Origin: Alphaproteobacteria bacterium
Lineage (GTDB): Bacteria > Pseudomonadota > Alphaproteobacteria > MPNO01 > UBA830
Direction: 5' to 3'
DNA: 64,000 nucleotides
Assembly: GCA_964291215.2 (NCBI GenBank)
Contig: OZ219790.1
Location: forward strand, 1,312,001-1,376,000
This document shows, piece after piece, positions 1 to 64,000 of this stretch (the first letter of the stretch is position 1; each line of letters begins with the position of its first letter). The notes below the pieces were generated by a model. The model did not search any database. It was given only the letters and a program-made list of their open reading frames with translations, and was not told the DNA's origin. The translations under genes and the position numbers were made by a program.

Positions 1-312
1 ATAGGTCGCCAGACGGAAACCCATTTCCGGATCGAATCTCTTGACCGCCTGCATCAAGCCTACGTTGCCCTCGGAGATGATCTCGCCAAACGGCAAACCG
101 TATCCCTGATACCCTCTGGCAATCTTGGCAACGAGCCTCAGATGGCTCGTCACGAGCGCCTCAGCAGCCTCCGCATCGCCATGCTCCTTCCACCGCTTGG
201 CGAGCATGTATTCCTCTTCCGCTTCGAGCATCGGGAACGTGCGGATATGGCGCAGATACCTCGACAAGCTGTTTTCCGGATCAATCGGTGCCGATGGCAG
301 TTTCGCGTTCAT
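1..312 (-). CDS. rpoH: RNA polymerase sigma-32 factor RpoH (5' part; runs off the window)
   Basis: Manual translation: MNAKLPSAPIDPENSLSRYLRHIRTFPMLEAEEEYMLAKRWKEHGDAEAAEALVTSHLRLVAKIARGYQGYGLPFGEIISEGNVGLMQAVKRFDPEMGFRLATY (regions 1.2/2); conserved rluD-rpoH order. Confidence 0.95.
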   Translation of the reverse strand, partial: MNAKLPSAPIDPENSLSRYLRHIRTFPMLEAEEEYMLAKRWKEHGDAEAAEALVTSHLRLVAKIARGYQGYGLPFGEIISEGNVGLMQAVKRFDPEMGFRLATY

Positions 313-404
313 GTCGTGGCACCTCTTCCGTGGTGCGGGCGTTCCGGTCCAGAAGATGCCGATATTTGCATGATGGATACAGTGTAGCTCCGCAGTTGTC
401 GTTT

Positions 405-1400
405 TCAAGCGCCATTAAGTGCCTGTTCAAGCTCTTCGAGATCTGCCGGCAATCCGCTTTCAAACAGCATTTCCTCACCGGTCACCGGGTGTCGGAAGCC
501 CAGAAGTCTGGCATGCAAAGCTTGGCGGCTGAATCCGGCCACGACTTCCCGGATACTGTCGGGCAGTACCGATCGCCGCGCTCGAGTCGCGCCACCGCCA
601 TAGACGGGATCCCCGATGACGGGATGGCCCCGGGACGCGAGATGCACCCGGATCTGGTGGGTCCTGCCGGTTGCAAGACGGCATTGGAGTTGCGCTGCTG
701 CTCCGTCGCGATACCGAACCTCGGTGCGATACCGTGTCAGGGCTGGACGTCCGCCGGCCGACAGTACGGCCATCTTCCTGCGATCCTTCCGGTCGCGGCC
801 GATATTTCTTGCAATCTCTCCTTCTTCGGGGCAAGGAACGCCCCAAACGAATGCCGCGTAGGCTCGGGAAACGGTCCGCTCCGCGAAACCGGCAGAGAGC
901 CTCTCGTGGGCTGCAGCCGTCTTGGCAGCGACCAAGAGGCCGCTCGTGTCCTTGTCCAGCCGGTGCACGATCCCCGGACGCAACACGCCTCCGATACCCT
1001 TCAGACTCGGCCCGCAATGCGCGATGAGCGCGTTCACCAGCGTCCCCTGAAGATTGCCCGGCGCGGGATGGACCACGAGACTAGGTGGTTTGTCGACGAC
1101 AATGAGATGCTCGTCCTCGAAGACCACGGCAAGCGGGATTTCCTCGCCACCCGGCTCCGCAGGAACTCCCGGTGGGATGCGAAGTACGAAGCGTTCGCCC
1201 GGTTTGACGCGGTAGGAAGCTATGTCTATCGTCCGGTCGCCGTCGTCTCCGATCAGGCATCCGCCGATGATCAGACGCTTCAGTTCGGAACGTGAATGTC
1301 CGGGCGCCAGCGCCGCGAATACTCGGTCGACCCGCTCGCCCGCCATCGTCTCCGGCACGGCAATCCGGATGATTTCTTCGGAAGCGGGATCTTCATTCAT
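405..1400 (-). CDS. rluD: RluA-family pseudouridine synthase (RluD)
   Basis: S4-like N-terminus, motifs VVDKPPSLVVHP, IVHRLDKDTSG, TGRTHQIRVH, RQALHA. Confidence 0.93.
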   Translation of the reverse strand: MNEDPASEEIIRIAVPETMAGERVDRVFAALAPGHSRSELKRLIIGGCLIGDDGDRTIDIASYRVKPGERFVLRIPPGVPAEPGGEEIPLAVVFEDEHLIVVDKPPSLVVHPAPGNLQGTLVNALIAHCGPSLKGIGGVLRPGIVHRLDKDTSGLLVAAKTAAAHERLSAGFAERTVSRAYAAFVWGVPCPEEGEIARNIGRDRKDRRKMAVLSAGGRPALTRYRTEVRYRDGAAAQLQCRLATGRTHQIRVHLASRGHPVIGDPVYGGGATRARRSVLPDSIREVVAGFSRQALHARLLGFRHPVTGEEMLFESGLPADLEELEQALNGA

Positions 1401-1416
1401 GGTTGGCAACAGACCG

Positions 1417-1740
1417 ATGGCTGATCGTCAGAACACCGATTCCGGCGCGCCGCGCTGGCTCAAGCTGCTGGTCGCAGCGATGGGTGTACTGATCATCTGC
1501 GGAACTGTCGGGATCATTGTCGCCGCCCTTGAGTATTCACCGCGCGCGCAATTTCCCGAACATTCCGTCATAAACCTGCCGCCGGGCGCCGAGATAAAGG
1601 AGGCGCGACTGGAAGACGGGCTAATCGTCGTGCACACCGTGCTTCAGAACAATCAGTCCCAGCTGATTCTTATTGACGCCGAAACGGGAAAGCAACTGGG
1701 CATCGTGGATTTCACGGCGCAAGCCGAGGTCCAGGATTAG
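1417..1740 (+). CDS. Small membrane-anchored hypothetical protein, divergent from rluD
   Basis: ATG 1417; LKLLVAAMGVLII transmembrane helix followed by a beta-rich domain; typical alphaproteobacterial rluD neighbour. Confidence 0.75.
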   Translation: MADRQNTDSGAPRWLKLLVAAMGVLIICGTVGIIVAALEYSPRAQFPEHSVINLPPGAEIKEARLEDGLIVVHTVLQNNQSQLILIDAETGKQLGIVDFTAQAEVQD

Positions 1741-1933
1741 CCGGCAGCCACCTGATTCGACTGTTCAAGAGGCTGGAACCGGTCTGACGTCCCATGCCAC
1801 CATGCGCGCGCTGTAGCCTGATGTGCCGCGACAACGACATCGCGCGATGACTGCCCAGCAAGACGGCAGACGACCAATGCTCGACCTAGCCGGTTGGCTT
1901 CATCGTGCACCCATCATGATTTGAAATTCACCG

Positions 1934-1954
1934 GTAACTGCTCACCCCCTAGTT
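1934..1954. repeat. Orphan IS66-type terminal inverted repeat
   Basis: GTAACTGCTCACCCCCTAGTT matches the IS66 ends at 31243 and 34249. Confidence 0.65.
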
Positions 1955-2292
1955 TCAGACATCCCGATTACGCAACCTGATGTCTGGAAATTGTCGTGAA
2001 GCTGATCGAGCTGTTCCCATTTGATCTTGGTTTCGGTTTCCCATTTTTCGTCGATGAGGACTGCGGTTGAGAGGCGCTCCAACGAGGCGAGGTTCGGAAA
2101 GACCCTGACTTTGGAGGTGCGCCGCTTGAGCTCTTGCTGGATCGGTCGCTCGATGCCGTTCGAGGTTCGCATACGCTTGCGGTGAGCATCGGGCAAGGTG
2201 AAGACAGCGAGCCCCGCATTGTTTTCCAACGGGAATTATATACCAAAGTCCCACTTTCGCTTGACCGTTTCCGCACCATAGCCTAGAACGCC

Positions 2293-2324
2293 AACGCCCC
2301 GGTGCTTGGAACACCGGGGCGTTG
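2293..2324. terminator. 13-bp perfect GC-rich hairpin, terminator-like
   Basis: CAACGCCCCGGTG-cttgga-aCACCGGGGCGTTG. Confidence 0.5.
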
Positions 2325-2447
2325 TTGAACCTGCGAGCCGAGGCCGGCCGTGCCCCGTCTGCCGCTCCATGTAGCGCCAGCCGGTTGCGCCGTCAACGGG
2401 CCGCCAAGGCATGGAGGAAGCGCATGACGGAGATCAGATCAGGGCAT

Positions 2448-2708
2448 TCACCGTGTGCATTGCCGTAGCGTTGCGTAGGGCTGAAGCTCGTCCGGCAGAG
2501 GACGCATTCTCTGCCGAGACTGTCCTTGATGAGGCCGGGTATATCTTGGAACTGATATGCGCCGCTCGGCCGCCATTCTCAACTGAGGAAAAGCAGTCTC
2601 AAGCTCTTCGAGCGCTTCACCAGTTGCTTTCGACATCAATTCACGGACGCGCGCACCTGCTTGTCGATCTGGAATCTCTGTATCCGAAGCAGTGATGTTG
2701 CTTGCCAT
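2448..2708 (-). CDS. Hypothetical IS passenger protein (an overlapping + strand ORF 2411-2695 is the alternative)
   Basis: 86-aa ORF preceded by a GGGAG RBS-like site and a structured leader; coding strand ambiguous. Confidence 0.4.
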   Translation of the reverse strand: MASNITASDTEIPDRQAGARVRELMSKATGEALEELETAFPQLRMAAERRISVPRYTRPHQGQSRQRMRPLPDELQPYATLRQCTR

Positions 2709-2804
2709 GGCGGAAGCTCCCGGTTAGGTTGGTCGAACCTCCCGGACGTTCCTAAGTCCAGTAGCGCCCCGCGTCGGTCCCCCAACCTGCGGGGCGTTGC
2801 GCTT

Positions 2805-2978
2805 TCAGGCTTCCGGGTCTTCTACCACCTTCACGGGGCGCATGAGCGTCCGCACCGCCTCGCCGACCTTGTATTCGGTCCCGTCGGCCTTGCGCGGCGG
2901 CGTGAACACTTCCTCGATTTCCGCCTTCGTCGGCTGGTAGCGGTTAGACTTCAATCGAACCTCTTGGCGCGCCGTCAT
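2805..2978 (-). CDS. 57-aa small IS1595-associated protein (not in the ORF track)
   Basis: MTARQEVRLKSNRYQPTKAEIEEVFTPPRKADGTEYKVGEAVRTLMRPVKVVEDPEA; AAGGA RBS; followed by a hairpin. Confidence 0.65.
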   Translation of the reverse strand: MTARQEVRLKSNRYQPTKAEIEEVFTPPRKADGTEYKVGEAVRTLMRPVKVVEDPEA

Positions 2979-3081
2979 ATTCCTTGCCTCACCGCTCGCG
3001 GGATCAGGCTGGCAGCCTGCCCGTTTTTGGCCGGTGATGCAAGGGATAGGAACAGAAAAAACCCCCTGCTATCGTATCCCC

Positions 3082-3206
3082 GTCAACACTGTGCGCGCCC
3101 GCTCTGTCGGGTCGCCCACCGAATAGAACAGCCTGAACCCGGCAGCGGGCCGATCACCCGCCGCCTGGCGAATAGGTGGGACTCTCACTTCGTGTGCAGT
3201 GTTGAC
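3082..3206 (+). ncRNA. Candidate structured RNA inside the IS1595 element
   Basis: 16-bp closing stem GTCAACACTGTGCGCG/CGTGTGCAGTGTTGAC with three G-U pairs on the + strand; inner CCCACC/GGTGGG stem and two hairpins. Confidence 0.4.
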
Positions 3207-3265
3207 AACGGCCCGACGCCAGCCGGTGGCGCCGGGAACCAGTGCGATAGCGGAGGGAGGGCGGA

Positions 3266-3688
3266 ATGTTCGATTTCAAGCGAGCATCGAAACAGGAGCT
3301 TGAGCAGAAATTCAAGGAGATCGCCAGAGAGTCCGGCGATGATAGGTTCGGGACCAAAAAGGAGTTGAAGCATCTGCCGCAGCTCCTGACGGACGATGAG
3401 CAGGTGCTTGGCTTCGCATCAGGCATCTTGGACGGGAACACATGGCTGATCGCCCTGACGGATCGTCGGGTGCTCTTCCTCGACAAGGGAATGCTGTGGG
3501 GCCTCAAGGAGTCCTCGATACCCCTCGACAGGGTCAACGGCGTCTCCGGGGAGACTGGCCTCATCTTCGGCAAGATCATCATCAACGATGGCTTCGCTGC
3601 ACGGCAGATCAAGAACGTGCCGAAGGGCGCAGTGCGGCCGTTCATCAATCGGCTTCAGCTTGAGATAGACGCCCAGCGCAGGGCATAG
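3266..3688 (+). CDS. Bacterial PH-domain protein (bPH_3/YokE-like), IS passenger
   Basis: GGAGGG RBS; motif LIALTDRRVLFLDKGMLWG..SIPLDRV. Confidence 0.8.
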   Translation: MFDFKRASKQELEQKFKEIARESGDDRFGTKKELKHLPQLLTDDEQVLGFASGILDGNTWLIALTDRRVLFLDKGMLWGLKESSIPLDRVNGVSGETGLIFGKIIINDGFAARQIKNVPKGAVRPFINRLQLEIDAQRRA

Positions 3689-3695
3689 GCACCGG

Positions 3696-4112
3696 TCAGC
3701 GGTCGAACAGAAACTCGCCGAGAATACGCTCGCTGATCTGCCAGAGCGGATATGTCGCTTCGTCGATTTGCAGGTCGCATTCCTGCCGTTCGGGGTTCCA
3801 TTGCGGAACGATCGTCAAATGCAGCTTCCCCGAGCGGCAGGCGGTAATGGCTTCATCCGACCGCCGGACGACGACCACATCCTTGCCGTCGTCGGCATCC
3901 ACTTCGTGTGTGCCACGATAGTCCTTCACCAACTCGATGCGGCGGACGACCAGTTCGCCGTCCGCAAACGCAGCCCGAAACTCATGGCTGCCTCTCTTGT
4001 GCGCCGGGAGCCGGTTGAACTCGGCTACATCGTCCTTCACCCGCTTGATGATGGAGTTGAGGCAATCGTCAACGGAGCAGTTCGCCCGTGCCGTCACCCA
4101 CCCGGCTCTCAT
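3696..4112 (-). CDS. Hypothetical protein translationally coupled to the IS1595 transposase
   Basis: 138-aa ORF; ATGA overlap with the transposase stop. Confidence 0.75.
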   Translation of the reverse strand: MRAGWVTARANCSVDDCLNSIIKRVKDDVAEFNRLPAHKRGSHEFRAAFADGELVVRRIELVKDYRGTHEVDADDGKDVVVVRRSDEAITACRSGKLHLTIVPQWNPERQECDLQIDEATYPLWQISERILGEFLFDR

Positions 4113-5107
4113 GCGACTGGCCTTGCGCCGGACGGCAGGCCCTTGTCTGCGATGAGGTCCTGATACCGCAGCCGCTTGCCTCTCATGCCGGCGGCGGTGC
4201 GCCCCATCATGTCCTCGGTGTCCAGGGGCCGGATGTTGTGCCGGCCCGCCGCCTCGGCAACATAGAGGTCGAGATGCTTCTCGCTGAACTTGTGGAAGGT
4301 CCCGACAAAGCTGCGCTTGAGGCCTGCCCAGAAGCTCTCCATGCCATTCGTTGAGGCCATGCCCCGCACGAACTCCTTGGCCGAGTGCTTCACCGCCTCG
4401 TGGGCATATTCGGGCATTCCAGCGTAGGCAGGCGCTTCATCGGTATAGAGGGTCGCGCCGGGCGCTACGTGCTCCCGCACGAAGGACTGGAGCGCGCTGG
4501 CGTCGGTTCCCTCCATGCGGCGAGCGGCTACCTGGTTCGTGTCCCGGTCCTTCACGCCCGCCACGGCGGCTTTCCCAACCGTCCCGCGTCCGGCACCAGC
4601 CTCCGCCAGTGCCTTGCGCTTCGCGTTCGACATGTTCTTACGCTTTCCGCCGATGAAAGTTTCGTCGGCTTCTGCGGGGCCGAGAAACATCGGAACCTCT
4701 CCGTTTTCCAGCGCCTTGCGGAGCCGGTGCGCCAGATGCCACGCGCTCTTCTGCGTAATCTCCAGCTCACGATGCAAGCGCATGGACGAAACGCCCTTGA
4801 GGTTCGTCATGACGAGGTAGAGCGCAATCGCCCAATCCCGGTAGCCGAGCTTCGAGCCCTCCATGACCGAGCCGGTCCTCAGGCTGAACTGCGGCCGCTT
4901 CGGGCAGGACCGGCAGCGGTGCGTCATCGTCTTGTGCCCGATCGGGTGCTGCACATCGTAGGACCCGCAGTGCGGGCAGAACGGACCCTCCGGCCACATG
5001 TGCGACTCGAACCACTCCCGCGCCTTCTCGTCGTCCGGGAACATGGTCATCAGCCGCTTCACGCTGATGCCCTTGCGGAACGCTTTGCCGGGTGCCTTTT
5101 TGACCAT
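4109..5107 (-). CDS. IS1595-family DDE transposase (intact)
   Basis: Zn ribbon CPHC..CRSC, HTH (VSSMRLHRELEITQKSAW), EADETFIGG, LYTDE, TNGMESFW. Confidence 0.95.
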   Translation of the reverse strand: MVKKAPGKAFRKGISVKRLMTMFPDDEKAREWFESHMWPEGPFCPHCGSYDVQHPIGHKTMTHRCRSCPKRPQFSLRTGSVMEGSKLGYRDWAIALYLVMTNLKGVSSMRLHRELEITQKSAWHLAHRLRKALENGEVPMFLGPAEADETFIGGKRKNMSNAKRKALAEAGAGRGTVGKAAVAGVKDRDTNQVAARRMEGTDASALQSFVREHVAPGATLYTDEAPAYAGMPEYAHEAVKHSAKEFVRGMASTNGMESFWAGLKRSFVGTFHKFSEKHLDLYVAEAAGRHNIRPLDTEDMMGRTAAGMRGKRLRYQDLIADKGLPSGARPVA

Positions 5108-5145
5108 CGGAACAACCTCTTATGGCGTGTTTCGCCCTATCCTCA

Positions 5146-5174
5146 TCATGGCGGATTACGCCCGGTGCGTCAAG
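5146..5174 (-). promoter_or_regulatory. Sigma70-like promoter for the IS1595 transposase
   Basis: TTGACG-N17-CATGAT on the - strand; -35 lies at the inner edge of the TIR. Confidence 0.5.
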
Positions 5175-6089
5175 GAAAAATGGGAGTTTGGTATATAATT
5201 TCCTTTCCAACCAGGAAACTTGGATGCTTGTCGCTGGCCACGAGGGCGCCCAGTTCGGCCTCGGCGGTTTGGAGTGAGGAGGCGTGGCTCCGAGCTGTTT
5301 TCCGATACGTTTCCTGATGTCGTTGTTCGGTGCACGGCGTTTTGCGCCAGGTGGAACTGGCAGCGCTGCCACATCGCCGCACCTTGCACCGCGCGTCGTG
5401 CCGCTTTCAGCCCGGCATCCGAAACGATGAAGGTCGTACCATGCAGGGCCTGCAAGCTTTCCAGGAAGGCTCTCCAATGGACCTCGGCCTCGGAGAGCGC
5501 CACAGAGAGCCCCAGAACATGCCTGCAGCCCCTGTTCCGATGGCCGAGAGCACTGCGACATCGCGCACAACGCCGTCATGGCAGGCTTTTTCATGGCGCG
5601 CATCTAGGTATTTCATCAGGGGCCGGTTGCGCGGCGAGTTCTTCGTCGAGCAACCTGGTGGCCCGGCTGACCTGAGAAGAGGACAGGCTCCCGAACTCGC
5701 GCATTACATCCTGCCGTGTGGAAACACCCTTGATGTACATCTCGGCTACGGCGCGAGAAGATCGCTGGCCGCGTTCAAGCGACTGGGGGGTCATCCCCGT
5801 GACCGTTTGGCACCTGAACGGTAACAGTGGGGGTGTCGATCCGCTTGTAGCCGTTGGCATAGCCCTGTCGCTCCGGTGGCCCGCTTTCAAGTACTGCTCG
5901 CGCTCGATTTGCATCGCAAGCTCGAAGAGCTGACCAAAGACCCGCCCCAGATCCGTTGCTCCGTTTGCGATCAGATGTTCCAAAACAGTCCCGATCGTCG
6001 TAGTGTGTCGCAGGTCCATTCGCTTCCTCCATGAAGGTTTTCCAACTCCATGGGATGGCACGATGGCGCCGCGTTTCACTGGGGGGCTA

Positions 6090-7343
6090 GTAGTCTGGCA
6101 TTATTGGATTGAGGGATATAGTGACTTCAGTTTCGTCCGGGCATCCTTCGTCGTGAAACGCCAGTCGACAGTGACATCGGCCGCATTGCGGCGCTCGACC
6201 CACGCCACGGTCTCCCGCAGCATGGTGTCGCGGTCGGGAATGCGTCGCCGAAGGCATTGCCGCGACAGCGCGCCGCTCTCGATCTCGGCCATGTTGAGCC
6301 AGCTTCCATGCTTCGGCGTATAGCGAAACTCGAACCGCTTTCGTACCCGCCTCCTCGGGCTCGAAGGCTTCATACAGTGACTGTGCGTGTTCAGATTGTC
6401 CAGCACGATCTTCCTGTCGGGGAAATGGTCGTCGGCAAGCTCCCGGATGAAGTGCGCCCAGTCCCGCGGCGGTCGGTGACTTTCACCGTGCGCCAGTTCT
6501 CGTTGGGCGCAAAGGCCATGAAGAGGTTGGCCGTACCGTTGCGCTCATATTCATAGTCGACCACCTCCGGCTGACCGGGAGACGGGGGATGCGGGTTTCC
6601 TGCTGCCGGCTGGTTTCATCCATGCACACCAGCACCTCGTCCCTGGCAAAGTCCCGCTGATAAATGTCAAGCACATCCTCCATCGCCGCCACGAACTGTG
6701 CGCTCCGGTGCGGTGGAATGCACCAGTACTGCTTCAGCCACGGCTTGATCTCCTTTTTTTTAGCGTCTTCCTGACCGTCTCTTCCGAAATGCGCTCGACG
6801 ATCTCCATCTCCACCAGACGGCCGGCGAGCAGCTTCAGCGTCCAGCGGGCACAGCCCTCGGGCGGGGATGAGCAGGGCGACCAGCTTCGCCTCCATCGCC
6901 CCCGTTTCGGCCGACGGTTCACCTGCTCCTTGCGGCTGAGGGCGGCGTCCAGCCCCTCCAGGACGCAGCGCAAGCGCTCAATCGTCGCCGTGCCGATGCC
7001 CAGCGCAATGTCGGCATCGACAAGCGCCCCCTCAGCATCAGGACCTGTGCCCGGCGCCAGGCGGCCCCGGTGCCGTCGACGATCGCCTTCAAATCCTGGC
7101 GCTCCTGCGTTGAAAGGGTCACGCGGTAGAGCTTCCTGCCCCGAGAGTTGGCCATATGCGCCGCTCCTGTCATTGCGCCGAAGACCTGCGGGCATGCCCG
7201 TTGTCCGGACCTGCACATGGGGCTGCGGCTGCCTGCCTGTTCGGCATCTGCCCGTGTGGATATCGGCACTGTCCGGATTCCAACGAATGCCGACACGGAA
7301 ATACTACCCACAAAAAACCATCAATACAATGCCGGTGGACTAC
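6090..7343 (-). mobile_element. IS630-family element, degraded
   Basis: TA duplication (6088-89, 7344-45); motifs VCMDET, LDNLNTH, YTPKHGSWLNMAEIE; A-run frameshift site ~6753. Confidence 0.9.
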
Positions 7344-7514
7344 TAGCCCCCCAGTGAAACGCCTCAAAGCGCAAACCTCAGACAAATTTCCAGACATCAA
7401 GTTACAGTACCGACATGGGGACATCCTCCCCCTCACCCTCATCTCCTGACCTCGGCTTTGATTTCTTCCAATCAGGGTGCAGTTCGTAGATCATGCGGAG
7501 GCCGGTTCGGAGCT

Positions 7515-8149
7515 TGAGGAAGGCATCCTGAGGAGCCACAGGCTCAAGATCGCCGAACATCGTGCCGATCCTGGCCAGCGCGTCGACGCGGTTGGCCAGA
7601 TGGCCCATCGCCTCGGCGAAGCGCCGGGCCCGCAGCGGGCAAGACAACCTCGAAGCCCCGATCATGAAGACACTGGTAAACCCTGCGGTGATAGCGGCCT
7701 GTCGCCTCCATCACCACACGGGTCACCTCGAGGCTGCGAAGCCACGTGCCCGCCAGCTCGTGGCGTCGTTCGCAAAACAATGCGCCAGATGTTCAGACTG
7801 GCCTTGCTGACATCGATCCCTGCTATTACCTTGACCATCGTCCCTTGCTCCTCGTCTCATGATGATTCGGTTCCAAACCTAGGCATCCATTCAGGACACG
7901 AGGGACGCTAGGGGAGGTTGGCCGACCAAGCTTGCGCACGGCTCTGCAAGGCCAAGACGGAAACGGTCCGACCAACCTCCGCGGAGATCGTTTGATCCCC
8001 GCTCCCCTGTGCGTGTTCGCGCAGGGGAGCGGAATCTCTCTGTAACCATGGACCGGACGCTCTCCCACAGTCAGGGTTGTCCACATTTTCCCGTCCCCGA
8101 CCGCTGTGGATGATTTCATCATCAAGGGGATAAAACCTGATCATATAAG
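7515..8149 (-). mobile_element. IS110-family copy 1 (left end with bridge-RNA-like region plus 5' part of the recombinase; truncated)
   Basis: DEDD N-terminal motifs VVMEATGRYH, ARRFAEAMGHLA(K)..RVDA; ~310-nt structured left end homologous to 13190-13451. Confidence 0.85.
7835..8140 (-). ncRNA. Putative IS110 bridge RNA (copy 1)
   Basis: Hairpin CCGCTCCCCTG/CAGGGGAGCGG; stem GGAGGTTGGTCG/CGGCCAACCTCC enclosing a variable loop; segment ATGGATGC matches the element right end seen in copy 2. Confidence 0.65.
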
Positions 8150-8810
8150 ACGGCGACGCTGATCACCCGGTGCTGCGGCGCAGACCACATCTTCCCGGTC
8201 AAAGGCAATGCGCTCGAAACCTTCGACATCCTCGACGGCATCGACCGGGAGACGGATGCCAGCGGCCGCTTCAGGGAGGCAAGGCCCACGGACGCCTCGA
8301 GCAGCGCTCGATACGTGCCGCTCGAGGACCTGATCAACTACCCCGGCGTCAGAGCCGGATCGCCCGCATCAAGCGCTACCGCAAGCCGCCGGGAAAGAGC
8401 GCCAGCGGCGCAGCGAGCGGCAACGACTGCACCGGTACATCATCACCTCGCTCAATGCGCAACACGCGTCGCCAGAGGAACTGCTGCGGCTCGGTCGCGG
8501 GCACCGGGCCGTGGAAAGCATGAACCACCGCCAGAGAGACTGCGTCTTCGGCGAGGACGCCTGCCTGACCCGCAAACCGCGCCAGCCTCGACAACATCGC
8601 GCTCGCGGTGATCTTCGCCAACCGACGCGAGAGCCTCGCCGAAACACGGCTGCAGCTCGACCGCCGGGAAGCCGTCGCAGCCCGGCCCTGAGCGCCAATG
8701 GTGTCCGGCCGATTCCCGGGCGCCGCCCACAACCCGCCCACGCGCCGATAACGCCGCCGCCGGCGACCGCGGACGGCCCCGAAGCCAGAAAACCCGGCAC
8801 GCCGTGAAAC
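8150..8810 (+). pseudogene. ISAs1-family transposase remnant
   Basis: Fragments VKGNA, KAHGRLEQRSIR, RGHRAVESMNHRQRDCVFGEDAC. Confidence 0.8.
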
Positions 8811-8989
8811 TTCCGGACAGCAGAAGACAGCAAAATTGAATGCAGCGTAGGAAAGACCTAGCTTCTACGGTCCGGCCCACCAAGAGATAGCCGGCGTGCT
8901 CAGGGACGACCGGGAGGAGGTCAACCTGCTCGCCGGTTTCGGTGCCAGTACTAACCCGTCCGCCGGGCCGGGAGCGCGCGGGAAGCGGC

Positions 8990-11455
8990 TCAGAAGGCGT
9001 GGCGCCAGCCTGCGAGGATGCTGAGTTCGGCGGCGGCGGCGGCGTCGTGGCCGGGCTGCCGGCTCCAGCCTGCGCCCAGGCGCAATTCGCCGCCATTGTC
9101 GAGCGACCGGCGCCACTCGGCGGCGATGTCGATCTGCCGGCCCAAGGGTTCGAGGTCCGCGGCCATCGACCGGCGCAGGACCCGTCCGTCCCCAGTGCGG
9201 CCGACCGGAACCGAAAGCCGGGCCCAGCCGGCCTCGACGCGCAGGGGCTGGCCCACCGAGAAGGTGAGCGCATCCCGGCCGCCCAGCGCCCGTTGCGCTC
9301 GCAGCGCGAAGGCGCTGGTAACCAGCGGCGACACGTCAGCGAGCATCCCGCCGTGCGTTGCTGTCCTGACGGTGCCGATTTCCGCGTCGGCGCCCAGACG
9401 CCAGGCGCCGGCGCGGAACCCACTCTCGAGGCCGGCGAAGACAGACTGGCCTGCAATCCGTCCGAAGGCACCGCTGGCAGTACTGCCGAGCAAGGTCCGG
9501 CGCTCGGCCACCATGCCGCCTGTGAGGGCGAAGGGCTGTTCCGGGGGCTGCCATGTCAGGGCCGCGCCCGACGCCGGGGGCCGGCTGCGCACCCCTTCGG
9601 TGGAAAAGGCGGTGACGGCGAACCCGTGCGCGCCCGGCACATCCACCGCGAGGCCCGACCCGGCGAGCGCGAGGTGTCCACCACCGCGGAAAGGCGCCGC
9701 GTCCAGAAGGCCCGGGCGGAAGGAGGTGCCCGCCGCATAGGCGCCGCCGATCAGCGGGACGAGGCCGGGCTGCAGGGTTCCGAAAGTCCGGCCGGTCCGT
9801 TGCGGCGCCATGAAGGCGTGCAGCCGGGCGGCGAGGCCGGGGCCGGCCCCTTCGGCAACGAAGTCGCCCAGGGAGAACCAGAACGGCGCCCCCAGCGTGT
9901 CGAACGCCACGACCTCCCTGCCGCCGGAGAGCGCCTGCGCCAACCCGTTGCCCAGCGCGCCGCCGGGGACAAGGCCGGTTTCCGTCACAGGGCTGCCGGG
10001 GCTGTCGATGCGGTCACCCAGAGTGAGCATAGTGGCGCCGACCGGCGCCGTCGCGGCACCCAGGTCCATCAGCCCCTGGCCGTAGATGCTGCTGTCGGCG
10101 TAGATGCCCTGCTTGTTGGCCGTCGCCATCAGCCGGGAGACCAGTTCCGTGTTGGTCATCTGGCCGCGGAAGACATGCTTCATCACGATAAGCCCGCCGG
10201 TCACGAACGGCGCGGCAGCGGAAGTGCCCCTGACATAGGCGGCAACCCCTCGCGTGCCGGGGCCGCTGCCGGAAACAGGGCGGCAATTGGGATTGGATCC
10301 GCAGGGAGGGCCGAAATAGGCCGCCCTGATTGCGTCCCCGGGCGCCGCGATGCACCACTCGGCCGCGATACCGCAACGGTTGGAGAAGTCGGCGATTTCA
10401 TGTTCGCCGTCGCCGTCGTCGTCGGGCGCCACGGCAGCGGCGCCGATCACGTGGCCGCGCAGCTCGGGGAAGTGCACCGGCAGGCCGGGAAGGATCTTGA
10501 CCGACCGGGCATTGACGCGGGCTTGCAATGCGCCCCCCGTGCAAAGGTCGGGATTGTCGGTGAAGTTCGCCGGGTCGCAGGGGGCATTGTGGGCGTTGCC
10601 GGCCGAGAACACGAAGACGGTTTTGTCGGCCGCGCCGGCCTGCGCCAGCGCGGTGATCGTCTGGCGCAGGTTGCGGCGCAGTTCCTGTTTGCCGTACTGC
10701 TCGATCATTCCCTCCGGACCCCAGCTCGCATTGACGAAATCGATCTTCCGCCCATCGTGCGACCAGTCGGCGGCGCGGGCGAACAGTTGCCCCCACCCGT
10801 CTGGCCCGCGGTCGGCGGCGCGCAAGGAGGCCAGTGATGCCGGTTTGTACGGGCGGCTCCCCGATCCGAGATCGATGGCGAGCATCGCAACATCGGCGCC
10901 CGGCGCGATCCCGGGACCGGCGCCCCTGGCGACATAGGTGGTCGGCGGCCGCCCGGCGAGCACGCTCGCGACCGTCGTGCCGTGCGAGGACTCGCTGCCG
11001 TCCCCGGCGCCCGGCCCACTGACGATGCTCTCCCTCACCGTCTTGCCGGCAAACATTGGGTGGCTGGTATCAATACCGTCGTCGATCAGCCCGGCGGTGT
11101 AGCCGGAGCCCGCCTCGACGCCGACGCCGTGCGCCAATTCGACCTGCGCCCAGGCCCGGTCCGCGCGGACCGCGGTCAGCCCCCACTGTTCTCTGAAGTC
11201 TGCCCGGTCGGCATGGCGCGCCGCAAGGATCTGGCGTTGTTGCCGATAGTCCTGCGTGGAGAGGCACCCGAAACCCGCCGTCGGAATGATGTCTTCGAGC
11301 GCGCAAGGGTCCGGCGGCGATAACGGTGACTGCGGTGGCTCTCCTGTGCCTCCGCCACCGCACGCCGAAACGAGCAGGGCCGAGACGAGGCACAGCGCGG
11401 CCGCACCAGTCACGCGGGAAAACCAGAACCGGTAGAGTTCGAGCAAGCGCCTCAT
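8990..11455 (-). CDS. S8 (subtilisin-like) serine peptidase, lipoprotein with C-terminal beta-barrel-like domain
   Basis: Lipobox LVSAC; catalytic motifs LIDDGID, SHGTTVA, GTSAAAP; YGQGLMD; C-terminal W-x-x-x-F. Confidence 0.9.
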   Translation of the reverse strand: MRRLLELYRFWFSRVTGAAALCLVSALLVSACGGGGTGEPPQSPLSPPDPCALEDIIPTAGFGCLSTQDYRQQRQILAARHADRADFREQWGLTAVRADRAWAQVELAHGVGVEAGSGYTAGLIDDGIDTSHPMFAGKTVRESIVSGPGAGDGSESSHGTTVASVLAGRPPTTYVARGAGPGIAPGADVAMLAIDLGSGSRPYKPASLASLRAADRGPDGWGQLFARAADWSHDGRKIDFVNASWGPEGMIEQYGKQELRRNLRQTITALAQAGAADKTVFVFSAGNAHNAPCDPANFTDNPDLCTGGALQARVNARSVKILPGLPVHFPELRGHVIGAAAVAPDDDGDGEHEIADFSNRCGIAAEWCIAAPGDAIRAAYFGPPCGSNPNCRPVSGSGPGTRGVAAYVRGTSAAAPFVTGGLIVMKHVFRGQMTNTELVSRLMATANKQGIYADSSIYGQGLMDLGAATAPVGATMLTLGDRIDSPGSPVTETGLVPGGALGNGLAQALSGGREVVAFDTLGAPFWFSLGDFVAEGAGPGLAARLHAFMAPQRTGRTFGTLQPGLVPLIGGAYAAGTSFRPGLLDAAPFRGGGHLALAGSGLAVDVPGAHGFAVTAFSTEGVRSRPPASGAALTWQPPEQPFALTGGMVAERRTLLGSTASGAFGRIAGQSVFAGLESGFRAGAWRLGADAEIGTVRTATHGGMLADVSPLVTSAFALRAQRALGGRDALTFSVGQPLRVEAGWARLSVPVGRTGDGRVLRRSMAADLEPLGRQIDIAAEWRRSLDNGGELRLGAGWSRQPGHDAAAAAELSILAGWRHAF

Positions 11456-11596
11456 ATCGCCCTCTATTCACCCGCCCCTGTCCGCCTAGGCAGAATCGAC
11501 ATTCATCACATCCACACGATAGCAGAAGTGATCAGTATGAAGGCCAAGAAGTATATTGCGTGACTATTCGGTTATCACATACACCAAGTTAACGCC

Positions 11597-11703
11597 ATGA
11601 ACGAATTCAAGTCTTGGAACAGCTACTGGAACTTTGCCAACCGAGTACGGTACGAGACCCGCCACATTCAAGCATCCGAGGATGACGATTTCCCAAGGTG
11701 ATC
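11597..11703 (+). pseudogene. 5' stub of a lower-GC gene (resembles RES-domain protein N-termini), cut by ISAs1
   Basis: MNEFKSWNSYWNFANRVRYETRHIQASEDDDF, ending at the IS boundary. Confidence 0.4.
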
Positions 11704-12145
11704 CCATGCTTGTTGATGTGATGTTATCGGAGTCCTGATCGCGGCGCGGGTCGACGCGTTCGAGGCTGCGATTTTGAGATTTGCTGACGCGCTGTTGCGG
11801 CGCGGGGCGCGATTGGTCGGCGTATCCGGGGCGAGCGAGAGGCCTTGGTTGTCGGGCTCGAAAGCTTGCGGTTTCTGTCGGGCAGAGGGGCGCGGTCAGC
11901 CTGGTCTTGTGATTGCGTGCAGGACCTGCTTGCGCTTGTCCGCATGGTGGGAAGCTGTTGAAGGGTTGGGCAGCTTGCGCTTGTTGTGGATGATGATTGC
12001 GAGGGTGATCGCGTTGTTTGCGGGCGCGTTCGGAGCATGGAGTCGTCTTCGCGGAAGGTGGCGTCGCGGACATGATGATGGCTCTCGACTACCCAGTGTC
12101 CGCGATTCCATGCGAGCAACTGTTGCGGCGAGGCGCGCTCGACCG

Positions 12146-13451
12146 AGCATCCATGTTTCTTGGCAAGGTTTTTGCGGGTGTCTGTGGTGATGTTTTCTGT
12201 GGTTGTCCACAAGCGGTGTGGGATTTGCTCTGCGAGCGAGGCGACATGAAGCTTGTGGTCCCGGCGGCGGGTTGCCGTCCATTAGTCACGTGAACGCGGC
12301 TACCTTGCCGCCCCCGGGCATGGTAACGTGACCGTCCGGGTTCCAGGTGTCCCAAGGCGGTTCGATCTCCTCGATGTCGGCCTCGACGATGATCTGCAGA
12401 CATTCTCCCCAAGTCGTGTCGTAGTAGGGAGACTGTCGATACAGTCCCGATCGCGCTCTCGGCAGGGCCGTGTCTCCTTCGCTCACTCACCGGTACTTCA
12501 GGCAACGCTGCTGTCGCAGCAAGGTGTTCGCCAGAGCTTGCGCATCACGGCGACAATCGCGACCTTGCTTGCCGGCAGTCTTGAGGCGCACCAAGTCCGC
12601 GTTGAAGCGTGCCGGTCGCGGCCAGGAGATCACGTGGCCTTTGGCGCCCGCCACGGATGTGCCGAGCACCGTGGTCGTTGGCCATCGGCGCCACCCCGAT
12701 CAAGGCTGCCGACGCTGCCGAGTTCGGGCATCCAGAAGGGCCGCGGCGGTCACCGGATCGAGGTCAGGATGGCGTACCTCTGCTCGGGATCACCGGCGAT
12801 CACCGCTTTGATCGCCGCGCCGGCGGTCATCGAGATCGGCCGCCGAGGCCCTTGTGACGGTCTCGCCATCCACCTCATCTGCCACGCGTCGACAAGCGCG
12901 GCACCAGGAGATCCTCCAGGCTCTTGAGGAAGGCGGAGCCACAGGCTCACCGTGCCGATCCTGGCGTCGACGCGGTTGGCCCATCGCCTCGGCGAAGCGC
13001 CCGCAACGGGTTGACGAGAATAACCTCGAAGCCCCGGTCATGAAGACACTGGTAAACCTTGCGGTGATAGCGGCCTGTCGCCCGCCACCCGGCTCACCCC
13101 GAGGCCGCGAAGCCACCTGCCCGTGGCGTCGTTCGCAAAACAATGCGCCAGATGTCCAGACTGGCTGACCCCTGCTACTACCTTGACCATCGCTCCTCGC
13201 CTTGTGATGATACGGGTTCAAACCCAGGCATCCAGCGAGGGATGCCAGGGGAGGTTGCCAAACTCGGACGCGGCTCTGTCAAGGTCGAAACGGCAAACTC
13301 CGCGGAGATCGTTTGATTTCCGCTCCCCTGTGCGTGTTCGCTCAGGGGAGCGGAATCTCTCTGCAACCATAGCTCTCCCACAGATCCACATTTTCCCGCC
13401 CCCAACTGCTGTGGATGATTTCATCATCAAGGGGACAAAACCTGGTCATAT
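12146..13451 (-). mobile_element. IS110-family copy 2 (near full length, eroded)
   Basis: Recombinase fragments (RFAEAMG, ILTSI(PG), RLKTAGK..LANTLLR); right end ...TTGCCAAGAAACATGGATGCT ending in a CT core; left end homologous to copy 1. Confidence 0.82.
13190..13445 (-). ncRNA. Putative IS110 bridge RNA (copy 2)
   Basis: Same scaffold as 7835-8140 with different target-loop segments. Confidence 0.6.
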
Positions 13452-14773
13452 GGCGTGTTCGGTTTTCCTGAATTCGACGCGCCGGGTGACGCGGAAGATC
13501 TGCTTGACTAGTTGATCATCTTCGCCAACGGGTTGAAGATGATGCGCTGGCGGCCATGCGCGGGCTTTTCACTATAGCGTCCCGTGCTCGCGGTCTTCCG
13601 GTTGATGCTCTCGAAGGCGCGTTGCCCTTGACCATCAGTCCGCGCGATGGATCTCGACGATCAGCCTCGCGGGTGGTGTGGAGCGCGTCGAGGGTGAGCA
13701 GACGGCCGATGCCGTCGCGGCGTGGACGGCAGCGATCTCCCCGCCGTGACAGTTGAGGACCGAATACCGGCCAGCGAGGCCGTCTCGTAATGATCCTCGC
13801 CGGTGCGGCCGCGCTTGCCGTCGACCGCGTTGCCGACCTGCGGCTGCGCGCCGCATCCTCGATCCATCCCGGGTCGGTAGCACCCGGTGCACGGTGGAGG
13901 CCGGCTTGTCCCTGTTCTTCCACGCTGCTTCAGATCCTTCTGCGTCATCGCGTAGTGCGCCGCCGCGCCGGTTCGCAAGCCGCGCCATCACGCACAGCAC
14001 CGAGGCGATGCCCCTGCGCGCGCCGGAAAGCGCCCCGAAGTGCTGATAAATCGAGCGCAACTCCTGCGCCGACCAGCGGCGCCCGCAACTCCCACGCCGC
14101 AGGAAGCGGCGAACGATCCCGCGTCACGACGCAGCGGAAACACGTAAGGATCCTTCGCCTCCCCGTGCCGGTCGGTATAGCGCCCGCTGGCGCGCGCATG
14201 GCCCCTGCCAACGCACTCCCGGTTCGCCGCCTTGTACATGGCGCCGCTGAACTTCGTCGGCGAGACAAACTTCTACACAACAAGCAACGGATGGCGCGGC
14301 CTCCCATTCGCCGCCGCACCATCCGCGACAACGCAAACGAGGCCCGGAAACACTCGGCGACCACCAGAAACAACAAACCTCGTGTTGTTCCCGGCAACCG
14401 CCTGAACCGTTCCTCGCGGCGCCAGCCAATCCAACGGTCCCGCGGCCGAGGGTGCCCGTCTGCCAGCCCGCAGCGCCAATCCACCGCCCGCGCCAGGTGA
14501 ACACGCAGCGCAGACCTCGACCGGCAAACTGCTTGAAACCAAGATGGTGATGACCGTCAACGACACGATTCCAGCGGCATCAGGCCGCGCAAGGTGCACA
14601 ACCACATCCCGGAGCGCAAAACCCTCCAGAGTCGTCTCAAAAAAAATCCGCTGTCTCCACGACAACGGATACTGCGCCGCTTCACAAAAAGCCAGCGAAA
14701 ATGCGAATCATCTTGAACAAGCGAAACCGACCCTTCCAACAAACTTGGCGTGGGATCATCGTGTGACCGATTG

Positions 14774-14969
14774 CACGACCATCCCATACTCTAATTCGGA
14801 GACGCGAAATCCGAATGCGTTGGGGCCCGGCTCATCACAGATCGCCTCCTTGATCGCAATTTTCGTGCCAAGAAGGCCCCATCGAGCCTTGACGGCACGG
14901 TTGCAGCGCGACGCAAACTGAGAAAATCTCGCCAGTCGTCGCCAGATTAGCAACGTGGGATCGTCGTGG
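14774..14969. mobile_element. MITE copy 1 (~196 bp)
   Basis: Imperfect TIRs CACGACCATCCCA / TGGGATCGTCGTGG; 8-bp TSD ACCGATTG (14766-73, 14970-77); similar to 37983-38176. Confidence 0.8.
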
Positions 14970-14986
14970 ACCGATTGTGCCAACTG

Positions 14987-15015
14987 TTGCAATCCGATTC
15001 GACTCCGCTTATGCT
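14987..15015 (+). promoter_or_regulatory. Sigma70-like promoter of tRNA-Glu
   Basis: TTGCAA-N17-TATGCT, 11 bp upstream of the tRNA. Confidence 0.55.
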
Positions 15016-15026
15016 GGCGATAGTGC

Positions 15027-15102
15027 GTCCCCTTCGTCTAGTGGCCTAGGACATCGGCCTCTCACGCCGAAAACAGGGGTTCGAGTCCCCTAGGGGACGC
15101 CA
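15027..15102 (+). tRNA. tRNA-Glu (CTC)
   Basis: Acceptor stem GTCCCCT/AGGGGAC, anticodon arm TCGGC-CTCTCAC-GCCGA, GGTTCGAGTCC T-loop, encoded CCA. Confidence 0.97.
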
Positions 15103-15103
15103 G

Positions 15104-17443
15104 CTACTCTTCCTGGCGCCCTTCGCAAAGCACCTGCCACACCTTTTCCGGCGCGGCGGGCATGTCGAGATCGCGTACGCCGTGATCGCGCAGCGCGTCG
15201 CAGACGGCATTCATGAAAGCCGCCGTTCCCGAAACCGTTGCCCCTTCACCCCCACCCTTCACCCCGAGAGGATTGTTGGCGGTCGGCACCTCGTGGAGAA
15301 CGGTCGCAAACGAGGGCAGGTCGGCGGCGCGCGGCAGGCCGTAATCCATGAACGACGCGCTGATCAGCTGGCCGGTCTCGGGATCGAATACCGCGTTTTC
15401 GGTAAGTACCTGGCCGATCGCCTGGGCGATGGCGCCGTGCGCCTGACCGGTCAGGATCAGCGGATTGACGGCCCTGCCCGGATCGTCGACTGCGGCGTGC
15501 GCGACCAGCGTAACCGTTCCGGTTTCGGGGTCTATCTCTATTTCCGATACCGCTGCCCCGTTGGGGAAGGCATGCGACCGCCCACGGAACAGCGAGTCCT
15601 CCGAAAGAACGCCGCCCTCCGAGCGCTTCGCCACCTCGAACAGGGTGACCGACCGGTCCGTGCCTTTGATGCGGTAGGTGCCGTCGGCATAGCTGATGTC
15701 GCTGGCGGCCGCCTCGAGCATTTCAACAGCAATGTCGATGCCCTTGCGGATAACCCGTTCCGAAGCTTCGCCAACCACGATGCCGCCGAGCCGCATCGAT
15801 CTGTCTGAGTGCGATCCACCGCCAGCCGGCACCACGTCCGAATCTCCGGTAACCAGCCGCACGCAATCCGGCTGTACGCCGAGCGTGTCGGCTACCAGTT
15901 GCGCGAAGACGGTTTCATGGCCCTGCCCGCTCGACTGTATGCCCATCATCAGTTCGACAGCATCGTCGGCGATCCTGAGCTCGGCGTACTCGACCGGGGC
16001 GCCAACCGGCGCCTGGATGTAGCTCGCATAACCGATGCCGCGCAACCGATCGCGCAGCCGCGCCTCTTCCCGGCGTTCCGCGAAACACTGCCAGCCTGCA
16101 GCTTCCAGCGCCTTGTCCATGCAGGCCTCGAACTCGCCGCAGTCATAGCCAGTGCCCATGGCGTTGACGGCCGGAAAAGCGTCCGCGGCCACCATGTTGC
16201 GCCGGCGCAGCTCGATGCGGTCGATACCCGTCGCGGCGGCCGCCATGTCGATCAGACGCTCGGTCACATGCATGGCCTCTGGCCGCCCCGCGCCCCTGTA
16301 CGGGCCTGTCGGCATGGTGTTCGTCAGTACCCCGCGAATGCGGGCGTAGGCCGCGTCCATGCGATAGACGGACGGCAGGAGGCGCGGCCCGTTGTAGAGC
16401 GGCACGAACGAGACGGTGTGCGCGCCGATATTTCCGATGATGTCGGCCCTGAGCGCAAGAAATCGCCCGTCTGCGTCGAGCGCAAGCTGCGCATGGGTGA
16501 CCTGATCGCGCGCCTGGTAGTCCGACACAAACGCCTCGGAACGGTCGCCGGACCACTTGACCGGCCGTTTCAGGCGTTTCGCGGCCCAGCAGCAGAGAAC
16601 GAACTCGGGATAGAGCATGTTGCGCGGCCCGAAGCCGCCGCCGACATCCCGGGATACAACGCGCACCTGGTCCGGCGGCACATCGAACACGGCCGCGAGC
16701 ATGCTCTTGTGCCTGTGCACCCCTTGTCCGCCGGCAAGGAGAGTTAACTTGCCGTCTTCGTCGCTCCAGACCCCGATCGCGGCCCGCGGCTCCATCTGGC
16801 AGTTGACGATCCGATTGTTGGAGAAAGTGCCCCCGACGACATGCGCCGCGCGCCCGAACGCCTCATCGGTGGCCGCAGCGTCACCGAGTTCCGCATTGAC
16901 CGGCAGGTTCCCGGGACAGCCGTCCCAGAGTTGAGGCGCATCTGGAAGAATTGCCAGAGTCGCATCGGTCACCGCTGGCAGCAGATCATAGGTTGCCTCG
17001 ACCAAGTCGGCAGCATCGCGGCCCGCCTCCCAGGTTTCGGCGATGATGACGGCAACGATCTCGCCGACATGCCGGACCCGGTCCCCAACGATGGGAGGCT
17101 GCGGGGCGTCGAACGGCTCGCCGCCGTCGAGATTGATGAAACCCGGGGCTTTCCAGTCGACGGCACCCCACGGGTTGGCTGCATGAGCGATGCCGCCAAG
17201 ACCGTCGGCGGCGTAGTCGGCACCGGTCAGGACCGCCGCCACGCCCGGCAACGGCCGCGCCCGCCGGATGTCGACGCCAAGCAGGCGGGCATGGGCATGC
17301 GGACTCCGGACCATGACCGCGCACAGTTCGTCGGCGAGCGAGATGTCGTCGGAATAAGTTCCGCGGCCCGTCAACAGACGCGAGTCCTCGCGTCGCCGGA
17401 CCGAGGCACCGACGCCTGCGCCATCAGCCCGTTCAGGCATCAC
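15104..17443 (-). CDS. Xanthine dehydrogenase-family molybdopterin-binding subunit (CoxL form II-like)
   Basis: RREDSRLLTG, MEPR, VGGGFG, PYRGAGRPEA, GQGHET, NPLGVKGGGE. Confidence 0.93.
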   Translation of the reverse strand: MMPERADGAGVGASVRRREDSRLLTGRGTYSDDISLADELCAVMVRSPHAHARLLGVDIRRARPLPGVAAVLTGADYAADGLGGIAHAANPWGAVDWKAPGFINLDGGEPFDAPQPPIVGDRVRHVGEIVAVIIAETWEAGRDAADLVEATYDLLPAVTDATLAILPDAPQLWDGCPGNLPVNAELGDAAATDEAFGRAAHVVGGTFSNNRIVNCQMEPRAAIGVWSDEDGKLTLLAGGQGVHRHKSMLAAVFDVPPDQVRVVSRDVGGGFGPRNMLYPEFVLCCWAAKRLKRPVKWSGDRSEAFVSDYQARDQVTHAQLALDADGRFLALRADIIGNIGAHTVSFVPLYNGPRLLPSVYRMDAAYARIRGVLTNTMPTGPYRGAGRPEAMHVTERLIDMAAAATGIDRIELRRRNMVAADAFPAVNAMGTGYDCGEFEACMDKALEAAGWQCFAERREEARLRDRLRGIGYASYIQAPVGAPVEYAELRIADDAVELMMGIQSSGQGHETVFAQLVADTLGVQPDCVRLVTGDSDVVPAGGGSHSDRSMRLGGIVVGEASERVIRKGIDIAVEMLEAAASDISYADGTYRIKGTDRSVTLFEVAKRSEGGVLSEDSLFRGRSHAFPNGAAVSEIEIDPETGTVTLVAHAAVDDPGRAVNPLILTGQAHGAIAQAIGQVLTENAVFDPETGQLISASFMDYGLPRAADLPSFATVLHEVPTANNPLGVKGGGEGATVSGTAAFMNAVCDALRDHGVRDLDMPAAPEKVWQVLCEGRQEE

Positions 17444-17727
17444 GCATCCGCCCCTTCCGGGCGTCGTCGCCGGACAAGGCGCAACCGCAAGTCCACCTGC
17501 TCTTCATCGCAGTGTTCCTTCGGGATCGAAACCGTTTCTCAGCCCGGATCCCTCCATTCAACCATACGGCGGACCGGCATCCTACCGAATTCCACCACGT
17601 GCGGGAGTGAAGCGCACGGGTGCTCCGACCGGATTTCCTGCGATCCCGCTTGCGCCGGTCGCACCGGGGCGCGATGATTGCCGCGCTGCCGGGAAAGCTC
17701 GGCCGCTGTCAGGCAAGGGAGAAACTC

Positions 17728-18522
17728 ATGGCGAATCCGGCACCCGGCTATCGGAAAAACCCCGACCACCACATCCGTCTTGAGTCATCGCCGAGGCGGG
17801 TGCGGGTCAGGTTCGGCGGCGAGTGGATCGCCGACTCCGTGAACATGATGCTGATGTACGAGGCCCACCACCTGCCCGTCTACTATTTCCCCCTGGAAGA
17901 TGTCCGCACGGACCTCCTTGCTCCGACGGACCATTTCACCCACTGCCCTTACAAGGGGGACGCGTCCTACTGGACGATCAATGCTGGCGGCCGGACTTCC
18001 GAAAACGCCGTCTGGGCCTATCCTGCGCCTTATGCCGAAATGACAGCCATCAATCTGGAGAAATACTGCGCCTTCTACTGGGATCGGATCGATCACTGGT
18101 ACGAGGAAGACGAGGAAATCTTCGTTCATCCCCGCGATCCTCACAAGCGGGTCGACGCTATTGCGTCATCCCGTCCCGTGCAGGTCATTGTCGGTAGCGA
18201 GACCGTGGCCGAGACGGCGCGCGCCCATTTTTTGTTCGAGACCAACCTGCCGACACGCTACTATATTCCGCGCGACGATGTCCGCATGGACCTTCTCGAA
18301 CCGACCACCTCATCGTCGCGCTGCCCCTACAAGGGCGTGGCGCGCTACTGGTCGGCGACGGTCGACGGCACGACGCACGAGAACATAGCGTGGTGCTACG
18401 AGGATCCGGTTCCCGAGTGCCCGAAGATCAAGGACCTGATCTGCTTCTACAACGAGAATGTTGACGCCATTCTCGTCGACGGCAGGGAGCTGGAAAAGCC
18501 GGTGACGAAATGGTCGCGATGA
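17728..18522 (+). CDS. Tandem DUF427-domain protein
   Basis: Two repeats of YYFP/YYIP..DVR..CPYKG.A.YW..AW.Y; HPRDP linker. Confidence 0.9.
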   Translation: MANPAPGYRKNPDHHIRLESSPRRVRVRFGGEWIADSVNMMLMYEAHHLPVYYFPLEDVRTDLLAPTDHFTHCPYKGDASYWTINAGGRTSENAVWAYPAPYAEMTAINLEKYCAFYWDRIDHWYEEDEEIFVHPRDPHKRVDAIASSRPVQVIVGSETVAETARAHFLFETNLPTRYYIPRDDVRMDLLEPTTSSSRCPYKGVARYWSATVDGTTHENIAWCYEDPVPECPKIKDLICFYNENVDAILVDGRELEKPVTKWSR

Positions 18523-18559
18523 CCCCGACAACGGGGTGGACGGCCGTGTGCGCGTAGGA

Positions 18560-19417
18560 TCAGGGAGTGCCGCGAAGATGCCCGGCGACGGCAAGAACCC
18601 GGAGCATGGAACGCAGAACCGGGCGTTCGATCAGCTCGCCGTCGACAACCAGAAGACCCGTCTCGTCCTTTTCGAATTCGTCGACGATTTGCCGCGCGCG
18701 CTCGACAAGTTCCGGCGATGGCGAGAAGGTCGCGTTGAGCACGGGGATCTGCTTCGGATGTATCGCTGCCTTTCCGGTGAAGCCCAGCGCTGCAGCCTTC
18801 CCCGCTTCCGCTTCCAGCCCTTCCGAATCGTCGAGATCGAGCCACGGCACATCCAGAAGATCATGGCCAAAGCGGGCCGCCGCGTGGACCACCCGAGAAC
18901 GAGCGTAGAGGAGCGTGTCCCACGACTTGGCAGCCCGAAGATCGGCCGCCATGTCGACTGCGCCAAACAGCAGCGAATCGATGCGCGGCGACGCGCCGGC
19001 GATTTCCATGACATTTGCAAGCCCCTCGGCCGATTCGATGATCACATGGAACCGGGTTCCGGCGCAGCTTCCCTGGAGCAGCTCTTCATACAGCCGGATT
19101 TCCGCGGCAGAGCCCGGCTTGGCAAGCATCAGCGCTGGCGGCGGCGCATCACACTCGGCGAGTGCGAGGATGTCCCTGAGACCCTCCGCCGTCGAGAGCG
19201 GGTTCACCCGGACCATGGTTTCGACGCCACGATCGCTTCGGCCCGAAAACAGCGGCAGAGTCATGGTGCGCGCCTCATCCTTGCGCGCGAGCGGCACCGC
19301 ATCCTCAAGATCGACGCAGACGATGTCGGCGCCCGCCCCGAGCGCCTTGGCGAACCGATCGGGGCGCAGTCCTGGCACGAACAGCAGGCTTCGGCGGGGT
19401 CGGAACTGGTTGTCCAT
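18560..19417 (-). CDS. CitE/HpcH-family CoA-ester lyase
   Basis: RRSLLFVPG, VDLEDAV, MVRVN, IESAEG, FGAVD, GFTGKAAIHPKQ. Confidence 0.9.
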   Translation of the reverse strand: MDNQFRPRRSLLFVPGLRPDRFAKALGAGADIVCVDLEDAVPLARKDEARTMTLPLFSGRSDRGVETMVRVNPLSTAEGLRDILALAECDAPPPALMLAKPGSAAEIRLYEELLQGSCAGTRFHVIIESAEGLANVMEIAGASPRIDSLLFGAVDMAADLRAAKSWDTLLYARSRVVHAAARFGHDLLDVPWLDLDDSEGLEAEAGKAAALGFTGKAAIHPKQIPVLNATFSPSPELVERARQIVDEFEKDETGLLVVDGELIERPVLRSMLRVLAVAGHLRGTP

Positions 19418-19641
19418 CGGGCAGATTTCCTTTCTCCGGAAACTATACCATTGGCGCCTGCGGTTGGCATTTTGCCGTTTGTCCGGCATCCTTCGCAATC
19501 CCGCGCGGTTCACGGGCTTCGGAGAATCATCTGCCGACGCCCCCGTGACATCCTTCGTCCATCCGCATGCACGGCAGCGGAAGGGAATAGCCACCACCGG
19601 CAGCGCCCTTCGGCGGCTGGAACTTGCCGAGGAGACCACCC

Positions 19642-20514
19642 ATGAACGTCGATGATCTGGTCGCCATAGACATTCACACACATGCTGACGAACCCTGCCG
19701 CGGCCCACGGGATGACGGCTATGACGTTTTCGTGAAGGGCATGGCGAAGTATTTCGGAAGCGCCGGCAGCTTCGACCGCCTGCCGACGGTCCCGGAGACC
19801 GCCGACTATTTCCGCGAACGCAGGATCGGCTGCGTCATCTTTCCCGTCGACAGCGAGCGGGAAACCGGTTTCCGCCGCTATTCGAACGAAGAAGTTGCCC
19901 GGATCGCCGCGGAAAACAGCGACATCATGATTCCCTTTGCCTCCATCGATCCCGCCAAGGGCCGCGTCGGCGCGCGGGAAGTGCGACGGCTGGTCGAGGA
20001 ATTCGGCGTTCGCGGTTTCAAGTTCCATCCGACGATGCAGGGCTTCTGGCCCAACGATCGTATGGCCTATCCGCTCTACGAGGCGATCGCCGAGCAAGGC
20101 GCCATAATGCTGTTCCACACCGGCCAGACGGGCGTGGGCGCCGGCATGCGCGGCGGCATGGGAATGCGGCTCAAGTTCTCGAATCCGATGGCGATCGACG
20201 ATGTCGCCGTCGATTTCCCCGACACGCCTATCATCCTCGCCCACCCCTCGTTTCCGTGGCAGGAAGAGGCGCTGGCGGTGGCGACCCACAAACCGAACGT
20301 CTGGATCGATCTGTCAGGCTGGTCCCCCAAATATTTCCCGCCGGTCCTCGTGCGCTACTGCAATTCGCTTCTCAAGCACAAGATGCTCTACGGCTCCGAC
20401 TGGCCCGCGATTACACCGGACCGATGGCTCTCGGATTTCGAGGAAATCGCGATCAAGGAAGAGGTTCGCCCGCTGATCCTGAAAGAGAATGCGAGGTGCC
20501 TGCTCGGATTGTGA
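19642..20514 (+). CDS. Amidohydrolase-2 family hydrolase (4-hydroxyphenyl-beta-ketoacyl-CoA hydrolase-like)
   Basis: IDIHTH, GFKFHP, FHTG, LAHPSFPWQ, IDLSGWSPKYF, YGSDWP. Confidence 0.88.
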   Translation: MNVDDLVAIDIHTHADEPCRGPRDDGYDVFVKGMAKYFGSAGSFDRLPTVPETADYFRERRIGCVIFPVDSERETGFRRYSNEEVARIAAENSDIMIPFASIDPAKGRVGAREVRRLVEEFGVRGFKFHPTMQGFWPNDRMAYPLYEAIAEQGAIMLFHTGQTGVGAGMRGGMGMRLKFSNPMAIDDVAVDFPDTPIILAHPSFPWQEEALAVATHKPNVWIDLSGWSPKYFPPVLVRYCNSLLKHKMLYGSDWPAITPDRWLSDFEEIAIKEEVRPLILKENARCLLGL

Positions 20515-20570
20515 CGGCGGCCCCGCAGGCACTCCGGCAATCATCGGCGCCGGGTCCGGCATTCTCGCCG

Positions 20571-21449
20571 TCAGTTTCCGAATATCGGTTCCGCCAGGCC
20601 CTTCACTTCGGTGTCTACCGCGAACAGGGATCCCGCCTGCGGTTCACGCTGAAAATCCTCGGGGCCGAAGCGGCTCGACGCGGTGGTCACATAAAGCGTC
20701 GTCATGTCGGGCCCGCCGAACGCTGGACATGTGGTCAGCGAGACGGGAAACCCGATCTCCCGTTCCATCTTCCCGGCTGGATCGTACCGCCGGACTGCCC
20801 CGCCCCGCATGAGGGCGACCCAGAGGAATCCCTCACTGTCGACGACGGCGCCGTCGGGCAGCCCGTCCGCTTCCGGGATCTCGACCAGGACGCGCCTGTT
20901 GCCGATGGCCCCGGTCTCGATGTCGAAATCGTACGCCCAGATGGCCTGACGCAGTGAATCCGCAAAATACATCACGGTGTCGTCGGGGCTCCAGCAGATC
21001 GTGTTTGGTATGGTTATCGGACCTTCCATCCTCTCCACGGAACGGTCGGGATCCAGGCGATAGAGCCATCCGACTTCGGCAAAGACCGGATCCTGCATCG
21101 AACCGCACCACAGACGTCCGCGCCTGTCGACGCGGCCGTCATTGAGGCGCGCCCGGTTGAGCCGGCCGTCGCCCTCGGGATCGGCGAGCAGTTCGAAACC
21201 GTCGCTATCAAGATCGATGAGGGCAAAGCCCATACGGGTGCCGGCGACCAGCCGGTTTCCGGTAGCCAGCCCGATACAGCCTATCTCGGTCTGCACGCGC
21301 CAGTTACGACGCCCCCCGGTCGCCGGATCGAGGCGGTGAATCGTCGGATTTCTGACATCGACCCAGTAGAGGGCCTGATGATCCGGATGCCAGACCGGCG
21401 ATTCACCAAGAAGGCAGGTCCCTGCTGCGGCCACATATGGTCCCGTCAT
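20571..21449 (-). CDS. SMP-30/gluconolactonase family protein
   Basis: LGESPVW, RLNDGRVDRRGRLW, IPN, PDG, FGG..LYVTTA. Confidence 0.92.
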   Translation of the reverse strand: MTGPYVAAAGTCLLGESPVWHPDHQALYWVDVRNPTIHRLDPATGGRRNWRVQTEIGCIGLATGNRLVAGTRMGFALIDLDSDGFELLADPEGDGRLNRARLNDGRVDRRGRLWCGSMQDPVFAEVGWLYRLDPDRSVERMEGPITIPNTICWSPDDTVMYFADSLRQAIWAYDFDIETGAIGNRRVLVEIPEADGLPDGAVVDSEGFLWVALMRGGAVRRYDPAGKMEREIGFPVSLTTCPAFGGPDMTTLYVTTASSRFGPEDFQREPQAGSLFAVDTEVKGLAEPIFGN

Positions 21450-21553
21450 CAACGCCTCCAGACCCTGTATCCTCTCGCGCGCCCGCGGACCCTGATATAT
21501 GCTCGCCCCCGATCAGCAAAGCAACCGGATTACAACATCCACGGGAGAGGAAC

Positions 21554-22312
21554 ATGGGCAGACTTGACGGCAGGGCGGCAATCGTGACGGGCGCGGCCCA
21601 GGGAATCGGCGCAGTCTATGCGCGGGCGCTCGCGGCGGAAGGGGCCAGCGTATGCGTCTCCGACATACTCGATACGGCTGCTATCGTCGAGGAGATCGGC
21701 GCGACCGGTGGCAACGCGATCGCCAACTCGACCGATGTCGGTGATCCGGACGCCTGCGCAGCGATGGTCGCCGAAACCGTCGCCGCCTTCGGATCTGCGG
21801 ATATCCTCGTTACCAACGCCGCCGTGTTCGCCACCTTGGAGCGCCGCAGCTTCCTGGAAATCGGCGCCGCGGAATGGGACCAGGTCATGGCCGTCAACAC
21901 ACGTGGCGTGTTCAACTGCATTAAGGCTGCTGTGCCGGTCATGAAGGAACGGAGCTACGGGAAGATCATCAACATCTCATCCAGCACGATCTATTCCGGT
22001 GTGCCGTTGATGCTGCACTACGTGGCCTCGAAGGGCGCCGTCGACGCCATGACCAAGGCGCTGGCGCGCGAGCTCGGCGATTCGGGAATTCGCATCAACA
22101 CCATCGCGCCGGGCTTCACCATGAGCGACCGCATCGAGGCTCAGCGCCACCAGCTTGAGTTCTATGTCAATCTCAGTCTGAACGCCCGGTCCATCAAGCG
22201 CGAACAGGTTCCCGATGATCTGGTTGGCACACTGGTCTATCTCGCCTCGCCGGATTCGGATTTTGTCACCGGTCAGGCCATCGTCGTCGACGGCGGCATG
22301 GTGGTGCACTGA
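21554..22312 (+). CDS. SDR-family oxidoreductase
   Basis: TGAAQGIG, YVASK. Confidence 0.92.
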   Translation: MGRLDGRAAIVTGAAQGIGAVYARALAAEGASVCVSDILDTAAIVEEIGATGGNAIANSTDVGDPDACAAMVAETVAAFGSADILVTNAAVFATLERRSFLEIGAAEWDQVMAVNTRGVFNCIKAAVPVMKERSYGKIINISSSTIYSGVPLMLHYVASKGAVDAMTKALARELGDSGIRINTIAPGFTMSDRIEAQRHQLEFYVNLSLNARSIKREQVPDDLVGTLVYLASPDSDFVTGQAIVVDGGMVVH

Positions 22313-22321
22313 GGGCCGGCG

Positions 22322-23353
22322 ATGTCGTTCGTCAGGAATGCCTGGTATGCGGTGTGCTGGTCGGAGGATCTCGCATCCGGCGGGACCTTGGCGAGGACGC
22401 TGCTGTGCCGGCACATCGTGCTGTGGCGCACCACCGACGGCGTCGCCGCACTCGAGGATAGATGTTGCCACCGGTCACTCCCGCTCTCGCTCGGACGGGT
22501 GATCGGAACCACGCTGCAATGCGGATATCACGGTCTCGAGTTCGACCGAGCCGGCCGATGCGTGAAGGTACCGGGCCAGTCGCACATCCCCCCGGGCAGT
22601 ACCGTCCGCGCCTATCCGGTCTGCGAACGCCACGGGCTGATCTGGTTGTGGCCGGGAGATGCCGGGGCTGCCGACACGGCGCTCATTCCCGACCTCCCGT
22701 GGCTCGACGACCCGGGCTGGACCCGGACCGGCGGCTGCATCGACCTTGGGGCCGACTACCGCCTGTTGATCGACAACCTCCTCGACCTGACCCATGTCAG
22801 CTACATTCACAAGAACACTCTCGCCGGCGATCCTGCGGAGGCGCTGGTGCCGGTGACGACGACGCGTGAAGGCGACGCGATTCGCGTCGAGCGGTGGATG
22901 CGGGGCTTCACCGCGCCCCCCATGTACAACCGTGCGAGGAGGTTCGCCGGCAAGGTCGATCGCTGGCAGCTGATCAGATGGCAGGCGCCGTCGACGGTCA
23001 CCCTCGATATTGGCTGCGCGGATGCCGGCACAGGCGCTCCCGAAGGCGATCGCAGCCACGGAATCTCGATGTGGTCGAACCACATCATCACGCCGGAAAC
23101 CGAGACCACGACGCACTATCTGTGGTCGTTCGCCCGCAACTTCAAGCTCGGCGACGAGACCGTGAGCAAAACCATCGCCCAGGACGGGCTTCGAACCTTC
23201 CTGGAGGACACGGCAGTGCTTGAGGCCCAGCAACGGTCCATCTCCACGGTCGGTGATCGCGCCACTGTCGACATCCGAATCGACAATGCACCGATGCAGT
23301 TCAGACGCATTCTCGGCGACATGATTGCAAGGGAAGGCGCGGAAGCCGCCTGA
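22322..23353 (+). CDS. Rieske non-heme iron oxygenase alpha subunit (VanA-like)
   Basis: CCH..CGYH Rieske motif; DNLLDLTH..YIH iron-binding motif. Confidence 0.92.
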   Translation: MSFVRNAWYAVCWSEDLASGGTLARTLLCRHIVLWRTTDGVAALEDRCCHRSLPLSLGRVIGTTLQCGYHGLEFDRAGRCVKVPGQSHIPPGSTVRAYPVCERHGLIWLWPGDAGAADTALIPDLPWLDDPGWTRTGGCIDLGADYRLLIDNLLDLTHVSYIHKNTLAGDPAEALVPVTTTREGDAIRVERWMRGFTAPPMYNRARRFAGKVDRWQLIRWQAPSTVTLDIGCADAGTGAPEGDRSHGISMWSNHIITPETETTTHYLWSFARNFKLGDETVSKTIAQDGLRTFLEDTAVLEAQQRSISTVGDRATVDIRIDNAPMQFRRILGDMIAREGAEAA

Positions 23354-23396
23354 CGGCGCCGGATGCGGACGCCGGATCCTTGTCTGGGCGTAGCGG

Positions 23397-24944
23397 TCAG
23401 TCCGCGCCCTGCAACACCTTCCATTCCTCGGCAAGTGCCCTGCGGTCCATCTTGCCGCGCGCCGTTCGCGGCAGCGCATCGCGGAGGATGATCTCGCCCG
23501 GCACCTTGAAATCCGCGAGGTACCGGACGCAGTGCGCCATCACCGCATCCGGCTCCACCCGAGTATCGGCGGCAGGCACGAAATAGGTGACGACCTTCTC
23601 GCCGTAGGTCGGGTCGGGTACACCGACGGTGGCGACATCGGCGATATCGGGCATCTGCAGGATGACGTTGTCGATCTCCAGCGGCGAGATATTCACCCCG
23701 CCGCGGATGATCAGGTCCTTTTCGCGGCCGGTGACGAAGAGAAAACCGTCGTCGTCGATGTAGCCGAGATCGCCGGTCAGCGCCGATCCTTCAGCATGCA
23801 CGCGAATCGAGCCGTCGCTGTCGACATACCGATAGCGTCCGGCCGGGTTGCCGTTGAGTTGAATCGCCCCGATTTCGCCCGGTGCCAAGGGGTTGCCGTC
23901 ACCATTGACGATCCGCACCTTCTGATACGCCAGCGGCTTTCCGACGGACCCCATCTTGCGGGTGCCTTCATGGCTCCCGGCAATCCACCCAACTTCGCTG
24001 GCCCCGTAACCCTGGCACACGGGAATGCCGAACGTGGTCTCGAATCGGCGCCATTCGGATAACAGAAGCGGTGCCGAACTCGATGTCAGGAAGCGCAGGC
24101 TCAGCGCCGCGCCATGACCCCGATCCGCTTCGCGGTTGACCAGCATGTTGATGATCGTCGGATTTCCGGCGGCGATCGTGGCCTGGTTGTCGTTGACCCA
24201 GTCGAAGAACTTCGACACCGAGAACCTGCGCGCCAGAAGCAATGTCGCCCCCTTCGCGACGGGACCAAGGGCTGACAGCACCTGCGCCGACATCCAGTTC
24301 ATCGAACGGTAATCGAGTATGCGATCATCGGACGTGACCCCAAACGCGTCGGCGATCGGCAGGGTGTTGTCGTGGAGTTCGGCCACCGTGCACAGGACAC
24401 CCTTCGGCCGCGTCGCGGTACCCGACGTGTAGAAAATCGACGCATCGTCGTTCCTCGACGCCACCGGCCAGTCGCCCGGAGTATCCCCGAAATCCGTCAA
24501 TTCAGCGAAAACGCCAGAGGCACCGTCACGACTCCACCTCCCGAGAGGCTTCCATTGTCCACCAACCTTGCCGACGGGAAGATCGATCTCCGGAATCCCG
24601 TCCTCGCAGAGGATCAGCTTCGCCCTGAGGATTCCCAGAATCCCCTTCAGATGAGACGCATTCATCTCCACATGGATCGTGCAGATGGTGCAGCCATAGG
24701 CAAGCGAACCGAGATAGACGATCAGGTGTTCGATGGAATTGTTCGACAACAGCACGACGCGGTCACCGCGGCCGATGCCGTTGGCCTCGTAAAAATGACC
24801 GATCCGGTTGGACAGGCGAAAGAGTTCGCCGTGGGTAATCTCCACGTTCTGGTCGAGAGAACGGATGACCATGCGATCCGGACATTTGCGCGCGTTTCGC
24901 GCCAACCAGAAAAAGAAGCCGCTATCTCGTGTGGTGCCCGTCAT
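23397..24944 (-). CDS. Class I adenylate-forming enzyme (acyl-CoA synthetase)
   Basis: YTSGTATRPKG, GYGASE, TGDLG, GREKD, PRTARGK; start uncertain. Confidence 0.9.
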   Translation of the reverse strand: MTGTTRDSGFFFWLARNARKCPDRMVIRSLDQNVEITHGELFRLSNRIGHFYEANGIGRGDRVVLLSNNSIEHLIVYLGSLAYGCTICTIHVEMNASHLKGILGILRAKLILCEDGIPEIDLPVGKVGGQWKPLGRWSRDGASGVFAELTDFGDTPGDWPVASRNDDASIFYTSGTATRPKGVLCTVAELHDNTLPIADAFGVTSDDRILDYRSMNWMSAQVLSALGPVAKGATLLLARRFSVSKFFDWVNDNQATIAAGNPTIINMLVNREADRGHGAALSLRFLTSSSAPLLLSEWRRFETTFGIPVCQGYGASEVGWIAGSHEGTRKMGSVGKPLAYQKVRIVNGDGNPLAPGEIGAIQLNGNPAGRYRYVDSDGSIRVHAEGSALTGDLGYIDDDGFLFVTGREKDLIIRGGVNISPLEIDNVILQMPDIADVATVGVPDPTYGEKVVTYFVPAADTRVEPDAVMAHCVRYLADFKVPGEIILRDALPRTARGKMDRRALAEEWKVLQGAD

Positions 24945-25120
24945 ATACGATCCCGCTTTCCCGTCCGCCCCGGCTCTCGAAGGAGCCATTTCAGACCAAC
25001 GTTCAGGCCGCAAGGGACCGTCGGCCGCCAGCCCTTTCGAAAGCATCCGCCTGCCTCTCCCATGCCAATCCGCGCCATTCCTGTCAAGACGCCGATACTT
25101 CCAAGCCCAACCTTTCCCAC

Positions 25121-28119
25121 ACTTACCCCCTGGTTCCGGCTTGATGTCGGGGTAGAGCAACGAACGGGTTTTCGTGGAGATTTGACATTGCAGCCCGATT
25201 CGTTCAGTGACGGTCATCGAGAACGACGGGGACCGCCAGTGGGCTACTTTGGATCGAAGGCGACGAGCGGGCTGTGCCAGCTGCTTCCGGGGCTCCAGCC
25301 TCCGCATGATCTGTATGTGAAAACGCATCTCGGAGGCGGCGCGCTGATGAAGCGCAAGGCCGGGTGATGGCGACGGGCGGCGCGCGAGGAGTTCGAAGCG
25401 GCCAAGGCGCTGCGTGCGGCCGGCAAGGTGGCGGAAGAGGCCGTGATCCGCGTCTTCGTCATCCTGCTCGACATCATCATCGTCGTCCTTCTGGAGAAGA
25501 CTACGCACGAGCCGGAACTCCGGTCTGCCGCCGTCACAGACGGACAAGAGCGTGCCGGGAGCAACGGCCCGAAGCCGAACCGGCAGATGGGCGACAACCT
25601 GCGCAAGACCATCGTCGAGGAAACGGTCGCGGCCTGCGACGCCTGCGGCGCCGACATGGACGGCCCCGTCGATCGGGAGCGCCGCACGACATCGTGTTCG
25701 AGGTCGTCGAGCGCCGCGCCGAGATCAAGGAATGCCCGAAGTGCAAGGCCCGGACCAAGGGCCGGTTCCCCGACAACATCCCGTGCAGTACGGCATCGGC
25801 ATTCAGGCCCTCGTCATCAACCTGCTGGTTGCCCAGATGCTGTCCCTGCGCCGTGCCGTCGCGTTCGTGCAGGCGATATCAAGCTCTCCGAGGCCTCGGC
25901 TATGCTTTCACGATGCGTCATGGGAGGAGGCCGCCGTGGCGCACCTCCTGCAACGCCCGATGTCGACGATTTCGGATCAACAGTAAGTGGCTCCATGTCG
26001 TGGGACCCTGACGTGCAAGTTCCCGCACCGCAAGCGCGGCCGGGAGGCAAGAGATCGGCCCGTGCTACAAGGGCGTCCTGGGCCTCGTACATGGGCCAGT
26101 GTAGCCACCAGTTGTGCGGCAGCCACCTGCTGCGCGAACTGACCTTTGTCGTCGAGGCTACCGCGCGACTGATGAAGAGCCTGCTCCCTGCCACAAGGTC
26201 AACAAGAGCGCATCCAAAACCCTGAACGACGCCGGGCGCTACCGCACCATCAGGGCGCCAGGGAACTGCCCGACATCCCGCCGAAAGGAAAACGTGGACG
26301 CAAACGCGCACAACCTGCACGAACGTCTCGTGAAACACGAAAACCTGCGCTTCACAGACGACCATCGCGGTAGGGAACCGGGTTACCCCCCGCACAGAAC
26401 CGGACGTGCGCTGTTCGCTCCTCCCCTGACGACAAGGCGCTGGTTTGGCCACGGGCTCAGTGGGCAGCGGTGAGGGTGTCTATGTCCCCGGTGAAGTCCT
26501 TTTGGGAGCGTCGCCGAAGGGCACGCAGCTGTTTGCATTGGTGTATGAACTTCTGCAGGCTGCTTCCTGGAACGGCGTAGTAGCAGCCGTTGATAACTCA
26601 CCACTTGGCCGTTTCGTGCCGGTTATCGTGCCACCGCCTGCGCAAGGCCTCCTTGATCCGCCGCAGGGTGCCCGTTTGCGACCGACCCTGAACCTGCCTT
26701 TCCTCGTCTGTTCGCAGAAGTGCGTCATGCCGAGGAAGTCGAACGTCTTGCCCTGTCCACGCTTCCGGCGGTTCGCTCTGGCAAACCGACCGAACTCGAT
26801 GATTTTCCGGGTGCAGTTCAAGTGGGCCAGTCTCTCCCCAAGGTCTCAGCGCCGCCCAGATGCTGAAAGCCGCACACGAAGTCGTCCGCATAATGATCGT
26901 GTCGCCTCCAGCCATCCGCTTGCGCCAGTGGTTCTGGAACCAGTCGTACGTAGTGCAGGTTCGCAAGGCATGGCGCCGCCCCTTGCGGCGTTACCTTGCC
27001 AGTCGGTCCCTTCCATGACGCCGGCGTCACTTGATGATCAGACCCCCCGATCCGTTTCCCGAGCATCGCGACCAGATGGTCGCGGTTGTCGAAGGGGCGT
27101 CAACGATCCAGTTGACCTTCCGCCGTTCCACCGTGACGGCGCATGATGCGCCCCGGCCGGAAGCCGTAACTAAACCCGAGGAACTCCGTCTCGCGGCACC
27201 AGAATCACACCGCCCGCTGAAGAATCTTGTCCGAGGCAAGTTGCCCTCCATCCTCCTTGGGTATGTAAACCCCGGAGGCGCCCGGTACGCACCCCTGTGC
27301 ACACGGGCGTGCAGCAGTTCCACACCCTCCGCGTACGCTTGCCACACAACGCCCCGCCGCCGCGTCCTTCCTCAAGGAATGGAACGCATCGTGTAGAACG
27401 TCGACCGTCACGTGGTGGAGTAAAGACGCTCTTCCGGGTTCCTCTTCGCTACCTGCGTTCAGCCGCCTGTGACCCCCGCTTCTGCGCGCGGCGCGGGCCA
27501 ACCGCATTGCCCTTCCCTCCAACAACTCCGCAGGCTCCGAAGAACCCTTGTTCGCCGCCTTCAGCGGTACTATGGCCGAATCTGACTTCTCGTTCATCAT
27601 CGGTTTACGGATTAGTTCCTTTCCTCTGCGGCCCCTCCACGACAGAGGGGCAAGACCTCCCAGGTCCCTGCTTCGGCCCTGGTTCTCGGACCCCGCGGAG
27701 CCCCCCTCACCAACGCGGCTCGTTGCCTTCGGCCACGACCTCGGCACTCCGGTTTCAAAGCATCTCGTGGCTCAATAGCCTGCCGCTCCCCAACGCTTCG
27801 CCTGGCGACGCATGGTTCACGGAGAAATTAGCCTCTCTCGGGACTTGCACCCGGCCACATTTCACCAGTTTGCCTGGCGCACCCAATGTCAGCTTCACCA
27901 ACAATGCCGGAGAACAGAAGATCAGGATGGCAAAGGTCAAGGTGCCCGGATGCTTCCGCTCCACGCAAAAGCATGGTGCCGGAGCTCAAGCTACCTCACC
28001 TCCATGGCCGCACTCGGCTACAACCCACTCGTCGCCACCCAGATCGCCCTCGACGGAAAAGCCGCAGACATCATCAACGAGCACTATGAATCAGAACCCA
28101 ACAAGGGGTGAGTAGATAC
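25121..28119 (+). mobile_element. IS66-family copy A, eroded; truncated MTase passenger; carries a group II intron
   Basis: Right TIR GGGGTGAGTAGATAC; left TIR partly lost; motifs ECPKC, HQLCGSHLLREL, VSFTNN..EQKIRMAK. Confidence 0.85.
26364..27882 (-). mobile_element. Group II intron copy A (eroded RT/maturase), antisense within IS66
   Basis: 5' GTGCGCC, 3' CCCTACCGCGAT; RT motifs TPQG, LANL, YADDF, FDFLG; removing it restores IS66 codons D-P-N-V-S-F-T-N-N. Confidence 0.9.
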
Positions 28120-28617
28120 GGTTTGCGCTTCAATAAGCTCTATCCATCCTTGCTGCTCAAGATAGTTATCAAAGAAACCAATCTCTCTATCGCCCTCCGG
28201 AATTAATGCGGATGAGGAAGCCTCGATCCACGACAGAGCTAGGAAAAAATTTTCGGGACTGGATTGATGGCCAATCGCGTGAAAGCCAGAACCTGGATAT
28301 GATTCGAGACCAGCCATAAATCGTAGAAGCCGGTCGGCCCGCTCGCGAACGTGCAATGGGCGGCTTCTCTCGGCATCTTTGATCGTATTCGTGTTCACTT
28401 CTGGGCAATCAATGCCTAAGCGCCGTTGGTTGTTCAGCCATGTGGTCAGACGACCCTTTAAAGAATTATCGCTTTCTCTAATTGTCGCTGTTGCGGATCC
28501 GCTTATGAAATAGAAGCCACCGGCGCGGGGCGAATTGACTTTACATCCATCTCGGTCACCGACGCTGTGGTCAGTTGCTGGCGTTCCCCAGATTGGGCAG
28601 GCAAAATTTTCAGTCAT
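28120..28617 (-). pseudogene. Lower-GC hypothetical gene, C-terminally truncated by IS66 copy A
   Basis: MTENFACPIWGTPA..SPRAGG..RLTTWL; ATGA-coupled to the upstream gene; frame runs into the IS TIR. Confidence 0.65.
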
Positions 28618-29320
28618 GCGTTTGTCCTCGCATGGATCATGGTCAATATCGCTGCGATCCGACGAGCCGTATCGGCAAAGTGCTGCACTTCCTCGGGAAA
28701 AAGGGGTCGGCCGAGGACGGCGCGCTCGCGGTAAGACAGCCATTTCTTGAGCACTTGATAGCCGCCCAAGCGGTAAGCCCAGACGGCGGCGGGGACGTTG
28801 CGCCAGAACGCCTCGTCGTTGAGGTGGATGTCGAAGGTCGTGCTGCCGAGGGCGGGTAGGGAATCGTCCAGGCCGGCGCGTTCGGCGGGGGTCAAGGCGC
28901 GCTCGACAGCGTGGCCCTGGCCGGGCATCACGGCGTCGCCTTGGCCGTGGTGGCCCCAGCCCGCCGTTACCGCGAAGTCGGCACCCGTCATGTTGCGCCC
29001 GCCGACAGTGGCGGGGACGGCGAGGGCGGCAATCTCCGAGCGCAGGGGTGCTTGCGTCACGCCGGGAACCGGGGTGTCGGGATCGAGCAGCACGGCGAGT
29101 TCGCGCCCGCGCGCCGCCGACCGAGCGAGTTCCTCCGCCGCGTCCTCGTCGCTACCGTTCGGCCAGCCCGGCAGCGGGATGCGCGGCCACTCCATGCGCA
29201 ATGCCCCAGCATTGGCCTCGCGCCAAGCGGGATCGTGCAGCGTGGCGAGGACGTGGTGGAACAGGTCCTCGACGCCAAGGCCGAGATGTCGGAGGTAACA
29301 GTGCGCCGCCTCGCTCAGAT
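28614..29320 (-). pseudogene. Type ISP/IIL restriction-modification C-terminal (specificity) domain fragment; 5' end cut by IS5
   Basis: DLFHHVLATLHDP..N..ALR..WPRIP; VP..VWAYRLGGYQVLKKWLSYRE. Confidence 0.75.
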
Positions 29321-29322
29321 TA

Positions 29323-30159
29323 GGTCGTGTACCCATAAGGGGTTTCTTCTTCAGCGAAGCTGTGATTCAAGCTCCCAACTTCAGGGAGCGAGGACATGGG
29401 CCGGTACGATCTGACAGACTTCGAATGGCGGGTGATCAAGCCGTTGCTGCCGAACAAGACCCGTGGGGTGCCGCGGGTTGACGACCGGCGGGTGTTGAAC
29501 GGCATTCTGTGGGTGCTTCGCGCGGGGGCGCCGTGGCGAGACCTGCCGGAGCACTACGGGCCTTATACGACCTGCTACAACCGGTTCAACCGCTGGCGCA
29601 AGAAGGGCATCTGGGATCAGTTGATGGATGCGGTGGTGGAGGCTCACGACGGCAATGTGCAAATGATCGACAGTTCGAGCGTCCGGGTTCACCAGCATGC
29701 GGCGGGATCAAAAAAGGGGGTCCGGATCGTTGCATGGGCCGTTCCCGTGGCGGACTGACCACGAAGATCCACGCCGTGTCGGACGTGAGCGGCCTGCCGG
29801 TCCGCTATGACCTCAGCCCCGGCCAGGCGCACGACACCACGGCCGCCGGTGCCATGCTGGCGACCCTGCCGCCCGACAGTTTCCTCGTCGCCGACAAGGC
29901 CTATGACGCCAAATGGATCCGTGACCTGATCGAGCAACACGATGCCGTCCCGATCATCCCCGACCGCGAAGGCGCGAAGACCAGGCACGCTTTCTCCAAA
30001 CCCTTGTATAAATTGCGAAACCGGATCGAACGCGCCTTCAACAAACTCAAGCAGTTCCGCCGCATCGCCACCCGATACGAAAAGCTCGCGGCCAACTTCC
30101 TCGCCATGATCAAGATCGCTACTGTCAGGCTCTGGCTACGCGCTTATGAGTCCACGGCC
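29323..30159 (+). mobile_element. IS5-family (IS427 group) element, intact; two ORFs joined by a -1 frameshift
   Basis: TIRs GGTCGTGTACCCATAAG / CTTATGAGTCCACGGCC; TA duplication; ORF A 29396-29758, ORF B to 30162; A6G slippery site at 29710; ADKAYD, YKLRNRIER..KQFRRIATRY. Confidence 0.93.
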
Positions 30160-30185
30160 TAACACCGGGCGGCATCCTTTCTGAG

Positions 30186-31160
30186 CTATTTCAGATGTTT
30201 GGCGAAGAACGCAACGGCACGCTCCACCGAGTCTAGGGCTGCCGCTTCATTGCGGCCATAGGTGACACCCCGCCTCATGCAGTCGAGCTTGTATGCTTTT
30301 CGGAGGAATTCTTTGTAGGTAAGGCCCTCGGAAGAGAGGGTTCCAAACTCTACTTCGCCGTCGAGGCGTTGAACGCCGATTGGGCAGTCGGCAAGGGAGC
30401 GTATGTCGCTCCGATAGAGCGATCTGTGGCTTATAAAGTTGTGATGTGCGCCCGGATAGACGACTGTTTCGACTTTGCCGCCTGCTTTCCGCATTTTGTC
30501 CGCCTGCGTCAAGCAGGCATCGTGAGGAGTGACGTTATCGGCTTCGCCAAGCAGCATTAACAGCGGCGCACCTGTCGGCATGTATTGTTCGAAATCGGAG
30601 CCGCACCAAGGATAGAGCGCGACGCCGGCGGCGTAACGGGTCTTGGTTGTTAGAACCGCATCAGCCCACGGCTTATGAGTAGAGCGGATAGTCATCGTGC
30701 CGCCTGCGCTGAGGCCAGAAATGCCGATCCGGTCGGGATCGACACGCGGATGCTTCGCGAGTGATTCCAGCGCCCGCAGGGCGTCTGTGAGGCGCGAGGC
30801 GAAGGATAACTGACCCTGATTTCCGGAGGTGCCTTCGATGTTCCGCGCGGTGAAACTGTCGGCAATGAACAGGCCGATACCTTCTGCGGCCAGCCCGTCA
30901 CGGAGTGCGGCGCGAAACCCCCTTGAGTGCTTGCCATAGGCTGGGCCGCTGCCATGCTGAAAGACAACGACCGGGAACGGTCCTTTGCCTTCGGGAAGCA
31001 TTAACCTTCCTTCCAGAGTTACCGGCTTACCCCATTTGCCGGCGAAGGCGTCTCGCCAAAAGTCGAAATTGGAAGAAGTGTATTTCACAGTTTCCCCGGT
31101 CATTCCTCCACCGCAAGCGGCAAGCAGCATGACGGCGGCTATAGCGAACACAATGCGCAT
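30186..31160 (-). CDS. Dienelactone hydrolase-family alpha/beta hydrolase, lipoprotein
   Basis: Lipobox LLAAC; GLSAGG, GEADN, YPGAHH. Confidence 0.88.
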   Translation of the reverse strand: MRIVFAIAAVMLLAACGGGMTGETVKYTSSNFDFWRDAFAGKWGKPVTLEGRLMLPEGKGPFPVVVFQHGSGPAYGKHSRGFRAALRDGLAAEGIGLFIADSFTARNIEGTSGNQGQLSFASRLTDALRALESLAKHPRVDPDRIGISGLSAGGTMTIRSTHKPWADAVLTTKTRYAAGVALYPWCGSDFEQYMPTGAPLLMLLGEADNVTPHDACLTQADKMRKAGGKVETVVYPGAHHNFISHRSLYRSDIRSLADCPIGVQRLDGEVEFGTLSSEGLTYKEFLRKAYKLDCMRRGVTYGRNEAAALDSVERAVAFFAKHLK

Positions 31161-31215
31161 TGGAATCCCTCCCGGTTACCGCCCGGCCGGAATAGCCGGG
31201 CCGTTGTCACTGCTT

Positions 31216-31242
31216 CCAGTGTATATTTACCAGTGTATATTT
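31216..31242. repeat. Tandem 13-bp direct repeat CCAGTGTATATTT
   Basis: Copies at 31216-31228 and 31230-31242, abutting the IS66 B TIR. Confidence 0.7.
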
Positions 31243-34200
31243 GTAACTGCTCACCCCCTGGTTCCGGCTTGATGTCGGGGTAGAGTAACGAACGGGTTTT
31301 CGTGAAGATTTGACACTGCAGGCCGATTCGTTTAGTGGTGGTAATCGAGAACGACGGGGACCGCCAGTGGGCTACTTTGGATCGAAGGCGACGAGCGGGC
31401 TGTGCCAGCTGCTTCCGGGGCTCCAGCCCCCGCATGATCTGTATGTGAAAACGCATCTCGGAGGCGGCGCGCTGATGAAGCGCAAGGCCGGGTGATGGCG
31501 ACGGGCGGCGCGCGAGGAGTTCGAAGCGGCCAAGACCGCGGCGCTGCCGGCAAGGTGGCGGAAGAGGCCGTGATCCGCGTCTTCGTCATCCTCATCGTCG
31601 TCCTTCTGGAGAAGACCACGCACGAGCCGGAACTCCGGTCTGCCGCCGTCACAGACGGACAAGGACGAGAGTGTGCCGGGAGCAACGGCGAGGGCCCGAA
31701 GCCGAACCGGCAGATGGGCGACAACCTGCGCAAGATCATCGTCGAGGAAACGGTTGCGGCCTGCGACGCCTGCGGCGCCGACATCGACGGCCCCGTCGAT
31801 CGGGAGCGCCGCACGACATCGTGTTCGAGGTCGTCGAGCGCCGCGCCGAGATCAAGGAATGCCCGAAGTGCAAGGCCCGGGGCCGGTTCCCCGACAACAT
31901 CCCGTGCAGTACGGCATCGGCATCCAGGCCCTCGTTATCAACCTGCTGGTCGCCCAGATGCTGTCCCTGCGCCGTGCCGTCGCGCTCGTGCAGGCGATAT
32001 CAAGCTCTCCGAGGCCTCGGCTATGCTTTCACGATGCGTCATGGGAGGAGGCCGCCGTGGCGCACCTCCTGCAACGCCCGATGTCGACGATTTCGGATCA
32101 ACAGCAAGTGGCTCCATGTCGTGGGACCCTGACGTGCAAGTTCCCGCACCGCAAGCGCGGCCGGGAGGCAAGAGATCGGCCCGTGCTACAAGGGCGTCCT
32201 GGGCCTCGTACATGGCAGTGTAGCTACCAGCTGTGCGGCAGCCACCTGCTGCGCGAACTGACCTTTGTCGTCGAGGCTACCGCGCGACTGATGAAGAGCC
32301 TGCTCCGCGAGGTCTGCCACAAGGTCAACAAGAGCGCATCCAAAACCCTGAACGACGCCGGGCGCAAGCGCTACCGCACCATCAGGGCGCCAGGGAACTG
32401 CCCGACATCCCGACGAAAGGAAAACGTGGACGCAAACGCGCACAACCTGCACGAACGTCTCGTGAAACACGAAAACCTGCGCTTCACAGGCGACCATCGC
32501 GGTAGGGAACCGGGTTACCCCCCGCACAGAACCGGACGTGCGCTGTTCGCTCCTCCCCTGACGACAAGGCGCTGGTTTGGCCACGGGCTCAGTGGGCAGC
32601 GGTGAGGGTGTCTATGTCCCCGGTGAAGTCCTTTTGGGAGCGTCGCCGAAGGGCACGCAGCTGTTTGCATTGGTGTATGAACTTCTGCAGGCTGCTTCCT
32701 GGAACGGCGTAGTAGCAGCCGTTGATAACTCACCACTTGGCCGTTTCGTGCCGGTTATCGTGCCACCGCCTGCGCAAGGCCTCCTTGATCCGCCGCAGGG
32801 TGCCCGTTTGCGACCGACCCTGAACCTGCCTTTCCTCGTCTGTTCGCAGAAGTGCGTCATGCCGAGGAAGTCGAACGTCTTGTCCACGCTTCCGGCGGTT
32901 CGCTCTGGCAAACCGACCGAACTCGATGATTTTCCGGGTGCAGTTCAAGTGGGCCAGTCTCTCCCCAAGGTCTCAGCGCCGCCCAGATGCTGAAAGCCGC
33001 ACACGAAGTCGTCCGCATAATGATCGTGTCGCCTCCAGCCATCCGCTTGCGCCAGTGGTTCTGGAACCAGTCGTACGTAGTGCAGGTTCGCAAGGCATGG
33101 CGCCGCCCCTTGCGGTGTTCCCTTGCCAGTCGGTCCCTTCCATGACGCCGGCGTCACTTGATGATCAGACCCCCCGATCCGTTTCCCGAGCATCGCAACC
33201 AGATGGTCGCGGTTGTCGAAGGGGCGTCAACGATCCAGTTGACCTTCCGCCGTTCCACCGTGACGGCGCATGATGCGCCCCGGCCGGAAGCCGTAACTAA
33301 ACCCGAGGAACTCCGTCTCGCGGCACCAGAATCACACCGCCCGCTGAAGAATCTTGTCCTCCAGCGAGGCAAGTTGCCCTCCATCCTCCTTGGGTATGTA
33401 AACCCTGGAGGCGCCCGGTACGCACCCCTGTGCACACGGGCGTGCAGGCAGTTCCACACCCTCCGCGTACGCTTGCCACACAACGCCCCGCCGCCGCGTC
33501 CTTCCTCAAGGAATGGAACGCATCGTGCAGAACGTCGACCGTCACGTGGTGGAGTAAAGACGCTCTTCCGGGTTCCTCTTCGCTACCTGCGTTCAGCCGC
33601 CTGTGACCCCCGCTTCTGCGCGCGGCGCGGGCCAACCGCATTGCCCTTCCCTCCAACAACTCCGCAGGCTCCGAAGAACCCTTGTTCGCCGCCTTCAGCG
33701 GTACTATGGCCGAATCTGACTTCTCGTTCATCATCGGCTTACGGAATTTCCTCTGCGGCCCCTCCACGACAGAGGGGCAAGACCTCCCAGGTCCCTGCCT
33801 CGGCCATGGTTCTCGGACCCCGCGGAGCCCCCCTCACCAACGCGGCTCGTTGCCTTCGGCCACGACCTCGGCACTCCGGTTTCAAAGCATCTCGTGGCTC
33901 AATAGCCTGCCGCTCCCCAACGCTTCGCCTCACGACGCATGGTTCACGGAGAAATTAGCCTCTCTCGGGACTTGCACCCGGCCACATTCCACCAGTTTGC
34001 CTGGCGCACCCGACGTCAGCTTCACCAACAATGCCGGAGAACAGAAGATCAGGATGGCAAAGCTCAAGGTGTCCGGATGCTTCCGCTCCACGCAAAAGCT
34101 TGGTGCCGGGGCTCAAGCTACCTCACCTCCATGGCCGCACTCGGCTACAATCATCACGTCGCAACCCAGATCGCCCTCGACGGAAAAGCCGCAGACATCA

Positions 34201-34249
34201 TCAACGAGCACTACGACCAATCAGAACCCAACTAGGGGTGAGTAGATAC
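31243..34249 (+). mobile_element. IS66-family copy B, eroded; near-identical direct repeat of copy A
   Basis: TIRs GTAACTGCTCACCCC / GGGGTGAGTAGATAC; same content as A. Confidence 0.88.
32496..34009 (-). mobile_element. Group II intron copy B (eroded), same insertion site as copy A
   Basis: Same 5' GTGCG and 3' ACCGCGAT ends; YADDF. Confidence 0.9.
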
Positions 34250-34269
34250 GTTTTGTGCATGCTGCGGGG

Positions 34270-36176
34270 ATGCAGATTGGTCTTCGTCATTTCGATTCGC
34301 TTGCCTGGTGCGCTGCGCTCCGACGACCCGTCACGGTCTGGCCCGCGAGCTGTGCGAGCGCACCGGTTGGCAGAATTCCTGCGGCCGGCCTGTCGGCGGC
34401 GGCGTTGCCGACGCTGGCGAAGCGCTCAGGTCTTGAGCTTCCGCTGCCGTGCGACATCCGAGCGCCGGCCCCGCCGTCCCGGCCGAAGAGGTTCCCGACA
34501 CCAGGGCAGCCTGCCCGCTGGAGGATCTCGGCCCGACCTCGCCCGGACGCCGATGATCGTCGGCTCCGGGAAGCGATGATGGCGATGCACCATCCGCCGG
34601 GATGGGCGGGCAGGTGCGCTATTGGATCCGCCGCTGCGGCGGGATCGGATCCGCGACCTGGCAGCTGCGGGCGCGGGACGAGTGGATGGTCCGCCGACGC
34701 CCGCGCCGCCAACATCAGGTGCGTGATCTGCAATCATCGGTTTCTTCCCGGCGTCCGGGTCCACGGCCTCTGCGCATGGCCGCGCAGCGGGCAGCCGACG
34801 ACCGGGAAGCTCGCGGTGCGCCCGGCGGCGGCCTGCACCCATGTCCGCCCGGAGCAGCTACTGCTATCATTGCGCCGGCCGTTGCCGGGCGAGGCCGGCA
34901 CGGTGCGGGTCCTGGCTGGCGGAAGAGGCAGGACGCAGCGGCGCCCGGTCGGCGCGCTGGCGGGCGCCTGTGACGGCACCGATGCGGACTGGGCGGAGCG
35001 GGAGTATGGGCGCACGCGCTGCAGCGACGGGCGGCGGCGCATCATTGACATGGGCGAAGAACATGGGGGAGGATCTGCCGGTCATCTTTCCGGAGAAGGC
35101 GGAGCAGAAGGCCGCCTGCCGGTTGCTGTCGAACCCGAGGATATCCATGTTCTGGAATCGCATTTCGAGGCGACCGCTGCCGGACGGAGCCTTTCATCCT
35201 TGCAGAACACGACGGCGATCAACTGCACCGGACTGACGGCGGGCCTGGAGAGGATCGGCGGCAAGGGCAGCGCCGGCATCCTTGCCGGGTTGGCAGTGAC
35301 GCCGGAGGGCCGGCCTCCGGGCCTGTTCGCGGCGGCCTTCCGGAAAGAGCCCGGGGAAGACAGCCGGCGCGGGCGGGGGAGCTCGCGGCGGCCTGCCCGG
35401 ATGTGCGTGTGGCTGCGACCGCGACTTGCTCGCCTGCGCCGTGAAGGACGGAAACGCATTGCTGGTGCGCGCGAGCCGCGAAACAGTGTGTGCGAACGGG
35501 CGGCAAAGAGTGCCTTTGGAAGCATGTCGCGGCCCGCCCGCGGTCACGGAACTGACAATCCCGGCCGCCCGCGTGCGCGCAAGGAACGCATCGCCCGCCT
35601 CGAGATCCGCACGGCGGAAGTCGAGGTGACGCCGCCGGAACCGCGGTGCGGAGCCGCTGCCCATGTTTGCCGTCTCGGCGACCGACGGCGACCCCTGGCT
35701 GCTTCTGACGACCGAGCGGCCGGCCGACGCCGTGCACGCCGCGACCGGCTGGTGAGATGGAGCATCGAGACATGGTGCTGAAAACCGGGACCCGGATCAA
35801 GGACCGCCGGCTCGACAACGCCGCCGACCTTCGCAAGTGCCTCGCCTTCGACGCGGTCACCGCCGTCCATGTCCTGACCGTCCTCGTTCGCCCCGAGACC
35901 CCGGCGACCAAAGTGTTTCAGGAAGAGGACCTCGACCTTCTCTCCACGCTGCTCGAGGCGCAGGGGCACCGGAACGTCGTGCGGTCGGGCACGGCACGAC
36001 ATCAGGGCGGCAGTCATCGACATCGGGCGCCTTGTCGGCTTTCATCCCTCGCTGAGGCAGCCGCTCCCGGGAACGAAAAAGGTCTGGCAGGGTCTTGAGC
36101 GGCTGCACTGGGCCATCCAGGTCCGAGACGCTATCGGCGAGAAAAAGCGGGAATAGGATTGCCTATACAAGTGCGG
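34270..36176 (+). mobile_element. IS4-family (IS50/Tn5-like) element with N-terminal DUF4338, degraded
   Basis: DUF4338 fragments GQVRYWI, LRARDEW..WSADARAANI..VICNHRFL; transposase DWAEREYG, LAVTPEGRP, RWSIETW..LKTGTRIKDRRL, PLPG..KVWQG. Confidence 0.8.
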
Positions 36177-36480
36177 GACGTTGAAAGACTACGGTCCCCC
36201 GCACTGCAGCTGCTTGCGGGTCAGTTCGGCGAACTATCGCTCGACCTGGTTGATCCAGGACGCAGAGGTTGGTGTGAAGTGGACGTGCCAGTGCGTCCGC
36301 CGCGCCAGCCAGGCTTTGACCGTCGCGGTCTTGTGGGTGGCGTAGTTGTCCATGACGATGTGGATATCCAGCCCCTCGGGGACGGAGCGGTCGATCTCCT
36401 TGAGAAACTCCCTGGCCCGGTGGCGCCGGTAGCACATGCCGATCACCGAGCCCGTGACGATATTGTAACGTCGCGCTGTA
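36177..36480 (-). pseudogene. IS630-family transposase remnant (second type)
   Basis: IGMCYRRHRAREF, IVMDNYATHK, HFTPTSASWINQVER. Confidence 0.8.
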
Positions 36481-36506
36481 GTTGTTCTCCATCGGAGGCG
36501 GCATAG

Positions 36507-36746
36507 ATGGCCACTGATAACTACAATTTCGTGGGTGATCCGGAACCGAACCGATGGCGCGTTTTTGCGAGCGTGTGTGGTTGGATCGTGGCCCCGTGGT
36601 TTATGATCCTACTGTGGTTTATTGGCGGCCCTGAACTTCGAAAGAATGTAGCTGATGGTTTCCGAGTGGTGGTGGGGTTGTTGGCCTTATTGTTCGTTGT
36701 TGCGGTCATAGCGGCCCCGGGAAGTGCCGTTTTCAGCGCGCCGTGA
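36507..36746 (+). CDS. Small two-helix membrane protein, hypothetical
   Basis: 79 aa, GGAGG RBS, two hydrophobic segments, lower GC. Confidence 0.55.
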   Translation: MATDNYNFVGDPEPNRWRVFASVCGWIVAPWFMILLWFIGGPELRKNVADGFRVVVGLLALLFVVAVIAAPGSAVFSAP

Positions 36747-36892
36747 GGCGATGGACCGGCCGAAGCCCGGTCAGCCCGTACGGTCGAGAAACGCGCGCGG
36801 CGACCATATCTCGACCGGCCCGTAGCGCGGTTCCGTGAAGTCCCGCTCTCACTCCCGTATGCGCCGCAGTGAGATTCGAACTTGCCTGCATG

Positions 36893-37203
36893 ATCGGGAT
36901 AGGGTGGAGCCTCACGGCTCCACCCCTCCCACACCACCGTGCATACGGGTCCGTACACAGCGGTTCGACGGATTTAAGCTGCGGCACGGCATCGCAGGGT
37001 GGCGAGGTCGAGCCTGTCGAAGAAGGCATTGGGTAGCGCGTATGCGAGCGCGGGGCTGTTGCTGAGCCGCCATGGGCCGTGGGCACTGCCGGCGGTTTTC
37101 GCCGCTAGGTCCTTGCCCACACCGAGACGGCGTAGCGCCGCAAAGCGGGTCCGCCCGCGCTTCCACTGCATCCAGACGATGGCGCGGAGCCGCCGTCTGA
37201 CCC
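36893..37203 (-). mobile_element. Group IIC intron 3' remnant (maturase C-terminus, D5/D6), cut by IS256
   Basis: D5 GAACCGCTGTGTACGGACCCGTATGCACGGTGGTG, end CCTATCCCGAT; RRRLRAIVWMQWKRG..GPWRLSNSPAL. Confidence 0.88.
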
Positions 37204-37710
37204 GATTACGCAACCTGATGTCTGGAAATTGTCGTGAAGCTGATCGAGCTGTTTCCATTTGATGTATGCCTTGGTTTCGGTTTCCCATTTTTCCTCGACG
37301 AGGACTGCGGTTGAGAGACGCTCCAACGAGGCGAGGTTCGGAAAGACCCTGACTTTGGCGGTGCGCCGCTTGAGTTCTTGCTGGATCGGTCGCTCGATGC
37401 CGTTCAAGGTTCGCATACGCTTGTGGTGAGCATCGGGCAAGGTGAAGACAGCGAGCCCCGCATTGTTTTCCAGCCAGGAAGCCTGGATGCTTGTCGCGAT
37501 AGCTGGCCACGAGGGCGCCCGGTTCAGCCTCGGCGAACTGGAGTGAGGAGGCGTGGCTCCGAGCTGTTTTCCAATACGTTTCCTGATGTCGTTGTTCGGT
37601 GCACGGCGTTTTGTGCCAGGTGGAACTGGCAGCGCTGCCACATCGCCGCGCCTAGCACCGCGCCGCTTTCAGCCCGGCATCCGAGACGATGAAGGTCGTA
37701 CCATGCAGGG
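37204..37710 (-). mobile_element. IS256 3' fragment, same family as 1966-7411
   Basis: Highly similar to 1966-2230 plus 5204-5450 and lacks the IS1595 insertion. Confidence 0.88.
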
Positions 37711-37789
37711 CTAGCCCGAAGTTCCAGAAAATTCCGGCTGAAATGCACGTCAAGTCGTAACTGCTCGCCCCTGCTAATCATTGATCGCC

Positions 37790-38424
37790 TTTTCTGATGG
37801 CGTTCGCATCCAGGAACTCGCCGCCGATCCGGTCCTCGACGCTCTTCCGTCCCGGGAGAAGCACTGGCTCGACATCCTGCGCATGATCGCCTACCGCGCC
37901 GAAACCCGGAGGATGACGGCCGCGGCGAAGGAGCAGGGCAGGAAACCGCGCCCGCGAAGACCCCTCCGCGCCCTCCTGCAGGCCACGGTGATTCCATGCT
38001 GATTCCGAGACGCGAAATCCGAATGTGTCGGGGCTCGCGTTATCACGGATCGCCCCTTGATCGCAATTTTTCGCGCCGAGAAAGTCTCATTGAGCCTTGG
38101 CGGCACGATTGCAGCGCGACGCAGACCGAAAAATCTCGCCGGTCGCCGCTGGATTAGCGGCGTGGGATCGCCGTGGCCTGCAGGCCGACGCTGAAATCCT
38201 CTCCGAACTCGAACCGGGGTCCTCCGGGTGCGCATCCCCGGATCCGCCTGCAACGCCGGCGATGCCGCCATCGTGGGGCTGCTGAAGGAATTCAACAAAA
38301 CCGGTACCTGCGTTCTCGGAACCGAACTCCGCATGGTCTACGATCTGCCTCCGAAGCCCGCCTGAGCGGCCGCCGGAGGGCCATGGTTCTTGCCTGCCAA
38401 TTCTCCCGAGGTCAGGACATCTGA
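37790..38424 (+). pseudogene. Putative transposase C-terminal remnant, split by the MITE
   Basis: LDILRMIAYRAET..RALLQA|DAEI..LRVRI..GTELRMVYDL; a similar end (RTGLRMIYEL, CCGAGGTCAGGA) occurs at 7444-7510 (-). Confidence 0.55.
37983..38176. mobile_element. MITE copy 2 (194 bp)
   Basis: TIRs CCACGGTGATTCCA / TGGGATCGCCGTGG; 8-bp TSD CCTGCAGG (37975-82, 38177-84). Confidence 0.85.
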
Positions 38425-38830
38425 AGCTGCACTGCCGAACTCCTCAGCCGGCACGATGGAACCCGCGCCGCGGGCTCGACACCGCGTTGCTGACCCGGCG
38501 CCACCGGCCGGAAAGCAAGACCGGCCGAAGACCAGAACGGTTCTTGCCCACCGGAACCCGCACCTCCGGTTCCCGGCAATGGGCCAGGGAAGGGGACAAG
38601 AAAAGATGCTTGGCCCGAACGCCGTCAGGAACGGCAATTTATGACCAGCAGGGATGAGCAGTTACTCAATGAGTTGAATTTGAATTACGTGATATGTCTT
38701 CATGTCGAGATCAGATGTTTTCGACCCCGTGCGCCCGTTTGTCCACTTGTGAAGGCCGGGGTGCAACCATTTCGTCAATGTTCCCTATTTGTTTTATGGG
38801 GCCGTGGAACTGTCGAGCCTGCGCAGGAGA

Positions 38831-39236
38831 TCAGGGAACGCGGCGTCCGGCCACGCCATCGGCGGGTAGGGTAAGGGGAGACGCAAACGACCTTTCCGCG
38901 CTCAAGGTAACGGCGCTGGCGCACGACGACATGGCGGATCTGCGCCACAGAATGCGCATGCCCCGAACAACCGCCAAGTGTATGTCCACCTCGCCGACGA
39001 TCTGCAGCATGGCGCTTCCAGGCGAACCGCCGCGTCCCTCAAGCAGGTCATGGGCCGTAGCGCGAGCGCCGGTTTCCTCCACCCGCGCTTCGCACCTCCC
39101 GATCACTCCCCGGCCAAGCCGCGCGGCACGAACTCGCGCCAGCCGCTGGCGGCCGCCCGCCCCGGGAGACGCGCTCCCATTCCCCGTCGGTCACCATCAC
39201 CGCGCGCTGGCGCCGCCCTTCTTCTCCGCCGCTCAT
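38831..39236 (-). pseudogene. Small hypothetical gene, frameshifted
   Basis: RQRAVMVTDGEWERV (RHH-like start) continuing in the 38831-39106 frame. Confidence 0.35.
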
Positions 39237-39429
39237 GGCCGCCAGACGACCGAAACGACAGTCACATCCGGAAACACACGGCTATCCTTTCATGACACGT
39301 AACTACTTTCCCCTTGGTTTCGGCTTGCTTTGGTCGTTATTTCCCGAGAACCTTCCCGAGCGGGCCACGGTTTCGTGACAGCGGGTTGACACCGCAGACC
39401 GCGCCGGCTACGTAGTTTCGTCGCTTCAG

Positions 39430-40081
39430 ACGGGGCTTCTATTTCGGATCAAAGGCGACGAACGGTCTGTGCCAGATGCTTCTGGGCCTCCAGCCCCCGC
39501 ATTGTGCTTATGTCGAAACGCACTTGGGAGGCGGGGCTCTGATGAAGCGCAAGGCCGCTGCGGCGCGCAGCATCGGGATCGACCGCGACCGGCGTGTGCT
39601 TGACGGGTTCGAGTGCAGCTACCCTGTGGAGCTTGTTCACGGCTGCGCCCACGCGTTTCTGGCCGGCTTCCCGTTCCAGGGCGCGGACCTGGTCTACAGC
39701 GACCCATCTGCGCGCGACCCGCCGATCGCGACGGCGGTACCGCCACGACTACACCGAGGCCGACCATGTCGCTCTCCTCGACCTGCTCAAGGTCCTGCCG
39801 TGCCAGGTGATGGTCTCGGGACACCCCTCGGCGCTGTATGACGACATGCTGCGGGACTGGCGCCGGATCGCGCTTCAGGTGACGACCCGGGGCCAGGTCC
39901 GCACCGAGATGGTCTGGTTCAACTTCGCGCCCGACCGGATGCACTGGGCCGGCCATGCCGGGCGGGACAGGACCGACCGCCAGCGCATCAAGCGCAAGGC
40001 CGCCCGCTGGGCTACAAGAAGATGCCGCCGGGCGAGCGCCTCGCGGTGGTCTCTGCGATCATGGCGGCGGAGGCGGAGTGA
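39430..40081 (+). pseudogene. D12-class (Dam-like) DNA adenine methyltransferase, frameshifted
   Basis: YFGSK, PPH..YVETHLGGG, IGID, LVYSDP (eroded DPPY), YTEADH..LL, VMVSG..LYD, RTEMVWFNF; stop overlaps the transposase ATG. Confidence 0.75.
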
Positions 40082-41507
40082 TGCCAACGGTGAACGGGGC
40101 ATCGCTGCGCGCGGAACTCGATGACGCGAAGGCCCGGATCACCACGCTGCGCGCGGACGGCAAGGTGTCCGAAGAGGTCGACGCCGTGATCGGGGTCCTG
40201 CTGCCGGGCATCCTGGTGGCGGTGTTCCTCGAGAAGGCCACGCCGAAGACCTCGCGCAACTCCGGCCTCCCGCCGTCGCAGACCGCGCGGCGCGCCGGCA
40301 AAGGCTCCCGCGGCAAGGGACCGAAGGCGAGGGAGACGGCATCGGGCAACCTGCGCACGGTCACCGTCATCGGGTCCAGCCCGGTCACCGAGTGCCGGCA
40401 ATGCGGCCATGACCTGTCCGCAACCGTGTGCGCCGGACACGAGGAGCGTGTCGAGATCGACATCGTCTTCGAGACCGTCGAGCGCCGGGTCGAGGCCGAG
40501 ATCAAGGACTGCCCGCGCTGCCGCGCCCGGAACAAGGGCGCGTTCCCCGACACCATGCCGGGGCCGCTCCAGTATGGACCCGGCATCGTTGCCTGTGCCG
40601 TGCACCTGCTCTGCGCGCAGATGGTCCCGTTCAAGCGCACCGCAGCCATGATCCGGGCGATGACCGGACGGCTGCTCTCCGAGGCCACGCTTCTCGGCTT
40701 CGTCTCGCGCCTGCATCAGGCGCTGGAACCATGGGAGGCCGCCACGACCGGGAAACTCCTCGCCATGCCCGTGCTGAACGTCGACGAAACCTCGCTGCGG
40801 GTGGACGGAAAGAACCACTGGATCCACGTCTGCTCCGGCGGACCGGTCACCGTCAAGCGGCTGCACCGCAAGCGCGGATGCGAGGCCATCGACGACATCG
40901 GCATCATCCCACGCTACCCAGGCGTCATCGTCCACGACTGCTGGAACTCACCTACGCACACTGCAAGCATCAGCTGTGCGGCGCCCATCTGTTGCGCGAG
41001 CTTCAGGCCGTGACCGACAGCAACGGCTGGCCGTGGGCGCAGAGAATGCGCAGGCTTATCGCGCGCCGGCAGGTCATGCGGCGGCCGGACAGGCGCCTCT
41101 CCATGCGCCAGTACAGGCGAATCGCACGATGCTACAGGGAGATCCTGGAGCAGGGCCGAAAGGAAATGCCCGAGATCCCGAAAAGAGAAAAAGGCCGCCG
41201 GGGACCGGTCGCCAAGTCCGATGCCCACAACCTTCTCGAACGCCTCGCCGCCCAGAGACGGAACGTCCTGCGCTTCTCAAGGCGGGCCGACACACCGTTC
41301 TTCAACAATCGCGCTGAACGAGACTTCCGGATGGCCAAGGTCAAGCAGAAGGTCTCCGGCTGCTTCCGAACCATCGCCTGCGCAAACGCCTGGTGCCGCA
41401 TATCAAGCTACCTCCGGACAATGGCGGCACTCGGATACAACCCGCTCGTCACCATCAACATCGCCCTTCAGGAAAAGGCCGTTGACTGTCTCAATCAACT
41501 CGAATAA
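40081..41507 (+). pseudogene. IS66 transposase (frameshift near 40945)
   Basis: KTSRNSGLPPS, CRQC..CPRC, QYGP, VDETS, VHDCW, HQLCGAHLLREL, PFFNNRAERDFRMAKVKQKVSGCFR. Confidence 0.9.
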
Positions 41508-41686
41508 TATCGGGGCAAGTAGTTACCTTGGACGCTGCATTCGAGGATTGGGCGAAAAGCTTGGACGACCGGGAGTGAGCCGCCCTCCAGCATTGCCCGC
41601 CGCCACCTCTTCCTGACGCGCCGTTCTGTCCGGAACCGCCTGCGCCGAGCGGATTTCTCCGACGCTGAAGCCAGAAGGGACCCGCC

Positions 41687-42244
41687 ATGACTCTCCTCGT
41701 TGCCGGACTCGCGCTTTTCATCGTCCTGCACCTGGTTCCGAGCGTTCCCCCCCTTCGCGCTGGCCTTGTCGCCGGTATGGGAGAGAAGCGGTATCGCGGC
41801 GCGTTCTCGGGCCTCGCGCTCCTGGCCCTCGTAATGATCGTGTGGGGCTATTCGGCGGCTCCGTTCGAGCCGGTCTATTCGCCTCCGGACTGGGGGCGGC
41901 AGGCAACGATGTGGCTGGTGCCGGCGGCGTTCGTGCTGTTTGCGGCGGCCAATATGCCGACGCACATCCGGTCCGTCGTCCAGCACCCCATGCTGCTCGG
42001 GCTCCTTCTCTGGGCGCTCGCCCATCTGGCAGCGAACGGCGACCTGCGCTCGCTCATGCTCTTCGGGGGCCTGGCGGGATTCTCCGTGGCGGCGGCGGTG
42101 AGCGCCGTAGCGCGCGGCAAACGGCCCCCCGCCGACAGGAAGCCGCGCCTCGCGATGGATGCGGCGGCGCTTGCGTCGGGGCTCGTCGCCGCTGCCGTCT
42201 TCGCATATTTCCACGCCGCATTGTTCGGCGTGCCGGTGCTGTAG
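41687..42244 (+). CDS. NnrU-family membrane protein
   Basis: GLALFIVLH..P..RA..G..YRG.FS; HPMLLG..LWALAHLAANGD. Confidence 0.85.
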   Translation: MTLLVAGLALFIVLHLVPSVPPLRAGLVAGMGEKRYRGAFSGLALLALVMIVWGYSAAPFEPVYSPPDWGRQATMWLVPAAFVLFAAANMPTHIRSVVQHPMLLGLLLWALAHLAANGDLRSLMLFGGLAGFSVAAAVSAVARGKRPPADRKPRLAMDAAALASGLVAAAVFAYFHAALFGVPVL

Positions 42245-42257
42245 GGCCCTTTCCGGG

Positions 42258-42813
42258 CTACCGGCCTGCCGGGCGGGTCTCCGGGCCCGAGACGCCGGCG
42301 CCCTCGAAGGTGGCCATGTCCGCATGGCAACGGGCGGCGGCCCTGAGCAGCGCGAGCGCCAGCGCCGCGCCCGACCCTTCGCCGAGGCGCATGCCGAGAT
42401 CGAGCAGCGGCGCCTTGCCCCAGAGCGCCAGCAGCCGCCCGTGCGCCGGCTCGGCGGAGAGGTGGCCGGCCTGGCAGGGGTCGAGGCCGGAGGGGTCGAG
42501 CGCGTGGAGCACGGCCGTCGCCGCCGCCGCGCCGTAGTCGTCGAGCAGCACCGGCACGCGGCCCATGCGGGCGGCCACGAGCGCGCCGAACATGGCGGCG
42601 GTCTCGAAGCCGCCGAGGCGGCGCAGCACCTCCAGCGGCGGCCGGCCGCCATGCCGGGCGGTGCCGAGCCGCACCGTTTCGACCTTGGCTTCGAGCCGCG
42701 CACCGGAAACCCCCGTTCCGGGCCCGGTCCAGTCCTCCGCCCTGCCCCCGTGCAGCGCGTGCGCAATGGCGGCGGCCGAGGTCGTGTTGGCGATACCCAT
42801 CTCGCCGAATCCC
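42258..42813 (-). pseudogene. cobT: CobT (nicotinate-nucleotide:DMB phosphoribosyltransferase), 3' half only
   Basis: [41 protein letters not shown]; 5' half replaced by an IS66 fragment. Confidence 0.88.
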
Positions 42814-43294
42814 ACGCTACCCAGGCGTCATCGTCCACGACTGCTGGAACTCACCTACGCACACTGCAAGCATCAGCTGTGCGGCGCCCATCTGTTGCGC
42901 GAGCTTCAGGCCGTGACCGACAGCAACGGCTGGCCGTGGGCGCAGAGAATGCGCAGGCTTATCGCGCGCCGGCAGGTCATGCGGCGGCCGGACAGGCGCC
43001 TCTCCATGCGCCAGTACAGGCGAATCGCACGATGCTACAGGGAGATCCTGGAGCAGGGCCGAAAGGAAATGCCCGAGATCCCGAAAAGAGAAAAAGGCCG
43101 CCGGGGACCGGTCGCCAAGTCCGATGCCCACAACCTTCTCGAACGCCTCGCCGCCCAGAGACGGAACGTCCTGCGCTTCTCAAGGCGGGCCGACACACCG
43201 TTCTTCAACAATCGCGCTGAACGAGACTTCCGGATGGCCAAGGTCAAGCAGAAGGTCTCCGGCTGCTTCCGAACCATCGCCTGCGCAAACGCCT
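42809..43294 (+). repeat. Duplicate of an internal IS66-C segment (40906-41391), no TIR
   Basis: Appears identical by eye over ~485 bp. Confidence 0.9.
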
Positions 43295-43295
43295 A

Positions 43296-43702
43296 GTGTC
43301 TTGTCATTCGTCAAATGTCGAATAAAGGCGTTTGAGTTTCACGCGGGCATCGTCGGTGGTGAACTGCCAATCCACCTTGGCCTGGATGCGGTCGCCTGCC
43401 AGGCGGCGACTTCCCGGCGTAACACCTCGATGCAGTCGATGCGGCGGTTCAGGCGGATCATGACGTTGAGTTCCACCACGTTCAGCCAACTGCCGTGCTT
43501 GGGGGTGTAGACGAACTCGAAGCGGTCCCACAGGGCCTTGGCCTCGTCCGGCGGGTAGGCCTCGTAGAGGGCGCCGGGGAGTGTTGAGATTGTCCATCAC
43601 CAGGGTGATGGTGGTGGCATCTTGGTAGCGCCCGGCGATGTCGGCCAGGAACTGCGCCCAATCGATCTTGCGCTCGGTTACCTTGGTCATGCGCTTGCCG
43701 GC
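43296..43702 (-). mobile_element. IS630 3' fragment (third type), inverted relative to the adjacent copy
   Basis: Reverse complement of 44401-44802; end TAGTGTCTTGTCA. Confidence 0.85.
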
Positions 43703-43704
43703 TA

Positions 43705-44802
43705 GTGTTATGTCAGCAATGATATGTCGTACATTTGGTGCTAGACTGTCCGTCCATTCGGGATGGAGGTCGGAGTATGAAACGCTACGTGGTGACCCTG
43801 GACGAACGGGCAGAACTTTCGGAGATCAAGGGCTCGCACCTGTCGCAAAAGGTAATCAACGCCCTGCTTAACTGCGACGAGAGCGCGTTCAATGAATGCC
43901 AGATGACCGGGAAGGTCATTGCTGAGATTCTGCGCATCAGCATGCGCAAAGTAGACCGAGTAAAGAAGCGTTTCGAGGGGCTGGAGGCGGCATTGGGTGG
44001 CCGGCGCCGTCCTACCTATATGCGAAAAGCCGACGGCGTCTTCGAGGCGCGTGGCCCTGAGTTGTGGTGAACCGCCTGAGGGTTACGCGCAATGGTCGTT
44101 GCGGCTGCTGGCCGACCGCGTTGTCGAGCTTGGTTACACCGTGTCACACGAGACGGTGCGGCGTGTTCTAAAAAAAACTGCCTCAAGCCATGGCAGCGGG
44201 TGGGTGATTCCTCCTCAAGGGAACGCCGACTTCGCCGCAGCGAAGGTGCTCGATCGCCGCCCCGCCGCCTTCCCCGTGGTCTGCATGGACGAAACGCCCC
44301 GACCGGCGAGACACGGCAACCGATCGCCATGGCGCCGGGACGGGCGTAACGACTACGAGTATCGACGTTGCGGTACCTGCAACGTCTTCACGGAACCCCT
44401 GGCCGGCAAGCGCATGACCAAGGTAACCGAGCGCAAGATCGATTGGGCGCAGTTCCTGGCCGACATCGCCGGGCGCTACCAGGACGCCACCACCATCACC
44501 CTGGTGATGGACAACCTCAACACTCCCCGGCGCCTTCTATGAGGCCTACCCGCCGGACGAGGCCTTGTGGGACCGCTTCGAGTTCGTCTACACTCCCAAG
44601 CACGGCAGTTGGCTGAACGTGGTCGAACTCAACGTCATGATCCGCCTGAACCGCCGCATCGACTGCATCGAGGTGCTACGCCGGGAAGTTGCCGCCTGGC
44701 AGGCGACCGCATCCAGGCCAAGGTGGATTGGCAGTTCACCACCGACGATGCCCGCGTGAAACTCAAACGCCTTTATCCGACATTTGACGAATGACAAGAC
44801 AC
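43705..44802 (+). mobile_element. IS630-family element (third type), eroded
   Basis: Ends TAGTGTTATGTCA / TGACAAGACACTA; MKRYVVTL, WSLRLLA, VCMDE, MDNLNT, YTPKHGSWLN. Confidence 0.88.
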
Positions 44803-44994
44803 TAGTGCGGTATCCGACCGTAATGAAGCGCGGCGGCGGCAGCGCCCGTCCCGCGCCGCCGCGTTGCGGCCGGGGGTCCGTGCGCCGTGTTGTGAAATGT
44901 CCGATTTCGTCCGACGAGGGGGCGTTGTAGGCAGATCTGGAGGTCTATTCGGGAGCGGATTTCGTTGTCGATATGCCGGTTCCGACCTTGAGAC

Positions 44995-45110
44995 GGTGCC
45001 ACCAACTTCAAGAACGGCCACTCTGACACGGTTGTCCGCCGCCAACCGCGACAACAGAATGGTCCTGGGGGTGGCGCCAGCCCGGAACGAGCCGCGATGA
45101 TGGCCGCCGG
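44995..45110 (-). pseudogene. Possible N-terminal remnant of a GMC oxidoreductase
   Basis: SRLAADNRVRVAVLEVGG resembles the GMC FAD-binding region. Confidence 0.3.
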
Positions 45111-45277
45111 GGTGCCCGATCCGGCGCCGGATGCATGCTCCGGGCGCTTGTGCAGGCACCGGGATGGTGGCAGGGTTCTTAGGTGCCGCGGTGCCGCCGG
45201 TCCAGCCCGGTCCCGGAGCATCGGCTCCGGCGGCAGTGCCAGACCGCCGAACCACCACCGTCAGGAGGACCGAGACC

Positions 45278-46042
45278 ATGGCCGACGAACCCCACACCAG
45301 GATCGGCACGCCCACTTCGGATACCCAGCGCTTCCGCATGCGCGGAAAGGACGTGCTGAACGAGATCGTCGGCGAGAAGTCATTCTCGGAAACCTTCTAC
45401 TTCATCGTCACCGGGCGCGAACTCGCTCCCAAAAAGGTCCGAGTCTTCGACGCCTGCATGGTAATCCTGATGGATCACGGGCTGACGCCGACGGCGCTCG
45501 TCGCGCGAATGGTTCACGACTCGCTGTCCGACGACATACAGCTCCCGATGATCGCCGGCGCGATGATGGTCGGCAACAAGTTCGCCGGAACCATGGCCGG
45601 CGCCGGGGCGCTCTACAGGGAAGGCGCAGCTGCGGAGGAAGACGCGCGGCAATGGGCCGCGGGCGTCGTGCGGCGTTTCCGCGAACAGAAGAAGTTCATC
45701 CCGGGTTACGGCCACCCCTACTACTTCCCAACCGATCCGCGGGCCGACCGAATGTTCGAGATTGCAGCCGAGGCTGGCTGCGAAGGCCGCTATATCGAAC
45801 TGGCGCGGATCCTCGGAGAGGAGATTGCGAGCACCCGCGGCAAACCGCTGACGCTCAACGTCACCGGAGCCCTCGGCGCGGTGCTTAACGAGATCGACTT
45901 CCCGGTCGCGGTGATGCGCTCGGTTGCCGCCGTCGGGCGCGCGGCCGGCCTGATCGCGCATGTCCACGAGGAGATGGACAATCCGATCGTTCCGGCAGTG
46001 GTGGATTTCATCAACGGCATCGAATATCGCGACCCCGAATAG
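45278..46042 (+). CDS. Citryl-CoA lyase / citrate synthase-fold protein
   Basis: AGGAGG RBS; MDHGLTP, IPGYGHP, DPRA, LNVTGA, RAAGLIAH. Confidence 0.85.
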   Translation: MADEPHTRIGTPTSDTQRFRMRGKDVLNEIVGEKSFSETFYFIVTGRELAPKKVRVFDACMVILMDHGLTPTALVARMVHDSLSDDIQLPMIAGAMMVGNKFAGTMAGAGALYREGAAAEEDARQWAAGVVRRFREQKKFIPGYGHPYYFPTDPRADRMFEIAAEAGCEGRYIELARILGEEIASTRGKPLTLNVTGALGAVLNEIDFPVAVMRSVAAVGRAAGLIAHVHEEMDNPIVPAVVDFINGIEYRDPE

Positions 46043-46087
46043 CTCGGCATCAGCCATGCTGCCAACAGGTATCGCCTGCCGGCGGGG

Positions 46088-47398
46088 TCAGCGGCCAACC
46101 GAGCGTTCGAGGGCAGGATAGCGTGCCAGCAGCGTGATCCCCCGCGCTCCCATGAAGATCGTCAGGGCGGCCCACAGCCCGTGGTTTCCCCATACCGGGA
46201 TCAGGCCAGCACATGCGACGAGGTAAACGGCCAGCGAGACCACCATGGCGTTGCGCATCGTGCGACCGCGCGTGGCACCGAGGAACACGCCGTCGAGCAC
46301 GAACGGTATCACCGATGCCAGCGGCAGGATCTGCGACCAGACGAGATATTCCCGCGCCGAATCCCGGACCTCGACAATCCCGGTCAGGAGATCGATGATC
46401 AACGGTCCTCCGGCCACATACACCGCGGCGAATCCGACAGCCGCCATCAGCGCCCACAATGCCGATGTCCGTACGGCTTCGCGGAACTCCCGGCGGTCGC
46501 GGCCGCCGACGGCACCGCCGCCAAGGGCCTCGGCTGCATGGGCAAACCCGTCCAGCGCATGCGCCATGAAGGTCTGGAAATTCAGGAGGATCGCGTTGGC
46601 GGCGAGCACGACATCCCCGAACGCGGCACCGCGCACTGTAAAATAGGCAAAGGCGAACACCAGGCATATCGTGCGCACGAAGATGTCCACGCTCAGCACA
46701 AAGGTGCGCCGGAGCGCGGCGCGGTCGAGAATGCGTTCGCGGACGAAGGCGCCGCCCACCCGTCTCAGAATCGGGCGCGCAAGCCACAGCCCGAGGCCCA
46801 TGGCGCCGAATTCAGCAATGACCGTGGCTGCCGCCACACCCTCTACATCCCATCCGAGACCCAAAACGAAGACGAGGTCGAGGACAATGTTGGCACCGTT
46901 CAGGAAGAGCTGGTGCCAGAGCGCGGTCCGCGCCTGCCGGCAACCGATGAACCAGCCCAGCAGCGCGAAGTTCATCAACGTCGCCGGCGCGCCCCAGATC
47001 CGCACCGAGTAATATTCCCGGGCGAGATCCTCGACCGCCGGCGAGGCGTCGACGAGCGCAAGCGTGGCCAGCAACACCGGATACTGCAGCAGGATCAGGG
47101 CCAGCGACACCGGTGCCGCAATGATCGCGGCACGCGCCAGGCACGCGCGCACCTCGTCGCCGTCGCGGGCGCCGAAAGCCTGCGCCGTCAAACCGCCCGT
47201 CCCCATCCGGAGGAAGCCGAAACCCCAGTAGAGGAAAGTGAAGATCATTGCCCCAACCGCCACCGCGCCGAGGAATTTCGGTTCCGGGAGATGCCCCATC
47301 ACGGACGTGTCGACGGCTCCGAGGAGCGGTACCGAGACGTTGGAGACGATGATCGGGCCAGCGATGCGCCAGACCCGGCTATGGCTTTCACGAGTCAT
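46088..47398 (-). CDS. dinF: MATE-family efflux transporter (DinF-like)
   Basis: PIIVSNVSVPLLGAVDT..MGH, FGFLRMGT, LDGFAHAAE, DGVFLG. Confidence 0.88.
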   Translation of the reverse strand: MTRESHSRVWRIAGPIIVSNVSVPLLGAVDTSVMGHLPEPKFLGAVAVGAMIFTFLYWGFGFLRMGTGGLTAQAFGARDGDEVRACLARAAIIAAPVSLALILLQYPVLLATLALVDASPAVEDLAREYYSVRIWGAPATLMNFALLGWFIGCRQARTALWHQLFLNGANIVLDLVFVLGLGWDVEGVAAATVIAEFGAMGLGLWLARPILRRVGGAFVRERILDRAALRRTFVLSVDIFVRTICLVFAFAYFTVRGAAFGDVVLAANAILLNFQTFMAHALDGFAHAAEALGGGAVGGRDRREFREAVRTSALWALMAAVGFAAVYVAGGPLIIDLLTGIVEVRDSAREYLVWSQILPLASVIPFVLDGVFLGATRGRTMRNAMVVSLAVYLVACAGLIPVWGNHGLWAALTIFMGARGITLLARYPALERSVGR

Positions 47399-47472
47399 TG
47401 GGTCGGGACAGCTGCAGCATTTCGTGGTTTATTGCCCGGAAGCTAACACCTCCCTCACGACGAGTCGCCACC

Positions 47473-48114
47473 ATGTCCGGACAGATTGCAGAAGGCCTGA
47501 TGCTCGCAACCGACGGTCGTACGCGGTGCTTCTGGCCCGGCGCCGACCCGGCCTATACCGCCTATCACGACGACGAGTGGGGTATGCCGGTCGCCGACGA
47601 CCGACGCCTGTTCGAGAAGATCTGCCTTGAGGGTTTTCAGTCCGGCCTGTCCTGGCTGACCATCCTTCGCAAGCGGGAGAATTTCCGCCACGCGTTCGCG
47701 GACTTCGATTACGAGACGGTTGCCGGCTTTGGCGACGGCGAAATCTCCGCCCTTCTCAAGGACACCGGCATCATCCGCCATCGCGGCAAGATCGAGGCCA
47801 CGATAAACAATGCCCGCCGCGCCCGCGAGATGGCGGCGGAATACGGTTCTCTCGGCGCGTTCTTCTGGAGGTGGGAGCCAGACCCCGAAACGCGCCCCCC
47901 GGCCATCGACTATGCGACGCTCCGCACCCTCGGAAGGACAGCCGAATCGACAGCGCTGTCAAAGGAACTGAAGCGGCGGGGATGGTCTTTCGTGGGCCCC
48001 ACCACGATGTATGCCTTCATGCAGGCGATGGGCATGGTCAACGATCACATCGCGGGATGTTTCGCGCATGAGAGCGTCGAACGGGCACGGGCGGCGTTCG
48101 TTCGCCCGCTATAG
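47473..48114 (+). CDS. tag: DNA-3-methyladenine glycosylase I
   Basis: YHDDEWG, LEGFQSGLSWLTILRKRENF, GIIRHRGKI, FVGPTT..FMQAMG.VNDH. Confidence 0.95.
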   Translation: MSGQIAEGLMLATDGRTRCFWPGADPAYTAYHDDEWGMPVADDRRLFEKICLEGFQSGLSWLTILRKRENFRHAFADFDYETVAGFGDGEISALLKDTGIIRHRGKIEATINNARRAREMAAEYGSLGAFFWRWEPDPETRPPAIDYATLRTLGRTAESTALSKELKRRGWSFVGPTTMYAFMQAMGMVNDHIAGCFAHESVERARAAFVRPL

Positions 48115-48119
48115 GACTG

Positions 48120-48694
<575 letters not shown>

Positions 48695-48698
<4 letters not shown>

Positions 48699-49693
48699 AT
48701 CACGAACTCGCTCATGGCTTCGGGTGCATACAGCGCCTCCGGTGTCAGCCTGCGGTGGCAGACGCCCTGCTCGTGGCAGTACTGGAGGAATGCATCTATG
48801 GTAACGCGGTTGGCCTCGATTCCATAGGGCCAGAGCCCGTTTCCGCCGAACACCTTCGAACCGACGCGCCCGGCATGCTCGTAGCCCCAGGGCACCGGTA
48901 TCTGCGATGCCGTGACACTGGTCAGGCGTGCAACGCTGCGATCCCGAGCCTCCTCGAACGCGGTCATGAGATTGCGGGCGATCCAGCGGTTGCGTTCATA
49001 GACATCGCGGCGAATGGCTATCGTGTGCATGATCGGATAGATGCCGGTCTCCTCGAAATACGCCTCCTCGACCGGCCGGTAATCGGGAAACAGGCGCGCG
49101 ACGCCGGGATGGCCCTGCTCGAACACGGCCGGAGGATGCGCCGAGATCATGCAGTCTATGTCGCCGGCGAGGAGCATGTCCGAAAGCGACCTGTCCGGCA
49201 CCTGGACATAACGCACGCCTTCGGGCAGCCGGAGATCGGCCATTTCGACACGGCCCGGCGCGTTGACGCCAGCCTGGACCCATTCGACCTTGTCGAGCGC
49301 GACGCCGCCGTGATGATGGAGCCAGCCGCGGGCGTAGACGGTCGCCGTCTGCGACCATTCCGGAATCCCGATCCGCCCTCCCCTGAGATCCTCCGACGTC
49401 CCGATGTTGCCGTCGCTCCGGATATAGAACGCCGAATGGCGGAACACACGGCTGACGAACACCGGGATGCCGGTAATCGGCGGATCATCGCGAGAGAGGA
49501 TAGAGCAGTACTTGGCGAAGGACAGCTCCGAGACCTCCCATTCGAGAGACTTGGCAAAGCGATAGAATATCTCCTCGACCTCCATCTTGAGATGGGTGAT
49601 CCTGATCCCGTTCGGCTTGACCGCGCCCGAGGCAATGTCGCGCACATGGTCGTAGTCCCAGGTCGCCAAGGTCAACTCGATATCGTTTGCCAT
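48695..49693 (-). CDS. 4,5-dihydroxyphthalate decarboxylase-like (PBP2 fold) protein
   Basis: YDH, EEIF.RF..WEVSELS, PVF.SR.FRHS, RIGIPEWSQTA, YPIMH, WPYG..N. Confidence 0.82.
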
Positions 49694-49834
49694 TCCCGCG
49701 CTCTCCCGCTGCGTTGCGCGGACCCTGGGGACCAGCCCGCTTGCCGAGCCGGACCTGAGAAGAGCGCAGCAGCCGTGGCCGCCAACCCGTCAGGCACCGC
49801 GTCTGCGGCCTTATACCAGCGCCGGTGCCGGCGG

Positions 49835-50080
49835 TCATCCCGCGGAGGTCTGCAGTGGGGCGACAGCCTCCTGCCCTCCCCGTGCGATTGCCGTGCGAGG
49901 CTCGCCGCCACGACGGTCCGGCGAGCGGATTCTCAAGGCCTGCACCGGCGCCTCCCGCTCCCACAGGGACGAAGTTTTCCAGACCGGATCATCAGGCTTC
50001 CGGTCTATGAAGAACGTGAGCACTATGGCCGCCACGACTATTGCTGCGGCAGCGGCGCCGACGATGACAGGTCTATTCAC
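49835..50080 (-). pseudogene. Short membrane-anchored ORF, probably a truncated gene
   Basis: GTG start; NRPVIVGAAAAAIVVAAIVLTFF transmembrane helix, then early stop. Confidence 0.3.
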
Positions 50081-50677
50081 AGCGCACCTCGCCCGCACCT
50101 TCGGTGCCAACCAAATGAAAAACACCTCTCGTCTCTCCTCGAACATGGACCCTGGCTCAGCCAAAAAAGAGGGCTCATCGTATCCGTGTCGAACGACTGG
50201 TGTCGGCAGCCTGATCCGGTCGCGACGGAACATGACTTCGAGTAGGCGAGTTGTCTCGCGGGATCTTACACCGAGTTCGAGCCGCAGGTACCTCCAACGA
50301 CCTTCGAATGGGCGGCAAGCTACAGAACAGGTTCGGTGTGCAATACCGTTAGCTGCCCCTTTTGCCGGATTTCGCGTCCAAGAACGCAATGGCTGACGGC
50401 AGAAGGCCACACCTGCTGCCTATGAGCGTGGCGCAGTTTGATTGACAGTCGGACAACAGCTTGCGTGGCATCATATTTGCCGGCTTCCAGTCCGAAGTGC
50501 AACGCCCGGCCCTTCCCGGAGCGAGGGCGTAGCCCGAAACCGGTCGTCGAAGGAGTGCGGGCCGGCGTCGCCCCCAAGGCTTGACCATGGGCCGGCGGGT
50601 TGAGAAACAGGCAACCTTCGTCTAAGAAAGGTCCGCGAAGCGCAAAATCGCGCACTGCAATCAAGGGAAGTCCGGAG

Positions 50678-51598
50678 ATGGCGCCAGGATCCGACATCGA
50701 CCCCCAGGAAGCAAAGGAGAAGATACTCGGCTACTGCCTTCGCAAAGGCGCGCTCGCTGCCGGCGTGGCTGACATAGACGTGGTCGAGCGCATCGCTCCG
50801 GAGGGCCACCGGCCGAGCGACATGTGGCCGCGTGCGCGCTCGATCATCGCGCTCGGCGTCGGCGGCCAGACACAGGGCGCCTGGAGCATACCCGCCCGCG
50901 CGATGAGCTATTTCGGCTCGACCGAGACGCGCGCCTACACGATCGCCTATGGCTGCGCCTTCTTCATCGAGAACACCTATGGCCAGCGCGCAATCTACTG
51001 CCCTCCGGACATGGATCCGGAGGCCGGGCCGCGGACGCCGTTCCAGAGTCTGAAGCTGCACGCCGAAATCGCGGGCATCGGCGCGCGTTCGCTCGCCGGC
51101 GACATCCTCCTGCATCCGGAGTTCGGCTACATGTACTTCGCCTCGGTGTTCACCGAGCTCGAACTGCCGCCGGACCGGCCGATGGAGGACAATCCGTGCC
51201 CGACGCCGTCCTGCGTCGACCTGTTCCGCAGATCCGGCCAGACCCCGTGCATGAAGTTCTGCCCGGTCCAGTGCCTGTCCGGCGACATCGACGAGGACGG
51301 CAGGCAGCGCGAGATGCGCTACGACATGGCGGCCTGCGCGGAGATGACGCAGCAATTCGAGACTCTGCCCGACCTGTTCGAAGCCGCCATCGGCGGCAGC
51401 GACGAAGGCGAGCGCGAAGACCTCCTGTTCGGCCCTGACAACAAGATGCTGTGGTACAAGATGTCGGTCGGCTCCGGCGGGCTGCTGGCCCAGTGCTTCG
51501 AATGCATGCGGGTCTGCCCGATCGCGACCCAAGCGCCGATGGCCGATCCGATCCGCCGCCGCAACGCGCGGGCGGCGGACGGCCGGGACGGCCGATGA
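50678..51598 (+). CDS. QueG/reductive-dehalogenase-like 4Fe-4S protein
   Basis: RP..WP.ARSII, SLKLHAEIAGIG, LLHPEFG..FASVFT, C..PSC..CMKFCP and CFECMRVCP. Confidence 0.75.
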   Translation: MAPGSDIDPQEAKEKILGYCLRKGALAAGVADIDVVERIAPEGHRPSDMWPRARSIIALGVGGQTQGAWSIPARAMSYFGSTETRAYTIAYGCAFFIENTYGQRAIYCPPDMDPEAGPRTPFQSLKLHAEIAGIGARSLAGDILLHPEFGYMYFASVFTELELPPDRPMEDNPCPTPSCVDLFRRSGQTPCMKFCPVQCLSGDIDEDGRQREMRYDMAACAEMTQQFETLPDLFEAAIGGSDEGEREDLLFGPDNKMLWYKMSVGSGGLLAQCFECMRVCPIATQAPMADPIRRRNARAADGRDGR

Positions 51599-53583
51599 GC
51601 CGCGGACTTCGCCGCGACCAGATCGGCGTTACCGAAGCCCTCATCGGCACCTACGGCAACACCATCTTCGAGCTCAGCCACAACTACCAGATCCGGCGCG
51701 GCGACCCGGTCCGCGAACTCGACTGGGAAGAAATCGAGCGCCAGCGCGAGAACGCCGGCCTCTCCGACCCGGAGATCGCGCGCAAGCTTGGACTGACCCA
51801 CGAGCAGGTTACCTATATCCGCGTCATGACCGAACACCGCCGCTTCAACCGGCGGCGGTATCCGCGGCTCTACGATCTTGGTGGCGGCCGCCGCTTCCGC
51901 GCCGAGCGCTTCACCCCCCACGAGGACCGCTTCGCCTTCAGCGCCGAGGCGCTCGCGCTCCGCGGCGCGCTGGCGTTCGATCCCGCGCACGCCACCCGGT
52001 TCCTGCGCGATGGCCACTGGAACGCCGATACAGTCGGCTCCTGGCTGGCCGCTCGCGCAGAGGCGGCCCCGGATACAGCGGCCGCGCGCGAGGGGGGCGC
52101 CGGGATGACCTACGGTGAGGTCTTCGAGGCGGCGCTGCGCACTGCGAACGGGCTTCTCGAGCTCGGTATCCGAAAGGGCGACGTGGTCGGAGTCCAGCTT
52201 CCCAACACGCTGGATTTCATGACCTTCTATTTCGCGGCGACGATGATCGGCGCCATTGTCTCGACGATGCACATGCCGTACCGCGGCGGAGAGATGGAGC
52301 CGCTTTTGCGTCACGGCCATGTCCGCGCCGTGCTGTGCGGCCCCGCAACCGACTCCCATGATGCGCCGGCGACCATGCTGGCGCTCCGCGATTCCGTTGC
52401 AACGCTCGAGCATGTGATCGTCGCCAGCGACAGCGCACCGCCCGGCACGCTTGCCCTACCGCAGCTGCGCGGTGCAGTCACCGGTATTGCCAATCCCCCG
52501 GTCGCCGCCGACCCTGCAATCCTGTGCTTCACATCGGGCACGTCGGCAGCACCGAAGGCGGTCGTTCACAACTATCACACGATGCTCTCGAACAACCGGA
52601 ACGCGGCCGCCCTTTATGCGCTCGCACCCGACGACATCGTGCTCGGGTTGCCGCCGTTCACCCACGCCTTCGGCATTTGCGTCATGAACCTTACTCTGAT
52701 GGCGGGCGCCACCGGCCTGCTGATGCGGGCGTTCAGCCCCGAGGACCTGATGGAGTTGATCGAGACCGGCCGCCCGTCGGTGTTGTTCGCGGCACCCGCC
52801 CACATCGCCGCCAGCATGGCCGCTGGCCTCCTCGGGACGCGCGACCTTTCGTCGCTCCGGATTGCGACGATTTCGGGCTCGACCTGTCCTCCCGAGGTCG
52901 CCCATGCCCTCGAAGACGCCATGCCCAACGGTTCGGTCGGACAGATGTGGGGCATGAGCGAGTGCTTCATGGGCCTGCACACACCGTTCGACGGCCCGGC
53001 CGCACGGCGGTGCGAGAGCCTCGGCGGTCCGACGCCGACATTCGAGATACGGATCGCAGGCCCCGACGATTCCTCCGCCGAGGACGGCGGCGAGGGCGAG
53101 CTGCAGATCCGCGGCTGTTCAGTGATCGCAGGCTATTTCGACAACGAGCAGGCCAACCGCGACGCCTTCACCGCCGACGGCTGGTTCCGCACGGGAGACC
53201 TCGCGGCCCGCGACGGCAATGGCGATGTCCGCATCACGGGACGCGTCAAGGACATCATCAACCGCGGCGGCATCAAGATCAATCCGACGGATGTAGAGGC
53301 CGTGATCGACCGCCATCCGGCCGTGGTCGCTTCGGCCATCGTACCCGTTCCCGACAACGTGCTCGGCGAGAGGGCCGCCGTCCACGTCCAGCCTCTCAAG
53401 GGCGCCGCCCTCACTCTCGATGACATCTGCCGCTGGCTCGACGAGCACGGGATCGCCAAGATGAAATGGCCCGAAGCGCTGGAATTCGTCGACGAGATGC
53501 CGATGACGCCGACGCGCAAGATCATCAAGAGCGCCCTTGTCGCGGGGCGCCGGCGACCTCCTGGCAAAGACCGGAATCATTAG
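51595..53583 (+). CDS. Acyl-CoA ligase (cyclohexanecarboxylate-CoA ligase-like) with ~110-aa N-terminal HTH-like extension
   Basis: ATGA overlap with the upstream gene; FTSGTSAAPK, WGMSE, WFRTGD, GRVKDIINRGG.K, PMTPTRK; GLSDPEIARKLGLTHEQV. Confidence 0.85.
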   Translation: MSRGLRRDQIGVTEALIGTYGNTIFELSHNYQIRRGDPVRELDWEEIERQRENAGLSDPEIARKLGLTHEQVTYIRVMTEHRRFNRRRYPRLYDLGGGRRFRAERFTPHEDRFAFSAEALALRGALAFDPAHATRFLRDGHWNADTVGSWLAARAEAAPDTAAAREGGAGMTYGEVFEAALRTANGLLELGIRKGDVVGVQLPNTLDFMTFYFAATMIGAIVSTMHMPYRGGEMEPLLRHGHVRAVLCGPATDSHDAPATMLALRDSVATLEHVIVASDSAPPGTLALPQLRGAVTGIANPPVAADPAILCFTSGTSAAPKAVVHNYHTMLSNNRNAAALYALAPDDIVLGLPPFTHAFGICVMNLTLMAGATGLLMRAFSPEDLMELIETGRPSVLFAAPAHIAASMAAGLLGTRDLSSLRIATISGSTCPPEVAHALEDAMPNGSVGQMWGMSECFMGLHTPFDGPAARRCESLGGPTPTFEIRIAGPDDSSAEDGGEGELQIRGCSVIAGYFDNEQANRDAFTADGWFRTGDLAARDGNGDVRITGRVKDIINRGGIKINPTDVEAVIDRHPAVVASAIVPVPDNVLGERAAVHVQPLKGAALTLDDICRWLDEHGIAKMKWPEALEFVDEMPMTPTRKIIKSALVAGRRRPPGKDRNH

Positions 53584-53860
53584 CGATTGAGGCGCAGACC
53601 GCGGGCACCGGAAGAATACTGCACACCGTGCGACCTGTCCGGCCATAGCCGATCTCGACGAGGTGCCCACGGTCGACCGCCATCGGCAAGGCCCGGCGGA
53701 TCGCCGGGCTATACCATTGGCCAGGCGCTGGTTTCCCGGACCCCGAGCGCTACGCCCGGCCCCGCCTGGCGCTGCCGGTGGATGACAGACTCACGAGGCA
53801 CCGCTATGGTGCGGCCAGCGACAATCGTCCGCCCCCCCCAGCAACAGGGAGCAAGCGATC

Positions 53861-54928
53861 ATGGCCGGCGCACAACCCTATGTCTTTACCGCGGCGCGTC
53901 CACAGCCCGACGCGCACGGCCCGAAGCCCGACAGCTTCACCGTCGACATACACTGCCACGTGCACATACCGGCCGCCGCCGAGATCGCCGAGCCTCATTT
54001 CCGTCTCGAGTTCGAGCCAGCGCTGCGATTCGCAGGCGAACTTTCGCAGGTAGTGAACCAGCAACAGGCTACCGACCGCATGCCGCACCTGACAACCATC
54101 GATCACAGGCTGATCGACATGGACAAGATGGGCATCGATCTCCAAACAATCATCCCGCCACCCTTCCAGGCCTATTACTGGCTCGATCCCGATGTCGGCA
54201 TGAAGGCAGCCGAACGGGTCAATGACGGGCTCGCCGAGATCGTCGACGGCATGCCCGACAGGTTCATCGCATTCGGGACCATTCCCCTCCAGGATACCGA
54301 CATGGCCATCGCCGAGCTCGAGCGTGGCGTCAATAGGCTCGGTCTCAACGGATTCCAGATCCTGACCAACGTCAACGGCAGCGAGATCTCCGACCGGCGG
54401 CTCGACCGGTTCTGGGAGAAGGCCCAGGAACTCGACACACTGATCTTCATCCACCCCAACGGCTTCACGTCTGCCGAGCGCTTCACCGACCACTACTTCA
54501 ACAACGTGATCGGAAACCCCCTCGAAACCACGGTCGCGGTGCATCGCCTGATCTTCGACGGGGTGATGGAACGCTATCCCGGCCTGCGCATCCTTCTCGC
54601 TCATGGCGGCGGCTACCTGCCGGCCTATTCTGGGCGGATCGACCATGTCTGGGGAGCGCGGGAGGACGGGCGCCAGAACCTTCCCCATCCGCCCACGACC
54701 TACCTAAAGCGCATGTGGCTCGACACGGTGGTCTTCACGACCCACCAGCTCGAATACCTCATCAGACAGTACGGCGTCGACAAGGTCGTGATGGGCACCG
54801 ACTATCCCTACGACATGGGCGACTACGATCCGGTCGGGCTGGTGGATTCCGTCGAGACGCTGTCGGACACCGACAAGCAGGCCATCTGGGGCGGCAACGC
54901 ACGGGCCCTCCTCAAGATCGACGGCTGA
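53861..54928 (+). CDS. Amidohydrolase-2 family protein (ACMSD-like decarboxylase/hydratase)
   Basis: VDIHCH, FIHP, IGNPLETT, AHGGGYLP..GR, MGTDYPYDM. Confidence 0.88.
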   Translation: MAGAQPYVFTAARPQPDAHGPKPDSFTVDIHCHVHIPAAAEIAEPHFRLEFEPALRFAGELSQVVNQQQATDRMPHLTTIDHRLIDMDKMGIDLQTIIPPPFQAYYWLDPDVGMKAAERVNDGLAEIVDGMPDRFIAFGTIPLQDTDMAIAELERGVNRLGLNGFQILTNVNGSEISDRRLDRFWEKAQELDTLIFIHPNGFTSAERFTDHYFNNVIGNPLETTVAVHRLIFDGVMERYPGLRILLAHGGGYLPAYSGRIDHVWGAREDGRQNLPHPPTTYLKRMWLDTVVFTTHQLEYLIRQYGVDKVVMGTDYPYDMGDYDPVGLVDSVETLSDTDKQAIWGGNARALLKIDG

Positions 54929-55017
54929 CCGCGACCTGCGGCGTCCGCCCTGCGGGCTGTCGCGGCGCTCGCACATCCACGGTGGTGCCAGATGCGCGTA
55001 CCGAACTCTATCGCCGG

Positions 55018-57669
55018 TCAAAAATTCAGCGATATGTCGCGGTGGGACGACATGCAGCCGGCAATCGTCGAGGCCTGCCTGCTGTTGAGGCGCACCTGCG
55101 AGCGCAGGCCGATCGTGTCCCTGATCGCCGCCTCGTAGGCGCCAAGCCCGGGCTGCAGTTCGGCGACCGCCCGCTGCCGCCAGACAAGTTCAGCCGCGTA
55201 GCGCTGCAGGCCCTCGGTGAGGTTGCGTGCAGCGCGTTCGCGGTCCGGTTTGGCGCGGGCGAGCGCCCGGCGCGCGCGTGAGAAACGCGACTTTACGTGG
55301 CTCGCGCCGTCAAGCCCTTCGAAGAGCTTTTCCGCCTCCTTGAACCGCAGCACGGCTTCCGCCGGCGCCAGGGTATCGACAACCGGCTTCAGCGCCTCCA
55401 GCCGCCCGCCAATCGCGGCGAGGTTCTCAGTCTGGTCGACGATCGCGAGAATCCTCGCCACGGGCTCGTAGGCGTCGTCGACCGCGCGGCGATACTTCCT
55501 GCGGGCAGTGGTTTCCGCCTTGGCAAGCGCGACATAGGTCTTGTGATCGGCCTCCCACCCTTCGGGCAGCGTCGCCTCGAGGGCCGCAATCTCGCGCGAG
55601 ACCTCCTCGATCTGCACCCGCAGGTCCGAAGCATCGACGCCATCGCGCCGTCGCTGGCGAATCCCGTCCTCGACATCCGCCGCCTCGGCGGCCAGTTCGC
55701 GAATATCGAGTTGAATTCTCCTGACCGTACGGTGGAGCGGCCGGTAGACGGGAGTGAACGCTTGGACATCCGACGCCGCAACTTGCACCGCAGCGACATG
55801 CCCGAACACGCTGTCCGCCGACTGCAGTCCCTCGTCGAAGGCAGAACGCAATGGCGACGGCAGATACGACCTGTCGAGCTCCCCGGCCGCGGCGATGGCG
55901 CTGCGCAACTCGTCGCGGCGCGCGCCGTAGGCCTCGAACAGCATCTCCTCCATGCACAGCTGGAGGCGGGGGTTCTTCGGCGGCGGCGCGGTCTCCGAGG
56001 TCAGATAGACCCTCGTGGGAAGATAGTTCACGAGCCCCGGCCAGACGCCAACGACGGCGAGGCCGGCGAGCTGCAGGAGAATAAACGGGACGACGCCCGC
56101 ATACATCTGGATGGTCTTGACCGACGGCGGCGCGACGCCGCGCAGGTAGAACAGCGCGAATCCGAAAGGCGGGGTGAGGAACGATGTCTGCATGTTGACC
56201 CCGATCATGACACCGAGCCATACGGCGGTGACGTTGGCCGAGGTGTCGGCGAGCAGTATCGGCGCGATGATCGGTACCACGACGACCGCAATCTCGATGA
56301 AGTCGAGGAAGAAGCCGAGAATGAAGATGACGGCCATGACGACGACGAACTTCGTGATGAAGCCGCCGGGAAGCCCGAACAGGAAATCGCGTACGAGATC
56401 CTCGCCGCCGAACGCGCGAAACGCCGCCGTCAACATGGCGGCGCCGAGAAGGATGATGAAGACCAGCGACGTCGTCTTCGCGGTCTCGATCATCACCCCC
56501 TGGAGGATGCCCTCGATGCGATAGGTGCGCCAGAGGCTCCAGACCACGGCCGTCAGCAGCGCCGCGACCGCGACCGCGGCAAGGGCAACGCCGGTCCATT
56601 CGGACATGGTCTGCGTGTTCTTGATGTTGATGTCGTAGCTGTAGAGAAGCGCCACGAGGGCGGCGACGGCTGCGATCGCCAGGATGGCGGGCGCGAACGC
56701 TCCGCGCTCCCGGGCCTTCAGGCGGTACCCGGCCATGATCACGGCGCCGATCGCGCCGATCGCACCGGCCTGGTTCACCGTCGCGACACCCATGATGATG
56801 GAACCGAGGACGATGAAGATCAGGGCAAGCGGCGGCACCAGCGCCAATGCGACCTTGAGCAGGAACCGGGCGTCGAAGCCGCTGTCGGACCGCACCGGCG
56901 GCGCGACCTTGGGGCGCAGCAGCGAAATGATCAGGATGTAGGCCATGTAGAGGCCCACGAGCACCAGTCCCGGCAGCAGCGCGCCGAGGAACATGTCGCC
57001 CGCGCTCGTCGAGGTGAGGCTGAATTCGCTCGGCAGCGACGCCTGACCTGTAGCCGCCTTGAACTCGGCCTTGCGGAGCGTGCTGGCCTGGTCGGTGGCG
57101 CTGGCGAGCTGGTCGGCGAGGATGATCAGCACTATAGACGGCGGGATGATCTGGCCCAGTGTCCCTGAAGCGCTGATGGTGCCGGTGGCGAGCGATTTCG
57201 AGTAGTTCGCGCGCAGCATTACCGGCAACGAGATGAGTCCCATCGCCACGACCGTCGCGCCGACGATTCCCGTGGTCGCCGCCAAGAGCGCGCCGACGAA
57301 CACCACCGCGATGCCAAGGCCGCCGGGGATCGGCCCGAAGAGCTGGGCCATCGTGATAAGAAGGTCTTCCGCTACCTTGGAGCGCTCGAGCATGATGCCC
57401 ATGAAAACGAAGAGCGGAATCGCGATCAGCGTGTCTCGCTCGACCTCCCAGTAGACGCCGCGGAAGTTGGTAACGCCGGCGTTCAGCCATTGCTGGGGGC
57501 CACCATGGAGAAAATACGCGTCGGGATTGCCGGTGAAGACGTAACCGCAGAGCGCCGCAAGCCCGATCGACAGGATCGCGGATCCGGGGAGCGCGAAGGC
57601 GACGGGATAGCCCGAGGCCAAGGCGGCCGCCATCGTGGCGAGGAGGATGACGAGAAAGACGATTTCCAT
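55018..57669 (-). CDS. TRAP transporter large permease (DctM) with long C-terminal helical extension
   Basis: LIAIPLFVFMG, ASGTLGQIIPPS, LGFFLDFIEI, QTSFLTPPFGF; extra ~330-aa soluble domain. Confidence 0.9.
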   Translation of the reverse strand: MEIVFLVILLATMAAALASGYPVAFALPGSAILSIGLAALCGYVFTGNPDAYFLHGGPQQWLNAGVTNFRGVYWEVERDTLIAIPLFVFMGIMLERSKVAEDLLITMAQLFGPIPGGLGIAVVFVGALLAATTGIVGATVVAMGLISLPVMLRANYSKSLATGTISASGTLGQIIPPSIVLIILADQLASATDQASTLRKAEFKAATGQASLPSEFSLTSTSAGDMFLGALLPGLVLVGLYMAYILIISLLRPKVAPPVRSDSGFDARFLLKVALALVPPLALIFIVLGSIIMGVATVNQAGAIGAIGAVIMAGYRLKARERGAFAPAILAIAAVAALVALLYSYDINIKNTQTMSEWTGVALAAVAVAALLTAVVWSLWRTYRIEGILQGVMIETAKTTSLVFIILLGAAMLTAAFRAFGGEDLVRDFLFGLPGGFITKFVVVMAVIFILGFFLDFIEIAVVVVPIIAPILLADTSANVTAVWLGVMIGVNMQTSFLTPPFGFALFYLRGVAPPSVKTIQMYAGVVPFILLQLAGLAVVGVWPGLVNYLPTRVYLTSETAPPPKNPRLQLCMEEMLFEAYGARRDELRSAIAAAGELDRSYLPSPLRSAFDEGLQSADSVFGHVAAVQVAASDVQAFTPVYRPLHRTVRRIQLDIRELAAEAADVEDGIRQRRRDGVDASDLRVQIEEVSREIAALEATLPEGWEADHKTYVALAKAETTARRKYRRAVDDAYEPVARILAIVDQTENLAAIGGRLEALKPVVDTLAPAEAVLRFKEAEKLFEGLDGASHVKSRFSRARRALARAKPDRERAARNLTEGLQRYAAELVWRQRAVAELQPGLGAYEAAIRDTIGLRSQVRLNSRQASTIAGCMSSHRDISLNF

Positions 57670-57694
57670 GGCCGGGCTGCCGCGCCGCGATACG

Positions 57695-58735
57695 CTAGGG
57701 CGCGCCCTGGTGGCCGGTGGACCGGGCGTCGCTGTCGCCGAGAAGCACCGCGGCGTTGCGCAGTGCGTAGCCGAGGAATTGCATCAGCATGCTCAACGCA
57801 TAGACCAGCAGGAAACCGGCCATCAGATACTTCACATACATGCCGTAGCCGCTCTGGGTGACCTCATAGCTGAGAAGCGGGGCGTTTATCAGGTTGGATT
57901 TGCCCCACATCCCGGAGGTCAGGATGACCCAGCAGAGCGGAACCCCGAGAATTATCGAACCCACGACATTCGACCAGGCCTTGGCCCGGTCGCTAAGCGC
58001 CGTGTAGATCACGTCGACACGCACGTGCCCTTCCTCGATCAACGTGTAGGCGCTCGCGAACAGGAACAGGGCAGCGTACCAGAAACGAACAAGATCGCCC
58101 ATGAAGGCCTGCTCGTAGGAGAAAACGAACCGCGCCACCACGATCTGGAATTCGGCGAGCACGATCAGGAGCGCCAGCCATATGAATCCCAGAGAACGCC
58201 GGAAATACGCGATCACCAGCGCGACCGCCATCAACGGAAAGTGAATCAGCTTGCCGCGGTAGCTGGACCGCCCGAGGTCCTTGGCGAGGCTCTCGCCGAC
58301 GATGTCGCGGAGCAGCCCCTCGACGCGCAGGAACGAGATCACCATGTCGGCGACGCCGACGAGAAGGACGCCCCAGAACGCCGCCCGGGCAATGTAGGCG
58401 GCGACGGCGGCGAAGCTGGTCGCGTCCGTCATCAACGTGCGGCCGCGCGCGAGGAGCACGAAGGCACAGGCCACGGCCACGGTGGCAACATAGAACAGGA
58501 GCTGAAGCGACCCGAGTACGACACCCGCGCCGTCAAGGGGCTGGTCAGGCTCGGCAGCACCTGGCCAGCCGACGTCAGCGAGCAGGGTTCCGACGCCCGG
58601 CCAGCCGCCCCAGAAAATCAGGAAGTTGTTCAGCGTGAAGGCCAGCGCCATCCCGGCAACCGCCAGCGCCGCCGCCCGAAGCACCCTTCCAAGGGCCCGC
58701 GAACGGCGTCCCGTACCCTGCGATGCCGAGGCCAT
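57695..58735 (-). CDS. TRAP transporter small permease (DctQ) with N-terminal extension
   Basis: VVARFVF, YAALFLFASAYTL..GHVRVD. Confidence 0.85.
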   Translation of the reverse strand: MASASQGTGRRSRALGRVLRAAALAVAGMALAFTLNNFLIFWGGWPGVGTLLADVGWPGAAEPDQPLDGAGVVLGSLQLLFYVATVAVACAFVLLARGRTLMTDATSFAAVAAYIARAAFWGVLLVGVADMVISFLRVEGLLRDIVGESLAKDLGRSSYRGKLIHFPLMAVALVIAYFRRSLGFIWLALLIVLAEFQIVVARFVFSYEQAFMGDLVRFWYAALFLFASAYTLIEEGHVRVDVIYTALSDRAKAWSNVVGSIILGVPLCWVILTSGMWGKSNLINAPLLSYEVTQSGYGMYVKYLMAGFLLVYALSMLMQFLGYALRNAAVLLGDSDARSTGHQGAP

Positions 58736-58827
58736 GATCCCCACGCAGTCACCCGTCTCCCGGGGGATGCCGGATACTGAAAGCGGAGCCCGAAGGCTCC
58801 GCTTTCTCCGTAAATCGTATCCGGCCG

Positions 58828-59967
58828 CTAGACGCCGAGGACGCGGTTGCGCTGGGCGACATAGGCCTGGTCGGAAATCTTCGACCAGCCGCCCAGATCC
58901 TTGCGTGCAGCCAGGAAGCTCTCGTGTATGGTCTTGGCGAGCGCGCTGTGGGAGACCACGGTTTCGAAGACCTCGGCCGCAGCCTCTCCGAAACTGTCAT
59001 AGACATCGTCGTTGAACTTGCGCAGCTTGACGCCGTGCTCGCTCAGGAGCTTGGCCAGCGCGGCACCGTTCTTGGCATTGTACTCAGCCATCATGACGTC
59101 GTTTTCCATGCCGGCGGCGGCCTCAATCAGAATCTGGTCGGACTTTGTCAGCTTGCCCCACCACGATGCGTTCATGCCCAGCGAGAGCATCGCGCCCGGC
59201 TCGTGCATGCCCGGATAGTAGTAGAACTTCGCCGCCTCGTAGAACTTCATGAAGCTGTCGTTCCACGGGCCGACCCACTCGGTGGCGTCGATCGCGCCCG
59301 ACACCAGGTTCTCGTAGATCTGGCCGCCGGGAAGCGACACCGGCGAGGCGCCGAGCTTGGCCATGACGTCGCCACCGAGGCCCGGAATGCGCATCTTGAG
59401 CCCCTTGAGGTCGTCCGAGGAGTTGATTTCCTTGTTGAACCAGCCGCCCATCTGGACGCCCGTATTGCCGCACATCACGGCCTTGAGGCCGAAGTCACCG
59501 GCCAGCTTGTCCCACAACTCCTGTCCGCCACCGAAGCGGATCCAGGCGTTGATCTCGGTGTAGGTCAGGCCGAAAGGCACCGACGTGAAGTACGCCCAGC
59601 CGGGATGCTTGCCCTTCCAGTAGTAGTCAGCGGCGTGATAGGCTTGCGCGTTGCCGGACGCGACCTCGTCGAACGAATCGAACGCGCCGACCCGCTCACC
59701 GGCCGCGAAGTACTGGACCTTGATGCGGCCTTCGGTCATGTCCTCGACGCGCTTGGCAAAGCGCTGGGCGCCTGTGCCAAGGCCGGGAAAGTCACGCGGC
59801 CAAGTCGTAACGATCGCCATTTCGGTGCGCTTCTGGGCAACCGCAGGCGCAGAGATCGCAGCAGTTGCCCCTGCCCCGGCAAGCGCCGCACCCTTAATAA
59901 AGGACCGCCGTCCCGCGGTCTTGGCGCCCCCCCCCTTTTCCGTGATCTGCTTGTTGTCGTTGGTCAT
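58828..59967 (-). CDS. TRAP solute-binding protein (DctP, TakP-like), Tat-exported
   Basis: RRSFIK Tat motif; YYWKGK, GNTGVQMGGWF, KMRIPGLGG, EWVGPWND. Confidence 0.92.
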   Translation of the reverse strand: MTNDNKQITEKGGGAKTAGRRSFIKGAALAGAGATAAISAPAVAQKRTEMAIVTTWPRDFPGLGTGAQRFAKRVEDMTEGRIKVQYFAAGERVGAFDSFDEVASGNAQAYHAADYYWKGKHPGWAYFTSVPFGLTYTEINAWIRFGGGQELWDKLAGDFGLKAVMCGNTGVQMGGWFNKEINSSDDLKGLKMRIPGLGGDVMAKLGASPVSLPGGQIYENLVSGAIDATEWVGPWNDSFMKFYEAAKFYYYPGMHEPGAMLSLGMNASWWGKLTKSDQILIEAAAGMENDVMMAEYNAKNGAALAKLLSEHGVKLRKFNDDVYDSFGEAAAEVFETVVSHSALAKTIHESFLAARKDLGGWSKISDQAYVAQRNRVLGV

Positions 59968-60382
59968 CACTTACCATCCTCCATCTCTTGAAGCGGCGCC
60001 CGGCGAAACCACTCGACCATCCAAGATTTCAGCATTCAGATTATCATGTCCGGCCACCACGATTGCCGCCGTTTATACCACAGCCCGAATTCCGACAAAA
60101 CGTCTGGTAAAGAGCATGCCCACGGCTCCGAAACGCGCCGCTCCGGCAGGGTTCCGGCGCTCCTTGGTTGCACCCGCCTGCGGAGAGCCTGCGGCGCGGA
60201 TTTTGCCGCTGCTCTTCAATTCGGTACCGGCCGATGGTATCGTCGGATTTCTTGCCCCTGCTTGAACATGGTGGTGCGTCGTCGGCATTGGATGAGGCTG
60301 GCGGGCATTCTCGTGGCATCCACCCTGGCGCGCCGATCCATGGCCGGCAACCGGCCTCCTTCCAGATCCGCCGAAACCCGCA

Positions 60383-61609
60383 ATGCTCCGAACCGTCGTC
60401 AAGAATCCGTATTTTGCCCTGTTCTGCGCCGTCGGCATCGTCTTTCTTGCCTATGGCAGCCGCCAGAGTTTCGGAATCTACCTCCGCCCCATCACCGTCG
60501 AGATGGGATGGGGGCGCGAAAGCCTGTCGCTGGTCTTCGGAACCCAGGCGCTGGTCTACGGGCTGGCGGCGCCGTTCGTCGGCGCGGTCGCCGACAAGTG
60601 GGGTCCGGCGCGGGTCCTCATGGCCGCGGGCCTGATGTATTCCGGCGGCATCTTCCTGATGTCGCAGCAGGTGACGCCGGAAGGCATGTTGCTGAGTGCC
60701 GGGCTTCTCGGCGGCATCGGCTCTGCGGGGTGCGCACTCTCGATGGTGCTGGCCATCATCGCCCGCATCGCCCCCGACCACCGGCGCAGCCTGTGGTTCG
60801 GCGTTATCACCTCGGGAGCGACAGCGGGACAGTTCGTTCTGGTCCCCTCCGGTCAGTACATCATCAACGATCACGGCTGGCTTATCGCCCTGATCGCACT
60901 GTCGCTGTTCGTCCTCCTGATCCTGCCGCTCGGCTTCATGCTGGGCACCGCCGCGGGCCGGATCACACCCGACGAGAAGGACAACCGAGGACTCTTCGCA
61001 GCGCTCGGCGAGGCGCGCCGCCACCGCGGATTCTGGCTTCTCGTTCTCGGCTTTTTCACCTGCGGCTTCCAGATCCAGTACATAAACAACCACCTTCCGG
61101 CCTATCTCCAGGACATGAATCTCGATCCCATTGTCGGCGCATTCGCGATCTCGGTGATCGGCATCTTCAACATGATCGGAACCTGGGTCTCGGGCTGGCT
61201 GGGCGACCGCTACCGCAAGAAGTACCTGCTGGCGGTTCTCTATTTATTGCGCTCGCTGATATTCATGATCTTCATCCTCATCCCGCTATCCGAGTGGTCC
61301 GTCTACATCTTCGCCGCCAGCGTCGGGCTCCTGTGGCTCGCGACCGTGCCGCTCACCTCCGGCATCGTGTTCCACATGTTCGGCGCGCGCTACATGGCCA
61401 CGCTCTACGGAATCGTATTCCTCAGCCACCAGGCCGGCAGTTTTACCAGCGTCTGGCTCGGCGGAAGGATCTGGGATCTGACGGGTTCCTACGAACTCGC
61501 CTGGTGGATCGTGATCATCGGCGGCGCACTCGCATCCCTGCTCCACTGGCCCATAGATGACCGGCCGGTCTCGGAGGTCCTCGCCGACCGCCGCGCCGCG
61601 GCGACCTGA
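60383..61609 (+). CDS. MFS transporter
   Basis: RQSFG, GAVADKWG, FWLL..FFTCGF, LWLATVPLT, HQAGSF. Confidence 0.9.
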   Translation: MLRTVVKNPYFALFCAVGIVFLAYGSRQSFGIYLRPITVEMGWGRESLSLVFGTQALVYGLAAPFVGAVADKWGPARVLMAAGLMYSGGIFLMSQQVTPEGMLLSAGLLGGIGSAGCALSMVLAIIARIAPDHRRSLWFGVITSGATAGQFVLVPSGQYIINDHGWLIALIALSLFVLLILPLGFMLGTAAGRITPDEKDNRGLFAALGEARRHRGFWLLVLGFFTCGFQIQYINNHLPAYLQDMNLDPIVGAFAISVIGIFNMIGTWVSGWLGDRYRKKYLLAVLYLLRSLIFMIFILIPLSEWSVYIFAASVGLLWLATVPLTSGIVFHMFGARYMATLYGIVFLSHQAGSFTSVWLGGRIWDLTGSYELAWWIVIIGGALASLLHWPIDDRPVSEVLADRRAAAT

Positions 61610-61653
61610 CATGACGCGTGCCACCGGCCTCTGCCCGTCGGGGAGATGATGCG

Positions 61654-62544
61654 TTGCCGACGCGATCCGACGGCTCCTACGCACCGGCGCTGAACAACTT
61701 GCGCGCCGTCCTGTGGATGCTCGCGGCGGTGACCCTGCTGACGGCGATGTTCGTCGTCATCAAGCAGATGATCACCGAACTGCCGGTGTTCGTGGTCGCG
61801 CTGGCGCGGACCTTCTTTTCCCTTGCATGCCTGCTGCCCTGGCTGGCCCGCGTCGGTCCTGCCGGCATCCGCACCACCCGGATCGGCATGCATTTCCTGC
61901 GCAGCTTCTGCGGTATCGCGGCGTTCGTGCTTATTGTCTACGCCCTGCAGTGGCTGATTCTTGCCGATGCGATGGTACTTGCCTTCACCTCACCGTTCTG
62001 GTCGATCCTGATTTCCGCTCTGGTGCTCGGCGAGGCCATCCGCGGCAACCGCATCGCAGCTGCCCTCGTAGGATTCTGCGGCGTGGTGATGATCGTCAAG
62101 CCGCAGGGTGGCATCGAACTTGCAATGCTTCTCGCTCTCGGCAGTGCGGTGATGACGTCGAGCGCAATGATCTCGATGAAGCACCTGTCCTCGACCGAAC
62201 CGCCGACCCGGATCGTGTTCTATTTCATGCTGTTCGGAACGCTGCTGCTGGTACCGCCGGCTGCCGCCACCTGGCAAACGCCGACCCTCGAACAGCTCGG
62301 ATGGCTGGTCCTGACAGGTGTGCTCGGAGCCGTCGGCCAGGCGTTTCTCGCCCGCGCCTACGACGCCGGCGAGATCAGCATTGTCGCGCCGCTCGATTTC
62401 GTGCGCCTGCCGGTGGCGGCGCTGCTCGGCTACATCGTGTTCAGCGAAATCCCCGACCTGTGGTCGATTGCCGGCACAGTCATCATCATCTGCGCCGCGA
62501 TATATCTTGCCCGCGCCGGTACCCGGCGGCTGCGGAGCACGTGA
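61654..62544 (+). CDS. DMT/EamA-family transporter
   Basis: Two EamA repeats (F.SP....LVLGE; AY..GE...VAP.DF); start uncertain. Confidence 0.88.
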   Translation: MPTRSDGSYAPALNNLRAVLWMLAAVTLLTAMFVVIKQMITELPVFVVALARTFFSLACLLPWLARVGPAGIRTTRIGMHFLRSFCGIAAFVLIVYALQWLILADAMVLAFTSPFWSILISALVLGEAIRGNRIAAALVGFCGVVMIVKPQGGIELAMLLALGSAVMTSSAMISMKHLSSTEPPTRIVFYFMLFGTLLLVPPAAATWQTPTLEQLGWLVLTGVLGAVGQAFLARAYDAGEISIVAPLDFVRLPVAALLGYIVFSEIPDLWSIAGTVIIICAAIYLARAGTRRLRST

Positions 62545-62636
62545 CGTGGAATTGCATCCGGCCGGCAGCGGCGTTACCGCGATGCCTGTCCAGGCGACCA
62601 ATCCCGCCTGCGGAGGCCGGGGACCCTCGGGCCGGA

Positions 62637-63920
62637 TCAGCTACCGCCGCCAGGCGTAGCGCGCTCTGACGCCTTTTCGTTCCCGGTGGCCTCCGCCGCC
62701 GGCTCGTCCTTTGCATCCTCGCCCTCCGGCATGCCCGAGCGGATCCACAGTCCCCAGGCCTGGCGTTCCGTCACGGTCATCCCGGTCTTGTTGCCGAGCG
62801 GCATGGCATTCGACAGGATCGACTGCTTGAACACGCGGGCACTGTGCCGGCGAATGTCGGCGACAGTATCAAGCATGACGCCGCCCGGCGCCTTGTCGAG
62901 GTCGGGATCGGCAGGTCTCTCGGCATGACAGCTCACGCAGCGGGCCTGTGAAATCGCAAGAATATCGCCGGCTGACGGGACCTCGCGATCGGCGAGGGAC
63001 GGATCCTCGGGCCGCCAGCTCAGATAGGCGATCAGCAGGATCATCAGAACCACCGCCGTCGGCCACTGCCAGCGCAGGGTGCGGATAGGGCACCCGCTGT
63101 GCATCAGGTTGAAGAAATGCCGTATCGTCGCCCCGACCAGCAGCACCAGCGTCACCACAAGCCAACTGTGCTCGTTGTCGTACAGCATCGGGTAATGCTG
63201 GCTGATCATCATCAGAATGACCGGCAGCGTGAGATAGTTGTTGTGCGTCGAACGGTGCTTGCCTTGGATGCCGAGCGCGGGATCGGGCTCCTCGCCGGCA
63301 ATCAGCGCGTTCACGACCTTCTTCTGGTTGGGAATGATGATGAAGAACACGTTCCCCACCATGATCGAGCCGACCATAGCGCCGACATGAACGAACGCTG
63401 CGCGGCCGCTGAACAGATGGGTCAGGAAATAGGCCGAAAAAGCGATCAGGGCGAAGACGGCGGCCGACAGCAGAAGCGGATGGCTGTTGAACGGCGAGCG
63501 GCACAGCCCGTCATAGATAAGCCAGCCGCCAGCGAAGAACGCGACGCTGATGGCGACCGCCTCCCACGGCTGGAGGTCGAGCACCTCCTTGTCGATGAGG
63601 TAGCTCTCGGCGCCCCAGTAGTAGATCACCGCGAGAAGCGCGAAGCCCGAGAGCCAGGTGAAGTACGCCTCGTACTTGAACCAGTGGAGCTCTTTCGGAA
63701 GTTCCTCGGGCGCGACCACGTACTTGCGCATGAGATAGAATCCGCCACCATGCACGTTCCACGATTCGCCGCCGACGCCTGACGGCAAGCCGGCATGCTT
63801 CCGCAAGCTGAAGTCGAGGAAGATGAAATAGAACGACGTGCCGATCCACGCGATGCCAGCGATCACGTGAAGCCACCGGAGGCCCAACTCCAGCCAGTCG
63901 GCGTAGGCAATTTCCAGCAT
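62637..63920 (-). CDS. puuD: Urate hydroxylase PuuD (membrane domain plus cytochrome c)
   Basis: RWLHVIAGIAWIGTSFYF, VHGGGFY, LHWFKYEAY, HNNYLTLP, CVSCH, MPLGN.T. Confidence 0.93.
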   Translation of the reverse strand: MLEIAYADWLELGLRWLHVIAGIAWIGTSFYFIFLDFSLRKHAGLPSGVGGESWNVHGGGFYLMRKYVVAPEELPKELHWFKYEAYFTWLSGFALLAVIYYWGAESYLIDKEVLDLQPWEAVAISVAFFAGGWLIYDGLCRSPFNSHPLLLSAAVFALIAFSAYFLTHLFSGRAAFVHVGAMVGSIMVGNVFFIIIPNQKKVVNALIAGEEPDPALGIQGKHRSTHNNYLTLPVILMMISQHYPMLYDNEHSWLVVTLVLLVGATIRHFFNLMHSGCPIRTLRWQWPTAVVLMILLIAYLSWRPEDPSLADREVPSAGDILAISQARCVSCHAERPADPDLDKAPGGVMLDTVADIRRHSARVFKQSILSNAMPLGNKTGMTVTERQAWGLWIRSGMPEGEDAKDEPAAEATGNEKASERATPGGGS

Positions 63921-63929
63921 GTACGGCTC

Positions 63930-64000
63930 CTAGCTACCGCGATAGCTCGAATAGCCGTAAGGAGAGATCAGGAGCGGCACATGGTAGTTCTGCGCCGGAT
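63930..64000 (-). CDS. uraH: 5-hydroxyisourate hydrolase (3' end)
   Basis: YHVPLLISPYGYSSYRGS* signature; upstream of puuD. Confidence 0.9.
   Translation of the reverse strand, partial: PAQNYHVPLLISPYGYSSYRGS

Follow-up and report, generated by a model that had tools for sequence, protein, structure and literature searches.

Bridge recombinases are genome-editing tools, and several described systems stand close to the IS110 family considered here, two copies of which lie in a 64,000-nucleotide stretch of DNA (hereafter the window) from an alphaproteobacterial genome (GCA_964291215.2). In IS621, as presented in the main published accounts (PMC11208160; PMC11208158; PDB 8wt6), a DEDD plus serine recombinase works at a CT core, and the left end specifies an RNA with a target loop followed by a donor loop, an interrupted right donor guide and a handshake letter; left guides read as the top strand, right guides complement it, and a promoter forms at the circle junction. 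The window family is alike in all of these, the promoter, the RNA and the handshake letter as predictions, and its recombinase matches with E = 2e-28. ISCro4 (IS622; PDB 9t56) shares, in the description given (10.1101/2025.05.14.653916), the architecture, the CT core, 14-base recognition and, as a putative feature of the window family, handshake guides; its protein is distant (E = 5e-24 to L034, an intact relative of the window copies), and by that same description it has neither passenger gene nor guide radiation within a genome. The IS1111 group has the same catalytic domains; its sub-terminal inverted repeats measure 7 to 17 bp, and a repeat of 5 to 7 bp can be made out in the window family. 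Its RNA lies in the right end, whereas here both loops lie in the left end and the long right end holds a gene. Cargo-bearing IS110 elements, as outlined in their report (10.64898/2026.08.14.744561), likewise have additional genes or coding stretches placed after the recombinase and before the right end; the cargo of the window family differs in being a single small conserved gene with no family name, which also occurs in IS21, IS66 and IS3 elements. By the features tested, the window family belongs to the IS110 group.

Set against IS621, the window family nevertheless departs in several respects. Its left end is about 315 nt long with two 5′ hairpins, and the loops begin some 175 nt away from the core; of the target, 4-5 letters, CT and a further 5-6 letters are informative, the first two guide letters being fixed; and the long right end bears a 96-aa passenger gene, with DnaA-box-like motifs also present in the element. 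The targets are other insertion sequences, whereas those of IS621 are REP elements, and 20 guide combinations occur in one genome. Guide variation across orthologues has already been published, as the IS621 account indicates (PMC11208160). Among the titles and abstracts searched, none deals with guide radiation inside one genome, with ISAs1 as a target of IS110 elements or with DnaA boxes at their ends; nor does the literature searched, again chiefly as titles and abstracts, contain an account of natural change of guide target. The features of the first copy are as follows, in window coordinates.

7513-8149, minus strand: IS110 copy 1, with left end, bridge-RNA region and 5′ recombinase part; truncated, right end lost (sibling alignments end at 7513; 92% identical to L034)
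8148-8149, minus strand: CT core, left junction of copy 1 (one CT at the same place in empty host copies)
8150-8156, minus strand: site L (TCGCCGT), the left target flank belonging to copy 1 (from empty host copies)
8140-8145, minus strand: -10-like hexamer of the predicted circle-junction promoter (function by analogy with IS621)
8077-8113, minus strand: two 9-mers (8105-8113 and 8077-8085), constant in position within the left end, which we take from their sequence to be candidate DnaA-box-like sites
7981-8032, ends approximate, minus strand: two 5′ hairpins of the predicted bridge RNA (folding)
7913-7980, minus strand: target-binding loop of copy 1 (outer stem with three pairs changed on both sides, 12 sequences)
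7955-7963, minus strand: left target guide of copy 1, TTTCCGT-CT (7/9 identical to its own flank plus core; allele unique in the genome)
7931-7938, minus strand: right target guide of copy 1, TGCGCA-AG (predicts CT-TGCGCA)
7850-7903, minus strand: donor-binding loop of copy 1 (left and right donor guides at 7882-7890 and 7856-7865, putative handshake letters at 7854-7855)
7513-7838, minus strand: broken recombinase gene of copy 1 (PF01548, E = 4.3e-5, below the cut-off, on 7547-7780)
8150-8840, end approximate, plus strand: ISAs1-type host remnant of copy 1 (homologous copy L011: NF033564, E = 5.6e-14)

The second copy is complete in extent and decayed.

12146-13451, minus strand: IS110 copy 2, full span (35 deletions relative to L034 over left end and recombinase gene)
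13282-13290, minus strand: left target guide of copy 2, TTTCGAC-CT (a better fit to site B than to site A, where the copy lies)
13263-13270, minus strand: right target guide of copy 2, CGTCCG-AG (7/8 to its own right flank, mismatch at +4)
13195-13243, outer ends approximate, minus strand: donor-binding loop of copy 2 (left and right donor guides at 13227-13234 and 13201-13210, the left one reduced in length by a deletion)
12487-13190, minus strand: broken recombinase gene of copy 2 (92% identical to L034)
12345-12475, ends approximate, minus strand: remnant of the 96-aa passenger gene (ORF 12286-12486 resembles an intact ORF in L034 and L041)
12146-12172, minus strand: right end of copy 2 (CT core together with the left-donor sequence at 12146-12154; -35-like hexamer at 12161-12166)
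12140-12145, minus strand: site A (CGGTCG), the right target flank belonging to copy 2 (sibling junctions and empty sites)
11640-12145, outer end approximate, minus strand: ISAs1-type host of copy 2, 3′ part (NF033564, E = 2.3e-5 on 11727-12212; the 5′ part resumes from 13452)

A sequence-only reading of the window had described the two copies as a naturally reprogrammed bridge-RNA pair, and the six strings that it quoted all occur on the minus strand where it placed them. As a special pair, however, they do not stand: they are merely two decayed members of an IS110 family of about 65 copies with a predicted bridge RNA. When the ends were compared by BLAST with the whole 6.15-Mb genome, 68 left-end and 71 right-end matches were obtained; 65 of the 68 left ends, those with alignments of at least 160 nt, were kept, and guides could be parsed in 64, the remaining one being truncated. 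The left junction is intact and starts with CT in 42 of these 65, and the donor sequence plus core, ATGGATG-CT, ends 66 of the 71 right-end matches. No intact recombinase frame was found among the 65 elements, and in this assembly the family has probably ceased to be active; the genome has two intact IS110 frames (429 and 431 aa), neither of which belongs to a copy of the family. Beyond the source genome, a protein-based scan gave 28 loci in eight other Alphaproteobacteria genomes, of which the 20 with a readable left end, from six genomes, were used and the other eight dropped; three of the other genomes have an intact recombinase gene. A DNA search of 40 related genomes returned two matches of 37-38 nt and nothing else. 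The IS110-group identity first proposed from the letters is borne out by L034, which scores 202.6 bits with NF033542 (cut-off 140), aligns with IS621 at all five catalytic motifs (D9, E51, D93, D96 and S232) and is 92% identical in DNA to copy 1 over 639 and to copy 2 over 979 aligned positions.

The ends of the element map to the CT core, as had been suggested. This follows from empty host copies, which read left flank, CT, right flank in 14 of 14 examples (picked as CT-bearing), together with a single-copy locus, L015, where a 9.9-kb contig of run X3 omits exactly the element, with a two-letter ambiguity, and run X2 contains both element junctions. A sub-terminal inverted repeat of 7 bp is present in the window (8132-8138 and 12166-12172) and, judged by eye, is shorter in several relatives. 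Joining the right end of copy 2 to the left end of copy 1 reproduces the reported TTGCCA-N17-TATGAT, whose hexamers, 17 nt apart, would by their sequence form a predicted promoter across the circle junction. No circle junction appeared among the joints listed for three runs examined as contigs, a form of the data in which rare forms are dropped and which is evidence neither way.

The left end folds into the two 5′ hairpins, followed by a target stem, which contains an internal loop, and then by a donor stem (z = -4.8 and -5.6). Across 12 hand-picked sequences 96.8% of the cells of this structure are paired, against 39 to 47% in slid controls, and 6 of 47 pairs have changed on both sides, mainly in the target stem with one such pair in the donor stem; an Rfam scan of window positions 5000-15000 gave no match. 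On the donor side, the left donor guide is the sequence of the element's right end, and the bridge-RNA-like left end with a donor guide common to the copies, as first described, holds, the donor loop spelling the element's own ends. The right donor guide has C in 20 of 20 left ends with G as fourth letter and in 3 of 40 with A, counts that related copies inflate. Under the handshake-letter rule, taken from the published IS621 structure account (PMC11208158), a donor-loop G accompanies C at target position -1 in 56 of 60 cases; both targets with T (copy 1 and L048) have A, and two A occur with C. On the target side the left guide repeats the 4 to 5 bases that precede the core and the right guide is complementary to the 5 to 6 that follow it, a loop order and strand logic as described for IS621 (PMC11208160).

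The guides covary with the flanks. With one unit per flank family and guides shuffled 20,000 times, the left guides of the source genome matched at 76 of 126 positions against a null of 57.8 (n = 18) and the right guides at 75 of 96 against 54.6 (n = 16); in the six other genomes the figures were 68 of 112 against 52.8 and 81 of 96 against 38.7 (n = 16 each), and in no case did a shuffle reach the observed value. Collapsed to one unit per allele, 3.62 of 5 positions matched against 2.23 (17 alleles) and 4.69 of 6 against 2.61 (16 alleles). The copies are related, many being passively amplified units of host plus element, so these units are not fully independent. Position by position, matches number 27, 28, 23 and 34 of 34 at -4 to -1 and 31, 30, 26, 25 and 29 of 32 at +1 to +5, falling to 8, 9 and 15 of 34 at -7, -6 and -5 and to 15 of 32 at +6. 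Matching at -7 and -6 is at chance level, unlike IS621, which according to the published account prefers a match at each of the nine positions outside the core (PMC11208160); the guides begin with two letters, TT, that are the same in all intact loops and are never copied from the flank. Among 19 reconstructed sites, 16 have a guide in the pool fitting at least 9 of 11 positions, as do 34 of 5000 random CT sites, and for the other three the best pool guide scores no higher than 8 of 11; several resident guides fit their own site poorly. The covariation of loop segments with insertion flanks is thus found family-wide, which the two short matches originally quoted could not establish: both are present, but each is weak alone and they concern different segments, the left guide in copy 1 and the right guide in copy 2.

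The claim that each guide matches its own flank holds for copy 1. Its guide pair is unique in the genome and fits its own site at 9 of 11 informative positions, the best of the 20 combinations. The right guide predicted the lost right flank blind, CT-TGCGCA against CT-TGCGCG in empty hosts (7/8 plus a U-G wobble); the site is deleted in most other host copies, and those that keep it empty have CT-TGCGCG in three places and CT-TGGGCG in one. In copy 1, moreover, the putative handshake position of the donor loop is an A, and the target letter at -1 is T. For copy 2 the claim is not borne out as worded, the guides fitting their own site A at 8 of 11 positions and site B at 10. Four places in its loops have lost 5 to 8 nt, and its left junction lacks 8 nt including the core, siblings showing the junction intact. 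Nor does only one flank survive per copy, as had been stated: the left flank of copy 2 survives apart from this 8-nt deletion and the right flank of copy 1 is readable in empty hosts. Insertion into ISAs1 transposase genes at different sites was correct in that both hosts are ISAs1-type (NF033564, below the curated cut-off), but the hosts are unlike in DNA, their stretches in the window having no BLASTN similarity at E < 1e-3.

The source genome holds 20 left/right combinations of target guides, built from 11 left-guide and 11 right-guide alleles (core letters excluded). Single substitutions link all 11 left-guide alleles and 8 of the 11 right-guide alleles, and among 23 allele pairs one step apart both flanks follow in 11, one in 11 and none in 1, some of these agreements being coincidental; this weighs against a clean walk. 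Guide columns require 7.7 parsimony steps, compared with 2.3 at 153 four-fold sites (about 3.4-fold, p = 2e-6, on a tree blurred by recombination), and in 15 pairs among six outside elements guide divergence is 0.45 to 0.82 where four-fold divergence is 0.11 to 0.36. The sites themselves lie mostly in repeated DNA: 15 of 18 distinct sites (site B variants merged) have multi-copy flanks, in a genome of which repeats make up about 33%. The host of copy 1, which combines a DruA-like domain with an ISAs1 transposase and is present in 33 to 43 copies, holds five sites, B, M, D, L and E, about 300 bp apart, an empty site E lying at 8447 inside the window remnant. Site M had at first appeared to lie in an IS256 element and maps inside this ISAs1-type host instead. 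Other sites fall in IS66, ISNCY and IS1634-like elements, in a second ISAs1-type element or alongside an IS630-like gene, and the hosts of sites C, I and O gave no direct family match. Whatever part targeting of mobile DNA may play, multi-copy sites are favoured too by passive amplification and by selection against insertions that disrupt genes.

We consider it very probable that landing sites have changed repeatedly in this family through small changes in the two target guides, the donor guides remaining nearly fixed, and the genome likely records how bridge-RNA elements re-aim, mostly at other jumping genes. By analogy with IS621, an excised circle would assemble the junction promoter, the RNA would bind the DEDD/serine recombinase, and the loops would pair with target and donor before strand exchange and insertion; for circle, RNA-protein complex and strand exchange, PMC13626964 stands alongside the IS621 accounts. 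Point changes in the guides could then open new multi-copy landing sites, and variants matching a multi-copy insertion sequence would gain many harmless places to land and so spread. Guides may afterwards become uncoupled from their sites, as perhaps in copy 2, when copies recombine or undergo gene conversion with one another or when one copy is mobilised by the RNA of another; guiding in trans works in IS621, according to its description (PMC11208160), and half-match recombination is reported elsewhere (10.64898/2026.08.31.748434).

Two other accounts of the guide differences must be weighed against this repeated change of landing site. The differences might be neutral decay after the family died, with flank matches inherited from a few ancestral host-plus-element units; the median of about 30 short deletions per copy relative to L034, flanks common to many copies and a few single-copy alleles without a fitting site would suit such a history. 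Yet the covariation survives collapse to flank families and to alleles, recurs in six other genomes, three of them with intact genes, and guide columns have changed faster than four-fold sites; decay, moreover, cannot make the unique guide of copy 1 spell a flank already lost, so that this account is largely refuted already and we regard it as most improbable. Alternatively, elements might insert at near-matches and have the loop altered afterwards with the new flank as template, which would explain fast guide divergence and unique guides at unique sites (copy 1; C2:1147578). Rewriting of this kind should hardly leave a network of single substitutions rather than block replacements, nor a leading TT fixed in every intact loop and not taken from the flank, and in two groups (L041-44 with L058; L049-54 with L060) one guide has been kept over 5 to 7 imperfect sites; we think it very unlikely.

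A narrower question is whether copy 2 was placed at site A by its own guide, as a two-mismatch off-target, in which case the original wording would be right for both copies. Its 8 of 11 is well above random, since 193 of 5000 random CT sites reach at least 8 with the best of 20 guides; in 12 of the 19 parsed copies at site A the left or right guide variant that fits best is missing in one way or another, and IS621 has off-target insertions on record with one or two mismatches, in the same account that notes poor tolerance of double mismatches (PMC11208160). Against such a placement, the 19 copies have seven guide combinations, the best-fitting one in 6, yet have in common a derived deletion at the junction, a sign that guides were exchanged once the elements had inserted. 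The combination best for site A (10/11) is carried by nine copies other than copy 2, and all four left/right combinations occur in its clade, in 12, 9, 6 and 5 copies, so guides were exchanged or copies moved by another copy's RNA. Placement by its own guide therefore seems rather unlikely, though appreciably less remote than decay or rewriting as an account of the family.

Within the preferred reading of repeated landing-site change, we go further with even confidence either way: the family may have followed an adaptive walk, single-letter changes in the target loop under selection and reshuffling of left and right guides by recombination moving it between resident insertion sequences, including the five positions in one ISAs1-type host, and the DnaA-box-like motifs near the predicted junction promoter may tie the process to the replication cycle of the host. 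If so, the 20 guide pairs and 19 sites form a natural library for guide reprogramming and mismatch tolerance. An unusually complete natural record of guide change is in any case preserved: near-identical copies in one genome, with 20 guide combinations and readable sites, make guide change directly testable, the intact relatives of 92% identity are a candidate source of working enzyme, and the right-weighted recognition (4-5 letters, CT, 5-6 letters) bears on guide design.

Two minor observations concern the body of the element. The passenger protein gave no Pfam, NCBIfam or PDB fold match, its Atlas matches being unnamed clusters. Microhomology at the short deletions leaves a weak signal, with at least three letters in 12 of 74 against about 4.6 expected.

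The ends of this IS110 family carry recurrent 9-mers which we take to be DnaA-box-like, and four of them lie in the two window copies:

8105-8113, DnaA-box-like 9-mer in copy 1
8077-8085, DnaA-box-like 9-mer in copy 1
13410-13418, DnaA-box-like 9-mer in copy 2
12203-12211, DnaA-box-like 9-mer in copy 2

Their offsets are constant (left end, approximately +37 and +65; right end, approximately -66), and all eight relatives examined (L034, L038-L041, L048, L049 and L062, loci in other Alphaproteobacteria) carry two or three; with one mismatch allowed, the genomic background is 0.089 per kb. This arrangement would place DnaA-box-like 9-mers on both sides of the predicted junction promoter. At the related loci L049-L054 and L060, a left guide with a CCCT end appears to be used in a register that differs by one base from one insertion site to another, two such registers in all.

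The family also includes a passenger gene, present as an open reading frame in the relative L041 and as a remnant in the window:

2811-3101 of L041, passenger open reading frame, 96 aa
~12345-12475 of the window, - strand, passenger-gene remnant

The 96-aa protein is all-helical, with 763 homologues, and matched no family in Pfam or NCBIfam and no fold in PDB. Among metagenome loci, the gene upstream of the passenger homologue is of transposase type in 48 of the 65 frames scanned (IstB, 20; IS110, 18; IS66 TnpB, 5; IS3, 2; others, 3). Behind the passenger gene of the intact relative L034, the right end contains a 130-bp tandem duplication (3109-3373) in which a 12-bp palindrome, possibly a binding site, occurs four times.

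All copies in the source genome (G000) are heavily eroded by short deletions (e.g. window 12146-13451), with lengths peaking at 5 to 7 nt and many common to more than one copy, whereas adjacent window genes retain open frames, for example an 821-aa S8 protease (8990-11455) and an IS1595 transposase (4109-5107). At G000:C2:3385611, C2:2862756, C2:845873 and C2:1488756 the left flank comes from one site and the right from another, the first joining sites D and B of one host; such mixed flanks imply that deletion or rearrangement has taken place between copies. At the left end, the junction has been destroyed repeatedly by other elements inserting into its first few AT-rich bases:

G000:C1:1521529, C1:1705007, C1:2485190, C2:178908, C2:686701 and others, left ends with such insertions

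Beside the truncation of copy 1 is an IS630-like element (window 6071-7362) that has decayed; its inverted ends measure 45 nt. Elsewhere in the genome, two IS110 frames of a different family are intact (G000:C1:480856 and C1:884303; 429 and 431 aa).
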